From the sequence record OR608733.1: DNA of 64,000 nucleotides, one strand, 5' to 3'. Shown in pieces: positions 1-64,000 of the stretch (positions are counted from its first letter, which is position 1; each line of letters begins with the position of its first letter). The position numbers were made by a program, and so were the translations under genes. The notes beneath the pieces are model-generated. The model was not told the DNA's origin. It saw nothing but the letters and a program-made list of their open reading frames with translations, and searched no databases.

Positions 1-3000
1 TTGCTATATCTAACATGGCTTTATCTTGACTGGTAACTACTTTACGCTGTTCCTCTATTTGAGAGGCGCGTACTGTAGCCTGTGTTGCTGCACCTGTATC
101 TACAACTGGTTGTTGGCCAGAAGACACATCGGCCGCAGATGAAGGTGCGCCAGGTAACATCATTGATGGAGCATTCGTCCTTAATGGTGACGCCATACCA
201 GACATTATCTTCCCAAGTCCAATTTTATTATTAGAACTATCTGTCATCGATGTATCCGCAGCACCGCCGATAAGCTCCTTATCAGTAGCCATATCTTTTT
301 GTTTAGCAGCAGCTGCATCATTCATCAACTCTTCTGTTGATTTTGGTTTACCAAGTGATTGACTATTGGCATTCTTACCGCCACCAGTTCTAAACTTAGC
401 AACCTTATTCTCCATGACCTGATAGATTTCACCTAAGGTTCTAGCGCTACCGTCCGTTTTAAAGAAGATAGATCTATTAGCCCTAGCTTGGTCAGGGAAT
501 ATCTCAGCACCAATAGAGTTCTGATCACGTGTAAGGAACTTACGTGCACCAGCTGGACCCATGAAGTGCGCTAGATAAAGATCCACATCAGTGGGTGCCC
601 TACCTAATGCATTTTCTAAATACTCATAATTGTCACGAAGGAACATCGCACCCATAAGAGCATTTATACGTGGGTCAAACCGTAGTGAACCATTTTCATC
701 ATCAGCAGGTATACCAAACTTAGCTCCATATTTAGCAAGCATCCCTTTCCAGGTACTCTTAATAAATTGGAACCAGCCTGCTGCTGATGAGGTTGGTGCC
801 TTGGCATTATAGTTGAATGATGATTCAATGCCACAGAAAATATTTAATAGTTCCACTGGTACGCCAGTCATTTCTGATACAGCTTTAAATGTAGCTTGAG
901 CTGCATCTCTAGACTTATTAGATTGCGGCATTGGGATATTCTCCCATACACCACCATTCCCAGTTGCTAATTGACCATAAGTCTGACCAGTTGGTGTCAA
1001 TTCACCGCCTGCCCCTAACTTATACTTAGCCGTATAGTAAGTATCAGTTATCCCTTCTTGGGCTCTACCAATAACTTGACTAACTCGTGCTGATGTATTT
1101 TCCATCCAGTTAGTTACTTTGGTCGTGGCACTATTGAATGTTGATTTAACATTATCAATAATCCGACTAGCAAAACTACGTCCTGAAGCTGCATCATTCT
1201 TACCTGCTATCTGTGCAGATTTAGATTTACCTGGAGCTTCAGCTACCTCAGTTTCAGCTTCTTTCTTTATCTCATCAAGACTTATTTTAGCTAGATCTTC
1301 TACCGAATCCATATCGCCAACAATATTAAATATTGATGGTGCTTTCCATATTGAAACACCTTCATCATCAGTGGCACCCATTATCGCATTAGCAATCTGG
1401 AGGCGCTGAGTTGCTGTTAATGTTTCTATTTGGCTAAGCGTTATCGATGTAGATACTGATCGAGCAGTAACAATAAATGCTTTAAATACAGGTAGGAATC
1501 GACGATATAACCAATCAACCACTTTAACACGGTCAGGACCATCGCTAGTCGTAACCATACCAAATGCTTGGCCAGTCCACTTAATTAATTCCTCTATATC
1601 ACCTGTATAAGTAGCTTTACCATTAGCTACTCGCATTTTATCATTAACAAGACTTTCAATCGATAGTAATCCATTTACAGCAGCTAAGTCTAAACCTTGC
1701 ATCCCATAAGCGTGTACACGTAGCGCTTGCAATGAAGTTAATGAATCACTTGCATTTGCTTTAGGAATAATTGTGTCTACTACTGTAGTTACCATTTTAC
1801 GTATAGATTCAACTGGACTAACTGCTTTAACTGCTTTTCCAATAGTTGAATCCCTAAACCAATTAGTGATATCAGTTGACTTAGACTTAATCGTAGTAAT
1901 GGTATCATTTATTACATCAGTAGCACTTTCCTTAAAACTACTGGAAGTTGCTTTAGGTGCGGCAGGTGTTTTCTCTGTGGAACTATACTTATCTAATAAT
2001 TCCTTTTCTTTCATCTGTATAGAAGCAACATCAATTGATAAGTCCTCTTCACCAAATGGGTTATTAAGGACTAGATAAGGTGTATTACCTTCGTATGGGA
2101 ATGATACTGATCTAATGAGCTGTCCTTTTAGTTCATTAGGTACTTTACTATCAACCTCACTGATGTCTACATCACTACGATTAATTTTGGATAGTCCTTT
2201 AAGCCATGCCTCAAAGATCGGTTTAAACCTAAAGTCGATCCAATTGGCTAAACGCATGATAGCTGGGCCATCATCAGCACTATATCCAAATATCTTAATA
2301 ATGTCACGTGCATTAAGAGCCCTTACATCAAAGGACGCATCTCCACCACGTGTAGCTACACTAGATACAAGTTGTTCTAATTCAGTAACCTTGTTCATCT
2401 GATCAGTTGTTGTGGCACCATACTGCATCATTCGATAACTGATTAAGTCATCTTTGAATTTCTGACTTCCTCTCCAACCTAATACAGGTTTTATTAAGAA
2501 ATCTTTAAGTGCCCACATAATCGGATTACTAGTTACAATAGCTGCACCAGCTAATTTATCATTTGTTGATGCACCAGTACCACCAAAACTAGCATATGCA
2601 GCAGCTGTCGATAATGCTCCACCGCCAATAGCTAAAGCACCTCTACCAAGTATTTGGCGGGCAGCAGCCCATTTCCCACCTTTCTTACCACCAAGACCTA
2701 GGTCTTCCAATAATCCTTCATCTTCCTCATCGCCTTTCTTCTTACCAAAGATATTCTTTAAGGTATCACCAAGTTTACCAAAAAGACCTTTTGATTCAGT
2801 GGTTTCTTCATCACTGTTATTTTTACCATTTAAAGTATCGCTAACACGTGATGTTAGATCTTGCCAGGAACCACGGCGAGGTTTATTAGCATCTGGTTTC
2901 TGATTACGCAGTTCTTCCCATATACCTGCTAATAATTGATCAGTGGTGGTATCTAGAGCTTTCTTATCTATCTGTGTTTCTACTTTACCAGTAAATGCAC

Positions 3001-6000
3001 TAAAACGTTTCTTGAAAGGTGATCCAAGTAATTTATATCCTAAACCCGCCATTCCTTTAGCAGTATCTACAGATTTCTTACCTAACCACTTCCAATAACG
3101 CATTGACATATTAGCATAACCACGGGCTAGATTACCTAAACCAGTTCGGAATAAACCCTTATTCTTAGCAGCAGTATGCTTAGACCCATCAGAGTTAATA
3201 AGTTCAGGTATTTGTTCTTCATCAACAACAATGTTACCATCCCTATCTAAAACTGATCCATTAATCTCATCGAATGATTTTAATAGGTTACCAGCAGTTG
3301 TATAATACTCACCTGCTTTTAGTTTAACTTTCTGTAATACTGGTTTTAACATACCAGGTAAATATGCATCCCGATTACTTAGAATATCCTTACCTAATCC
3401 AATAGTAAAGTCTTTTGCTTTATTAGCAACTGTACCCATTGCATTAAAGATTTTCTGAGTAGTTGATCCACCACCTAGTACATTTCGTTGTATCCAGTTA
3501 GATGCATCGGCTACATTCCTTCGCAGATTAAAACCATCTGACCGTATTAAACCTTTAGCCAGTTCTTGAGCAGTTACGACTACATCACCAGCCCTGTTAA
3601 TAATAGTACCTTTGGCATCTTTCAAATTAGTTATAATTTGATTAGTTGCTGTATCGATATACTCACCGGCTAGTAGATCACGTCCAAGAATAACAGCTTC
3701 TTCACGGCCAGGTATATACCAATCTTTAGCCATATCAGAAACATTATCTAAACCTTGAGTTAACCGTTCTCTAGCATCGCCAGCAATCTGCGCTGCTTTA
3801 TCACGTAATTGACTAGCAATATCAGTTGCCTTGGTTAATAAGTCACCACGTTGATTATAGAGACCAGTAGCTACTTCTTGAGCGGTTACTACAGTTATGC
3901 CAGCTTGGTTTTTAATTTCACCAGTAATATCAGATATTTTCTCTACTATCTTACCAGTATTAATATCAATTAAATTTCCATTTAAAAAATCCATTCCTTT
4001 GATAACTGGAGTAAAAGTATTAGCTTTGGTATATAGATCAGCTATTGATTGATTGATTATATCAGAATATCCATTGAGCTGATTACTATAGTTAACAGCA
4101 CGACTATATATATCGCCGGCTTGGCCGTATAGTTGATCTCTTAAATCACCAAAGTTCATTGACGCCGGTATGTTTACATTCCTGCGTAATTCGCTAAATT
4201 GATTAGGTACATTATCCCTTACATAATCCGTAGCTAGCGATACTTTTTGTTGCGCGTAATCATAACCTTTATTAGCTTGCTCTTGAGCCAGTTTAGAGGC
4301 ACGAATAACTTGCTCTTGAGCTTGACGCATTTTTCGTTCAGTTTGTGACTGATACATTGGGCCAATAAAGTGCGGGTTATTCTGATCACCTAGTGGGGAG
4401 AGTTGCTCTGGACCACCATTATCAGAAGGTGGTGTATCACTATAACGATCAAATGGATTATCATTACCCCATCCTTCGTATTTTACTTCTGAACTCATCA
4501 GTTCCCAAATACGTGGGTAATTAATACGATCAATACCTTGCTCAGTTATGATAATACCCATTTCACGTAATTGATCAGTTTTACCAGCATTGGTTAAACG
4601 CTCAATTTCTTTAATAGGGTCACGTGAGAAGTTTCTAACGTCTAAGAATAATGTAGATATTTCTTGACGCCTAGCAAAGTTTTCATTAGTGCTTGCCATC
4701 CTACCATCAGCACCAATATTGTATTGCCGTTTAATATATTCCGTTAATTCTTTAATCGTCTCACCGGACACTTTAGAACGATCATACCCACCAGCACGAG
4801 CATATGCTTCGGGATCAAAACGTTTATTCATATTGGCATCACGAATTAAACGTTCAGTTAGTGCTTTCCTAGCATCTATTGATAGTTCTTTATTTGGGTC
4901 AAATGCTTCAAGAACATCGGTAAGAGCACCACTTACACCACGTACAGTAGAACGACTAACTAGACGACGTTCTGTGTTTGCAGCTGAATCCTCTACAGAC
5001 ATGAATGAACCAGTTGAGAGATCAAACACTTCACGTGTAATATCATCACGACCAGTCCGGATCATTCTTGTTTCTTGTAGTAACCTAGATAGATATCCAG
5101 GAATAGCTTCGACTATAGTACGTTGTGTTAGTTGATTAAAGCCACTGTCCTGACCAATTGTTTGATAGGAGCCAGTCTTTAATCGATCTTGTAATGTGAA
5201 CTGGGGAATAAATGGAGCCATAATGTCACGAAGAATACCACGAGCACCATAAGTGTTTTGGTAATTATTCATGTATTCTTGTGTCCAGGCAGGGAAGTTA
5301 TCAAGTAAATAAGATGCTTGATTATGTCGACCCCCTAGATAATTATTAGAGAGTCGTTCTATGCCTGGCCGTGCCATCCTACCTAATACAGGTATAACTG
5401 AATTCCTTGTCCAATCACCAAGATAAGAGCCAGCGAATTGACCGGCTATATTGTATCTATTCTCCCATGCATCTGCACCAAACATGTTTCCAGCGCGAAC
5501 AGCATCGGCAAAGTTACGGATATTTTCATTTGCAAAGCGAGTAGCATTATTAGTTACGGCTGATCCAAAATTACCTAAGAAATTTGGTAATGTTTGAATG
5601 GCGTTGTCAACAAAACTACTCGATACCCGTTGAGCCGCATTAAAGCCAACAAGATCCTTCATTGATGACTTTTTATGATCGGGGATCCCTGTGTTTCTAA
5701 CAAGTGCTGCAAAACCATTATTTAATAATTCCATGGTAGCTTCGGTTTGCTGTGCAATTTTCCGAAGATGTAACATAGAACGAAATTGGATTTCTAATCC
5801 TTTCTTTTGAATACTGTAATTAACTTGTTCATTATAACTAGCTAATTTAGATAAATTATCAACTGTTTGACCCATAGCCTTAGCCATCCAGTCAAATCTA
5901 TCAGCCGATACTTTATCACGTATTCCACGTTCAGCTTGTCCAATAGCGAATCGTTTAACTTCGCCTTGTTCAGCTTTTATAGCTAAATCCCGTTGAACAA

Positions 6001-6541
6001 GAGTTACTTGATCTATAGCAGATTTAAGTTCATCCTCGTCACGTTCAGCTTCCATGCGACGACGGATTTCTTTATAATTTCTATTTGAATCTTCAGCGTA
6101 CTTATAGTTTTCGATTTGACTTTCTAATCGATTATTAAGTCTGTCAAAAACAGAAGCTGGAACTTTATCTTTTAACTTAACTGCTAAATCTTGTGCTTCT
6201 CTTGTTAAAAAGAGTAAATCACTAGCACTCGTACGTTCTACAGAATCTTTGACATCCCGGATAGTTGACATCGTATCTTCATATACACCGAACATACGTG
6301 AAAAGCCATCTGGTGCCGCAGACCGCATGAATGCTTTTAAAGCTTGTTGTGGTTTAACAGAGTCAAAGAGTCCTTGTTTAATACCATTAAAAAATTCAGT
6401 GACAGGTGATCCCTTTTTAGCTTTTGGCGTATCGCCAAAAATATCATCGACATCACTTAAGTCAAGAATATTACCAGCCTGCCCTAATGTTGTACCGGTT
6501 GCACCAGTTTGACCTTTGGGCAATGTTACCTTCTTGGCCAT
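1..6541 (-). CDS. gp181: Giant tail protein / tape-measure-like structural peptidoglycan hydrolase with C-terminal lytic transglycosylase domain (3' end runs off the window)
   Basis: Absent from the ORF track, probably because no stop lies in the window. ATG at 6541-6539 (MAKKVTLP); the segments I translated are open in this frame down to base 2, giving 2180 codons. The SLT motif [25 protein letters not shown] has its Glu codon at 826-824 = residue 1906, matching the known catalytic E1906 of phiKZ gp181. Confidence 0.93.
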
Positions 6542-6616
6542 ATTAAACTCCATTGACGATTAGTAAAGTATCATATCGTTGTTTAACTTAGTATTACCAA
6601 AATAGGAAAATAGAAA

Positions 6617-8269
6617 ATGAAGAAGGCATTAGTTCCTTTTAATATTTCTTTACTTATTCCTACTAAAGAACAATTAAAGTTCTTAGGTCAAGTAAAGAGT
6701 CATGAGATATTTGAAGGTTTAGGTGGTAACTTTCATGAAGATGGTTTGTTCTCTGTTTCCATTTTTGGAAGAGTTGGATCAACTGATCGTGAGAGTTTAT
6801 TTGGATATATCCATTTAGGTTTAGAACTTATCCATCCAGCTGTATATCGAAACTTAATTAAATTAAAAGCTTTCTATGAAGAAATTATTCTTGGTAAGGC
6901 ATTTGCAGTATTTGACGAATCTATTAAAGATTTTATCCGCGCCGATGAACTAACTGGTAAAACTGGTTATACATTCTTTTTTGATAACTGGAAACGAATT
7001 GACTTTGGGTCCACTAAGTCAGGGGTTCGGCTATCAAGGTTACAATTAATCGAAAAATATAAAGATAACTGTATTTTTAAAGACATGCTTGTAACACCAG
7101 CCGCTTATCGTGATGCAGAGATTGATGAGAATAATCGTGTTGAGATGGATGAGATCAATGAACACTATAGGTATCTATTAAATCAGTCGTTTGGTGTACC
7201 TGATAGCTTTGGACCAAATGATGACTTGAGTATCTATGATCGCAAACGAGTAGCAATGCAAAACACCGTATTAGCTATTTATGAACATTATGAACGACTG
7301 CTATCCGGTAAACGTGGATACATTCAATCTAAATGGGCATCCCGTCGTATTGCCAATGGTACACGTAACGTCATTAGTTCGCTAGATACTAATGCTGCTG
7401 ATCTTGATTCACCTAATCGACCAACATTCAAAGATGCCGTAGTTGGCTTACATCAAGCAGCTCGTTCAGTTGCACCGCGTACAATCTTTGCACTAAGGCA
7501 AGGTGTAGTTGGTGAAGTGTTTGATACAGTTACTAACACTGTACAGCTCATCAATAAGAAAACACTACGTTTAGAATGGGTCGATATCTCTAACGAAGAT
7601 ATGGATTTATGGGGAACTCCTGAAGGGCAAGAACAAATCATCAATGAGCTAGATGTCATTGAAAAACGCTCACGTGCAATTGAAATTGCTGATCATTATC
7701 TAGCCCTTATTTACGTTGATGATAAACAGAATTTTAAAATATTCCGCAACATCGATGAGTTACCTACTAATCTAAATAAGAAATTTGTTAGACCTATTAC
7801 TTATGCCGAATTAGTTTACCTTAGTGGATTAAGTATGTGGCGAACAAACTCAGCGTTTGTTACACGATATCCTGTAGAAAACTACAATAGCTCTATCCCC
7901 TGTAAGATGTATGTTAAAACAACCGTAGTGGGTGAATTACGTTATCCGTTAAATGATCAATGGGAACGTGATGATACGTTGGAACCAGCCTTAGAATTCC
8001 CTGTGTTTGAATTAAATAAACCAGCCCAGTGGCATGACTCAGTATCCATCTCTCCTTCTATTCTCGCGCCATTGGGGGCGGATTTCGACGGGGACACTGT
8101 ATCATTTAACGCAGTTTATTCAGAGGAAGCTATCGCTGAAACAGATGCTTTCTTTAAGAAACGTATTGCATATATACATGCCGATGGTCGACTGGCATTT
8201 AGTGTTGGTGTCCATACACTCAATTTAACTCTTCGGTACATGACTGGGGAACCCAAACAAAGGGATTAA
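6617..8269 (+). CDS. gp180: Virion RNA polymerase beta-prime-like subunit carrying the catalytic motif (550 aa, uninterrupted)
   Basis: GADFDGD catalytic Mg-binding motif at residues 487-493; RGYIQSKWASRRI resembles beta-prime GRFRQNLLGKRV; AGGA upstream. Confidence 0.93.
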   Translation: MKKALVPFNISLLIPTKEQLKFLGQVKSHEIFEGLGGNFHEDGLFSVSIFGRVGSTDRESLFGYIHLGLELIHPAVYRNLIKLKAFYEEIILGKAFAVFDESIKDFIRADELTGKTGYTFFFDNWKRIDFGSTKSGVRLSRLQLIEKYKDNCIFKDMLVTPAAYRDAEIDENNRVEMDEINEHYRYLLNQSFGVPDSFGPNDDLSIYDRKRVAMQNTVLAIYEHYERLLSGKRGYIQSKWASRRIANGTRNVISSLDTNAADLDSPNRPTFKDAVVGLHQAARSVAPRTIFALRQGVVGEVFDTVTNTVQLINKKTLRLEWVDISNEDMDLWGTPEGQEQIINELDVIEKRSRAIEIADHYLALIYVDDKQNFKIFRNIDELPTNLNKKFVRPITYAELVYLSGLSMWRTNSAFVTRYPVENYNSSIPCKMYVKTTVVGELRYPLNDQWERDDTLEPALEFPVFELNKPAQWHDSVSISPSILAPLGADFDGDTVSFNAVYSEEAIAETDAFFKKRIAYIHADGRLAFSVGVHTLNLTLRYMTGEPKQRD

Positions 8270-8271
8270 TC

Positions 8272-11200
8272 ATGCGCTTAAATATTACACAGTTTCTGAA
8301 AAATTATAGTGTACGCGAATATGCTAAACTTCAGTCACCTAAGTTGCATGCTCTAAATAAACTTGATCTACCTTTCGAATCCATTTATCAGTTCTTCGAT
8401 GGTAATAATGCAGTAATGGGTCCTAGTCAAACAGACCCATTATTCTCCAAACATCAAGGTAAAGTATATATTGAGCATGTTACTGATATGCTTACATTTG
8501 AAGGTAATCCACGTAGGACTTCAAATATCCCAGCAACAATGATTCAAGAGTTTCGCCGCCAGAACCGTTTCTTTAAACCTTTACGCAGTGATACCGGTTT
8601 TAAATTATCAAACCAGAACATTCTGGTAATGAATTATAATTTAATTAACCCTCAATGGAATTATATGGCTTCTTATAAAGCTACATGGTTCCGTTGGTCA
8701 AATGACATGCGTACATTCTGGAGTGGCGTAGCGGCTGCATGTGAACGTTTTCCTGGTTGGAACCAGTTCATTGATGTACACTTACCTGAGTTAGTTCCAC
8801 CTCCTTCTTCTTTTAATAAACTACGAGGGGGTTTAACTCAAGATCTAGCTAATCAATTCAATACACCTGATATTCTAAATATATTTGATTTAGTTCGCTG
8901 GGTTTCTGATGATCGTGAAAGTTCTTTCATGAATGTCATCGATGCTAAGTATTACGGTAACATTAATCTTTTATTCCGTGTACAAAGTTCATTCTTTGTT
9001 ATTAACTTAGGGATGCTTGATCAATGGCGTCGTGATCCAGAAATTAAAGATGATAAAGGTTATGATACCCAGCAAATAGCTAGGCGCCTTATTTCACTAG
9101 TATCAGCGATGGTTGAATATAACCAAGGTAATACTTCATTAATTAAAGAAGATACGCCTATCTTTAATGAAGATATTATTGTTGATGAAGAAACTCCGGT
9201 TAGTTATGAAGAAGGTGAAGCAGAAGAGGTTGAGGATGTTGAGTCTAATAACGTTGAAGAAGAAGTAACTGAAGTTGATGTTATTGATGATGTTCAATTT
9301 GACCCAACCAACTTAACTAACTTAATTGATATTGGCGCAATTAAGATAACATATACCCCACCACCAGAAAGTGATCTTGAGGTAACAAAGCTTATCATTG
9401 AAAAAGATCCACTGGAATCTTCACCTTCTCGCCAAATTAAAGAAGAGAAGGAACTCATTGTAACAGATGTACCAGAAGATGAGTTATTCATCAATACTGA
9501 AGTTGATGAAGAAGATAAACTAATCGATGCCATTAGAGCTAAAGCATACGACATGTATCGCGTGAATATGATTTCTGCGAATACATTCGAGCAAGCTCAA
9601 GAAGATTCGATTATGTATCGTCGTCTACCTGATCCATTTACCGATCCTAATGATGAATCAGTAGAACCTATGACGATCGCTGAGGCGATGGAATATCATC
9701 CAGATGATCTTAAGATTCCAGAAGACACCACTTTTGAAGATAAGCCAACCATTGTTGATAAATCAATGTTGGGTAGTAAGTTAAAAGCCATCCAACGCAA
9801 ATACAACAAGGTCTTATTAAAGAAAGATATTTTAAACAGTGTGTTATCTGTTCAGAAACAAGGCGTATCAGTAACTAATTACAAAATTGAAACTGTACGC
9901 GATTCTGGTAACCATTACCAAATCCACAAAGTTACATTAAAGCCTATTCGTGGTAGAAGTTCACAAGTAATGTTCCGTATCCCTGTCATTGATAATGACG
10001 GTAGGTTCATGTCTAATGGGGTAACATATCGCCAACGTTTACAACGTGCTGATATTCCAATTCGTAAAGTTAATCCACGTAAAGTTGCATTGACCTCTTA
10101 TTATAATAAGACCTTTGTGACCAGATCAGAACGTGCTGAAAACAACTTTGATAATTGGTTAATCAGAGCGATTACCAACCGTGCATTAGATGGAAGTGAT
10201 ATGTCTGTACATTCAGTTACCTATGCTGAATTAGATCAATCCAACTATGTTCTACCAAGGGTGTACACTACTTTAGGAACAGCTTTTAAAGGCTTCCATA
10301 ATCACCGTAATGTGTTCTATTTTAATTTCAAAGATCGTAATGAATTCTTTGCAAAACAAGGATTACATATCGAAGATTATGAAACTGATGATTTGATAAT
10401 GGTGGGGTTCAATGGCACTGATGCTATCTTGTTAGATAAGAATTCCATCTTTTACATGAAAACAGGTAATGAGCTAGAACCTATTGGTACCATTACAGAT
10501 ATACTTGGCTTAGATCTAACCAAAGCGCCGTTAGAAGCTATTCTAATGTCAATTGGTGGTAAAGAGCTACCATTAGGTTTCATTTTAGCATATCACCATG
10601 GCTTAAACAATCTACTTAAGAAGTTGAATGTTAATTATCAGCGTCATCAGCGTGGTACCAGGATTGTTGTCAATAGTACGGATTATACATTAGCGTTCGC
10701 TGATGAGATCCTAGTATTTGATCGAGCTGATTATAAAGCAATGCTTGTATTAAGTGGACTCAAACGTTATCATAAATCACTGCGGCGTTATTCTGTTTAT
10801 GATTTCAATAAACGAGATGTTTACTTCAGGGTTCTTGAAGAAGCTGGATTAAGTAATAGATTTACACGTGATATTGATACACTCTTCTCAGCATGGGTCG
10901 ATCCAATCACTGAGGGTCTACTCAAGGAGATGGGTGAACCAACTACTTTTGAAGGATTGCTTTATCGGTCTGTCGAGTTATTAACGAACGACTGGAGTCC
11001 AGCAGAAGTAGATGGTGCATATATGCGCTATCGTGGTTATGAGCGCATGGCAGGGGCTATTTTTAATGAACTCAATAGAGCGGTACGTGTATTTAATATG
11101 CGTAATGGTGGGTCAGTGCAAACTGTCGAGTTAGATCCACACGTGATCTGGCGCAAGATTGTACAAGATCCGACAGTAGCCACTATTGAAGATTCTAACC

Positions 11201-12627
11201 CCATTGCAAATATCCGTGAACAAGAAGCGATGACTTATCGTGGAGATGGTGGACGCGGTCCAACTTCAATGGTTGCACGTACACGTATTTACGGTGAAGC
11301 GGATGTTGGTGTGGTCAGTGAATCAACTGTGGACTCAGGTGACGTTGGTGTTATTGCTTACTTAGTACCTGATGCTAACTTTGTAAACATGCGTGGTGTT
11401 ACGCGTATGTTTGATCCAAAGACAGATGGGCCAGCTAGACTACTCTCAACTAGTGCACTGCTTGGTGTTGCAACCGAACATGATGACCCTAAGCGAATTA
11501 ACTTTATCTCAATTCAGCAGCAGCAAGGTATTTATGCTGATGGGTATACAGTTACACCAGTTCGTACAGGCTATGAACAAATCATAGCCCAAAGGACTAG
11601 TTCTATCTTTGCTGTAGCAGCAGAACAAGATGGTGAAGTTGTAGCTATTGATGAATATGGTATCCAAGTTAAATATGCTGATGGTAATGTATTTGGATAT
11701 CAATTAGGTACAGTTCATGGCACAGCAGCTGGTGTTAACTACCCACACATTCTTGTTACCTCATTAAAGAAAGGTGATAAGTTTAAACGTGGAGATACTA
11801 TCACATATAACAAACGTTATTTCTCTGAAGATAGGTATACGCCTGGGCAAGTATTATGGAAAGCCGGTTGTATGGCTGTTGTAGCATTTGATGATAACCT
11901 TGACACTTTAGAAGACGGTTCAGTTATTTCTGAAGACCTAGCTAAAAGGTTAAATACTCAAACAACTGCAATCAAGAATATCGATGTTAGGTTTGATCAG
12001 ACTATTCGAGATATGGTGAAAGTTGGGGATCATGTCGACTTAAATTCAATTCTATGTATAATTGAAGATCCTGAAACAGCTGCTCACTCACTATATGACG
12101 AGGCATCTATTGAGACATTACGCAAACTATCAGCATATTCGCCACGTGCTAAGCTCGTAGGTACAGTATCAAAGATTGAATGCTTCTATCATGGTGAAAT
12201 AGACGATATGACACCAAGTTTACAAGCATTAGCTAATACGTCAGATAAACAACGCGCTGAACGAGCTAAATCATTGAAAGAACCTACTTTCACTGGACAA
12301 GTAGATGCTAACTATCGAGTGAAAGGACGAGCCTTAGAATATGACCACATGATTATTCGAGTGTATATCGATCATGATATCCCATGTGGTGTTGGAGATA
12401 AAGGCGTAGTAGCTAACCAGATGAAAACGGTATTCTCCCGTGTAATGACTGGACGTAATGAAACTGAAGATGGCCGTAATATTGATCTACTATTCGGTAA
12501 TACATCGGTAGAAGAACGAATGGTTCTATCTCCTAAAATCATTGCTACAACAACTGGTATCTTGTGGGCAGCTGGAAAACATCTTGTAGCTGTATATAGA
12601 GGAAACACTAATGCAAAAGCTAAGTAA
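8272..12627 (+). CDS. gp178: Virion RNA polymerase beta-like subunit, large part (1451 aa)
   Basis: beta-like motifs ESTVDSGDVG (cf. ETPEGPNIG), DDPKRINFISIQQQQ (cf. DDANRALMGANMQRQ) and VGDKGVVANQMKTVFS (cf. VGDKMAGRHGNKGVIS); directly follows gp180. Confidence 0.92.
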   Translation: MRLNITQFLKNYSVREYAKLQSPKLHALNKLDLPFESIYQFFDGNNAVMGPSQTDPLFSKHQGKVYIEHVTDMLTFEGNPRRTSNIPATMIQEFRRQNRFFKPLRSDTGFKLSNQNILVMNYNLINPQWNYMASYKATWFRWSNDMRTFWSGVAAACERFPGWNQFIDVHLPELVPPPSSFNKLRGGLTQDLANQFNTPDILNIFDLVRWVSDDRESSFMNVIDAKYYGNINLLFRVQSSFFVINLGMLDQWRRDPEIKDDKGYDTQQIARRLISLVSAMVEYNQGNTSLIKEDTPIFNEDIIVDEETPVSYEEGEAEEVEDVESNNVEEEVTEVDVIDDVQFDPTNLTNLIDIGAIKITYTPPPESDLEVTKLIIEKDPLESSPSRQIKEEKELIVTDVPEDELFINTEVDEEDKLIDAIRAKAYDMYRVNMISANTFEQAQEDSIMYRRLPDPFTDPNDESVEPMTIAEAMEYHPDDLKIPEDTTFEDKPTIVDKSMLGSKLKAIQRKYNKVLLKKDILNSVLSVQKQGVSVTNYKIETVRDSGNHYQIHKVTLKPIRGRSSQVMFRIPVIDNDGRFMSNGVTYRQRLQRADIPIRKVNPRKVALTSYYNKTFVTRSERAENNFDNWLIRAITNRALDGSDMSVHSVTYAELDQSNYVLPRVYTTLGTAFKGFHNHRNVFYFNFKDRNEFFAKQGLHIEDYETDDLIMVGFNGTDAILLDKNSIFYMKTGNELEPIGTITDILGLDLTKAPLEAILMSIGGKELPLGFILAYHHGLNNLLKKLNVNYQRHQRGTRIVVNSTDYTLAFADEILVFDRADYKAMLVLSGLKRYHKSLRRYSVYDFNKRDVYFRVLEEAGLSNRFTRDIDTLFSAWVDPITEGLLKEMGEPTTFEGLLYRSVELLTNDWSPAEVDGAYMRYRGYERMAGAIFNELNRAVRVFNMRNGGSVQTVELDPHVIWRKIVQDPTVATIEDSNPIANIREQEAMTYRGDGGRGPTSMVARTRIYGEADVGVVSESTVDSGDVGVIAYLVPDANFVNMRGVTRMFDPKTDGPARLLSTSALLGVATEHDDPKRINFISIQQQQGIYADGYTVTPVRTGYEQIIAQRTSSIFAVAAEQDGEVVAIDEYGIQVKYADGNVFGYQLGTVHGTAAGVNYPHILVTSLKKGDKFKRGDTITYNKRYFSEDRYTPGQVLWKAGCMAVVAFDDNLDTLEDGSVISEDLAKRLNTQTTAIKNIDVRFDQTIRDMVKVGDHVDLNSILCIIEDPETAAHSLYDEASIETLRKLSAYSPRAKLVGTVSKIECFYHGEIDDMTPSLQALANTSDKQRAERAKSLKEPTFTGQVDANYRVKGRALEYDHMIIRVYIDHDIPCGVGDKGVVANQMKTVFSRVMTGRNETEDGRNIDLLFGNTSVEERMVLSPKIIATTTGILWAAGKHLVAVYRGNTNAKAK

Positions 12628-12808
12628 TAATGTAGCACATGGTCAGAACATTGCTGTTCTTCATGCTGCTGTTAAACTAGGTACTCAAGCAATTCTACAA
12701 TCGCTTGGTGGCACCACCAGCTCCCCATCTCTGAATGGGGAGTTTTTAACTGAGGCTGATATTGCAGCAGCTTTAAACGCTCGCTTAATGAAGAACCTCA
12801 ATATCTAA
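12611..12808 (+). CDS. Small hypothetical protein (65 aa) in the vRNAP operon
   Basis: Overlaps the gp178 stop by 17 nt and fills the gap to the next RBS (AAGGAG at ~12807); AT-biased codons. Confidence 0.55.
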   Translation: MQKLSNNVAHGQNIAVLHAAVKLGTQAILQSLGGTTSSPSLNGEFLTEADIAAALNARLMKNLNI

Positions 12809-12819
12809 GGAGTGTTAAA

Positions 12820-14379
12820 ATGTTCTGTAAAGAAACCCAAGCTGCGATTGTTGGCTCAGCACGTAGTCTAACTGAGGATAACCTTGTTCTAGTTATCCCT
12901 AATGAAACATATCCCCTTGCGGTCTTTGCAGATGGTTTCAGTGTAGATGGCAACTCTAATAAAGTTGCCCTCTCTGAAGAGCTGGAAGCATCTGTAGAAG
13001 AGTTCTTCGAGGAAGCTAACCAAGAGCAACCTGTTAGTGTAGAAGAAGAGCAAGAAGCTCTGATTGCACATGTCTGCTCATCATTACAAAAGATCCAATT
13101 CAATACGCAGAATGTTATTTGCCCTGCAATTGAATATATGGTACGTGTTTTTAATGAGCGTCAAAGCATTAGTTGTCAACCAGATGTAAGCGCTACATTC
13201 TACCACTATAATGCAGTTCATAGTGATCCCCGCTTAACTGCACACGTTAGTACACGATACAATAATTTACAGCCGCTACCTGAGTATCGTACCTTTATTC
13301 TAGAATCAATTGATGCTAATGAAATTATTCGGTTAGTGTCAATGGGTAATCCGCATCTAGATCAAACTGAAGTTGAAGAATGGCTACTATCTATTCCTAA
13401 TAGTGCCGCTGTTATTGAAGGTGTGTGGAATTCTATCTTCAATGATGGTCGTCTTCTCATTCCAGGTGAACTTGAATATGTTGTGGGTAGGTCCTTCCCA
13501 TTCACTGTTGATTCACTAGCTCTGGCTTACATGATTTGCGGTCACTACATCGATAACCCGGTTGAAGTTATTGGCGAGAGTGATGTTGACCTAGAAACAT
13601 GGTCACTAACTATTCGTAAACTACATGAGATGTTTGGATTCTATCTCAAGCGTGCTTATGAACGTCGTCAAGCTGATCGTGATGCAGGTCTACTCATCCT
13701 AGCCTCAGAAGCTAATAATGTAGTTGCTAATTCTCGTTGCAAAGTAATCATTAATGGTGATGTTGCACCTCAATTTGAATTAGCCGGTGGTGACATCCAA
13801 GCTATCCTTGGTGCAGCTGTAGCAGGTAGTAATAACATTTACCTAGAACAGATTCTTAATAACTCAGAACAGTTTATTCAACGTTGGCTATCAGTATATC
13901 CGCTGATTAAACAATCGGCTATGGATAAAGGTTTACGTAAACTACGCAATGACATTCATGAATCATTTATGGATGGTGTCATTAATACTGAACTTAAAGA
14001 TCGCCATGTTAATGAACTCGAATATCGTATTAAAGAAGCAATGAGTACGATGACGACTGAAGATCTTAAGAATCCTTATATCACCTTTGGTAAACTTATC
14101 TGTAAAACATTCTTTACAGAAAATGTTTACTGGCAATATCTGCTAGCAGTTGATGAATTTAGTCAAATGTATCCTGAGGCCACTCTACGTGAACTCAATA
14201 CACAATCACTAATTTCACTAATGGCAGCATGGCTGTCTCAACAGATTAAAGTTGAGCGGTTCACTGGTGTTGTTGATCCTTATGCAAAACTACCAGTAAA
14301 AGAAGTTATTGAAACTGTAGAAGATGATAGCACTGAAACTTTAGATGATGTTGAAATCGAAGAAGAAGTTTCTAATTAA
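12820..14379 (+). CDS. gp177: Virion head protein (519 aa), likely proteolytically matured
   Basis: Strong RBS; acidic N-terminal region containing S-V-E (ASVEEFFEE); synteny between gp178 and gp176. Confidence 0.75.
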   Translation: MFCKETQAAIVGSARSLTEDNLVLVIPNETYPLAVFADGFSVDGNSNKVALSEELEASVEEFFEEANQEQPVSVEEEQEALIAHVCSSLQKIQFNTQNVICPAIEYMVRVFNERQSISCQPDVSATFYHYNAVHSDPRLTAHVSTRYNNLQPLPEYRTFILESIDANEIIRLVSMGNPHLDQTEVEEWLLSIPNSAAVIEGVWNSIFNDGRLLIPGELEYVVGRSFPFTVDSLALAYMICGHYIDNPVEVIGESDVDLETWSLTIRKLHEMFGFYLKRAYERRQADRDAGLLILASEANNVVANSRCKVIINGDVAPQFELAGGDIQAILGAAVAGSNNIYLEQILNNSEQFIQRWLSVYPLIKQSAMDKGLRKLRNDIHESFMDGVINTELKDRHVNELEYRIKEAMSTMTTEDLKNPYITFGKLICKTFFTENVYWQYLLAVDEFSQMYPEATLRELNTQSLISLMAAWLSQQIKVERFTGVVDPYAKLPVKEVIETVEDDSTETLDDVEIEEEVSN

Positions 14380-14425
14380 ATTATCTTAATGGTTAATAAT
14401 CATTAAAACATGCAATCGATGATAA

Positions 14426-14453
14426 ACTCCGGTATTTGGAAGGATACCGGAGT
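14426..14453. terminator. Stem-loop, probable terminator or processing hairpin
   Basis: ACTCCGGTAT-ttggaagg-ATACCGGAGT, a perfect 10-bp stem in the 147-bp gap after gp177. Confidence 0.55.
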
Positions 14454-14526
14454 AATACAGCGAATATTTAAAGGTGCATGATTTTGATTAAGTATTTTAA
14501 TCTTTACATAAATGAACAATTAGGAC

Positions 14527-15255
14527 ATGATAATGGACGTACGTTCTCTTCGACGGGATCCAGAACGGGTCCACAGTCATCTAACTGATTTAGAAGATAA
14601 TTCAGTAGTAACTAATGCCCCATGTAAAATACAGATTCCAGAAAGATTTACAGGAAGACATCTAGCTGTTATTGGTAGTGAAGTATTCACTATTGGTATA
14701 TTTCCTATTATTTTTAATGATGAATATTACGCAGTAAATAATACCATTGCAATGATGCGGATAAATCCAATCTCTACTGAACGCGTCCACATCAATGGTG
14801 AAGTTTATCTAGAATTTCATTTTGATAAAGGTAGTAAGATTTTCCAGAATACTTACTTAGTTGTTAATGATACATTAACTTACTATGTCTATGATGAGTT
14901 AATTAACAAAGGAAACTTCCCTTGGTATATTAACTATTATGACAAAGCCAAATTATTTGAGACAGCTAATTTACACGCTGGTGTTAACCTTGGTGGATGG
15001 CCTACATTACAACTTATTATTTCAACCACTCAGCGTGCCTCGGATGATATATCACAACTATATCGACATGTGTTAACTAGACACAGTGATATCGTGGATA
15101 ATCCACCAGTCGACGTACCATTCCGTTCAGTTATCTGGAATACTTCAGACACAACATCAAAACTCAATGGGGCTTATTTTGATCAAGGTATCACATCAGC
15201 ACTTGTTAACCCATCTGAGTCAGTAGAGCTTATTGAAGAACTCCTCAGGACCTAA
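14527..15255 (+). CDS. gp176: Putative fifth virion RNA polymerase subunit (242 aa)
   Basis: Synteny immediately upstream of the protease and size as recalled for phiKZ gp176. The alternative ATG at 14533 has better AGGA spacing. Confidence 0.65.
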   Translation: MIMDVRSLRRDPERVHSHLTDLEDNSVVTNAPCKIQIPERFTGRHLAVIGSEVFTIGIFPIIFNDEYYAVNNTIAMMRINPISTERVHINGEVYLEFHFDKGSKIFQNTYLVVNDTLTYYVYDELINKGNFPWYINYYDKAKLFETANLHAGVNLGGWPTLQLIISTTQRASDDISQLYRHVLTRHSDIVDNPPVDVPFRSVIWNTSDTTSKLNGAYFDQGITSALVNPSESVELIEELLRT

Positions 15256-15266
15256 GGAGTTGCGTT

Positions 15267-16079
15267 ATGCAACCATATTCTAATTTTTCTGGTTTGCAAC
15301 AGCGTACTAATAACCAAGTAGTTATCGGCAGTGATATGTTAGCCGGTACTAATAAAAAAGGTGTATTAGTACCTGATGCGGATGGTTACTATCTAACTCC
15401 ACTAGGAGCTTATGGTACCCGAAATTCAGCTGGTATGTTCTATGAAATGGCATCCGGCGTATCTATGTTTAATCCAGACTCACCTTTAATGCGCCGTGTT
15501 AAAAAGGGTGTTCTATTCATGGAATACAAACACCCTGAACCCTATCGTAAAGATGGCACACGGATGAATGAACATGAGTACCTAATGCGAATTCGTCAAA
15601 TCGATGATGATCGTGTGTGTGCGCATATTAAGGAACTTATTCTGGTTGATTCTACAGATGAGAAAGGTCTTCCTATTAAACTAGTACTTGGCAAATGCAA
15701 ACCATACGGTCCTTTTGGTAAGTACTTCGAAGCATCTATTACCAATCCTTCTCAGAATACTTATTGCTCGGTAAGGTCAATAACTCAAGATGATCCTATG
15801 CGCGGTATCAAATATACCCGTGAGATTTCAACTTGGGATATGGTTGGGGAAGGTGGTATTTACGGTGCTAATAAATGGAATTCCCCTGCATTAGAGAACT
15901 ATGAAGATCAATTAATGGTTATCACGCCTGATACTCTATATCAGGTACAGCGTGAACGTGAACGTCAAATTAACATGGGTTTTGAATGTTCTGATATCAC
16001 CAATGTGACAGATCTAGCGAAAAGTCTTGGCTGGGATATTTCACCAGTTAAACATAGGCGCCCTGGCTTCATGCGTTAA
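15267..16079 (+). CDS. gp175: Prohead (head maturation) serine protease, T4 gp21-like
   Basis: EYKHP (His89), YCSVRS (Ser168) and TWDMVG (Asp191) align with the gp21-type triad; ALE at 208-210 is the autocleavage site removing 60 C-terminal residues; AAGGAG RBS. Confidence 0.88.
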   Translation: MQPYSNFSGLQQRTNNQVVIGSDMLAGTNKKGVLVPDADGYYLTPLGAYGTRNSAGMFYEMASGVSMFNPDSPLMRRVKKGVLFMEYKHPEPYRKDGTRMNEHEYLMRIRQIDDDRVCAHIKELILVDSTDEKGLPIKLVLGKCKPYGPFGKYFEASITNPSQNTYCSVRSITQDDPMRGIKYTREISTWDMVGEGGIYGANKWNSPALENYEDQLMVITPDTLYQVQRERERQINMGFECSDITNVTDLAKSLGWDISPVKHRRPGFMR

Positions 16080-16094
16080 AAATAAAAAAAAAGA

Positions 16095-16126
16095 CATAAT
16101 GCCCTCCCGTAATGGGAGGGCTTATG
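16095..16126. terminator. Conserved palindromic element / bidirectional terminator, copy 1
   Basis: CATAAT-GCCCTCCC-gtaat-GGGAGGGC-TTATG between convergent genes; exact reverse complement of 61333-61364. Confidence 0.75.
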
Positions 16127-16129
16127 CTG

Positions 16130-17266
<1,137 letters not shown>

Positions 17267-17276
17267 TTAAAAACTA

Positions 17277-18203
17277 CTATTTTTTATAAGCAATAAATTT
17301 TCCAATATGCTTGAATCCCTTACAACTAATAGTAACTTTAATCGGATATTTAGCCTTCATTACATAAATTAACCTGGACATATTAAACGGCGCATAAAGT
17401 ATAAAATCATTATCTACCATTTCTTTATGGAATGCATTAATCTTATCTTGGACTAGTTTAATATAATCCTCATCATTAATAATACTTTGTTTATCTGAAA
17501 TAACAATCTTATCTACAGTATCGCCTTCAGCACATAGTCTTTCATATACCTCAGTACGGATAAATGTATTAACTGCGATATATGTATTTTCTGTTACTTG
17601 TGTAGCTTGTGCACTATAAATATCACTAATACAGTAATTAGGTTTATATGGACCAAATGGATCAATAATATCTTTAATAGATACACTCTTTTTTGGTAGA
17701 ACATGGGGTGTTTCTAAAAATGAAACACTGTCATGTGCATCAATATCTAAATACTTATTGACTAGTGGGGCAACGCGGTTGAATGCCTCTTCATAGATAG
17801 CATACATGTAGCCACGGTAATCTGGTAAAGACGCATAATAATTACGCTGAACAACAGTCTCGCAACTACTAACATAATTATAAAAAATATCTGCGTGCCT
17901 TAAAACATTATTAAATTCATCTACGCCTAGAATTGAACTAATCCAACTAACATCATTATCGTGGATAAATATAGCTAAACGAAGGTTTTGCCGTTTTGGA
18001 TTAGTTTCATCTTGGAATGGATATGTTGTATATAGCTCAGTGATAGCTTGTTTAACTACATCAGGTGATTCATTGAAAAATTCTTTTGAGAATTGATCAA
18101 TTGACATATTTTGTCTTTGCTGATATAGTTCATTAATACGTGCTTCTACTTGCACAAGGAAGTTAATCTTTTTACTGATTTTAAGGCTATGTTCAGTATG
18201 CAT
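17277..18203 (-). CDS. Hypothetical protein, ~308 aa
   Basis: Long open frame; start placed at ATG 18203, just past the upstream stop (track start 18251). Confidence 0.7.
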   Translation of the reverse strand: MHTEHSLKISKKINFLVQVEARINELYQQRQNMSIDQFSKEFFNESPDVVKQAITELYTTYPFQDETNPKRQNLRLAIFIHDNDVSWISSILGVDEFNNVLRHADIFYNYVSSCETVVQRNYYASLPDYRGYMYAIYEEAFNRVAPLVNKYLDIDAHDSVSFLETPHVLPKKSVSIKDIIDPFGPYKPNYCISDIYSAQATQVTENTYIAVNTFIRTEVYERLCAEGDTVDKIVISDKQSIINDEDYIKLVQDKINAFHKEMVDNDFILYAPFNMSRLIYVMKAKYPIKVTISCKGFKHIGKFIAYKK

Positions 18204-18207
18204 TAAG

Positions 18208-18648
18208 TTATCTCTGTTTGATTGATTTAATAACATCACAAACAATTTCAAACCATTCTTTTTCTTGAATGGTTAGGTTTGCTCCTGATAAAACTAATGG
18301 ACCAAAACTTTTTGCTTTAAATAAAACGAATGGTCGACTATTAAGATTTAATAATAGGGTATCACGAAGGATATTGGTAAGTCCATCTACGTATTGATAC
18401 TTTAAACCATAGTCTAATTTATAATGGGAATTAACCTCTGGTTGAAGAAAAGCCTTTTCTTTTTTACCAGTGATGAGATACATCCGAAGACCTTTGAATG
18501 AAAAGAAATTCTCATTATCAAGTGTGGTCTTCTTCTCTTTTCCATTAAACTGAAATAGATCAGGGAGCGGTGTATTACCGCTCTGATCTACAATGATGCT
18601 ATCTACAGGATAATTATTTTGTACCCATGGGGTTTCTGGATTATTCAT
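18208..18648 (-). CDS. Hypothetical protein, ~146 aa
   Basis: ATG at 18648 with GGAG upstream, overlapping the previous stop by 8 nt. Confidence 0.65.
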   Translation of the reverse strand: MNNPETPWVQNNYPVDSIIVDQSGNTPLPDLFQFNGKEKKTTLDNENFFSFKGLRMYLITGKKEKAFLQPEVNSHYKLDYGLKYQYVDGLTNILRDTLLLNLNSRPFVLFKAKSFGPLVLSGANLTIQEKEWFEIVCDVIKSIKQR

Positions 18649-19402
18649 TTGAATTAGGCTCCACCCAATGAGGATCAGGTACAGGAACAATATGCACACT
18701 GTCCTCTAGTTTATCTCGAAGATTAGGATCATCAGTCCATTGTAGAGAAAGAGTGTATCTCTCCTCTTTAGGCCGTAGTAGTAGGAATCCACGTCTTAAT
18801 GTATTCCAAGACATATTGGGCGATAGTAAACCACGCCTTTGTGTATTAGCCAATGAGGTAAGTTTCTTTTTATCCAATCCTACAAGGTTGACTGGATTAT
18901 TTAAAAACTCTTCCCATAGCTTATCCCACTTCTCCTGGTTAATTCCTTCTTTCCAGAGAATATGCCTATACAGATGGGCCATTGTAGTTGTAGCTGGTTT
19001 TTGATTCTTAAAAATTTCACATTCTTCATAGGGGAAATCATTTGCAGAGCAAGTTACCTCATCTTCAGTTGGATCGATATTGATCGTATAAACTGAATCA
19101 GGTTTTGATGTACCCCAAATCAGACGTACCTCTAATGTTGCTTTAACAGGTGATAAGAAATCAATAGCTTTCTTAAAGCCATCCCAACTCATTGTATCAG
19201 CTTTAAGTGCTTTATTAAGATTACCTTTATCTGGGTTATTCTTGTTATGTGGTTTTTGAAAGTATGCATTCAAACGTTTATCCCAAGCAAACTGTGTCAT
19301 ATTACGCCACAGTAGTACTTCCCGGAAAACATAACACAAAACCCCTTCTGCCTGCCTTAATCCTTTTTGAGGATCGCTTAATAAGTCTTTTACAGATTCC
19401 AT
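18641..19402 (-). CDS. Hypothetical protein with an internal tandem domain duplication (253 aa)
   Basis: Two similar halves (..WDKRL..MSWDGFKKAIDFLSP..LIW / ..WDKLW..MSWNTLRRGFLLLRP..LQW). Confidence 0.75.
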   Translation of the reverse strand: MESVKDLLSDPQKGLRQAEGVLCYVFREVLLWRNMTQFAWDKRLNAYFQKPHNKNNPDKGNLNKALKADTMSWDGFKKAIDFLSPVKATLEVRLIWGTSKPDSVYTINIDPTEDEVTCSANDFPYEECEIFKNQKPATTTMAHLYRHILWKEGINQEKWDKLWEEFLNNPVNLVGLDKKKLTSLANTQRRGLLSPNMSWNTLRRGFLLLRPKEERYTLSLQWTDDPNLRDKLEDSVHIVPVPDPHWVEPNSNE

Positions 19403-19472
19403 CTTTTTTACACCTACGGTGAATTGATAATAAACACACTTTATATTAATTTATACTTGTATAGTCTGCACC

Positions 19473-19997
19473 TCATAGTAACTTAATAATTGCTCTTGAT
19501 AGTTCAATAATATCATAGTACATTCTATCCATCTGGCGCTGATATGCTTGATGGTTAATCTGTTCAAGATATTCAGTTTGTTGCCAAATTAAGTCACGCA
19601 TAGTTTCAATAGATTTACATACATCAATAAAACTATCATTACTGTTTATAAAATATTCATCAAGGTCAATTGATTTCCTGTCGATAAACTCAGTACGACA
19701 CATTTCACTAATCTTTAGATCATCTTCATTTGCAATATGATCATTTAACCTAGTTAGAGCATCTAATAAATAACCAATACTGTAATGTCTTAGATAGACA
19801 GGAACACCTATCATCTTCCTGATGGTCAGAGTTTTTAATTCATCCAGATTAATTAATTGCCAGAAATTATTAATAGCTTTTAATCGTTCTTCACCTGAAA
19901 TAATATCTTTATCTATCCGTTCTAATTCAGTTAGAAGTTGTTCTTTACCAACTTCCTTTTGGAAGCCCCGGAAATATTGAATAAGTTTCTTAAACAT
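19473..19997 (-). CDS. Hypothetical alpha-helical protein (174 aa)
   Basis: Open frame, weak GGT/AGGT-type RBS, divergent from 20077. Confidence 0.7.
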   Translation of the reverse strand: MFKKLIQYFRGFQKEVGKEQLLTELERIDKDIISGEERLKAINNFWQLINLDELKTLTIRKMIGVPVYLRHYSIGYLLDALTRLNDHIANEDDLKISEMCRTEFIDRKSIDLDEYFINSNDSFIDVCKSIETMRDLIWQQTEYLEQINHQAYQRQMDRMYYDIIELSRAIIKLL

Positions 19998-20018
19998 GAT
20001 ATAGGACCTATTTTTCAG

Positions 20019-20040
20019 ATACTTAGCATATGGTAAGTAT
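20019..20040. promoter_or_regulatory. 22-bp near-perfect palindrome with central CATATG: candidate back-to-back late promoters
   Basis: ATACTTAGCATATGGTAAGTAT (one mismatched pair) between divergent genes; TATG is the known phiKZ late-promoter core. Confidence 0.45.
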
Positions 20041-20076
20041 GTTAGGTATTACTATTACTAATTAGAGGATAATAAA

Positions 20077-20592
20077 ATGTTCCATGGTGCAGATTTATCT
20101 GATGAGCCTTTAGAAAAGAAATCATCAACTACAGAAGAAAAGGTATATGCTGATCTAGAATATGAGCAGCAGATACGGTATACACAATCAGTTAAAGAGA
20201 AAGTACTAAAAGCTGTATTAGAAAATACAACTGGTAAAGTACCTACTGATAAAGAATCAGTTGATATGATTCTTAAATTAACAGATTCAATGGATAAGAC
20301 AACAATTGCTAACCGTCGTATTCAAGTTGATTCTGAGGGTGCACGCTCTAACCGTGAACTTGCTGAAGGCTTTGCTGAATTCGTTAAGATGCAAATGAAC
20401 CGTAATCCATTAATACGTGATCCGAATGATGTCCCTGCAACACCACGTGAGATTCCAGATATTCCTGATGAGGAATTTGAGAATTACACTATTGAAGAAG
20501 GTGAAACTGAAATCGGTATCATCATGGAGGAATCCAATGCATTTATGGAGCGGATGGATGCTGCACGAGAAAAAGAATTAGAAAACGATTGA
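20077..20592 (+). CDS. Hypothetical acidic protein (171 aa)
   Basis: AGAGGA RBS; ends at a conserved palindrome. Confidence 0.75.
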   Translation: MFHGADLSDEPLEKKSSTTEEKVYADLEYEQQIRYTQSVKEKVLKAVLENTTGKVPTDKESVDMILKLTDSMDKTTIANRRIQVDSEGARSNRELAEGFAEFVKMQMNRNPLIRDPNDVPATPREIPDIPDEEFENYTIEEGETEIGIIMEESNAFMERMDAAREKELEND

Positions 20593-20601
20593 TATTAACG
20601 A

Positions 20602-20634
20602 CATATAGCCCTCCCGTAATGGGAGGGCGTTATG
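20602..20634. terminator. Conserved palindromic element / bidirectional terminator, copy 2
   Basis: CATATA-GCCCTCCC-gtaat-GGGAGGGC-GTTATG between convergent genes. Confidence 0.72.
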
Positions 20635-20637
20635 CAC

Positions 20638-21336
20638 TTAATACAAATCGATATCTAATACATCACCAACTGTATTTACGATTACTTCAACAGGTGGTAG
20701 CTCAATATTACCAATTGATTTCTTAATAACATTCATTTGGTTAATAACTTGATTATGATCAGATGTTACTTTAAGAGCTAATAGTCCAATAGCAGTTAAA
20801 CTTACGATTGCAGTTGAGTTATCTGAAATAGTTTCATATGCAGCTTTACCTACTTTCTTAATAGTTTTAAATAGAGTAGGTTTATTTTGACGAATTAGTT
20901 TTCGTTCTTTTGCTTTAGCTAGCTCATCATCAAATTCTTTATTAAAGCTACGGCGTTTACTCCAATCATAAACACCTGGTGAAACTTCTTCAAAATTGGA
21001 AGAGATTGCACCAAAATCACTAGCATGGCTAAACATCCATTTAAAGATAAAGCGATTAGAAAGAACCCACGCCTGTAGATTAGTTTCTGCATCGTTGATT
21101 AGTTTAATAGCATCGCTTCCAGTAGCCACTTGGCCATTAGCTTTAACAAATAAAATCAGTCTTACAGTAGTACCATTGATTACTGTGTTATTCACATTTG
21201 CAATCCTGGTATAAATTTCTTTAATAATTCGCTTTTGTTTATCTAAATCAGCACCATTTAAACGAATATTAAATTGACGGTCTAATACGGCCATTGCAGT
21301 TTCCTCTAGGGTTATTGTACCTAAAGTATACTGCAT
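20638..21336 (-). CDS. Putative early membrane-anchored protein (232 aa)
   Basis: Hydrophobic segment TAIVSLTAIGLLAL near the C-terminus; lies downstream of the early promoter at 22053-22080. Confidence 0.65.
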   Translation of the reverse strand: MQYTLGTITLEETAMAVLDRQFNIRLNGADLDKQKRIIKEIYTRIANVNNTVINGTTVRLILFVKANGQVATGSDAIKLINDAETNLQAWVLSNRFIFKWMFSHASDFGAISSNFEEVSPGVYDWSKRRSFNKEFDDELAKAKERKLIRQNKPTLFKTIKKVGKAAYETISDNSTAIVSLTAIGLLALKVTSDHNQVINQMNVIKKSIGNIELPPVEVIVNTVGDVLDIDLY

Positions 21337-21343
21337 GACCGTA

Positions 21344-21772
21344 TTATTTTAATTTTTTACATGCTTTATAAAACCGTGTACCAACGTACAAAATAAACCC
21401 GCCAATAACAGCAACTGATGTGATTGTTTCCAGCGGCATGCGCTTAGCGGGTTCTTCAATTGGTACTGTAACAGCTGGTAATTCAATTCTTTTCTCAATA
21501 ACTTTTTTACCAGTTAACTTATAATAAACATCTGGTTCTAATGTTATCGATTCAAGAATCTGATTACTACATGGATAGCGTGTGACGCCTCCATGTCCAT
21601 CTGCAACATAGAAGCTGAATGTATCGCCTACACGATGTAAGTCAACCACACTACCCATATATGTCATATGAGCTGGATAGAGTTCTGCCTTGACCTTTCC
21701 ATCGTTGAATAAGTCAATGACGGAACTCTTCTTTAGCTCACCCATTAAGTTTGCTAAAGTGAATGCCGCCAT
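21344..21772 (-). CDS. Putative early protein with C-terminal transmembrane helix (142 aa)
   Basis: ITSVAVIGGFILYVG followed by a basic tail; same operon. Confidence 0.65.
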   Translation of the reverse strand: MAAFTLANLMGELKKSSVIDLFNDGKVKAELYPAHMTYMGSVVDLHRVGDTFSFYVADGHGGVTRYPCSNQILESITLEPDVYYKLTGKKVIEKRIELPAVTVPIEEPAKRMPLETITSVAVIGGFILYVGTRFYKACKKLK

Positions 21773-21790
21773 TAGCGATAACCCTATTAT

Positions 21791-21997
21791 TTAATCGACT
21801 TGTTGAGCACTATCATCAATATCGATTTTATCTAGCTCATCAGTTAGAATATCTACTTCACTGTCTAGTACCGTATCATCATCAGCTACGGTGTCATCAA
21901 TAACGGTTGATTTAGAAACGGCCTTATATAGATTAATAGCGGCAACAGCGAGGGCACCAGTTGAGATAATTGCAGCTGCGATCTTTAGTACTTTCAT
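21791..21997 (-). CDS. Small early protein with N-terminal hydrophobic helix and acidic tail (68 aa)
   Basis: AGGA RBS; IAAAIISTGALAVAAINL then an Asp-rich C-terminus; first gene after the promoter. Confidence 0.65.
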   Translation of the reverse strand: MKVLKIAAAIISTGALAVAAINLYKAVSKSTVIDDTVADDDTVLDSEVDILTDELDKIDIDDSAQQVD

Positions 21998-22052
21998 TTT
22001 CTATTTTCCTAATCATTAAGTTTTAATAAGTATCCAATATAGATACATGTCT

Positions 22053-22080
22053 GTAATATAGATCTTAAACTTTTTTTAGT
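22053..22080 (-). promoter_or_regulatory. Early (virion-RNAP) promoter
   Basis: Minus strand ACTAAAAAAAGTTTAAGATCTATATTAC contains the phiKZ early core TATATTAC; 24/28 identical to 22569-22596. Confidence 0.72.
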
Positions 22081-22106
22081 GTAATAAAAAAATTAATGCG
22101 ATATAA

Positions 22107-22128
22107 ACCCCCTCCCGAAGGAGAGGGT
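22107..22128 (-). terminator. Intrinsic terminator with UUCG loop
   Basis: Minus strand ACCCTCTCC-ttcg-GGAGGGGGT then TTATAT, just after the 131-aa gene. Confidence 0.65.
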
Positions 22129-22138
22129 AATATGTATA

Positions 22139-22534
22139 TCAGTATTCCATCGAAGTTAATACTCGATAATGATCTAATAGTAAATCAATAACAGAGTAAA
22201 AAGAATCACAGTTGAATTGCGTATCTATATTTGCAGATACTCCAGTAATACGATTGATAATATGGAGACACTTAATATCTCCACCACGTTGTCTGATAAA
22301 AACAACTGCCCACACTGGCCACGTACTATCTGGTGTGGTGTCTTGAATAACTAATCTGTAATACCCATCATTTACTGTTTCAATGGATGCTTGGATTGGA
22401 TCATCTGTATAAGCCGATTCTACTTGAACATATTGATCATTATAATAAAACATTTCCTTAATAAGTTTAGCACAGGCATGTAATGTCTCCATTACCTTAG
22501 CTGAACTATTTGGATTATATTGTTGATTAAACAT
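22139..22534 (-). CDS. Early hypothetical protein (131 aa), apparently monocistronic
   Basis: GAGG RBS; own TATATTAC promoter upstream and terminator downstream. Confidence 0.7.
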   Translation of the reverse strand: MFNQQYNPNSSAKVMETLHACAKLIKEMFYYNDQYVQVESAYTDDPIQASIETVNDGYYRLVIQDTTPDSTWPVWAVVFIRQRGGDIKCLHIINRITGVSANIDTQFNCDSFYSVIDLLLDHYRVLTSMEY

Positions 22535-22568
22535 GTCATTAACCTCTTAAGATATTGTATGCATAGTA

Positions 22569-22596
22569 GTAATATATATCTTAATTATTTTTTAGT
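22569..22596 (-). promoter_or_regulatory. Early (virion-RNAP) promoter
   Basis: Minus strand ACTAAAAAATAATTAAGATATATATTAC; near-duplicate of 22053-22080. Confidence 0.72.
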
Positions 22597-22625
22597 GTAG
22601 TTGTGAAAACTTAGAGGAATATACG

Positions 22626-22802
22626 ATGCCTAGTAAAAGTAAAAAACAACATAACTTCATGGCTGCTGTAGCCAATGATAAGAAGTTTGCTAAGAAAGTT
22701 GGTGTACCACAATCAGTTGGTAAAGACTTTGTTGAGGCTGATAAAAATAAAAAGAGTTTTGAAAGTGTTTCACTTAATAGCACTTATAAAGATAGTTACT
22801 AA
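22626..22802 (+). CDS. Small basic protein (58 aa) MPSKSKKQHNFMAAVANDKKFAKKVGVPQSVGKDFVEADKNKKSFESVSLNSTYKDSY
   Basis: Translated by hand (below the track cutoff); AGAGGA RBS; ends exactly at a conserved palindrome. Confidence 0.75.
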   Translation: MPSKSKKQHNFMAAVANDKKFAKKVGVPQSVGKDFVEADKNKKSFESVSLNSTYKDSY

Positions 22803-22834
22803 TATAATGCCCTCCCATTGCGGGAGGGCTTATG
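22803..22834. terminator. Conserved palindromic element / bidirectional terminator, copy 3
   Basis: TATAAT-GCCCTCCC-attgc-GGGAGGGC-TTATG between convergent genes. Confidence 0.72.
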
Positions 22835-22844
22835 TTGCTTATAA

Positions 22845-25337
22845 TTATTTTAATACTAGATTTTTATTAAATACTTCTGGAGTACTAATATTAGCTGGAT
22901 CAAGTACAATAAATTCAGCTTGGTTAAATGCACCGTGTGTTGATTCAAAGTGGCTGATGAAGAACACTTGATTAACAATGCCATTTTCAATTAACCTGTT
23001 AATGAATGGAATAGCATTGGCTCGATGTTGTTCATCAAAAGTCCTGCTAAATTCATCTAAGAAAAGGGGCATGTCATCTAGATGTAAAAATTTCAAGATA
23101 GCCATTCTAAAAGCAAAATCAACAATCTCTAATTGTGAGTCAGACCCGTATTCAATGTCCGGTGGCTGAACATCGCCACCTGCAATATGCATTGGGAACT
23201 TATAATCCATGCCATCTTTGTCAACATTAGAAGGTAATACTTCTAACCTATAAGTCCAAATCTCATTGATGTATGCATTTACTAGTTTAACTACTCCTTG
23301 TAAGAAACCTAATAAATAACGACCAAGAATACCACTTTTTGGTGATAATGCTTTTTCAAGAATAGCTAAATCAGTAGCCATTTGTTGTGCATGGTTAACT
23401 TCTGATTCTAAAACTTTAATACGTTCTTCATGACGTTCCATTTCACTTAAACGACTATGCACACTAGATAGTTCTAAGTTAACAGCATCAATCTCTGCTT
23501 GGTATGCCTTATCTACAAAGTTATCAGCTGTATCCACTATCTTTTTAATAAACTGCTCCCATCGTTCAATAAAAGAATGATACTTATCTTCCCATTCACG
23601 AATAGCATTACCAGCTTTATTGAAATGAGATGCTTTTCTTTGTAAGTCAGCTGCTACATGTGTTTTATTATTAATTTCAGTTTCTAGTGCAGTTGTACGT
23701 GCCTTAATGAACCCTAATGCATCTTGATCCATCTCAGCAATAACACGTAGTCGTTGAGCTAATAAAGTAGCTTCCGCATGAGCTTGCTTAGAGACAATGA
23801 GTTGCTGCATTGCATCTCGCCAGTCTAATGCATCATTTATATATTTTGCTGGTGTGCGATACATTACGACATGTTCAGCTACATAGTTCCATAATGTATC
23901 AAATTCGTTATACTCTTTCGTTAATTGAACGTAGCCATGTACATAACTTACATATTCATTGAAGTCAGTCATGTACTGTTCAAGAACCTTGATCTCATTT
24001 GAACAGCTATCCATCGCTTCATCTAACTTAGCTTTGCGCTCTTCTGCTATTGTGATATCTTGTTCACTAACACCAGGTTTAAATGAATGAGTGCATGATG
24101 GGCAAGTAATAGATGCGCATTCCTTAAATGAATTTAGGCGTTGATTAATTTGTAAATACATGCCTTCCATGGTTGAGTATTTACTTTTTAATTCTTTTAG
24201 CCTTTCTGCATTTTTAATAGCAGTTTCTTTACTTAAGTAACCATTCTCATTATTAGGAAATGTAGTGAGAAGTTTGATCCAACGATCTGAGAGATCAGTA
24301 AGTTTACCAGATGGATCACCGTTAACAGAAATGTCAACCAAAGGAAATCTACCGGTATACTTCTTATATTTACTAATAGCTTCTTCAGCAATGCGTGTAT
24401 GATGTTCATGTCTGTCCTTAAGTTCTTGTATTTCTTCTGGAGACATACGTTCAGCTGTATTCGGATTAGAGCTTTTTAATTCTTCTAATTCTTCAACTAA
24501 ACGTGCAATAACTGCTTGTATAGATTTATATTCTTCAATCTTCTTATTATTTAGTTCTAAGAAAGATTCATACCCATCTACTTTAACTTGAATAGGTAAC
24601 ATTGGAAATGACATTAACAATGAACGAGCTTCATCTAAGATAGAATCTAATTCTTTACGTGCAGTGGTTTCATCTCTAAAATGAAGGACACCTTTCTTAT
24701 CACGTGTTTTATAAAGTAAATCAATACGACTAACTAACCGTTGTTTCACTTCTTTCAACTGTGTCATTTCTGAATCATTCAATACCCCATGGTGTTCTGT
24801 GACCAATCGCTTATTAATTGTTTTAACAGTACCTTGCTGGTTAGATAATTCTTTACGTACTTTGTTATAAACATTAAATGCATAATCAAGGTTAACTACA
24901 GACATTCTAGTTAACCATGCTTTACGTTCATTAGGTTTTAACTTTGTAAAACGCATCTTACCTGTCAACATTTCATGCAGTTCTCGGTTTAACCCGAAAT
25001 GCGCCATTACAAGTTCTTCTTGTTCTTTAAAGGTATGACCACTATTTAATTCTTCATCATTACATAAAAAGGAATGATGTCCAGTGCCACGGTTATATTT
25101 AGAAATTAATTTATAGTCTTTACCATTTGCATGACAATGGAAATGTTTCTCGCCACCTTGCTTGAAGTTTGAACTGCTAGATACAACAGGTGTCAGTTCA
25201 CTAATAATAGATGATTTGCCAGAACCATTACTACCAAGTATAACCATCATCTGTTTGCTTGGAGTCCATTCAAAATAATGTGTATTATTGGCCATCAACC
25301 TAGTATAGCCAATTAGCTTAAGTAGCTTGATCTGCAT
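22845..25337 (-). CDS. sbcC: SbcC/Rad50-like SMC-family ATPase (830 aa)
   Basis: Walker A GSNGSGKS, long coiled coils, CPSC zinc hook, degenerate signature GSDSQ, Walker B LFLDE. Confidence 0.88.
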   Translation of the reverse strand: MQIKLLKLIGYTRLMANNTHYFEWTPSKQMMVILGSNGSGKSSIISELTPVVSSSSNFKQGGEKHFHCHANGKDYKLISKYNRGTGHHSFLCNDEELNSGHTFKEQEELVMAHFGLNRELHEMLTGKMRFTKLKPNERKAWLTRMSVVNLDYAFNVYNKVRKELSNQQGTVKTINKRLVTEHHGVLNDSEMTQLKEVKQRLVSRIDLLYKTRDKKGVLHFRDETTARKELDSILDEARSLLMSFPMLPIQVKVDGYESFLELNNKKIEEYKSIQAVIARLVEELEELKSSNPNTAERMSPEEIQELKDRHEHHTRIAEEAISKYKKYTGRFPLVDISVNGDPSGKLTDLSDRWIKLLTTFPNNENGYLSKETAIKNAERLKELKSKYSTMEGMYLQINQRLNSFKECASITCPSCTHSFKPGVSEQDITIAEERKAKLDEAMDSCSNEIKVLEQYMTDFNEYVSYVHGYVQLTKEYNEFDTLWNYVAEHVVMYRTPAKYINDALDWRDAMQQLIVSKQAHAEATLLAQRLRVIAEMDQDALGFIKARTTALETEINNKTHVAADLQRKASHFNKAGNAIREWEDKYHSFIERWEQFIKKIVDTADNFVDKAYQAEIDAVNLELSSVHSRLSEMERHEERIKVLESEVNHAQQMATDLAILEKALSPKSGILGRYLLGFLQGVVKLVNAYINEIWTYRLEVLPSNVDKDGMDYKFPMHIAGGDVQPPDIEYGSDSQLEIVDFAFRMAILKFLHLDDMPLFLDEFSRTFDEQHRANAIPFINRLIENGIVNQVFFISHFESTHGAFNQAEFIVLDPANISTPEVFNKNLVLK

Positions 25338-25386
25338 GATTAACCCTTAATAATGTCTTACTCTATAGAGTTAATAACCCTAGTAA

Positions 25387-26559
<1,173 letters not shown>

Positions 26560-26563
26560 AGAA

Positions 26564-26595
26564 CATAATGCCCTCCCACTATGGGAGGGCTTATG
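26564..26595. terminator. Conserved palindromic element / bidirectional terminator, copy 4
   Basis: CATAAT-GCCCTCCC-actat-GGGAGGGC-TTATG between convergent genes. Confidence 0.75.
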
Positions 26596-26598
26596 CTG

Positions 26599-27786
26599 TT
26601 AAATACCTTCATTCTCATAATGAGTAATGCAGTGACTAACAAATGTTAACCAGACTTTAAGAGTTACTGCTAACCAATGGGTGTAGTTACCAACAGGTTC
26701 TGCTAATTTTCGGGATATCTCAGCGAGCATATTAATTGCCTCGCCATTTGCCCTTCCCAATAACTCACTACGTTCAGCTAGCTGTCGAATTGAATCATCT
26801 ACAACTACCTTAACTGTTTTATATTCTACTTCGCCTTGTTTAGCACGTTCAGCGATCGTTAAAATATTAGCAATACCAGTTACAATATCACTTAGCGTAG
26901 TTACAGAAGGTACTTCTATATCTCGTTCAGTGCTATCAATTGCATTGATTTGTAACTCTGTAAATTCCATTGTAAATGTATTGCGAACCATTTCTAGTGC
27001 AGATTGTTTATTAGTAACTGATGTAGCTATATGGTCAGCATCAGTATAAACAAATGCACGATTAGCTGGTAAAATATAACTTCTATGGGTACCAGTAGAA
27101 GTAGTCTCACCTTTCTTTAATGGCTCATCCCCTGGCGGCGCTTTAAAATCACGACGCACTATATCGGCAAAAGATTGTAATAACTCATCAATGATTTCTG
27201 TAGTGGTATCTTCGCCTTGATTATCTAAGATATTCAATGCTTGTCTACTAATATTTCGAGCAATATTAGAAGTCATTTTAGGATAAGTCATTAAAATATA
27301 ATTAGTGACTTCTTTGATATCTAAAAGATTATCTGGTCGATCACCAATGAATTCACCGTTAATAGATAATCGCTGTAAACCAGAAACAGTCAATCGAGTA
27401 TTAGTCGTACGATTACCTAGTTTTGCAAGTCGCCTAGATAATTTTTGCTGTGTTTTACGCACATGTGAAATACTGCCAGTAAACTTGACGTAGAATGCCG
27501 TGAGTGTTTCGATTACCATCCGCACAATATCTCGTGCAGCCTTAGCAGCTCGAACTAATGCATCTTTTAAAGCACGTAGTGTAATTATACCGCCTTCTTT
27601 TATGGAGAAGGCGGGATCGATACTTTCTAAAGCAAATGACATCGCTTTAGACAGGTCTTCAGATGCTACGTCACGTCCATCTAGCAGATCTTGATAACGA
27701 GCTAATCGATGGCGATATGCTTCAACAGAAACAATAGCCTCTTTGAGTTCATTATTGGTAATTAATAGTTCTGCATATGTGGACAT
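26599..27786 (-). CDS. gp163: Internal head (inner body/ejection) protein, 395 aa
   Basis: Propeptide-like N-terminus ending in FALE|SID (A-x-E protease site); paralogous to the neighbour (GSISHVRK..vs..QNVSNQIER region). Confidence 0.72.
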   Translation of the reverse strand: MSTYAELLITNNELKEAIVSVEAYRHRLARYQDLLDGRDVASEDLSKAMSFALESIDPAFSIKEGGIITLRALKDALVRAAKAARDIVRMVIETLTAFYVKFTGSISHVRKTQQKLSRRLAKLGNRTTNTRLTVSGLQRLSINGEFIGDRPDNLLDIKEVTNYILMTYPKMTSNIARNISRQALNILDNQGEDTTTEIIDELLQSFADIVRRDFKAPPGDEPLKKGETTSTGTHRSYILPANRAFVYTDADHIATSVTNKQSALEMVRNTFTMEFTELQINAIDSTERDIEVPSVTTLSDIVTGIANILTIAERAKQGEVEYKTVKVVVDDSIRQLAERSELLGRANGEAINMLAEISRKLAEPVGNYTHWLAVTLKVWLTFVSHCITHYENEGI

Positions 27787-27795
27787 TATGTTTAC

Positions 27796-29364
27796 CTATT
27801 CAGTTTCCTTGATTTCACTATCAACTAGTTTCTCAAGTACGGTGATCCAGATCATCACACATTTAAACAGATCATTACTAGCTTCAGTGGTGCCAGTTAG
27901 ATAAGCCTTACCAACATTGGTTGCTTCTTTATCAGTCATCTGTGCAATGATTTCAGCAGTTGACTCTTTAGAGATACCGCGAATATTATTTAGATGATTT
28001 AGGAGGTTATGAACTGCTTTTAGCTGAGCCATAACAACATTCTTATCAACTAATAGTTCAACAGTAATTCCATAGTTGGGTTTACCCGGTGCATCAAGAA
28101 TGGAGAAGTCTACCGCAGCTTTGTCTTTACCAAAGGTATAAACACGATTACCGGGCACAACCGGGCTAGCATATCGGACACCATTAGCATTAATTTTGGT
28201 AGCTGTTCCAAACATACCTTTAGCTAAAGCCAGTGCTTTATCATCAGTTGTTTTTCCAGCTAAGGCTGCTTTAAGAGCACGCAGTCCATTCTTTTCAATG
28301 CTGTCAAATAGATTACGGATTACAGTAACCCCCTGAACAGGGTCTACACCAACCCAACTCTCACCAGTGTCACCTAGAATCAGATCGCGTGGAATTGCGA
28401 TAGTACGAACTTCATCGGGTAGTTCATTCTCTTTAACGCGTTTCATGATCTTATTAACGCGTTCTATTTGATTACTGACATTCTGGCGAATACGTTGATA
28501 AGTTTCTACAACAATGCGAATTAGCTTCTTAATGAAATCTAATGCAACAGTGGATACTTCTTTTGCTTTAGCCTGTAGATTATCTAATACTTCAATAGAA
28601 GCTTTAGGCCGAGTTAGCGGTGATATAAAGGATTCCATTGATGGCACAGTGCTATTAAAATATTTATAGTCGAATGACTCTAGCGCAATACTAATAGCTT
28701 TAGCTAGATCATGATCGACATCATGACCGCGATGATGGCGGTTACTAACTAAGCCAATATAGTTTTCTAATGCAGTTTGAACAGATTCTACTTTAGTCAG
28801 TTCATTTACAATTGTAAACATTTCAACTGATAATGATTCTAGATGATCATCTAGTTCACCAGTGATGATATCTTCAGTAGTTTCCAGTAGTGCGGTGGCA
28901 TCATAGCCATGGTCTAGCTGCTCAGTCTCATTGGCTTCCATAATGGAAACGTCTTCATTCGATGGGACATCTGCAATCTGGTGTGGTTTTTTGGTACTAA
29001 CATTAAGATCTTTAGTATCACTTACTTTAGTGATCATTTCATCAGCTGTTTCAGTGATTTCGTTTTCAACACGATCACCTTTAGCTACTTGGAATTCTTT
29101 TAGCCCTTGACTAACATGAATCTTCTTATCATTGATCTTGTCAGCAGTTCCATCAACATCTGGACCTTTGCATACATCAATTTGGGTATTAGTAACGACA
29201 TTAGTAACTTCATCAGATGGATTTACTTTACCATCTTCATCATCTTTTAATTGTTCTGGTAATTCTTTACCAACATCAAGATTGACATTCTTATCTTCAG
29301 CATCAGAAACTCGCTCAAGACTTGCAAAGAAATCCATTGCGGGAACTGTTTTTTTCTTAGCCAT
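27796..29364 (-). CDS. gp162: Internal head (inner body/ejection) protein, 522 aa
   Basis: Long acidic N-terminal propeptide with several S/A-x-E sites (ASLE, IALE, PSME); synteny. Confidence 0.75.
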   Translation of the reverse strand: MAKKKTVPAMDFFASLERVSDAEDKNVNLDVGKELPEQLKDDEDGKVNPSDEVTNVVTNTQIDVCKGPDVDGTADKINDKKIHVSQGLKEFQVAKGDRVENEITETADEMITKVSDTKDLNVSTKKPHQIADVPSNEDVSIMEANETEQLDHGYDATALLETTEDIITGELDDHLESLSVEMFTIVNELTKVESVQTALENYIGLVSNRHHRGHDVDHDLAKAISIALESFDYKYFNSTVPSMESFISPLTRPKASIEVLDNLQAKAKEVSTVALDFIKKLIRIVVETYQRIRQNVSNQIERVNKIMKRVKENELPDEVRTIAIPRDLILGDTGESWVGVDPVQGVTVIRNLFDSIEKNGLRALKAALAGKTTDDKALALAKGMFGTATKINANGVRYASPVVPGNRVYTFGKDKAAVDFSILDAPGKPNYGITVELLVDKNVVMAQLKAVHNLLNHLNNIRGISKESTAEIIAQMTDKEATNVGKAYLTGTTEASNDLFKCVMIWITVLEKLVDSEIKETE

Positions 29365-29399
29365 TTTAAAACTCCGGAGTATTAAAGTTCATAAGGTTG

Positions 29400-30059
<660 letters not shown>

Positions 30060-30100
30060 TCATTCAATTGAGCACTATAGTTACTTTAAGACGAAATAAT

Positions 30101-30128
30101 AGCGGATCCACTTTAAAGCAGATCCGCT
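30101..30128 (-). terminator. Stem-loop, probable terminator
   Basis: Minus strand AGCGGATCTGC-tttaaa-GTGGATCCGCT then ATTATTT. Confidence 0.55.
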
Positions 30129-30133
30129 TTAAA

Positions 30134-30607
30134 TTAAAATGCTTGACCAGGACAAACCCAAATATAATCACCAGTTGTTTGGCCATTAGGTCTGACTAAT
30201 ATAAATCGTTGTCCAACCGTACCGCGCACAGAAGCATCTTCAAATGGAAAACCTCTAGGTATAACTAATTTACCATCTTTGTCTTGTGCCCAAAAACTTA
30301 ATGAGTCCCTAGTCTCTTTGCCATTAATAGGATCTTTTTCATAGAAACTCAATACGAAAGTAAATCCATTTGGCAATGATGTATTATATTTAATAACAGT
30401 GCCAATAAATGTAGGTGTTGTTGGTGATGATACATATCCATCTTCTTCTTTAAAGATAATGTTAGTATCAAAATAATCTTTAACATCTAACAGATTATAA
30501 ATAACATCATCTCCATAAAGAGGGTGTTTCATTTTTAATGGATATTTATTTATTGTTGTGTAAAATGCACCAGGAATGAAATTATCACATTTTGATGTAT
30601 CTGCCAT
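30134..30607 (-). CDS. Hypothetical protein (157 aa), possible fibre/decoration-associated beta domain
   Basis: Open frame with GGAG RBS, co-oriented with neighbours. Confidence 0.68.
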   Translation of the reverse strand: MADTSKCDNFIPGAFYTTINKYPLKMKHPLYGDDVIYNLLDVKDYFDTNIIFKEEDGYVSSPTTPTFIGTVIKYNTSLPNGFTFVLSFYEKDPINGKETRDSLSFWAQDKDGKLVIPRGFPFEDASVRGTVGQRFILVRPNGQTTGDYIWVCPGQAF

Positions 30608-30610
30608 GAT

Positions 30611-31015
30611 TTACTCCTGTACATCCGTCATTACACGTCCTTCGATAGACCAGTATAATTCATTTTCTAATGAATCATAAACCGTTCTATATTCACATGC
30701 CTCACCTTTGTTTAATTGACAGTCAACTTTGAATACACGGTTACCAACTAAACGATTACCATAAGCACGAATCACCAATAATCCATTTGTCTTATTAGCA
30801 ATAGTAAATACATATTTACCTTTTTTAGTATCATAGGCAGTAGCTGGTAAATTTACTATAAATGGACTATCTGAATTATCATTATCAGTATAATTAGGAT
30901 CTTCAACGATAATGTGCGCATTAAGATAAGTTGAGTCAATATCAAACTTACGTCCAGTTGCTTTAGACGTGTCAATTACTTTCATAGGTGGGTAGATATA
31001 ACAGAATTCGCTCAT
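30611..31015 (-). CDS. Hypothetical protein (~134 aa) resembling the C-terminal domain of the upstream gene
   Basis: ATGA overlap with the upstream stop; IVNLP..GKYVFTIANKT vs VILP..GAEYRILNLT. Confidence 0.68.
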   Translation of the reverse strand: MSEFCYIYPPMKVIDTSKATGRKFDIDSTYLNAHIIVEDPNYTDNDNSDSPFIVNLPATAYDTKKGKYVFTIANKTNGLLVIRAYGNRLVGNRVFKVDCQLNKGEACEYRTVYDSLENELYWSIEGRVMTDVQE

Positions 31016-31962
31016 GATTGCATCCACCATGACAGACCAAGTGTATACATCGCTTTAGTTGTTTCATTATAACAGATAAATCGAGTATAGCCATTATTAG
31101 GTAAGAAACCAGTACTTGTATACATTGGCCTAATGATACTCTGTTGATAAGCAGTAGCTATATCAACATCTTCATTAGTTAAATTCAGTATTCGATATTC
31201 AGCACCGGCCTTAAGTTTCTCGCTATTGCCAGAAGGTAGTATAACACCTTTAGGTGACTCTGCTATTTGAGCATCATCTGGTTTAGGCATTAGTACCAAT
31301 AGCCTACCTATAGCTTGATCATAAGGCGGACAAATCCAATTACCAAATTTACCTGTTTCATTATCAACTGTAATTGTAAATGGTACAAGCAATTGCGGGA
31401 ATATCTGATATCCATCTGTTGGTTCTGGATCAGGATCTGGATCTGGGTCCGGCGGATCAGGGTCAACATCACCACCTGAATGTAACCATAGATTTAACCA
31501 TCCTCTCCACCATAGTGACGAATCAATAGCTTTAAATAAAAAGTTTGGTTGTTTCTTACCACCGGTATACGTTATATTAGATATTTCTAACCATATGTCA
31601 CTAGCAGTAAAATTTAATTTAGCTTTATTAGCAACATACGCAACTAAAGCTTCGCTATTTTTTAACCCTTGAACAACCGTTACTTCTGATGCTGTCCAAT
31701 ATGGATTTTTAATATAATCATTAACATTAAAACGATTATAAAGAAAGTCGTAATAAACAGCACTATTAGTTGCATCTTTTTGAATGCGAACAAATGTCCT
31801 ATTAGGTTCATCGATAGTTGCACTATCCATCACCATTACAATAATGGACTTATCCTCAGATAAACCTAAATCCGGATATGTTGTTGTAACTGCTTTGAAG
31901 AAACCTATTCGTGGATCTTGCCCACGCGGGTTATCCGCAAGATTAAGAGTGAATCTACGCAT
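31012..31962 (-). CDS. Two-domain virion-type protein with Asp-Pro linker (316 aa)
   Basis: DVDPDPPDPDPDPDPEP linker; N-terminal domain resembles 48204..48737; AAGGTGG RBS. Confidence 0.72.
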   Translation of the reverse strand: MRRFTLNLADNPRGQDPRIGFFKAVTTTYPDLGLSEDKSIIVMVMDSATIDEPNRTFVRIQKDATNSAVYYDFLYNRFNVNDYIKNPYWTASEVTVVQGLKNSEALVAYVANKAKLNFTASDIWLEISNITYTGGKKQPNFLFKAIDSSLWWRGWLNLWLHSGGDVDPDPPDPDPDPDPEPTDGYQIFPQLLVPFTITVDNETGKFGNWICPPYDQAIGRLLVLMPKPDDAQIAESPKGVILPSGNSEKLKAGAEYRILNLTNEDVDIATAYQQSIIRPMYTSTGFLPNNGYTRFICYNETTKAMYTLGLSWWMQS

Positions 31963-31985
31963 TGCACCACCTTTAGATTAATATA

Positions 31986-32007
31986 AGAGAGGGCCTTTGC
32001 CCTCTCT
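31986..32007. terminator. Stem-loop terminator
   Basis: AGAGAGGGC-cttt-GCCCTCTCT, followed on the minus strand by TATATTT. Confidence 0.65.
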
Positions 32008-32017
32008 CATTTATGCA

Positions 32018-33358
<1,341 letters not shown>

Positions 33359-33366
33359 TTAATCCT

Positions 33367-33370
33367 CATA
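33367..33370 (-). promoter_or_regulatory. Candidate late promoter (TATG) fused to the SD
   Basis: Minus strand TATG-AGGATTAATTC-ATG; a transcript starting at the G would begin with GAGGA. Confidence 0.45.
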
Positions 33371-33533
33371 ATTAGAGCGCGATGGGTTTCCATCTATAAA
33401 ATCAGTCTGTTCTAGTTGTGTTAAAATAAAAAGTCTGGTATTATGAGCTTTACGTAATACCCTTGTAACAGTCTATTGATAGAAATGCCAATACTGGCTT
33501 TTATGGGTAGGCATAGTACTAACAGAGGTCATC

Positions 33534-33824
33534 ATGCTCGGTTTGACTATTAAAGCCTTGCTCTTCGTTTGGCCATTCCTTAAGAGGGCTATCTTTGGTG
33601 ATAGAACTATTAAGGAAGTGTTGCTGGAAAACAAACACGTCACGGCGATGTTGATCCTAGTCGTAATATTACTAGGTACCTTATTCATAGTGACTAGTGA
33701 GTTGAAGTCAGTTAAAGCAAGCAACTGGGCCGTTAAAGCCGAAATGGATCGACTCAAGAAAATGACGCCTGAGAAGGCTGAAATGCTTGAGCGCCGCCGT
33801 CGTTTAAATGACTTGCTAAAGTAA
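33534..33824 (+). CDS. Small membrane protein, i-spanin-like or holin-like (96 aa)
   Basis: GAGG RBS; TM segment MLILVVILLGTLFIV followed by a charged helical C-terminus. Confidence 0.65.
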   Translation: MLGLTIKALLFVWPFLKRAIFGDRTIKEVLLENKHVTAMLILVVILLGTLFIVTSELKSVKASNWAVKAEMDRLKKMTPEKAEMLERRRRLNDLLK

Positions 33825-33844
33825 GTACCAAATTGGTGGATCAC

Positions 33845-34246
33845 ATGTCAAGAAAGTTCTTTCTAATACTCCTACCACTTATAAGTGGCTGTGTTTATAC
33901 GCCACATGAGTACCACACGCACAACACGACTGTGGTCCAATATGAACACTCCTCTTCTACAGATGATCATACATCTGTTGTTACAACTAAAGAAGAGGTA
34001 ATACAAAAAGTTCTGCCTACACCTAAAAAATATAGTAAGGATACTAGTAAGAAGTGTATGGTTTTCGAACTACCAAGAAAGAAACCGGTACCGCCAACAC
34101 CGATTATTACAGAGTTTATAGAAACTCCGGAACAAATCGATATCTTGTTGACTGACTATATAAAAGAATTAAAGTCACATATTGTATCTGAGCGCGCTAA
34201 AATTGAGCAAGCATATGAAGAATGGCGTGCAAAGTGTGATGAGTAA
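33845..34246 (+). CDS. Lipoprotein, o-spanin-like (~133 aa)
   Basis: Signal MSRKFFLILLPLISG|C with lipobox; Pro-rich KKPVPPTP; C-terminal helix ending in Cys. Confidence 0.7.
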   Translation: MSRKFFLILLPLISGCVYTPHEYHTHNTTVVQYEHSSSTDDHTSVVTTKEEVIQKVLPTPKKYSKDTSKKCMVFELPRKKPVPPTPIITEFIETPEQIDILLTDYIKELKSHIVSERAKIEQAYEEWRAKCDE

Positions 34247-34301
34247 TTTACTTGCTAGAATTATTATCTAGTTTAGTAATCGATCACATGAGGAAACAAT
34301 A

Positions 34302-35750
34302 ATGGCAGACGGTATGGTTTTATACACTGACGGATCATTCCGACAGGGTAAAGCTGGTTGGGGTATTCATGGTTATACCTATGAAAATGTTGCAATGAAA
34401 TCTAAAGCAGCCACCAAACAGCAACCAACAGCTAAGGGATACTTAGATGTAGGTGCAGATGAGACATGCACTGTTTTAAATTATATTGATGCATTTGGTA
34501 GTGTAACTAATAACCCTACTAATAATACAGGTGAGCTAACCGCTGCAATTGAGGCTTTCAAAATAGCTCATGAAGCAGATGCTCCTAGACTAACGATGCT
34601 CATGGATAGTGAATACGTTAGAAAAGGTATGACCGCATATTTACCCAAATGGATTAAGTCTAATTGGATTAAATCAGACGGCACGCCGGTAGCAAACCAG
34701 GACCTATGGAAACAGATGGTCGAACTAAAAGCTAAATGGGAAGAAACTAATAAACCATTAAGCATCCAATGGGTCCGTGGACATAACGGAGACATTGGTA
34801 ATGAAAAAGCTGATGCTAACGCTAAGCTTGGTTCGGGACAGAATAATGATAAGCCAGTGATGGTTTCGGTTAAAGGCGAGGAAATTAACAAACTTAAAAA
34901 ACAAGTTGTTAATCCACTTATCCTCGAAAGTAGGTTACTCTTCGCCATTAACTCTGGAGAAGAACCAGATGGGTTCTATTACACCTATAACTTAGGTCGT
35001 ATGCATAACTATGGTCATAAACCAAAAGACACTGCTAAAGATAAATTAGCTAAAGCTGATTTAATTTTAGGGCGTCGTATCTCTGAAGCAACCTTCAGTG
35101 TATATAAGGCAAATGAACCAGATGAGTATCTCCAGTTACTAATTAATATGCATACAGAAGCACTGGGTACTGAAAATCCAGAACTGGGTATCATCAATTT
35201 GGCAAACGCATATCGTGCAACCATTCGACAGAAAATTGAATCCATGGGGCTACCTGCTCTAGTCGTATGGAAAGATATCAATGTTTTGTCGACGCCAACA
35301 GATGAACTCATTAGTCGGACTCTTAATCCACCACGTATGGCAAATGATGCTGTAGCTACATTTAATGTTATGCGCAGTCGTCTTGAAGATTACTTGGCTG
35401 GTAAACTTGGAGAGTCGGTTGGTATTATTGATATTACCGAGCACTTCTTCGAGGAAGTCGCAAAGGGTAAGAAAGTTGGCTATCAACTACTTAAGACGAT
35501 TACATCTAATACAGGCTTTGTAGAAGTTCCGATCACATTTAAAGATCGTAAGATAAAATTAAAGCTTGTATTAAATATCGATATTCCAAGTAGAAACCAA
35601 TTAGCTCGTATTGGAGCTAATAAAGTTAAAATGGAAATTCTTGTAGTAGCTGAAGGCCCATATTCTTATTCATATTCAATTGTGTTCGTGACGGATGATG
35701 GTTCAGCTATCTATCAATCACCCTATACACAATTTATTCTCCCAAAATAG
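34302..35750 (+). CDS. rnhA: Ribonuclease HI with large C-terminal extension (482 aa)
   Basis: YTDGS, NNTGELTA, MDSEYV and HNGDIGNEKAD give the D-E-D-D tetrad; GAGGA RBS; synteny with phiKZ gp155. Confidence 0.88.
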   Translation: MADGMVLYTDGSFRQGKAGWGIHGYTYENVAMKSKAATKQQPTAKGYLDVGADETCTVLNYIDAFGSVTNNPTNNTGELTAAIEAFKIAHEADAPRLTMLMDSEYVRKGMTAYLPKWIKSNWIKSDGTPVANQDLWKQMVELKAKWEETNKPLSIQWVRGHNGDIGNEKADANAKLGSGQNNDKPVMVSVKGEEINKLKKQVVNPLILESRLLFAINSGEEPDGFYYTYNLGRMHNYGHKPKDTAKDKLAKADLILGRRISEATFSVYKANEPDEYLQLLINMHTEALGTENPELGIINLANAYRATIRQKIESMGLPALVVWKDINVLSTPTDELISRTLNPPRMANDAVATFNVMRSRLEDYLAGKLGESVGIIDITEHFFEEVAKGKKVGYQLLKTITSNTGFVEVPITFKDRKIKLKLVLNIDIPSRNQLARIGANKVKMEILVVAEGPYSYSYSIVFVTDDGSAIYQSPYTQFILPK

Positions 35751-35760
35751 TGGGTATTCC

Positions 35761-36180
35761 ATGAACCTTATTAGCAGATTCAAAAAGTCGGTTAAGAATG
35801 GTTTCAGGGCAATTTGGATTAAGCTCTGGGACTATGCTGATCCCGAACTAAAGCGGATGTGCGTCATGGCGTCACTGTACTCCGTTATAGTACAGTGTAA
35901 GACAAATGAGTGTGAAAAGATCTCTCATTTGAATTCTAACATGAAACTAGTACGCGATGAAGCTGCCTTACGACTCCCAATTCATTATGGGCCGTACGTA
36001 TGGAAAGGCGTGATAGCAATCGATAAGATTGATAAAGCAGATCTAACCACTGATCAATTTTTCATGAGGCTTATTCGTAAGACTCCGTGTTGGATGAAAT
36101 ATGCTGATGATGCAACTTTTTTAAAGGATTTGAAAACCCTCTTTAAATTAAGTTTACATGAGAAGTGTATTCCAAATTGA
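35761..36180 (+). CDS. Hypothetical protein, ~139 aa
   Basis: Open frame; ATG 35761 chosen after the RNase H stop (track start 35695). Confidence 0.65.
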   Translation: MNLISRFKKSVKNGFRAIWIKLWDYADPELKRMCVMASLYSVIVQCKTNECEKISHLNSNMKLVRDEAALRLPIHYGPYVWKGVIAIDKIDKADLTTDQFFMRLIRKTPCWMKYADDATFLKDLKTLFKLSLHEKCIPN

Positions 36181-36189
36181 TTGGTACGA

Positions 36190-36223
36190 CATAATGCCCT
36201 CTCCTTTTGGGAGAGGGCTTATG
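36190..36223. terminator. Conserved palindromic element / bidirectional terminator, copy 5
   Basis: CATAAT-GCCCTCTCC-ttttg-GGAGAGGGC-TTATG between convergent genes. Confidence 0.75.
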
Positions 36224-36226
36224 CTG

Positions 36227-37141
36227 TTATCCAATGATTTCACGAAGAATATCTTCAGTGGCTTTCATTGTGTTCGCAGTCTCAACAATCTTAGTAAAGA
36301 GTGTTGAATAACGTTCAACATGGTCTGCTGCCCATGTAACCCCTTCAATTAATGTCTGTAACAGCTCTGGAGAGGTGTCAGAGTTACTATCCTTAACATC
36401 CTCCATAAAGCTATCAATTAATTGACTAAGCGCTTCTGAAGCACGTTTTACATCATTTGGACGAACCCGTGATAAAATGCTACGAATATCGTTCATTTTC
36501 TTTGTTGCGTCAACAAATGAATTTAATGATGGGTAAAGCTTACCAAACTCAGCTGTACTTGACCGGTTGTCACTGTCATAGAAAGAAGCATCTTTAGCAA
36601 GATCATTGATCGATGCCATTGCAAATGAATTAGCAAAGCCACGCTTATCCATTCGATCAGCACGCTGTTGTAGATAATATCCAAGTTGTGCTTTAACCGG
36701 GTCTAATACCGCTGGAATAATAGTGGCCATTTCCTTAGCTTCTGTTAATAGATAATCAACATAGTCTGGAATCTCACCATTAAAACCAACTGGTTGTGGC
36801 ACGATTGTATTTGCTACTTCTAAATAATCAATGTGTGAAACTAAATGGCGCATCTGCGCTGGATGGAACTCAGGAATAATTTGATTACTCCAGTTAGTCA
36901 TCGACGTAAATGCATTACGAGCAGCGATAGCAAAATTAGCACCGCGTTTATTGATAATGTTAATAGCGTTTGTTGCGAAATTAGCTTCTTGAGAAATAGT
37001 CTCAGTAATATCTACAAGCTGTTGTTTTGGATCAACTTGTACTAAACTAATATCATCATTAACAATATTGTCAGATTCAATTAGATCCTGACAATCATTT
37101 TCTAGTGAAATACTTTTAGCGTATTTATGGATGTTAAACAT
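36227..37141 (-). CDS. Virion head protein (304 aa) with short propeptide
   Basis: S-L-E at residues 11-13 (protease motif); synteny with phiKZ gp153. Confidence 0.72.
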   Translation of the reverse strand: MFNIHKYAKSISLENDCQDLIESDNIVNDDISLVQVDPKQQLVDITETISQEANFATNAINIINKRGANFAIAARNAFTSMTNWSNQIIPEFHPAQMRHLVSHIDYLEVANTIVPQPVGFNGEIPDYVDYLLTEAKEMATIIPAVLDPVKAQLGYYLQQRADRMDKRGFANSFAMASINDLAKDASFYDSDNRSSTAEFGKLYPSLNSFVDATKKMNDIRSILSRVRPNDVKRASEALSQLIDSFMEDVKDSNSDTSPELLQTLIEGVTWAADHVERYSTLFTKIVETANTMKATEDILREIIG

Positions 37142-37183
37142 GTCTTAATTTCCTTGCGCAAGGATTGTTGAATATGTAGACAT

Positions 37184-37191
37184 AAAATTAC
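37184..37191 (+). promoter_or_regulatory. Possible middle-promoter element upstream of uvsX
   Basis: AAAATTAC resembles the recalled phiKZ middle motif AAanntTAC; short and weak evidence. Confidence 0.3.
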
Positions 37192-37238
37192 TCTCCAAAT
37201 CAATTAATTGACTGTTTAACTTAAAAAATGGAGTCAAC

Positions 37239-38678
37239 ATGTTTGGTAAACATTTCGAACGTCCAGCTTTCCGACCGGCTCTTAACATCGGATGCCTTAT
37301 GGACATTTCAACTGGTAAGTATGAACAAGGTAAGCATGGTGAAATGATTCTAAATGGTGGTATGGGATCACTAACTGGTATTGCTTCACGACCTAACAAT
37401 TTTAAAACTGCATTAGGTATCTACCTCATGGCAATGATGCGCCGTGCTTTCCCCGGTGCACATGCAATGACTTACGATACAGAAGGTACATTAAACCCAG
37501 GTGCTCGATTTACATCTTTAGCACAAGCTTATCCTGAGCTAGCTGCTATCGATTGGGAAAATGATGAGCAATACATGTTTACTGACTTATCTCGTTATAC
37601 TGGGGATGAGTGGTTCAAAATCTTCCGCGATGCATTATCTGAAAAAGAAAAGGCTGAAAAAGATTATCTACGTACTACCCCATTTCTTGATGTGAATGGT
37701 AATAATAAGAAAGCACTGTACCCAACTGGCGGGTTCATTGATAGTTTCTCAAAGTTCATTGTCTCAGCTGTGTCTGAAATGTATGCTAAAAATGCTATCG
37801 GTGATTCTAAAGTAAACACTGATGCAATGACTAATGGTAAAGCTAAGAATCAGTTATTTAACCAGCTACCGCAGATCTGTGCTAAAACCAGTACATACAT
37901 GATTCTCACTGCACACGTTGGAGATATCATTCAAATTGAGATGTACCCTACTGATAAACGTAATCTATCGCATATGAAGAAGGATACGGTTCTTAAAGGG
38001 GTGTCAGGTGGTTTCTACTCTCTACCGAATAATGTGTTTTCTATTGAATCTAATAAACCGTTAGTCAATAAAGAAAAAATGCCTTTATATCCAATTGACA
38101 ATTCAACTGCTATTGAAGGCGATACAGATCTACGTATTCTAGAAGTTATTAACTTACGTGGTAAAGGTGGAATTACTGGTCTACCATTCCATCTCATTGT
38201 TTCACAAACTGAAGGTATTCTTCCATCACTATCAGAATTCCATTATTGCCGTGAAAATGATTGGGGGATTGGTGGTAATAACATTAACTACTTCGTTGAG
38301 CTATGTCCTGATATCAAACTAAGTCGGACCACTGTTCGTAAGAAATTGATGGATAACCCTGCTCTACAACGAGCTGTTGAAATCCAATCTGAAATGCTAC
38401 AATTAATTCAATTCCAACGTTGGAATCTTGGAGATTATGTAGTAACGCCAGCTGAGCTATATGCTGATCTTAAAGTAATGGGTTATGATTGGGATATTAT
38501 TCTTAATAATACTCGTGGCTATTGGATGTTCGAAGAAGACGAACAGTTTAGTGATAAAAAATTCCTATCCACGTATGACCTACTACGTATGCGTAAAAGT
38601 GAATATAAACCATACTGGATGACTGACGAAGAAAAAGCTAAAATTGTACCTCTTGAACTAGCTAAAGCAAAAGCTTAA
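37239..38678 (+). CDS. uvsX: RecA/UvsX-like recombinase (479 aa)
   Basis: P-loop variant GIASRPNNFKT (UvsX-type FK[S/T]), YDTEG, IDSFS Walker B, LTAHVG; GGAG RBS. Confidence 0.82.
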   Translation: MFGKHFERPAFRPALNIGCLMDISTGKYEQGKHGEMILNGGMGSLTGIASRPNNFKTALGIYLMAMMRRAFPGAHAMTYDTEGTLNPGARFTSLAQAYPELAAIDWENDEQYMFTDLSRYTGDEWFKIFRDALSEKEKAEKDYLRTTPFLDVNGNNKKALYPTGGFIDSFSKFIVSAVSEMYAKNAIGDSKVNTDAMTNGKAKNQLFNQLPQICAKTSTYMILTAHVGDIIQIEMYPTDKRNLSHMKKDTVLKGVSGGFYSLPNNVFSIESNKPLVNKEKMPLYPIDNSTAIEGDTDLRILEVINLRGKGGITGLPFHLIVSQTEGILPSLSEFHYCRENDWGIGGNNINYFVELCPDIKLSRTTVRKKLMDNPALQRAVEIQSEMLQLIQFQRWNLGDYVVTPAELYADLKVMGYDWDIILNNTRGYWMFEEDEQFSDKKFLSTYDLLRMRKSEYKPYWMTDEEKAKIVPLELAKAKA

Positions 38679-38709
38679 TGTTAGTATAGATGTTATCGCC
38701 AGTTTCAAA

Positions 38710-38740
38710 ATAACTAGGGGTCAATAAGATCCCTAGTTAT
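38710..38740. terminator. Stem-loop after uvsX
   Basis: ATAACTAGGG-gtcaataagat-CCCTAGTTAT, a perfect 10-bp stem. Confidence 0.6.
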
Positions 38741-38754
38741 GTCAGGTTTGGTAT

Positions 38755-39105
38755 ATGAATGTTTACACTTATCAGATAGCTAAATATAAGTTAGTTATAG
38801 AGAAAGGAATAAAACCTCTAGACATAACTGTTAAATCAGGTGCGTATCAACTCGCACCTACTTGGTTAATGGTTATGGGACATAAGAAAGGAATTATATC
38901 AGATGATGAATACACTGAAGCATATCTCAGTATGTTAGAGCAATCATTGATTGATAATCCAGAATTCTTTAAATGGTTCTTCCAATTAGAGGAAGTAGCA
39001 TTAGGTTGTTATTGTCGCGCTGGTAATTTCTGTCACCGGCATTTATTAGTAGAATGGCTTGAAACAAAAACAGAGGTCATTTACTGTGGTGAGATATCAA
39101 AGTAA
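38755..39105 (+). CDS. DUF488-like protein (116 aa)
   Basis: VALGCYCRAGNFCHRHLL (C-x6-CHR) and an N-terminal DITVKSG..LAPTW pattern typical of DUF488-like proteins. Confidence 0.62.
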   Translation: MNVYTYQIAKYKLVIEKGIKPLDITVKSGAYQLAPTWLMVMGHKKGIISDDEYTEAYLSMLEQSLIDNPEFFKWFFQLEEVALGCYCRAGNFCHRHLLVEWLETKTEVIYCGEISK

Positions 39106-39128
39106 AATAAAGACCCTAAGGAACTATA

Positions 39129-39449
39129 ATGAAAACTACAGAAGATTATCGTTTAACACTTTGTCAACGTCTACGAATGTTTGATGTTGAACTATCAGAA
39201 GATCTATTACGTCGATTACCAGTGTGTACAGACGTACCCACTTTATCAGCTTGCTTTCAGCAACTATTAGCTCAATACCCTAGTCAGACATTGACAGCTA
39301 GAACCACCATTGATGATTCAGTCACCTTTGAAGTATGGTATGCTAATTTTCTAGCCAATATATTACCAATTCTTAAGAGGCATAGGTTACCACCATGTAC
39401 TGACCAGAATTCAATACCTGTCTATCAAGGGGTATCTCGCTCAAGCTAA
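39129..39449 (+). CDS. Hypothetical protein (106 aa)
   Basis: AAGGA RBS, open frame. Confidence 0.65.
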   Translation: MKTTEDYRLTLCQRLRMFDVELSEDLLRRLPVCTDVPTLSACFQQLLAQYPSQTLTARTTIDDSVTFEVWYANFLANILPILKRHRLPPCTDQNSIPVYQGVSRSS

Positions 39450-39481
39450 TGGTATGTTAAACAACCTTAGAGGAAATTACC

Positions 39482-40156
39482 ATGACTAAACGAGAATTGG
39501 TAGAAAAAGAATGCCTATGGATTATTGACATGTTTCTACCTGGTAGTAGTAATGTTGATATCTATAAAGAAATGTTTGCACGAATGAATGATGAGGAATT
39601 TGAGGAGTGGATTAATAAGTTAGATTCTGGTGAAGAGATGTTGGCATTATATGCTCCTAACTTATGCACTAAGCCTAAATTAACTATTAAGCAAAATTAT
39701 AAAGTTGCTAAAGCGATTGGTCATAATTTATTCCAACACATCATTTTAACTGATCCAGGTACTGGCCAGGTATATCGAACTGCTAATAAACATTTAGTTG
39801 GTTTAATACCAATTCGTCGTCAAGTACAAATGCTTGAGAAAAAGAAAAGTATTCCAGGTTCTAGTCACGTGATTGACCAGAGGTCAGGGCAGGTAACTGG
39901 TGATTCTAAAGGATCACGTATGTCTGCACCAGAGATTCAAGTTAACGCTTCAAAAGGTCTCCGTTATTCCATGATCGAATTCATGAAACTGCGTGGTGGC
40001 GACCAGAAGGCGTATAATGCAATGAACCGCTCTATTATCGAAACTGGTAGTGCTTCTGTTGATTCCATCATGTCCACTTATGATACTACTGTGCAATCTA
40101 ATAAAACATTTGCATGTTATCTAAAAGGCATGATGCTACAAAATAACTTGGTGTAA
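39482..40156 (+). CDS. gp149: Virion RNA polymerase beta-like subunit, C-terminal fragment (224 aa)
   Basis: GDSKGSRMSAPEIQV..LRYSMIEFMKLRGGD parallels the beta C-terminus GGQRFGEMEV..LQEMLTVKSDD; AGAGGA RBS. Confidence 0.82.
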   Translation: MTKRELVEKECLWIIDMFLPGSSNVDIYKEMFARMNDEEFEEWINKLDSGEEMLALYAPNLCTKPKLTIKQNYKVAKAIGHNLFQHIILTDPGTGQVYRTANKHLVGLIPIRRQVQMLEKKKSIPGSSHVIDQRSGQVTGDSKGSRMSAPEIQVNASKGLRYSMIEFMKLRGGDQKAYNAMNRSIIETGSASVDSIMSTYDTTVQSNKTFACYLKGMMLQNNLV

Positions 40157-40158
40157 TT

Positions 40159-40665
40159 ATGAATAATCGCCAGATTTATGAAGATATGTGCGAAGCTTTA
40201 ATTGTATCTAATACTGAGTTAGTAAATGGATACAGTGCTGAAATCATTGCGGATATTTTGGATTTACTAAATAACTGGAGTACCAATACTCATTGGTATC
40301 ACATTGCTGATAAAACAGTTATTAGGGATATCTGGAATTTATTCCGTAATAAAGGTAATCGTCTTCAACCTATCTTAAGTTTAGTTAGTCGATTTAAAAT
40401 GGCTGTTAATGATTGGGATGGTGTGGTGGAATTACTAGCTAATTCTATTTATCCTTATCAATCTAATTCAACTATTGTTGACCAAGAAATGTTAGCGCGA
40501 TTAATTCCACGAAAAGAATTAACTGACATTTTATACCAAAATGATTGGTTAGTTTGGATTATTTGCCAATGTTTAAATATCCGTTATATTACTAATCTAG
40601 TTGAATCTATCCCAGTTCAAGCTAAGCCATCTAAAAAGAAGGCGGTAAATAATAATGTTTCGTAA
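40159..40665 (+). CDS. Hypothetical protein (168 aa)
   Basis: Open frame coupled to gp149. Confidence 0.7.
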   Translation: MNNRQIYEDMCEALIVSNTELVNGYSAEIIADILDLLNNWSTNTHWYHIADKTVIRDIWNLFRNKGNRLQPILSLVSRFKMAVNDWDGVVELLANSIYPYQSNSTIVDQEMLARLIPRKELTDILYQNDWLVWIICQCLNIRYITNLVESIPVQAKPSKKKAVNNNVS

Positions 40666-41371
40666 AATCTTAATTGATCTTGACTCACTATTAGATACAC
40701 GATTAGGAACCATTAGGTTACTAAATAAAGATGCAGCTAATAAGCTTGTTACCAATGGTCAAATTTACTGGCATAGGGAAATGGATGATTGGACTAAACT
40801 AACAGATGGTTTAGTAACTAATGAACAATTTGTCGAAGCTTATTCTAAACGTGGTGGTGAAAATACTGCTGACACTATCAATAGTTCTATATTCACTGGT
40901 ATCATTCCATTTATTATTCAATTAATAGCCCAATCAGATTTGAATAGATTAGATGGTATAATTAATGCTAATTTTGAAACATGTCTTGAAGTCAATATCT
41001 GGCCATATGAATTGACACCAGATGCTCAAGATGAATTACTATACTGCTTACATAAGTACATTGGTGATCATATTCAGATCACCCTGATTAATACTCCATT
41101 AACAGACCTTACTTGTTCTAGATTAAACTCTATCTATTCAATGGCGATTATGTATAATTTTGGAGAATGGTGTAAAACCCATGTTCTTGAATTAGGACAA
41201 GTGTTGATGCCTGACTTTACTATTATTGGTCCAAAACTATTTGAGAAAGATGTAAGTGAATTAGCTGTTGAAGATAAACAGTTTATTATCATGGATTTCC
41301 AGTTAAAGCATAAACTTAATATCGACTTTGATTTCATCGATGCTGAATACTTTTCCATGTTTAAGCCATGA
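40655..41371 (+). CDS. Hypothetical protein, possible HAD-like fold (238 aa)
   Basis: N-terminal KILIDLDSLL (hhhDxD) motif; the other HAD motifs are not evident. Confidence 0.6.
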   Translation: MFRKILIDLDSLLDTRLGTIRLLNKDAANKLVTNGQIYWHREMDDWTKLTDGLVTNEQFVEAYSKRGGENTADTINSSIFTGIIPFIIQLIAQSDLNRLDGIINANFETCLEVNIWPYELTPDAQDELLYCLHKYIGDHIQITLINTPLTDLTCSRLNSIYSMAIMYNFGEWCKTHVLELGQVLMPDFTIIGPKLFEKDVSELAVEDKQFIIMDFQLKHKLNIDFDFIDAEYFSMFKP

Positions 41372-41377
41372 TACCCA

Positions 41378-41404
41378 ATAGAAAGCCCTAATAGGGCTTT
41401 CTAT
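41378..41404 (+). terminator. Intrinsic terminator
   Basis: ATAGAAAGCCCT-aat-AGGGCTTTCTAT followed by GCTTTTTTT. Confidence 0.75.
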
Positions 41405-41472
41405 GCTTTTTTTAGATATAACTGGTACGATGGTATGGTTAATAATGAATCAATCTTAAAAGACAAAATAAA

Positions 41473-41492
41473 GCCCTCCCCGAAGGGAGGGC
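41473..41492 (-). terminator. Intrinsic terminator of the same GCCCTCCC family, UUCG loop
   Basis: Minus strand GCCCTCCC-ttcg-GGGAGGGC then TTTATTTT, just after gp146. Confidence 0.78.
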
Positions 41493-41503
41493 AATATGTC
41501 ATT

Positions 41504-44500
41504 TTAAATAACAGCACCTTTGGAAACTATCCAGTTAGTACCATCCCATAAGAGGGTGAGAACTGTTTTAGTATCACCTAGGTCATCTACTATTACTGGA
41601 GTACCATTGTTCCACTGTAGCACTGCACTAGACAGTGTTGGCATAGCTACCTTACCAAGCAATACAAGAACAGCTGTGATCATGCGATCAACAGGTCCAT
41701 TCTCTAGTGTAATGGTTTGGTTAGCAGCAGTTTGAACCCTATAGCACTGCTGGTTAGCAGGTGTTATAGTCAGAGCTGTACCAGTGAATGTACTTGATTT
41801 TAGGCTATATGCATCGAATGATTTATCTAGCTTCTTCCAAGTAATATTAGTACCAGTACGGCTACGTAGCCAATCACCATCAGCGGTTACATCATTATTC
41901 GGACCTTGGAATAGAGTCCATGATTTAGCCGCAGCATTACGTAGGAATAGTTGTCCACTAGTAGCATCAGCTTGATCAACTATAATAGTTACAGGTGTCC
42001 ATTTAGAACCACTAGCTGTTTTCTCACGTACATAGTTAGTGCCATTAGCACCTTCACTAGGTACTTCACCAATAACTGCGGCTGGTACAGCTACCCATTC
42101 ACCATTTTGCATACCCATTAGAGTATCATCGGTTTGCAGAGGTGCTACATCAACCCAGTTACCAGCTACACGACCTTGAGGCTTAGTAGCTTGTGCAGTA
42201 TCGCGTACTACATCTGAAGGAATTTCTGGGAATGTAATGGTAGCCCATTCAGTTTCACCCCCTGCAATACCTTTACGAACGTATTGTGCATTAACAACTG
42301 GACTAGGTACAGCATCAATGGCAGGTGTTGGTAATTCAATAGCAGTCCATTCAACAGCCCCGTCAGCGGTTGCTTTACGGCGACCATAGAAGACACCTAC
42401 TTCAGCATCTACCACCTCATCAACAGGTAGTTCAGTCCAACCGAGTTTGTACCGAACCATTTTCTTATCGACATCTTCTGGATCGACTTCACTAACTGGA
42501 ACTGACATTAATTTGTAGAATACAACCCAGTTAGCATCTTTATACCAAACGGTACCAGTTTTGTCGATACACCAGTCACCACGATTACCATCGATAGAAG
42601 TGGGTGCAGTTTGACCTTCAGGTAGAATTACCCAAGAGGATCCACGTTCACCTTTCTGACCGGTTTTACCAGGGATACCTGGAACACCTTGTTTACCTTC
42701 AGGACCTTCAGGACCCTGCGGACCCATGGCTAAGACACCTAGGCTTTCCCAAGTAAATGTACCTTCAGTATCGATACTTACAAATACTTCTACTTGTCCT
42801 TCAGTATTGGTGCGAATGGCAATACCTTTACCTACGTTATCAGCAGATGCTACTGGTTTACCAGCATCATCACCAACATAGATAATTAATAGACCACCAC
42901 CTTGTTTACCTTCAGGACCTTGTGGGCCTTCGACACCCTGGATACCCTGCTCACCATTTAGATTAATTGGGCCGATATAGCCATCAATTTCCTGACCTTG
43001 GTAAGTATAGAGCATTGTACCTTCGTTAGTTTCAACCCAGTATGAATCACCAGTTACTAAGTCAGGATCAGTGTCTTTCTTTGGTAGTTGTGAAGCATCG
43101 GTTAAAACACCTTTAATGTTTAAACCTTCACCCGGTTTACCTTGCGGACCTGCCATAATACCAATGCTAGTCCAGCGACTACCGTCCATGTTAACAAATA
43201 CTTCGCCCGTGGACTTAACAGTATATGCTTTCCATTGGTTATCGGCAAGTGCTTCTGGTGGGGTATCTTCAGGAGTGTCAATCGCTGCGATGATCTGGAT
43301 AGGTTCACCAGCGGGACCTTGTGGGCCTTCTGGTCCCTCGGGTCCTTCTGGTCCCTGATCACCGTCTTTACCAGGCGCGCCATCTTCACCTTTAGGACCT
43401 CGATGTGTACCACTATTTACCCAATTACCATCTATCTTAACAAATAAGGTAGATGTGTCTTGTGTGAAGTACGCTGCCTGATCAGGAGCATCTGCCGGCA
43501 GGGCTGCCTCATTGGCAACAGCACCAGTAATAACTACGTTCTTACCATGTAGACTGATTAACCATTCACCCTCAGTACCAGTGAAGCCATTGTCCAATGC
43601 TACTTGGAAAGCCGATTTACCTTGTGCCCCTGGTTCACCAGGTAGACCTTGTTCGCCATCTTCACCTTGCGGACCTTCAGGGCCCTGCGGGCCACGGAAT
43701 GAACCCATGGCTGTCCATGAGATATCAACAGTCGGATCTTGGCCAGTCAGTACATAAACCGTATTGGTGGAACGTACTGAAACACCTTGGTATTGTTCTA
43801 CACCAGTGGTGGTTAATAGATCATCAGCAGTTTCAACTGCTTTAACTACTTCTAAGTTACGACCTTGTGGACCAGGTTCACCTTGTTTACCATCGGGACC
43901 CGGATCACCTGTATTACCTGGTTTACCTTGTGGGCCCTCAGGGCCTTGGAAAGTACCTAGGTCTGACCATGCCCCTTTTACAAAGATGAATAGATGTTCT
44001 GGTTTACCAGCTTCCATAGTAACTAAGTATGCTTCTGATTCTTTAGCTACAGATGGATCAGGTAAATCAGCTGGTGATGGTAGTGAATCCTTAATGGTAA
44101 ACGGCATTGCTGGTTCACCCTGAGGACCTTCAGGACCAATTTCACCATCTTTACCTTGCGGACCCTCAGGGCCCTCAGGTCCACGTTCACCCTGTGGTGT
44201 AACTGGGAACCAATCATAGTCATCAATAGTTGGATTCTCTGGCGGATTATTACCTGAGATAAGCATCCACGCCCAGAGTTGATTATTCCATGAATAAGCA
44301 TCTCCAGGTTTATTACTTTCAGTCTTAGGTAATTCTAAGTTATTAGGCCAACGACCACGGATAACTAGACCAGTACCATCTGGACCACGAAGTGAACCTG
44401 TTTCAACCCAACGACCTTTTACAGGGGGGTCTTCATTACCTAGCGGTGATTCCCACACCCATAGCCGATCTTCAACGAACCAAGCATCACCGACATTATG

Positions 44501-44785
44501 CGTATCTAATGGTTTAATATCTTGTTCGAATGTTGCTAGATCAACATTAGCGATAATGTTAATAGCCGGACCAACTGGGCCAGGAGGGCCTTGTTCGCCA
44601 TCTTTACCCGGCTGACCATCTTCACCCTTTAATCCAGGTATAGTAACAGGATCAACGAAAGTAGTATTAAGACCCACCCCGGTAGAAACCGGGATGTGTC
44701 CATTAACTACAGAAGTGGGCTCATCAATTGATGATACCCGTTTGGGGAGTTCCCCGTTTACATAATCTTCAAATGCAGAAGCCAT
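41504..44785 (-). CDS. gp146: Collagen-like tail fibre/appendage protein (1093 aa)
   Basis: About nine Gly-X-Y blocks (two very short; e.g. GPEGPEGPQGKDGE) separated by globular repeats; C-terminal phage-fibre-type beta domain. Confidence 0.8.
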   Translation of the reverse strand: MASAFEDYVNGELPKRVSSIDEPTSVVNGHIPVSTGVGLNTTFVDPVTIPGLKGEDGQPGKDGEQGPPGPVGPAINIIANVDLATFEQDIKPLDTHNVGDAWFVEDRLWVWESPLGNEDPPVKGRWVETGSLRGPDGTGLVIRGRWPNNLELPKTESNKPGDAYSWNNQLWAWMLISGNNPPENPTIDDYDWFPVTPQGERGPEGPEGPQGKDGEIGPEGPQGEPAMPFTIKDSLPSPADLPDPSVAKESEAYLVTMEAGKPEHLFIFVKGAWSDLGTFQGPEGPQGKPGNTGDPGPDGKQGEPGPQGRNLEVVKAVETADDLLTTTGVEQYQGVSVRSTNTVYVLTGQDPTVDISWTAMGSFRGPQGPEGPQGEDGEQGLPGEPGAQGKSAFQVALDNGFTGTEGEWLISLHGKNVVITGAVANEAALPADAPDQAAYFTQDTSTLFVKIDGNWVNSGTHRGPKGEDGAPGKDGDQGPEGPEGPEGPQGPAGEPIQIIAAIDTPEDTPPEALADNQWKAYTVKSTGEVFVNMDGSRWTSIGIMAGPQGKPGEGLNIKGVLTDASQLPKKDTDPDLVTGDSYWVETNEGTMLYTYQGQEIDGYIGPINLNGEQGIQGVEGPQGPEGKQGGGLLIIYVGDDAGKPVASADNVGKGIAIRTNTEGQVEVFVSIDTEGTFTWESLGVLAMGPQGPEGPEGKQGVPGIPGKTGQKGERGSSWVILPEGQTAPTSIDGNRGDWCIDKTGTVWYKDANWVVFYKLMSVPVSEVDPEDVDKKMVRYKLGWTELPVDEVVDAEVGVFYGRRKATADGAVEWTAIELPTPAIDAVPSPVVNAQYVRKGIAGGETEWATITFPEIPSDVVRDTAQATKPQGRVAGNWVDVAPLQTDDTLMGMQNGEWVAVPAAVIGEVPSEGANGTNYVREKTASGSKWTPVTIIVDQADATSGQLFLRNAAAKSWTLFQGPNNDVTADGDWLRSRTGTNITWKKLDKSFDAYSLKSSTFTGTALTITPANQQCYRVQTAANQTITLENGPVDRMITAVLVLLGKVAMPTLSSAVLQWNNGTPVIVDDLGDTKTVLTLLWDGTNWIVSKGAVI

Positions 44786-47154
44786 TATACTACTTCCTCA
44801 AGTTCGATTTTCATCAGTCCAGTGGTGTTGGACACAGCGTTTGCTGAGTCACAGTTATACCACTTATTGCCATCCTTGATGGTGTAGGTGTCAACTTGAT
44901 TTGCATCATCCGCCTTATAAGTGAAGTTTAAGCTACCAGTAGAACCTTTAGATAGGTTACTGCAACGTAGTTTACCAGTATTGGTTACTTCAGTACCAAT
45001 ATCAGTTTCACGGTTCGGCCAAGCAGCCACACTTAGAGTGCGGAATACAAATCCACCTAGTACATAAGTACCACCATTTACACTATTAGCTTCAACACCA
45101 GCTAAACCTTTTAGAACCACACTGTTAAAATCGTAGGTTCCTTTAGGATCATCGTCATGTACTAGTAATGCACGTGTCCATACCTTACCAGTGGCATCAG
45201 ATTTCCAATCCTCAGTAGCCCACTTACCGCCAGGCGCATTCATGGCCGGAGCTGCACTTAGTTTCTGAGTAGAGGTTAAAGTAATGACATGACTTTGTAC
45301 TTGGGTTCCAAAGTTACCACCTGAACGAAGGCGAGCAGCAGGGTAGGTAACCGTCGCAGTAGGTGCCGCATTTGCAATAGCCACAACAGCAGTAGCTGTA
45401 GCTACACTACCATTAGCTGCACGTTTAGCAGTAATTAATAGGTTATTAGTGCTGTCGTTATAAGTACCTGACTTATAAGTAACTACCTTAGCAATTTCTG
45501 CTTCATTTGCACTGGTTATAGTAAGCTGATCATTTGGTGAGGAATAAACCACACTATCAGCATTAGATACCGTATTGGCTACAGTAGCAGTTTCACCTAC
45601 TTTAATAGCACTTTGACCAGACGGATAAGTTACTTGACCAATATTAACAACTGGGCGAAGATCGTTTAACTGCATAGTGTTAATTTTATCTTCGGAACCA
45701 GCATCACTGGAAGTAAACCATTCTGACCATGATCCAGTTGATTTCTGAACACGTACACGGAAACCATATGCCTTAGTAGTATTACCACGATCAGCTACGT
45801 AAAGACCAGTAACCTCTAGTTCTTTAGTAGGTGCAACAGTACCACTACTTTCTTTCAGTGCACCAAAGTCAGCAATTTCGTATGCTACTATATTTTCATC
45901 AGTAACAACTTTAATTGCAACAAGGTCATCTTCTTTAAGTTCTGTTTGACCTAACGGATAACCGCCAGTAAATACAGCACTGGTAATATTAGCGGGAGTA
46001 TCGGCTAATACCTTAGTAGTGAATTTAGCCCCATCGGCGTGTTCTACAACAATATCAGCATAACCTTCAGTAGTAGGTGCACCAAGATCAATATCGGCGG
46101 TAGCAATCCACATAGGTGGATTAACGCCAGGAGTTACAACTGCATCTACGTTATTGATTTTAACACTAGGTACATAACTAGAATGTCCAGTTATTGCATC
46201 AACGATAACCCGAACATTACTAGTAGTCGATAGGCATGACTGTACGCTGTGTCCATCAGGGGTACGCACAATACTACCTACGTTCTGACTGGGATCAGTT
46301 GCTTGTACATCTTTGACGAATACACCGCCACTAATACCTTCGTTTTTAGGAAGGTTCTTAAGATCAACAATTGTTTCATCAACGCCTTCAACAATACGGA
46401 TATTGCCGTCATTCTTGAATGCAATGTAATCAGTTAAACTACCAATCTGGAATTCACCATTGTCATAAATACGAATTTCAGACTCAGGTAATTCGGGTAA
46501 TGCACCTTGTGTAGTGGGTGCAGAGGCGTTCTTTAGATAAGAATAACCTTCTGCCTCCATACGACCTTGTTCCATCATACGCTGAGGTACTTTATCACCA
46601 ACAGTTAAGTCGTCTTGATTTAGACGCTTATCAAACAGGAAAGCAAAGTTATGGAAAGCAGCGTTGGATGATAATCCACCATTCTTACCAGTTACACGCA
46701 GTACATCTTTAACTGTATAGCCTTGTTGATTTAAGAGTGTCTGGAGTAGTTCAGCAGTCATGGTTGCATGCAGTGATGTTAACCATTCCTGTTCAGTACC
46801 TTGGAAACCATTTTCCACAGCTACTTCATATGCACTCTTACCAGCATCACCTTTAAGGGATGCTATAAACTCTTCTTCAGTACCAACGAAGCCTAGATCG
46901 ACTGCGATTTGATAAGAAGATTTACCTTTAAGCGAATCAAGCCATTCGGTTTCAGTTCCCTGGAAACCATTTTTAACGGCAATCTCGTACGCACTAAGAC
47001 CGGGTGCCCCAGTCTGTAGTTTTGACAGCAGAAACTTATAGTTATCGACTTGACCAGCTGCATCGGTATGAATTAATTCAATATACTCGCTATCATTAAG
47101 AGTAGCTAGATCCGGCAGTTGACTGATCTTGCCTTTGTCTGTAGCATTTGCCAT
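44785..47154 (-). CDS. gp145: Virion fibre/appendage protein (789 aa)
   Basis: N-terminal KISQLP motif; three G-x-S-[AS]-Y..GF.GTE.E[WF]..SL repeats; Ig-like beta-rich C-terminal region; TAATG coupling to gp146. Confidence 0.72.
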   Translation of the reverse strand: MANATDKGKISQLPDLATLNDSEYIELIHTDAAGQVDNYKFLLSKLQTGAPGLSAYEIAVKNGFQGTETEWLDSLKGKSSYQIAVDLGFVGTEEEFIASLKGDAGKSAYEVAVENGFQGTEQEWLTSLHATMTAELLQTLLNQQGYTVKDVLRVTGKNGGLSSNAAFHNFAFLFDKRLNQDDLTVGDKVPQRMMEQGRMEAEGYSYLKNASAPTTQGALPELPESEIRIYDNGEFQIGSLTDYIAFKNDGNIRIVEGVDETIVDLKNLPKNEGISGGVFVKDVQATDPSQNVGSIVRTPDGHSVQSCLSTTSNVRVIVDAITGHSSYVPSVKINNVDAVVTPGVNPPMWIATADIDLGAPTTEGYADIVVEHADGAKFTTKVLADTPANITSAVFTGGYPLGQTELKEDDLVAIKVVTDENIVAYEIADFGALKESSGTVAPTKELEVTGLYVADRGNTTKAYGFRVRVQKSTGSWSEWFTSSDAGSEDKINTMQLNDLRPVVNIGQVTYPSGQSAIKVGETATVANTVSNADSVVYSSPNDQLTITSANEAEIAKVVTYKSGTYNDSTNNLLITAKRAANGSVATATAVVAIANAAPTATVTYPAARLRSGGNFGTQVQSHVITLTSTQKLSAAPAMNAPGGKWATEDWKSDATGKVWTRALLVHDDDPKGTYDFNSVVLKGLAGVEANSVNGGTYVLGGFVFRTLSVAAWPNRETDIGTEVTNTGKLRCSNLSKGSTGSLNFTYKADDANQVDTYTIKDGNKWYNCDSANAVSNTTGLMKIELEEVV

Positions 47155-47256
47155 TTTTATTTCCTTGCTGTATAAGAAACACTAACATGTTAGTCTTTCG
47201 AAGAAGACTCATACAGTAATGTACTATTGCCAATGAGTAATATTTCAACAACATAA

Positions 47257-47276
47257 GAGAGTCCCGAAGGACTCTC
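47257..47276. terminator. Stem-loop terminator with UUCG loop (minus strand)
   Basis: GAGAGTCC-ttcg-GGACTCTC then TTATGTTGTT, downstream of the endolysin. Confidence 0.7.
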
Positions 47277-47359
47277 AAAAAGTTACATTAGCAAAAGATG
47301 TGGTTTATCATGAGGGGAAGTTTCACATGATACCATAGACTCCATTCTATTGCTACATC

Positions 47360-48200
<841 letters not shown>

Positions 48201-48203
48201 TAC

Positions 48204-48737
48204 TTAACTTTCTAGATAACGGATTTGACCATTTTCTAGATAACGTGCTGCGCCATTCTCTAATAGCCGGATAGTATCTGATGTATCATCAATACGTTGA
48301 ATTAGTATATTACATTCGCCATAGTAAGCATAACTACTCGACATAGCTACTATCGTGTATGGAACAACATCCGTAGTTGCATTGATTGGTGTTGTATCAA
48401 ATGAAACATCATCTGGTCCAAGCTTCCAACCCCGTGAACGGTTGATTTCTTCAGCAATTGCTTTAGGTGTTAAAGTACCAACTATCTTAAGGATAGATCC
48501 TTCACCAATAGCTCGTGGATCAGCAAAATCTAACCGACGGTAAGTTAACATGTACTTAATGTCAGTAGTAATGTCGATCATTTCAATAAATGTACGTCCA
48601 GGCTCAATCGTGGTTGGACTAAAAAACATATCTTCAAATGTAACTGTTTCTGGTTTGAAGTTTATTTTTAAATCATCCCGCGCAAGTTTTACTAGCGCGT
48701 CCCTCGATGCCATGTCATACGGAAAGATATCCTGCAT
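48204..48737 (-). CDS. Virion-type protein (177 aa)
   Basis: GAGG RBS; similar to the N-terminal domain of 31012..31962; C-terminal RLLENG/RYLENG repeats. Confidence 0.7.
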   Translation of the reverse strand: MQDIFPYDMASRDALVKLARDDLKINFKPETVTFEDMFFSPTTIEPGRTFIEMIDITTDIKYMLTYRRLDFADPRAIGEGSILKIVGTLTPKAIAEEINRSRGWKLGPDDVSFDTTPINATTDVVPYTIVAMSSSYAYYGECNILIQRIDDTSDTIRLLENGAARYLENGQIRYLES

Positions 48738-48784
48738 GTCAAACCTCTATAGTGGTAAAATGTTTAATCCACATAGCATTATAA

Positions 48785-48809
48785 AGCCTTCCTCTTCAAG
48801 AGGAAGGCT
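48785..48809. terminator. Stem-loop terminator
   Basis: AGCCTTCCTCT-tca-AGAGGAAGGCT, a perfect 11-bp stem after the holin candidate. Confidence 0.68.
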
Positions 48810-48819
48810 ATTATAGTTT

Positions 48820-49215
48820 TTATTGCATAAGCATCTTTATTAATTCAAAGGTACCTTGCACAATAGTCTTTAACACATTGGCACTTTCTTCTGACATAGG
48901 TGCACCAGATAAAACTACCATAGTAGATACTGATGCCCCAATAAGAGTAACACCACCAGCTAATACTAATACCGCATTACGGTAAGAATCTTTAGCCTTC
49001 ACTTCAGCAATTTCCCGGCTGAGAATTTTATATTGAAGATCTGAATCAGTAATAGCATAAATTCGACTAAGTACTTCTTCACCAGTTATACTTAGATTTA
49101 TACGTTGTTCCTTTTCCAATACGCTATTTAAATAGGTACGTATCTTCTTTCCATAGTCTTTAGAAGAAGATAAAGGATTACCATCGATCTCAATCAGAAC
49201 GTCCTCTAGGGTCAT
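48820..49215 (-). CDS. Membrane protein, holin candidate (~131 aa)
   Basis: ATG 49215 after GGAG; TM segment AVLVLAGGVTLIGASVSTMVVL then an amphipathic C-terminal helix; last gene of the spanin operon. Confidence 0.55.
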   Translation of the reverse strand: MTLEDVLIEIDGNPLSSSKDYGKKIRTYLNSVLEKEQRINLSITGEEVLSRIYAITDSDLQYKILSREIAEVKAKDSYRNAVLVLAGGVTLIGASVSTMVVLSGAPMSEESANVLKTIVQGTFELIKMLMQ

Positions 49216-49552
49216 GACTATTCTCCAAATTACGTTGACGTTCGTTCCATTCACGCAATTTGTCTACTTGGATATTACATAGTCCAAGTGCATCAGTTTG
49301 TAAAAGCCAATGTTCGGTCATAAGTAAGAAACGTGCTTCATTCTCATCAGTAACCCCAACAGCTTTATATCTATCTAATGCATTGATGATCTCATTAGCT
49401 GTAGGTGGGGCTTCTACATCACAAGGGAGAAGCAAACTACTTGGGATTGCAACTGGTATTTTCACGGGCGGCGGCACAGTAGTGCTCGTACATCCGTTTA
49501 GCAATAACATTAATAGACTTATTAATGCTATCTTTTTTTGTGTCAGTTTCAT
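49190..49552 (-). CDS. o-spanin (Rz1-like outer-membrane lipoprotein, ~120 aa)
   Basis: MKLTQKKIALISLLMLLLNG|C lipobox; PPPVKIP, LLLPC and LCNIQVDKLREW patterns; overlaps the i-spanin 3' end by 116 bp in another frame. Confidence 0.8.
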   Translation of the reverse strand: MKLTQKKIALISLLMLLLNGCTSTTVPPPVKIPVAIPSSLLLPCDVEAPPTANEIINALDRYKAVGVTDENEARFLLMTEHWLLQTDALGLCNIQVDKLREWNERQRNLENSHDPRGRSD

Positions 49553-49943
49553 GTTTAATCTCAGTAGTGGTACTTTCCCCATTAGTTGTTTTAGCTTTAA
49601 CCTCAGGCCATACAGGGGGAGTATATCCACGACCTGATAAACTAATGTACTCATCAATCACCTCAGTGCGTGATTGCGCCTGCTCTTTTTGTATCTCTTT
49701 CTTTTTAGTAATTAGTTCAGCTTGAATTTTATCGGAGATACGGTCTGATTCAATCCTAACCTTTTCTGCCGCTTCATAAGATTTAATTTTTCCAATTAAA
49801 TCTGTAGAGCGAACAAGTTCCGTCTCATAACTATTTTTGTAATATATGATACCAATTAAGGCACCTATCAGAATAACTAATAGTAACCATATATGCAATG
49901 GCACACTACCAATTATTTTTCGTATACCTGCTAATAGGAACAT
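49437..49943 (-). CDS. i-spanin (Rz-like, 168 aa)
   Basis: Single N-terminal TM (IWLLLVILIGALIGIIYY), periplasmic coiled coil, two C-terminal Cys; GAGG RBS. Confidence 0.78.
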   Translation of the reverse strand: MFLLAGIRKIIGSVPLHIWLLLVILIGALIGIIYYKNSYETELVRSTDLIGKIKSYEAAEKVRIESDRISDKIQAELITKKKEIQKEQAQSRTEVIDEYISLSGRGYTPPVWPEVKAKTTNGESTTTEIKHETDTKKDSINKSINVIAKRMYEHYCAAARENTSCNPK

Positions 49944-49958
49944 TGTTACCTCGAATTG

Positions 49959-50522
49959 TTAAACAATCCTAGTAAGGTAGTAGTAAGCTATTGCACAAGC
50001 ATCCATGGAGTGGTCATCTAAACTATCTATGTCGATGTTCCATGTGATATCAGTACGAGAGCGCATTGCTTCTTTAACATCGTCTTTAGTAGTGCCCTTT
50101 ACTTTTTTCATACCAGCATTGATCTTAACTGTGGTCGGATCAATCATGTATAAAGGTATAAATCTATCATACTCGTATAATGCTCTATGTACATAGGTTA
50201 CACATTCTACAAGTACAGCGAAGCTTTGGGCAAACTTACCAAGATAGTTAGATTCTACAATCACTGCATGTGGCTTTTCTGTATGCAGTATATTTAGTAC
50301 CACATCACTCATTTGCTGCATTCTAGTGAATCTACTACCATGAACCTCGGAAATGGCAGCATATGCCGGATTTGTATCTTTAAGGTGGCAAGTAAATGCA
50401 TTACGTACCACCTTATTACTTCCATCCAACTTATCTTCCAGAATAGCTATGCCGAGGTTTTGTGAACCAGGGTCTAATGCTAGTACCCGAAATGGCTCAT
50501 CACTCGCTGGAAGCTTAAGCAT
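49959..50522 (-). CDS. ruvC: RuvC-like Holliday junction resolvase (187 aa)
   Basis: VLALDPGS, VIVES, GTTKDDV and DDHSMDACAIA acidic catalytic motifs. Confidence 0.85.
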   Translation of the reverse strand: MLKLPASDEPFRVLALDPGSQNLGIAILEDKLDGSNKVVRNAFTCHLKDTNPAYAAISEVHGSRFTRMQQMSDVVLNILHTEKPHAVIVESNYLGKFAQSFAVLVECVTYVHRALYEYDRFIPLYMIDPTTVKINAGMKKVKGTTKDDVKEAMRSRTDITWNIDIDSLDDHSMDACAIAYYYLTRIV

Positions 50523-50524
50523 AT

Positions 50525-51451
<927 letters not shown>

Positions 51452-51487
51452 TTAGTACACTGTACTATTGAGTAAATTTGTAAGAGT

Positions 51488-51507
51488 TCCCCTCCACATG
51501 GAGGGGA
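51488..51507. terminator. Stem-loop terminator
   Basis: TCCCCTCC-acat-GGAGGGGA at the end of the tail-tip/oxygenase operon. Confidence 0.62.
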
Positions 51508-51516
51508 TTTATGCTG

Positions 51517-52005
51517 TTAAGCAAATTTTTCAGGAGCACCACGTACCATTACACAGATCCATGATTGTCCATTATGGGAACGTTTTACTTCATGTAATTG
51601 GGATAGATGAAATACTAATCCTTCACCTTTTCCAATTAATAGTTCTTCGCCATCTAAAATGAACTTAGCATCAGGTCCAATATTCCAAGCAAGAATAGTA
51701 CCGGACTCGGGTTTATCTACCCAATAATTCATCTCATCTAGAAATCCATCTATTTTGGGGAAATCTAAAAACCATACTTGTAATGCTTTGTTAAATAGTT
51801 CTTCGCCTAAAATTGGTTTAATTTCTTTACGCTGTTTAGCAGTCCAATTAAACCATTTTGAAGTATTATAAACACTACATGCTTTAAGGCCATTAGTGCC
51901 AACTCGCATACGGTGGCCATATGAGTCTCTAAATGAAACTTCACCTTTAAGCTTTGTTAATGTTTTTAGTTCTGTCTTAGATAAAGTCTTAAGTTTAATT
52001 GCCAT
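51517..52005 (-). CDS. Cupin/2OG-Fe(II)-oxygenase-like protein, degenerate (162 aa)
   Basis: GEGLVFHLSQLHEV matches the distal His strand; the proximal HxD is not evident. Confidence 0.55.
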   Translation of the reverse strand: MAIKLKTLSKTELKTLTKLKGEVSFRDSYGHRMRVGTNGLKACSVYNTSKWFNWTAKQRKEIKPILGEELFNKALQVWFLDFPKIDGFLDEMNYWVDKPESGTILAWNIGPDAKFILDGEELLIGKGEGLVFHLSQLHEVKRSHNGQSWICVMVRGAPEKFA

Positions 52006-52013
52006 GTTGTACC

Positions 52014-52574
52014 CTACTCGTAGAGATATATAAGGACGTATCTTTTATTTTTAACTGGAGGGACTTCATGTGGCTCTGAACGGATTGGAAAAATAGTAGC
52101 CCTACCTGGTACATCCTGATAAAACTCACCATTGATCGTTATACCATCGCCATTGTCATTTAATGCAATAACCATGTTGTAACGATAAACAGCTTGGTCG
52201 ATGTGTTCAGGCATACCTGTACCAATTTCATATCGGTTGATTAGAACTTCGCCTAACCAAGCACCTTCTACCTTAGGTGCAATATGAAATAGTAATTCCC
52301 GTAATTCCATTGGCATTTGGTTATGCCCTAAAAACCAATAATCACACTCAGTGATACCTTTGGTTGGGATACTATTAATTTTTTTCCGATTAAACCACCA
52401 GGAATCTCCTAGTGTATCCAGATAAGATACAAGGTCAGCTGCAAATTCAGCTGAAAACACGTCCTTGGTCGATCTTTCGTGGGCCGATAAGCTCATGCAG
52501 GCCACCTGCATATCGATGTGCTTTCTCAGCGTCGAGATCTTCCCTGGATTTATAGATAACGTCTGGGCTCTCAA
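52014..52574 (-). CDS. 2OG-Fe(II) oxygenase (186 aa)
   Basis: INRYEIGTGMPEHID (HxD), PHEV (His) and KRYVL (2OG-binding Arg); TTG start behind a perfect AAGGAGG. Confidence 0.8.
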   Translation of the reverse strand: MRAQTLSINPGKISTLRKHIDMQVACMSLSAHERSTKDVFSAEFAADLVSYLDTLGDSWWFNRKKINSIPTKGITECDYWFLGHNQMPMELRELLFHIAPKVEGAWLGEVLINRYEIGTGMPEHIDQAVYRYNMVIALNDNGDGITINGEFYQDVPGRATIFPIRSEPHEVPPVKNKRYVLIYLYE

Positions 52575-53049
52575 TTAGGGCCTCCTTATGCGCGCGATTA
52601 GTTCGTTTAACAAGATCAATATAATCAAGCATTTCTTCTAGTTCATCTAACTCTTGACCATATTTTTCAGCTAGCTGTTTAATTGCACGTGCAAGGATAT
52701 TAATTTGCTCAGTCACTGGATAGCGTTCAGTAATTTTGTAGGCCACTTTACTATTTAAGTGATCTTCAGTAATCACTTGTGGCGCTTCTTCTTTAGGAAC
52801 AATCTTCCAATCGGAAAGTGTAGGTTGTTTACCAGGTGTATTACTTACGACTACATCATAAGTACCCATTTCGGCTTCAACAAAAATGGTGTGCTCACGT
52901 GACTTAGCATCGAATGCATCTAAAGGTAGATAGCCTACGCTTTGTAGGAATACCTCAGAAGTACGGTTAAACATTAATAGTACTTTTACTTTATCTTCAG
53001 TAGGCGCAGTAGCTAAAGATAGTTCTTGGAGTGATAACGGATTATTCAT
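52447..53049 (-). CDS. Possible tail-fibre assembly chaperone-like protein (~200 aa)
   Basis: TAATG coupling to the last tail-tip gene; YPVTEQINIL resembles motifs of small phage fibre-associated proteins. Confidence 0.6.
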   Translation of the reverse strand: MNNPLSLQELSLATAPTEDKVKVLLMFNRTSEVFLQSVGYLPLDAFDAKSREHTIFVEAEMGTYDVVVSNTPGKQPTLSDWKIVPKEEAPQVITEDHLNSKVAYKITERYPVTEQINILARAIKQLAEKYGQELDELEEMLDYIDLVKRTNRAHKEALIESPDVIYKSREDLDAEKAHRYAGGLHELIGPRKIDQGRVFS

Positions 53050-54440
53050 TATACAAGTGCTCCAGCTCGAATCATCCAACGCCATGTACCATTATTTCTA
53101 ACTGCTACATATTGCTGGTAATAATAGGCTTCAAAGGGGGTATTAGTTCTAACACCTACAACAGCGTAAGTGCCTTCAGGATATTTGGTATTATCTGTAA
53201 ACATCGTATTTAACGTGTTTAATGCTTCTGCTTCACTATTTACCTGACCTAAGGTAATGGCTTTAATCTTATCTTTGTTCCACTCTTTAAAAGCTTCAAC
53301 CCAGTCTTGCCAAGTACCATCGCTTGCTAGATAATATCTCTCAGGGTCATTTAATATTGATGCATTACCTTTACCTAATGCATTCCATTTAAATACGCCA
53401 CTAGTTACTTCTTCAGCTGGAATATCTTTTCGAACATCATTCCAGAAATTCTGATATACCTTACCTGTTCCAGTAACTGGATAACCCTGACTATTAGTAG
53501 TAGCACCAATAGTGGTCGCATTAGCAGCTTGTTCATTAATACCTAATAATGGAGTTATTTTAGAATCCATCACTGGTTTGGTATATGATCCAACTTGGTC
53601 AGCTGTGACAGCATGTGGGTTATTAAAGTTTTTAATATGTGCTGCAAGTTTAGCCAACGTATCAATATTAAGAATACGATAAATACCACCAATTGGCATG
53701 TATTTATTATTTACGTTTCTATTAACTGACTCAGCTTCAGTAGCAAAACCCCAGTTGGATATCTTATCAAGCGGTGGAATTAACTTGAATCGATCATCAG
53801 CATGCGGATTATTATAATCAGTTAAGTGTGCTGTAACTCGATCTCTATAATCGTCCACAGCGGTTTTTGCATCAGTGAGATAAACTTTATAATAATCATC
53901 GGCAGCATTATCCATGGCACTTCTACCGACCCGATAAGCATGTGCTATTCGGTTTAATTCAGTTACCATTGTATCTGTGCCATAAATCTGCCAATATTCA
54001 TGGCCGTGAGGTGCAGGCGGATATGCATCGGGTTTACCAATAATATCATCCCAAGTGAAACTTAATTCATCTAATTCAAGTTTATCAAAAACAGCTTTAA
54101 GTTCTAATGCTGAAATACTAAAGAAACCACCAACTGCTCTATATGTAACTTGGACATTAGGACTAACATTAGGATCAGTTACTACAACAATACCCATTAC
54201 TTCTAAGCCAGTCATTTCAGATAACTGTGAATAAAGATAGGTTGTTTTATATTGATCTTTGTTTAAAGATAAACCAGTCTTCTTATCACGTAGATTAAAG
54301 TCCTTAGTATAAAAACCACCATGTGTACACATAAGTACGCGATGTGTTTTATTATTGACTTGAATAAGTGTGTGATCCTCATCTACAATGTAATTAGATG
54401 CTAATTTAGCTTTTAGATCTAATGGTAAAAAAGTAATCAT
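53049..54440 (-). CDS. gp135: Tail-tip/fibre protein of the gp131 family (463 aa)
   Basis: Shared N-terminal domain (LPLD..HGGFYTK..GGFF) and H..D..NPH repeats. Confidence 0.78.
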   Translation of the reverse strand: MITFLPLDLKAKLASNYIVDEDHTLIQVNNKTHRVLMCTHGGFYTKDFNLRDKKTGLSLNKDQYKTTYLYSQLSEMTGLEVMGIVVVTDPNVSPNVQVTYRAVGGFFSISALELKAVFDKLELDELSFTWDDIIGKPDAYPPAPHGHEYWQIYGTDTMVTELNRIAHAYRVGRSAMDNAADDYYKVYLTDAKTAVDDYRDRVTAHLTDYNNPHADDRFKLIPPLDKISNWGFATEAESVNRNVNNKYMPIGGIYRILNIDTLAKLAAHIKNFNNPHAVTADQVGSYTKPVMDSKITPLLGINEQAANATTIGATTNSQGYPVTGTGKVYQNFWNDVRKDIPAEEVTSGVFKWNALGKGNASILNDPERYYLASDGTWQDWVEAFKEWNKDKIKAITLGQVNSEAEALNTLNTMFTDNTKYPEGTYAVVGVRTNTPFEAYYYQQYVAVRNNGTWRWMIRAGALV

Positions 54441-55813
54441 TATGCCGGTTCCCCTATATTAGTCCACGTTGATCCAACTTTACGTAGGAATAGAGTATTC
54501 CTATAGGAAGTAGCTGTTGTACCATTGCCATGTCCAATAACGAATTCTTGATCGTAATGGCAAATAGCTAATGAACCAGGCCACCATTGTTCAGGATCTG
54601 AGAAGTATGTGTTATGGAAAGCAATTGCTTCTTGAATAGACTTAAAGTTGGTGTTATTCCAGTGGACCATCGTTCCTGTTTTTTGGAAGCGATTAAATAT
54701 AAAACCGAAATGAGTCCATTGACCATTAGGCATCAATGTCCAATCACGGCCAGGCCAGGTAGCTGAATTACCAATCCTACCAGGTGCTAGTCGACCAGTC
54801 GTCAATACACTTAAAGGCATTTTAGCACGTACTGTTTCACCCATGCTATAAATATCTTGACCAAATAAAAGTTTAGACGTATTGGCTGTTTTACCTTTAT
54901 CTAATTTTTGATTTAGTAAAATATTAGCTTGAGTAACAGTATACGTATTTAATTGTTCAGCCGTTACCCTGTGTGGGTTAGTGGTGACATCGTTAACGTG
55001 TGCCAGATATTGAACTGTATAATTGGTATCAACTGATAACTTCATTGACCATGGCGTAGCATAGACATTCATGATAGCGCCATTTGGCTGTTTGGCTTGT
55101 GTTTCAGTTGCAATGCCAGCATTATAAACATTACCTAATGCCACTTGTCCTTTACGTGTCTGGTGTGGGTTAGTGGTGGTATCATTGATGTGTGTAGTAA
55201 GCCGCGCTTCAATTGTATTAAGATCAGCTTCTATTAGACTTAACTGATATTTAAACTCATCTAAAATGGAGTCATACGAGTCTGATGAGCTTTTCTTTAA
55301 TAAGTCAGTTATTTCTTTTAACTTAACAACTCTAGGCGTAAAACCATAAAGTTCCCAATAGGCATGCATATGTCCATTAGGTTTGAATTGGTCAGGAATA
55401 TCTAAGATATTAGACCAATGTGGTTTACGGGTATTATTTAAAAGAGCATTAGCATGCTCAGAAATGGAAGGCGCAAGGTTACAGTATATACCACCGCACA
55501 TCTGAGCATCAATGTAAATATCCTCGTGGACATCTTGTTTTGTAATGACAATTACTGAACAAGCTTCAAGTCCAGTCTTCTCGATTACCTCCGGATTAAT
55601 ACCAGTGCACTGATAATCCATCTCTGGATTTAACTCATTTTGCCTACCATCTCTGATAACCATTCCTTTAGTATAAAAGTAACCCTTATCCATCACGATG
55701 ATGCGATAGGGGAATCCTTTCTGTTTTGCTAGTGAATGGTATTCACCCTTTGTTCGGTTACTATAACTCTCTCCAGTTTCATCAAATGGAAGAGGTAAAA
55801 GTAATGGATTCAT
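54440..55813 (-). CDS. gp134: Tail-tip/fibre protein of the gp131 family (457 aa)
   Basis: LPLPFD..KGYFYTK N-domain; HINDTTTNPHQT and HVNDVTTNPHRVT repeats. Confidence 0.78.
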   Translation of the reverse strand: MNPLLLPLPFDETGESYSNRTKGEYHSLAKQKGFPYRIIVMDKGYFYTKGMVIRDGRQNELNPEMDYQCTGINPEVIEKTGLEACSVIVITKQDVHEDIYIDAQMCGGIYCNLAPSISEHANALLNNTRKPHWSNILDIPDQFKPNGHMHAYWELYGFTPRVVKLKEITDLLKKSSSDSYDSILDEFKYQLSLIEADLNTIEARLTTHINDTTTNPHQTRKGQVALGNVYNAGIATETQAKQPNGAIMNVYATPWSMKLSVDTNYTVQYLAHVNDVTTNPHRVTAEQLNTYTVTQANILLNQKLDKGKTANTSKLLFGQDIYSMGETVRAKMPLSVLTTGRLAPGRIGNSATWPGRDWTLMPNGQWTHFGFIFNRFQKTGTMVHWNNTNFKSIQEAIAFHNTYFSDPEQWWPGSLAICHYDQEFVIGHGNGTTATSYRNTLFLRKVGSTWTNIGEPA

Positions 55814-55824
55814 CTAAACTATCC

Positions 55825-57213
55825 TTATGGAATTACCCAGCCACCTTGTGAACGGAAACACACGTAGTTAGGAGTATAATCAACGAAAATCAATCCGTTA
55901 CCAGCTGCCTGGATTTTCTGTTCTTTAATAGTGAAGAATACAGTAGATCCAATAGGCCATGCATCTGGATTAGTGAAGTTAGTTCTACAGAAATCTAATG
56001 CTGCTTGCACAGATGGTTGTAATCCTAGTGCATAAAACTTTAACTTAACCGGATATGAATACTCTGTGGCTAATTGATCAAAGTGTGTAAAGATACCATT
56101 CCCACGGAGTGGTGCTTTCCATTGTCCCATTGTCCCGGAACCAATCCGATTTATATTGATGACATTACTCTGGCCATCGCCAGCTGTAAAGTTCACGTCT
56201 GTGTCAAAGTTCTTACGCATCCACCAAATAAGATCGCTATAACCCATTAAAGTAGCAGTTGGTTGCCCTTTAGGTTTATAATAAACCATATTAGTATTAG
56301 CTACTGTATCAGTCTTTAAATATTTACCAGTAATTCGTGAATCAAAATCACTTTTTAAATATGACTGTACATGCGTATTTTTGACTTTATGTGGATTATC
56401 ACGGCGAGCTATGTGGGCATTAAGTGGTTTTATAGCTATTTCATCTAATACGCCATATGCTAATTGCGGTGTTAGATAATGTGCATTAGATTGACCTAGT
56501 TGGGCAATGGCTGGAGTAGCCAATGGAAAGTTATTAACTAAACCTAGTTCAACATTGGTTGGGGTAATCTTGTGTGGATTAGCTTTATCCTGAATATGCT
56601 TTTCTAGGCGGTCATTAAATTTCTTTAAGAACTCATCATAAATCTCTTTAACTTTACTACGGTATTCATCTTCACCGCTTGTATCACCAGCCATGAGTGC
56701 CTGTGTTATCCACTCCATCTCGTTATTGTAAGGCTGATACGTATCAAGATGCCATCGTTCACCAACTAACTCACCGTCTTTCCAATATGGTTCGTTACCA
56801 GTGTAGTCGAGATCTTTTGGCTTTGGCTTACCATTTGTTTTCCACCAGTTAATATAATCATCAATAACTGTGAAACTAAACGCTAGATCACCGCCCACCA
56901 TGTGAGCTGAAGTATACACTATTGGTGTACTAGGTGTTTTTAAGAAAACAATTGCTGAACATATTTCTTGACCGACATACGCACTAGCATCTTTGTGATA
57001 ATAAGTAACAATATAATCAATATCTTTAACTAAACGATTATATTTACCATCATAAACTTCTAACCCTTTTGTATAGAATCCACCATGATATAACTTGATG
57101 ATTCTATAGTCGAACCCCTGATACTGAACTAGAGTATGTGGCTCACTACCAATGAAACAATCTGGATTTGTACCTAATGGATCAAATGGTAATTGTAAAA
57201 TAGGATTATACAT
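55825..57213 (-). CDS. gp133: Tail-tip/fibre protein of the gp131 family (462 aa)
   Basis: LQLPFDP..HGGFYTK N-domain; HIQDKANPHKIT and HIARRDNPHKVK repeats. Confidence 0.78.
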   Translation of the reverse strand: MYNPILQLPFDPLGTNPDCFIGSEPHTLVQYQGFDYRIIKLYHGGFYTKGLEVYDGKYNRLVKDIDYIVTYYHKDASAYVGQEICSAIVFLKTPSTPIVYTSAHMVGGDLAFSFTVIDDYINWWKTNGKPKPKDLDYTGNEPYWKDGELVGERWHLDTYQPYNNEMEWITQALMAGDTSGEDEYRSKVKEIYDEFLKKFNDRLEKHIQDKANPHKITPTNVELGLVNNFPLATPAIAQLGQSNAHYLTPQLAYGVLDEIAIKPLNAHIARRDNPHKVKNTHVQSYLKSDFDSRITGKYLKTDTVANTNMVYYKPKGQPTATLMGYSDLIWWMRKNFDTDVNFTAGDGQSNVININRIGSGTMGQWKAPLRGNGIFTHFDQLATEYSYPVKLKFYALGLQPSVQAALDFCRTNFTNPDAWPIGSTVFFTIKEQKIQAAGNGLIFVDYTPNYVCFRSQGGWVIP

Positions 57214-57243
57214 AAGAAATACCTTTTAACTGAAACAGCAAAA

Positions 57244-57270
57244 AGAGACACAGCTTTTGGCTGTGTCTCT
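57244..57270. terminator. Stem-loop terminator
   Basis: AGAGACACAGC-ttttg-GCTGTGTCTCT, followed on the minus strand by TTTGCTGTTT. Confidence 0.7.
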
Positions 57271-57287
57271 TATGCCGGGTCAGATGT

Positions 57288-57620
57288 TTATAGACGGTCT
57301 GCTGCGTCATTAAATAATTTCGCAAGTGGACCGTATATGTGCACTCGATTATAATCATCTGTCCGTTTAGGAGTCATGTACGTAGTGTTATTGAAACCTT
57401 CTTGTGCACGCTTCTTAGTAGCTGGACGATAGTTAGCCACATTACCAAGACCAATATCTGATGGTTGCAGATTATGTGGGTTACCTCTAGCTGCAATATG
57501 CCCATTGATCCTATTAATAACGGCTATGAATTTATTAAGGACTGCCTTAGTAAATAAGCCTTGGTTACTAATAGAAGCATTTATTTGGGCATCCATCTCT
57601 TGACGTGTAACTTCTGCCAT
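57288..57620 (-). CDS. gp132: Small gp131-family repeat protein (110 aa)
   Basis: One HIAARGNPHNLQPSDIGLGNVANY repeat, nearly identical to a gp131 repeat; AGGA RBS. Confidence 0.72.
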   Translation of the reverse strand: MAEVTRQEMDAQINASISNQGLFTKAVLNKFIAVINRINGHIAARGNPHNLQPSDIGLGNVANYRPATKKRAQEGFNNTTYMTPKRTDDYNRVHIYGPLAKLFNDAADRL

Positions 57621-57632
57621 TTTTAAATCCTC

Positions 57633-59948
57633 TTATGGACCAGTGGGTGGAGTTGGTTCAATATGTTTCACACGTGTACCCCTGCCATTCCATAATAAGG
57701 AGTTATCAGGTGAATCTCCCCAAAACATGACTTGATTCAAAGTATTTACCGTCACAGTGAAATTATGCCCAGCTGCCAATTGAATATATGGTCCAGCATG
57801 ATCATCTACGTCACATTGCCCTTCATCGTTATTTCCAAAGAAAGCGATTTGGCCATTACCATACATCACAGTGTAATGTGTATACAATCCTGATACACCA
57901 CCAATTGGGTTACTATTTACATTAGCAGTTACATCGTTACCACGTCCATCAAACCATAATGGCGAGATAACCATAAAGGATGTATCATTACCATTGCGGA
58001 TGATTTCCATGACATGTACTTTACTAGATTCAGATGTATAATCTTCAGGAGCAACTAATGGATCTATTGAATGCATGATGATGTGGGTGCAACCAATTGA
58101 CATTGAATCAATAACATGATTCAATGGTTTAATTGTGTTGTTAACAAAATCATTAAAAGCACTAATGAAGCTTGGGATACCATAAGCTGTATATACATAG
58201 TCAGCACTGCTAGCTGGACCTATGTTTACAACAACTGTCATTTCACCAGGATAGGTGTCTTCAGTATTGGTAAATATAGCCCATGGTTTATTAGCAGCAG
58301 GTACTAATAGTTCAGATGTACCACCTTTAACACAACGATAAAGATCTTGGTGCTCAAAGATTGCTGATTCACCTGTTGAACTAAAGATGAACTTACCTGT
58401 TAACATATACAGAGATGTTTTATTCGCCCAGATACTTGAAGGAATATTCCCATCTATAGGTGCAGTCCATTCTACTGGAATTGGTATCATCTCATCGACT
58501 TTAGTTTCATCGATACATGCTGACTTGGCTACACCATTTTCTACCCAATACTGACCATATCGGTGAGATACCCAGGATTCCTGAGCATATCCTAAACGCT
58601 CTGGTATAACAGCATAAGGGTTAGCTGGTGATTTAGGATGAACTACACAGTCATCTCTGACAATTGTACAATCCCACCAACTATTAAATCCAGCATAAGC
58701 ATGGAAACCTGCCGTGACACCTTGAATTAATTCCATTCGGTCATATTCACTAGTATCATCCACAATAACTGGTAATGTATCTATCTTTAATTGTACATCA
58801 TCCCAGTTAGCGTTATAGCCGGCTGCCATCCTTTCAATATCACCGAATGATGGGAATTCATCTTTCCATTGCTCAGGTGTTAATCCACCAAAGGTAGAAG
58901 CATCACCACCACCTAGTCCTGCCAGTAGTTGATCAACTTGTGTTTTAGTATATGCATTAACCTGGTCGGCAGTTACAACGTGTGGGTTATTTTCATTACT
59001 AATATGTTGATTAAGTTTCTCTTCTAGTTCATTAATTCTAGAAGCATCACCAATCTGACTATAGAGAATAGATGCAGTATAAGGTGTTAATAATACCGAA
59101 TCATTAGTTACATCTACCGCGGTAGTTGGTGTTGCAGCTGGGTAGTTAGGAACATTACCTAAATTAATATCAGCTGCTGTTAGACCGTGTACGTTACCCC
59201 TAGCCGCTATGTGGGCATTAAGCGGATTTACGGCAAACTTATTAACTAATGCTAATGTACCACGTGGGTTCGTAAATAGATCATTACGATTAGCATCTAA
59301 ATGCTGTTGATCACTTGCCATTGCATAGTTTGGAACTAGTGACAAGCCAACTTGTGCTTTAGTTACCCTGTGTGGGTTATTATAATCATGAATATGTTGG
59401 TCAGTTGTACCGGCAGCCGCAGCACGGATAGCTTCTATAATCCCTTCGATACCTTCAAGAATCTCTTTACTACCTACTAATGAATCAATAGGTTGATTGT
59501 GTTCTAAAGGTGGGAAAGAAGCAGGTAATGGACCAATTGCACCCCATGACCGAATCAAGGGGTTATACTGTTTGCGTGCAAGCTCAGCCAGGATCTGCTG
59601 ATTACTAAATCCCCATTGCCCACCTATTGTACGATAATCCATACCAATCATAGCGTTTATCGAACGCTTCATGATACGTATAGATCCAGCGATAGGTCTA
59701 CCTATCGATTCCATAGCTTCAATAAACCAATGCCCAATAAGGTAATCAACACCTTCTACATAAGTCTGATTGGTCAGTGGGTTAAATAGTCGTAATGAAT
59801 CTACAAAGAAAGGTGCAGCAAATGGTATAATGAAATAATAATCATCACCATCTGGTACCTGGAGAGTTTGGCGCTCACCTTTAATAAAGTTCTGGGGATT
59901 TGTTCCATTGGGGTCGAATGGATATAACCCAGTTTCACCGTGGGCCAT
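57633..59948 (-). CDS. gp131: Tail-tip/baseplate fibre protein with C-terminal beta-propeller (771 aa)
   Basis: 771 aa; YPFDPNG N-domain; three NPH/NVH repeats; RCC1-like C-terminal blades (FFGNNDEGQC, LAAGHNFTV); AAGGAGG RBS. Confidence 0.85.
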   Translation of the reverse strand: MAHGETGLYPFDPNGTNPQNFIKGERQTLQVPDGDDYYFIIPFAAPFFVDSLRLFNPLTNQTYVEGVDYLIGHWFIEAMESIGRPIAGSIRIMKRSINAMIGMDYRTIGGQWGFSNQQILAELARKQYNPLIRSWGAIGPLPASFPPLEHNQPIDSLVGSKEILEGIEGIIEAIRAAAAGTTDQHIHDYNNPHRVTKAQVGLSLVPNYAMASDQQHLDANRNDLFTNPRGTLALVNKFAVNPLNAHIAARGNVHGLTAADINLGNVPNYPAATPTTAVDVTNDSVLLTPYTASILYSQIGDASRINELEEKLNQHISNENNPHVVTADQVNAYTKTQVDQLLAGLGGGDASTFGGLTPEQWKDEFPSFGDIERMAAGYNANWDDVQLKIDTLPVIVDDTSEYDRMELIQGVTAGFHAYAGFNSWWDCTIVRDDCVVHPKSPANPYAVIPERLGYAQESWVSHRYGQYWVENGVAKSACIDETKVDEMIPIPVEWTAPIDGNIPSSIWANKTSLYMLTGKFIFSSTGESAIFEHQDLYRCVKGGTSELLVPAANKPWAIFTNTEDTYPGEMTVVVNIGPASSADYVYTAYGIPSFISAFNDFVNNTIKPLNHVIDSMSIGCTHIIMHSIDPLVAPEDYTSESSKVHVMEIIRNGNDTSFMVISPLWFDGRGNDVTANVNSNPIGGVSGLYTHYTVMYGNGQIAFFGNNDEGQCDVDDHAGPYIQLAAGHNFTVTVNTLNQVMFWGDSPDNSLLWNGRGTRVKHIEPTPPTGP

Positions 59949-60045
59949 GGTTGCCCTCCTTTAATAAAACGCTATTGCGCAATTTGTTAGCGTAATGATG
60001 TGAAATTCACATAGGATTGTCCAATCATTCCATGGAGACTAATAG

Positions 60046-61329
<1,284 letters not shown>

Positions 61330-61332
61330 CGT

Positions 61333-61364
61333 CATAAGCCCTCCCATTACGGGAGGGCATTATG
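61333..61364. terminator. Conserved palindromic element / bidirectional terminator, copy 6
   Basis: CATAA-GCCCTCCC-attac-GGGAGGGC-ATTATG between convergent genes; exact reverse complement of copy 1. Confidence 0.75.
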
Positions 61365-61378
61365 TTGTTTAGAAATTA

Positions 61379-64000
<2,622 letters not shown>

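Follow-up and report, generated by a model that had tools for sequence, protein, structure and literature searches.

Does a spanin-like gene pair lying far from the lysis genes of a nucleus-forming jumbo phage encode a second spanin, or an envelope complex of another kind? The model for such phages is phiKZ, for which the lysis cassette was not defined until 2026 and mapping of the essential genes is under way. The window analysed here, 64,000 nucleotides of record OR608733.1, comes from a Pseudomonas jumbo phage of the phiKZ type; the pair in question corresponds to PHIKZ156.1 and PHIKZ156 (gp156.1 and gp156; Table 1). An original prediction, made from the sequence, had set redundant or differently timed spanins beside a separate envelope-bridging complex as possible explanations. 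The pair is conserved across genera, is encoded in one operon with an essential replication gene and looks 'essential' by Tn-seq. If that essentiality is real and not polar, nucleus-forming phages (chimalliviruses) would need an envelope-spanning complex beyond outer-membrane rupture, which would be new cell biology.

Table 1. Positions in the window of the gp156.1/gp156 locus, its context and the lysis spanin used for comparison.
Feature	Position	Strand	Remarks
Conserved upstream block TTTATGGGTAGG	33500..33511	+	Contains TATG; ~25-35 nt 5' of the gp156.1 ATG
gp156.1 (PHIKZ156.1), 96 aa, predicted bitopic inner-membrane protein	33534..33824	+	phrog_14813, E 1e-43, full length
gp156.1 N-terminal 35 residues, predicted cytoplasmic	33534..33638	+	Amphipathic motif LLxxWPFLKRAxFGxR..EV.L.N
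gp156.1 transmembrane helix, ~residues 36-55	33639..33698	+	Hydrophobicity and AF2
gp156.1 tail, residues 56-96, predicted periplasmic	33699..33821	+	Two short helices broken at Pro79; end RRxxLxxLLK
gp156 (PHIKZ156), 133 aa, predicted lipoprotein	33845..34246	+	phrog_15897, E 2e-64
gp156 signal peptide, lipobox LISG|C	33845..33892	+	Cys16 codon 33890-33892
gp156 Ser/Thr-rich linker, residues 17-69	33893..34051	+	Poorly conserved, modelled disordered
gp156 C-terminal domain, residues 70-133	34052..34243	+	C71-xx-F-x-LP...P-x-P segment packed on helix 95-132, ending C131
gp155, RNase H-like, next gene of the transcription unit	34302..35750	+	Context
gp154, last gene of the gp156.1-gp154 unit	35761..36180	+	Context
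gp141.1, proven phiKZ o-spanin, 120 codons, lipobox LNGC	49190..49552	-	phrog_456, Rz-like spanin, E 9e-12; comparison only
gp141, proven phiKZ i-spanin	49437..49943	-	phrog_7584, Rz-like spanin, E 2e-68; comparison only

Both reading frames lie beyond chance, with adjacent homologues in 63-69 phage records by tblastn. The features first described for them are present: a 96-aa protein with one strong transmembrane (TM) segment and a charged helical tail, followed 20 bp downstream by a lipobox protein with a Pro-rich stretch, two extra cysteines and a C-terminal helix. The gp156.1 frame opens with an ATG at 33534, preceded by a Shine-Dalgarno sequence (AGAGG) 5-9 nt 5' of the start, and stops at 33824; the ATG of gp156 at 33845, 20 nt past that stop, has its own (GGTGGA) at 33835-33840. 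Farther upstream, the block GGCTTTTATGGGTAGGC is conserved in the gp157/gp156.1 intergenic alignment of eight phages. As a motif the upstream block shows no enrichment across the window (5 matches versus 3.3 expected), and TTTATGGGTAGG may be a candidate phage promoter element.

Conservation of gp156.1 begins at residue 1 and spans the full 96-aa reading, with 53-56% identity in PhiPA3, D6 and Psa21. The protein has a single strong hydrophobic segment at residues 36-54 (mean Kyte-Doolittle of the best 19-residue window, 2.81), followed by 42 residues of charged helical tail, and its AF2 model is all helical (2-21, 26-32, 34-76 and 79-95), helix 34-76 running unbroken through the membrane segment. 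Mean pairwise identity reaches 76% in the N-terminal region versus 33-35% in the membrane helix and tail, and P14, F15, K17 and F21 do not vary among 13 sequences, long forms included. The tail end is 56% identical. What defines the family is found in gp156.1: the motif LLxxWPFLK..F, then one TM helix, upstream of the chimallivirus RNase H-like gene. Several relatives carry one or two cysteines in the tail, and in distant ones a coiled coil of 110-130 aa replaces the short tail, some with Pro-rich ends. Since all 13 family members carry a net positive charge in the N-terminal region, with tails near neutral in most, the positive-inside rule leads us to read that region as cytoplasmic, and gp156.1 is predicted to be N-in/C-out. 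The tail of phiKZ gp156.1 is itself net +5 (+12/-7), so its predicted topology relies on the family pattern. A conserved N-terminal motif, predicted to be cytoplasmic, sets gp156.1 apart from known spanins, which have no such feature.

In gp156, the lipobox Cys16 is invariant in 33 sequences, and a lipobox occurs in 12 of 12 syntenic copies. Residue +2 is Val and not Asp, the inner-membrane retention residue of E. coli; judged solely by this absence of known retention signals, gp156 is probably sorted to the outer membrane. Its linker has a mean pairwise identity of 16% and is modelled by AF2 at pLDDT 54-74 without secondary structure. The C-terminal domain, including helix 95-132, is modelled at pLDDT 95-98 as a hairpin of a Pro-rich strand against the helix. 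Beyond Cys16, gp156 contains the Pro-rich stretch PRKKPVPPTP and two cysteines, Cys71 and Cys131. Both are invariant in the 33 sequences, as are P77 and P83, and their measured spacing is constant at 58-62 residues; they probably form a disulfide staple. Membership in the family is marked by a lipobox Cys and C-xx-F-x-LP...P-x-P followed by a helix ending in Cys, all of which gp156 has. Relatives were drawn from a full-library search, which yielded 34 clusters at 50% identity; a word-index protein search found few. The profile of the lipoprotein of the Salmonella phage SPN3US, phrog_8165, matches gp156 (E 2e-6) and 30 of 33 relatives. BFVD relatives carry the name 'Lipoprotein', and fold searches (BFVD, PDB) together with a profile search of PDB sequences returned only relatives of that name or coiled-coil noise.

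The gene order TM protein, lipoprotein, RNase H-like protein, gp154-like protein is kept in phiKZ, PhiPA3, 201phi2-1, Phabio, Noxifer, PS119XW and FLC4-11C, and also in five longer metagenomic contigs. A sixth contig, of 964 bp, holds the lipoprotein gene flanked by open frames cut at both contig ends. The TM protein and lipoprotein genes are adjacent in all 12 syntenic loci that have the lipoprotein (20 nt apart in phiKZ), and in every lineage with the lipoprotein the genes are separated by 2-27 nt or overlap by 4 nt. In SPN3US the pair sits one gene farther upstream, an exoribonuclease gene intervening between the lipoprotein and RNase H genes; a gp154-like gene was not identified at that locus. 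SPN3US gp062/gp061 (ACQ60_gp062/gp061) and FLC4-11C gp59/gp58, which count as members or analogues of this module, resemble gp156.1/gp156 in position and architecture, and FLC4 gp59 has the N-terminal motif in common with gp156.1. In contrast to gp156.1, the TM proteins of both are of the long form (165-171 aa), with a tail that is coiled-coil and Pro-rich. These four proteins are annotated only as hypothetical.

In profile searches, long-form TM proteins match phrog_14813; an HMM of the gp156.1 N-terminus plus TM segment finds Xoo-sp14 (1e-13) and FLC4 gp59 (4e-4); and the gp156 HMM recognizes the SPN3US lipoprotein through its C-terminal domain (E 3e-6). Neither the SPN3US TM protein nor FLC4 gp58 scores significantly with the gp156.1/gp156 HMMs. 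Together with PCH45 gp68 and Deimos-Minion gp151, the SPN3US TM protein also went undetected by gp156.1 HMMs with one iteration included; the N-terminal resemblance of these three (LLRLIPYLYSFIKE, FFWSLPFIKK and FKLLPFLQML) was noted by eye only. PCH45 gp54, a predicted spanin, was considered as the RNase H neighbour and rejected, the neighbour being gp68. No lipoprotein gene was found beside the gp156.1 relative of Xoo-sp14 or beside the positional analogues in PCH45 and Deimos-Minion, so the TM protein may act alone. Taken together, gp156.1/gp156 is probably an old, conserved envelope module of chimalliviruses.

How far does the pair qualify as a spanin? By the criteria of Kongari et al. 2018 (PMC6139136), the proposed layout of a separated two-component spanin is borne out: a bitopic protein, predicted N-in/C-out, is followed by a lipoprotein gene, and their combined periplasmic length of ~158 aa falls within the published range of 62-300 aa (PMC6139136). 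gp156.1 has the predicted N-terminal TM segment and N-in/C-out topology of an i-spanin; gp156 has the lipobox of an o-spanin and no known inner-membrane retention signal; and the gene arrangement is one known for spanins, whose o-spanin gene is embedded in, overlaps or directly follows the i-spanin gene. The 41-aa phiKZ tail, with short helices at 57-76 and 79-95, is too short for a CC1-linker-CC2 arrangement. In short forms such as that of phiKZ, the reach of tail (41 aa), linker (55 aa) and helix (38 aa) combined barely suffices for a periplasm of ~20-25 nm. No spanin PHROG or Pfam matched gp156.1, gp156 or 33 relatives, and hhalign and HMM comparisons with T4 PseT.2/PseT.3, gp141, gp141.1 and the FLC4 o-spanin-like protein were negative; spanin families being extremely diverse, missing similarity of this sort is weak evidence. 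The pair lies ~15 kb from gp141-144, a distance from the lysis genes that is not decisive, since T4 spanin genes also lie away. In a language-model feature search of the ESM Atlas, gp156 fell next to clusters of the T4 spanin family PF26831 (25 of 30 matches, 191 shared features, score 0.90), which is consistent with a spanin relationship. The Deimos-Minion gene at the gp156.1 position is the genome-wide best match to the Rz-like profile phrog_214, which is not specific, since it also matches 7 of 14 control genomes. Charge complementarity between the gp156.1 tail and the gp156 helix, judged by eye, was seen in phiKZ and not in PhiPA3, and was dropped.

Comparison with characterized spanins yields both likenesses and differences. 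T4 PseT.3/PseT.2 (phrog_739/phrog_812; Pfam PF26831) are likewise short (117 and 99 aa) and encoded by separated genes, away from holin and endolysin and among nucleic-acid enzyme genes. A variable linker and a pair of conserved cysteines, as in gp156, also mark the T4 o-spanin (PMC6139136). By hhalign, only the lipobox of gp156 aligns with PseT.2 (probability 10%), nothing in gp156.1 aligns with PseT.3, and phrog_812 is matched by 0 gp156 relatives. Lambda Rz/Rz1 has a similar layout, a class II inner-membrane subunit with an outer-membrane lipoprotein, and also a Pro-rich element in the lipoprotein and cysteines giving periplasmic disulfides; its subunits are thought to be joined via their C-termini (PMC6139136). 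Unlike gp156, Rz1 has 40 aa, is unstructured and is encoded within Rz, and Rz differs from gp156.1 in its two long coiled coils. Neither a conserved cytoplasmic motif nor a helical hairpin domain is found in Rz/Rz1, in contrast to gp156.1/gp156.

The lysis spanin of phiKZ itself is a different gene pair. The overlapped pair that had been called convincing at 49190-49943 is real: it is gp141/gp141.1, on the minus strand. These genes complement lambda RzamRz1am, the Rz/Rz1 nulls (PMC12894885), and are on that basis the phiKZ spanin; gp142 is the proven holin and gp143 its regulator. Although gp156.1 and gp156 are present, gp141 and gp141.1 are almost free of Tn-seq insertions, so gp156.1/gp156 cannot replace them. 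PhiPA3 has a separate Rz-like match. FLC4-11C, a Ralstonia phage, carries a gp140/141/141.1/142-like cassette as well as gp59/gp58, and this side-by-side presence indicates that the two kinds of pair are not recent duplicates or simple backups. Both phiKZ pairs combine a bitopic protein with an N-terminal TM segment and a downstream lipoprotein gene, and both are conserved in chimalliviruses and depleted of transposon insertions. They differ in build: gp141 has a short N-terminus and a periplasmic coiled coil of ~130 aa, whereas gp156.1 has a predicted 35-aa cytoplasmic head and a 41-aa tail. The genes of the lysis spanin overlap beside holin and endolysin, whereas gp156.1 and gp156 are separated and belong to the RNase H operon. 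No sequence or profile similarity links the pairs, and the function of gp141/gp141.1 is proven, whereas gp156.1/gp156 appears spanin-like by layout.

gp156.1 and gp156 open the transcription unit that continues with gp155 and gp154. gp155 is reported to be essential for phage-nucleus maturation and to be co-transcribed with 154, 156 and 156.1 (PMC12571901); this co-transcription is the only remark on the pair that we found in the literature. Published phiKZ Tn-seq data (Table S2) contain 0 insertions in 156.1 and 156, with ~7-14 sites expected. Polarity on essential gp155 could explain this gap, and the Tn-seq authors themselves warn of polarity. At 15 min post infection, 155 and 154 transcripts exceed the 156.1 and 156 mRNAs 3-17-fold, and knocking down chmA or nvRNAP leaves the latter two unchanged. 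In Nanopore cDNA contigs, 5' ends lie internally at 35150 and 35372, and 3' ends with poly-T at 36188-36191. One Nanopore contig begins at 33527, a contig edge that is no proof of a transcript start. RefSeq evidence tags cite 'RNA sequence analysis' only for gp156.1 and gp156 and ESI-MS/MS for neighbouring virion genes; by these tags, neither protein is in the virion. A part in building infection vesicles, one of the roles first suggested, is unlikely, since neither protein is among the virion proteins identified by mass spectrometry.

We surmise, with a probability of roughly 0.55, that gp156.1/gp156 is a conserved two-gene envelope module of spanin-like build, distinct from and non-redundant with the lysis spanin. 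Among the options originally offered, a separate envelope-bridging complex fits the sequence evidence best. The module shares its operon with the essential RNase H-like gene gp155. gp156.1 would sit in the inner membrane, its N-terminus facing the cell interior, leaving the 35-residue amphipathic motif in the cytoplasm and the short helical tail in the periplasm. gp156 would be exported and lipidated at Cys16, its disulfide-stapled hairpin hanging on a flexible linker of ~55 residues. Docking of the conserved C-terminal end of gp156.1 on this hairpin would tie inner membrane to outer membrane, and the cytoplasmic motif may couple the bridge to a phage or membrane partner. Candidate roles include envelope preparation for lysis, lysis timing and anchoring of an assembly step at the membrane. 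A bolder version, which we put forward tentatively, holds that the pair is a spanin-derived trans-envelope coupling scaffold of nucleus-forming phages with a non-lytic essential use, in which the bridge would fix or report envelope state and the WPFLK motif would recruit a phage partner. Such a scaffold could, for example, seed procapsid assembly at the membrane, or sense superinfection and delay the gp142 holin as a lysis-inhibition sensor.

The two proteins need not form a complex at all. gp156.1 might act alone through its cytoplasmic motif, as a holin/antiholin-like timer, a division or wall modulator or a capsid-assembly anchor, with gp156 an unrelated periplasmic lipoprotein encoded next to it. 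The Xoo-sp14, PCH45 and Deimos-Minion loci, where no lipoprotein gene was found alongside, point in this direction, and between the same phages the TM protein retains 50-66% identity versus 25-37% for the lipoprotein. With a predicted 35-aa head in the cytoplasm, a single TM helix and a tail in the periplasm, gp156.1 resembles the class III holin T of T4 in topology; the gp156.1 gene also stands back to back with the head genes gp157-162. Yet gp142 is already the proven holin, with gp143 as its regulator, adjacency is strict wherever the lipoprotein exists, and the conserved C-terminal elements of both proteins would share one compartment, which together make independent action unlikely. Superinfection exclusion or receptor masking, by which later phages would be blocked as by T4 Imm/Sp, T5 Llp or phi80 Cor, strikes us as very improbable. 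Small envelope proteins, lipoproteins included, are typical of exclusion systems, and a small membrane protein plus lipoprotein would suit one; the mRNA is present at 15 min independently of nvRNAP, and two of 33 relatives faintly match the Cor PHROG, although at E 0.07 these matches are not significant. Exclusion genes are usually accessory and variable, whereas this module occupies a fixed core-operon place across Pseudomonas, Ralstonia and Salmonella chimalliviruses with different receptors, a position that likewise sets gp156 outside the Cor/Llp type. Its wide conservation is joined by insertion depletion in single-phage culture, where exclusion gives no benefit.

Alternatively, gp156.1/gp156 could be a genuine second two-component spanin, auxiliary to gp141/gp141.1 or timed differently, that fuses or disrupts the outer membrane at lysis. 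All layout features of a separated two-component spanin are present, distant relatives have tails of i-spanin size, some with Pro-rich ends, and the proven T4 pseT.3/pseT.2 genes are also short and away from lysis genes. The ESM Atlas placement beside PF26831 clusters and an SLT-domain protein in the FLC4-11C operon of gp59/gp58 are further points in its favour; so would be the Deimos-Minion match, but for the poor specificity of phrog_214. We nevertheless consider a second spanin doubtful. gp141/gp141.1 alone fully complement lambda spanin nulls, their near freedom from insertions means that gp156.1/gp156 is no substitute, and distant lineages retain both kinds of pair together. Moreover, conservation is strongest in the predicted cytoplasmic N-terminus, which has no part in spanin function, the phiKZ tail has no room for CC1-linker-CC2, and profile similarity to PseT.2/PseT.3, gp141, gp141.1 or any spanin PHROG was not found. 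The same evidence disfavours the suggestion that the two pairs are redundant. Were gp156.1/gp156 a working spanin after all, phiKZ would be a phage with two spanins that cannot stand in for each other. Annotators should know that the proven spanin lies elsewhere, since gp156.1/gp156 will be flagged by automated spanin finders.

PHIKZ156.1 and PHIKZ156 (gp156.1 and gp156) probably form a trans-envelope, spanin-like module of chimalliviruses, best described as distinct from the lysis spanin and not interchangeable with it. The window is from a phiKZ-type Pseudomonas jumbo phage and is oriented opposite to RefSeq NC_004629; bases 33000-36000, which hold both genes, are at least 99% identical to 47 Phikzvirus genomes. 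The second membrane protein and lipoprotein pair of the original prediction was borne out, with good ribosome-binding sites for both ORFs. Gp156.1 combines a single strong membrane helix (residues 36-54) with a tail that is charged and helical. Gp156, encoded after a spacer of 20 nt, has the lipobox LISG/C16 (cleavage before C16), the further cysteines Cys71 and Cys131, a Pro-rich segment and a helix at its C-terminus. The overlapped pair placed at 49190-49943 is equally real and corresponds to gp141/gp141.1. We found no paper discussing gp156 or gp156.1; their sole mention reports co-transcription with gp155, the RNase H-like next gene, and gp154 (PMC12571901).

Coordinates of the pair, its upstream blocks and the lysis regions used for comparison
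Feature	Position	Strand	Details
PHIKZ156.1	33534-33824		96 aa; RBS AGAGG
PHIKZ156	33845-34246		ATG start; 133 aa; RBS GGTGGA
Block in gp157/gp156.1 divergent intergenic region	33389-33400	-	TTTATAGATGGA
Block in gp157/gp156.1 divergent intergenic region	33500-33511	+	TTTATGGGTAGG
phiKZ lysis cassette	47360-49943	minus	located in window
FLC4-11C lysis-like region	LC819006 92636-91000	minus	includes gp140-like gene
FLC4-11C i-spanin-like ORF	92077 to 91567	minus	
FLC4-11C PPPP lipoprotein ORF	91568 to 91227	minus	adjoins i-spanin-like ORF
FLC4-11C holin-like ORF		minus	C-terminal TM helix

By sequence comparison, the pair is a conserved module that extends past Pseudomonas phages. Using tblastn, we found both proteins adjoining in all Phikzvirus genomes, in PhiPA3 (gp180/gp179) and 201phi2-1 (gp242/gp241), and in Phabio, Noxifer, PS119XW, Psa21, D6 and others. 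Searching 1.84 billion cluster representatives yielded 34 lipoprotein relatives. Five of six metagenomic contigs opened share the order TM protein, lipoprotein, RNase H-like gene and gp154-like gene, a unit that diverges from a gp157-like virion gene where contigs are long enough; the sixth, only 964 bp, holds the lipoprotein gene flanked on both sides by frames cut at the contig ends. In Ralstonia phage FLC4-11C, gp59 has the N-terminal motif of gp156.1 (phrog_14813, the gp156.1 family, E 1e-5; our own HMM, E 4e-4), and its gp58 is a lipoprotein with the three-Cys pattern of gp156, not significant by HMM. In Salmonella phage SPN3US, a TM protein and a lipoprotein occupy the equivalent place, separated from the RNase H gene by an exoribonuclease gene, and the C-terminal domain of the lipoprotein matches the gp156 profile (E 3e-6). 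Xanthomonas phage Xoo-sp14 has the TM protein (HMM E 1e-13); a lipoprotein partner was sought there and none was found.

Conservation within gp156.1 is concentrated in its first 35 residues (mean pairwise identity 76%; membrane helix 33%, tail 35%), where P14, F15, K17 and F21 are invariant, long forms included. Because every member has a net positive charge in the N-terminal region and most have roughly neutral tails, the positive-inside rule predicts a cytoplasmic N-terminus and a periplasmic tail. Cys residues in the tails of several relatives are consistent with a periplasmic tail; the phiKZ tail itself is net +5, so the predicted topology of phiKZ gp156.1 leans on the family pattern. AF2 modelled helices at residues 2-21, 26-32, 34-76 and 79-95, and conservation rises again at the extreme C-terminus (RRxxLxxLLK, 56%). 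In gp156, Cys16, Cys71, Pro77, Pro83 and Cys131 are invariant across 33 sequences. Residues 17-69 were modelled as disordered and show 16% identity between relatives. Residues 70-133 were modelled at pLDDT 95-98, the C-xx-F-x-LP...P-x-P segment running extended against a helix of 38 residues. The distance from Cys71 to Cys131, which stays within 58-62 residues among measured copies, suggests a putative disulfide stapling this hairpin, which would imply an oxidising, periplasmic location. Residue +2 is Val, so the sequence gives no pointer to inner-membrane retention.

Manohar et al. (Sci Rep 2026, PMC12894885) assigned to the phiKZ lysis cassette an i-spanin (gp141), an o-spanin of 120 codons with lipobox LNGC (gp141.1), a holin (gp142), a regulator (gp143) and an endolysin (gp144), and showed full complementation of a lambda RzamRz1am lysogen by 141 and 141.1 jointly. 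The overlapped spanins listed by Kongari et al. 2018 include phiKZ and 201phi2-1. FLC4-11C, a distant chimallivirus, has gp59/gp58 upstream of its RNase H gene and, ~31 kb away, a second arrangement that matches the phiKZ order gp140-141-141.1-142. Together with a separate Rz-like match at 147 kb in PhiPA3, this suggests that both kinds of pair predate the split of these lineages and have been retained side by side. In the filtered phiKZ Tn-seq table of Chan et al. (PMC12676376), 156.1, 156, 155 and 154 received 0 insertions and neighbouring gp158 received 19; from the gp158 and gp143 insertion densities we computed 7-14 expected sites in 156.1 plus 156. Since the authors demonstrated polar effects and antisense knock-down has shown gp155 to be essential, polarity can account for the missing insertions. 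In the unfiltered table, 156.1 has 4631 reads spread over at most 6 sites, some of which must fall in the 29 nt masked at the start or at the end of the gene. As gp141 and gp141.1 each took one weak insertion (PMC12676376), gp156.1/gp156 cannot stand in for them. Of the original prediction, the spanin-like layout stands and the option of redundant spanins is disfavoured.

In layout the pair resembles a spanin. The adjoining lipoprotein gene downstream of a type II membrane protein fits, as do ~158 periplasmic residues in total (published range, 62-300) and the 110-130-residue charged helical tails, at times Pro-rich at the end, of gp156.1 relatives beyond the phiKZ clade, which match i-spanins in size. 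The T4 spanin offers a precedent: pseT.2/pseT.3 are separated genes for short products, set among nucleic-acid enzyme genes between alc and pseT (L031:5133-5782, the T4 locus) and far from the lysis genes e and t, so distance from lysis genes alone is no argument against spanin function. A language-model feature search also placed gp156 beside T4-type o-spanin clusters (score 0.90), which we treat as a lead only. However, HMM and profile comparisons linked neither gp156.1, gp156 nor 33 relatives to a spanin family, and those with T4 PseT.2/PseT.3, gp141, gp141.1 and the FLC4 o-spanin-like protein gave no link to either protein. Moreover, the 41-residue phiKZ tail is too short for two coiled coils, some relatives are without a lipoprotein partner, the pair is non-redundant with the proven gp141/gp141.1, and the strongest selection in gp156.1 falls on a motif, predicted to be cytoplasmic, with no counterpart in spanins. 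We therefore regard a true spanin as unlikely. The layout of the pair, the compartment that both proteins are predicted to share and the conserved elements at their C-termini suggest that gp156.1 and gp156 would bind each other and bridge both membranes; independent action of the two is rather doubtful, and a role in superinfection exclusion is highly improbable.

At 15 min after infection, mRNA levels were 894 (156.1), 608 (156), 2975 (155) and 10697 (154) RPKM. Knock-down of chmA or nvRNAP lowered 154 and 155 mRNA, and not that of 156 and 156.1. Nanopore cDNA contigs from phiKZ-infected cells have 5'-adapter ends abutting 35150 and 35372, in the 3' part of gp155, and poly-T ends abutting 36188-36191, just beyond the gp154 stop. 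These ends suggest that transcripts for gp154 start internally and that the 3' end is shared, consistent with a gp154 mRNA level that is 3.6-fold higher. A conserved TATG-containing block lies 25-35 nt upstream of 156.1, and its motif is not enriched elsewhere within the window. The two similar, outward-facing blocks between gp157 and gp156.1 are both conserved among relatives and could be a candidate divergent promoter pair. A virion mass-spectrometry tag is absent from gp156.1 and gp156 and present for gp153, gp157, gp160, gp162 and gp163.

Annotation of these loci is uneven. The conserved reading of gp156.1 is the 96-aa form (tblastn). Several Pharokka-style annotations break it into a 58-aa ORF from Met39 and a spurious opposite-strand 56-aa ORF (L001:4474-4825 in phage 6B, OR608733; window 33473-33824), so the conserved N-terminal motif is missing from the protein record. 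The SPN3US TM protein (locus L034:2601-3605) probably starts 15 codons before its annotated ATG (L034:2646), since the GTG at position 2601 supplies the N-terminus FKLLPFLQMLW. In SEGD1 (L011:680-1738, KU726251), neither gene is annotated, and the lipoprotein gene has a 1-nt frameshift compared with SPN3US. Upstream of the RNase H gene of Erwinia phage Deimos-Minion, gp151 (L012:1980-2387) encodes a TM and coiled-coil protein, beside which we found no lipoprotein ORF. It is the best Rz-like (phrog_214) match of its genome, its annotated 114-aa form matches the T4 i-spanin family (phrog_739, E 3e-4), and, when read from a GTG that precedes the annotated ATG by 21 codons, it gains the N-terminus FFWSLPFIKK. 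In FLC4-11C, the operon of gp59/gp58 also encodes, after the gp154-like gene, gp55 (L013:4622-5080), a transglycosylase that has an SLT domain and a signal-like sequence at its N-terminus.
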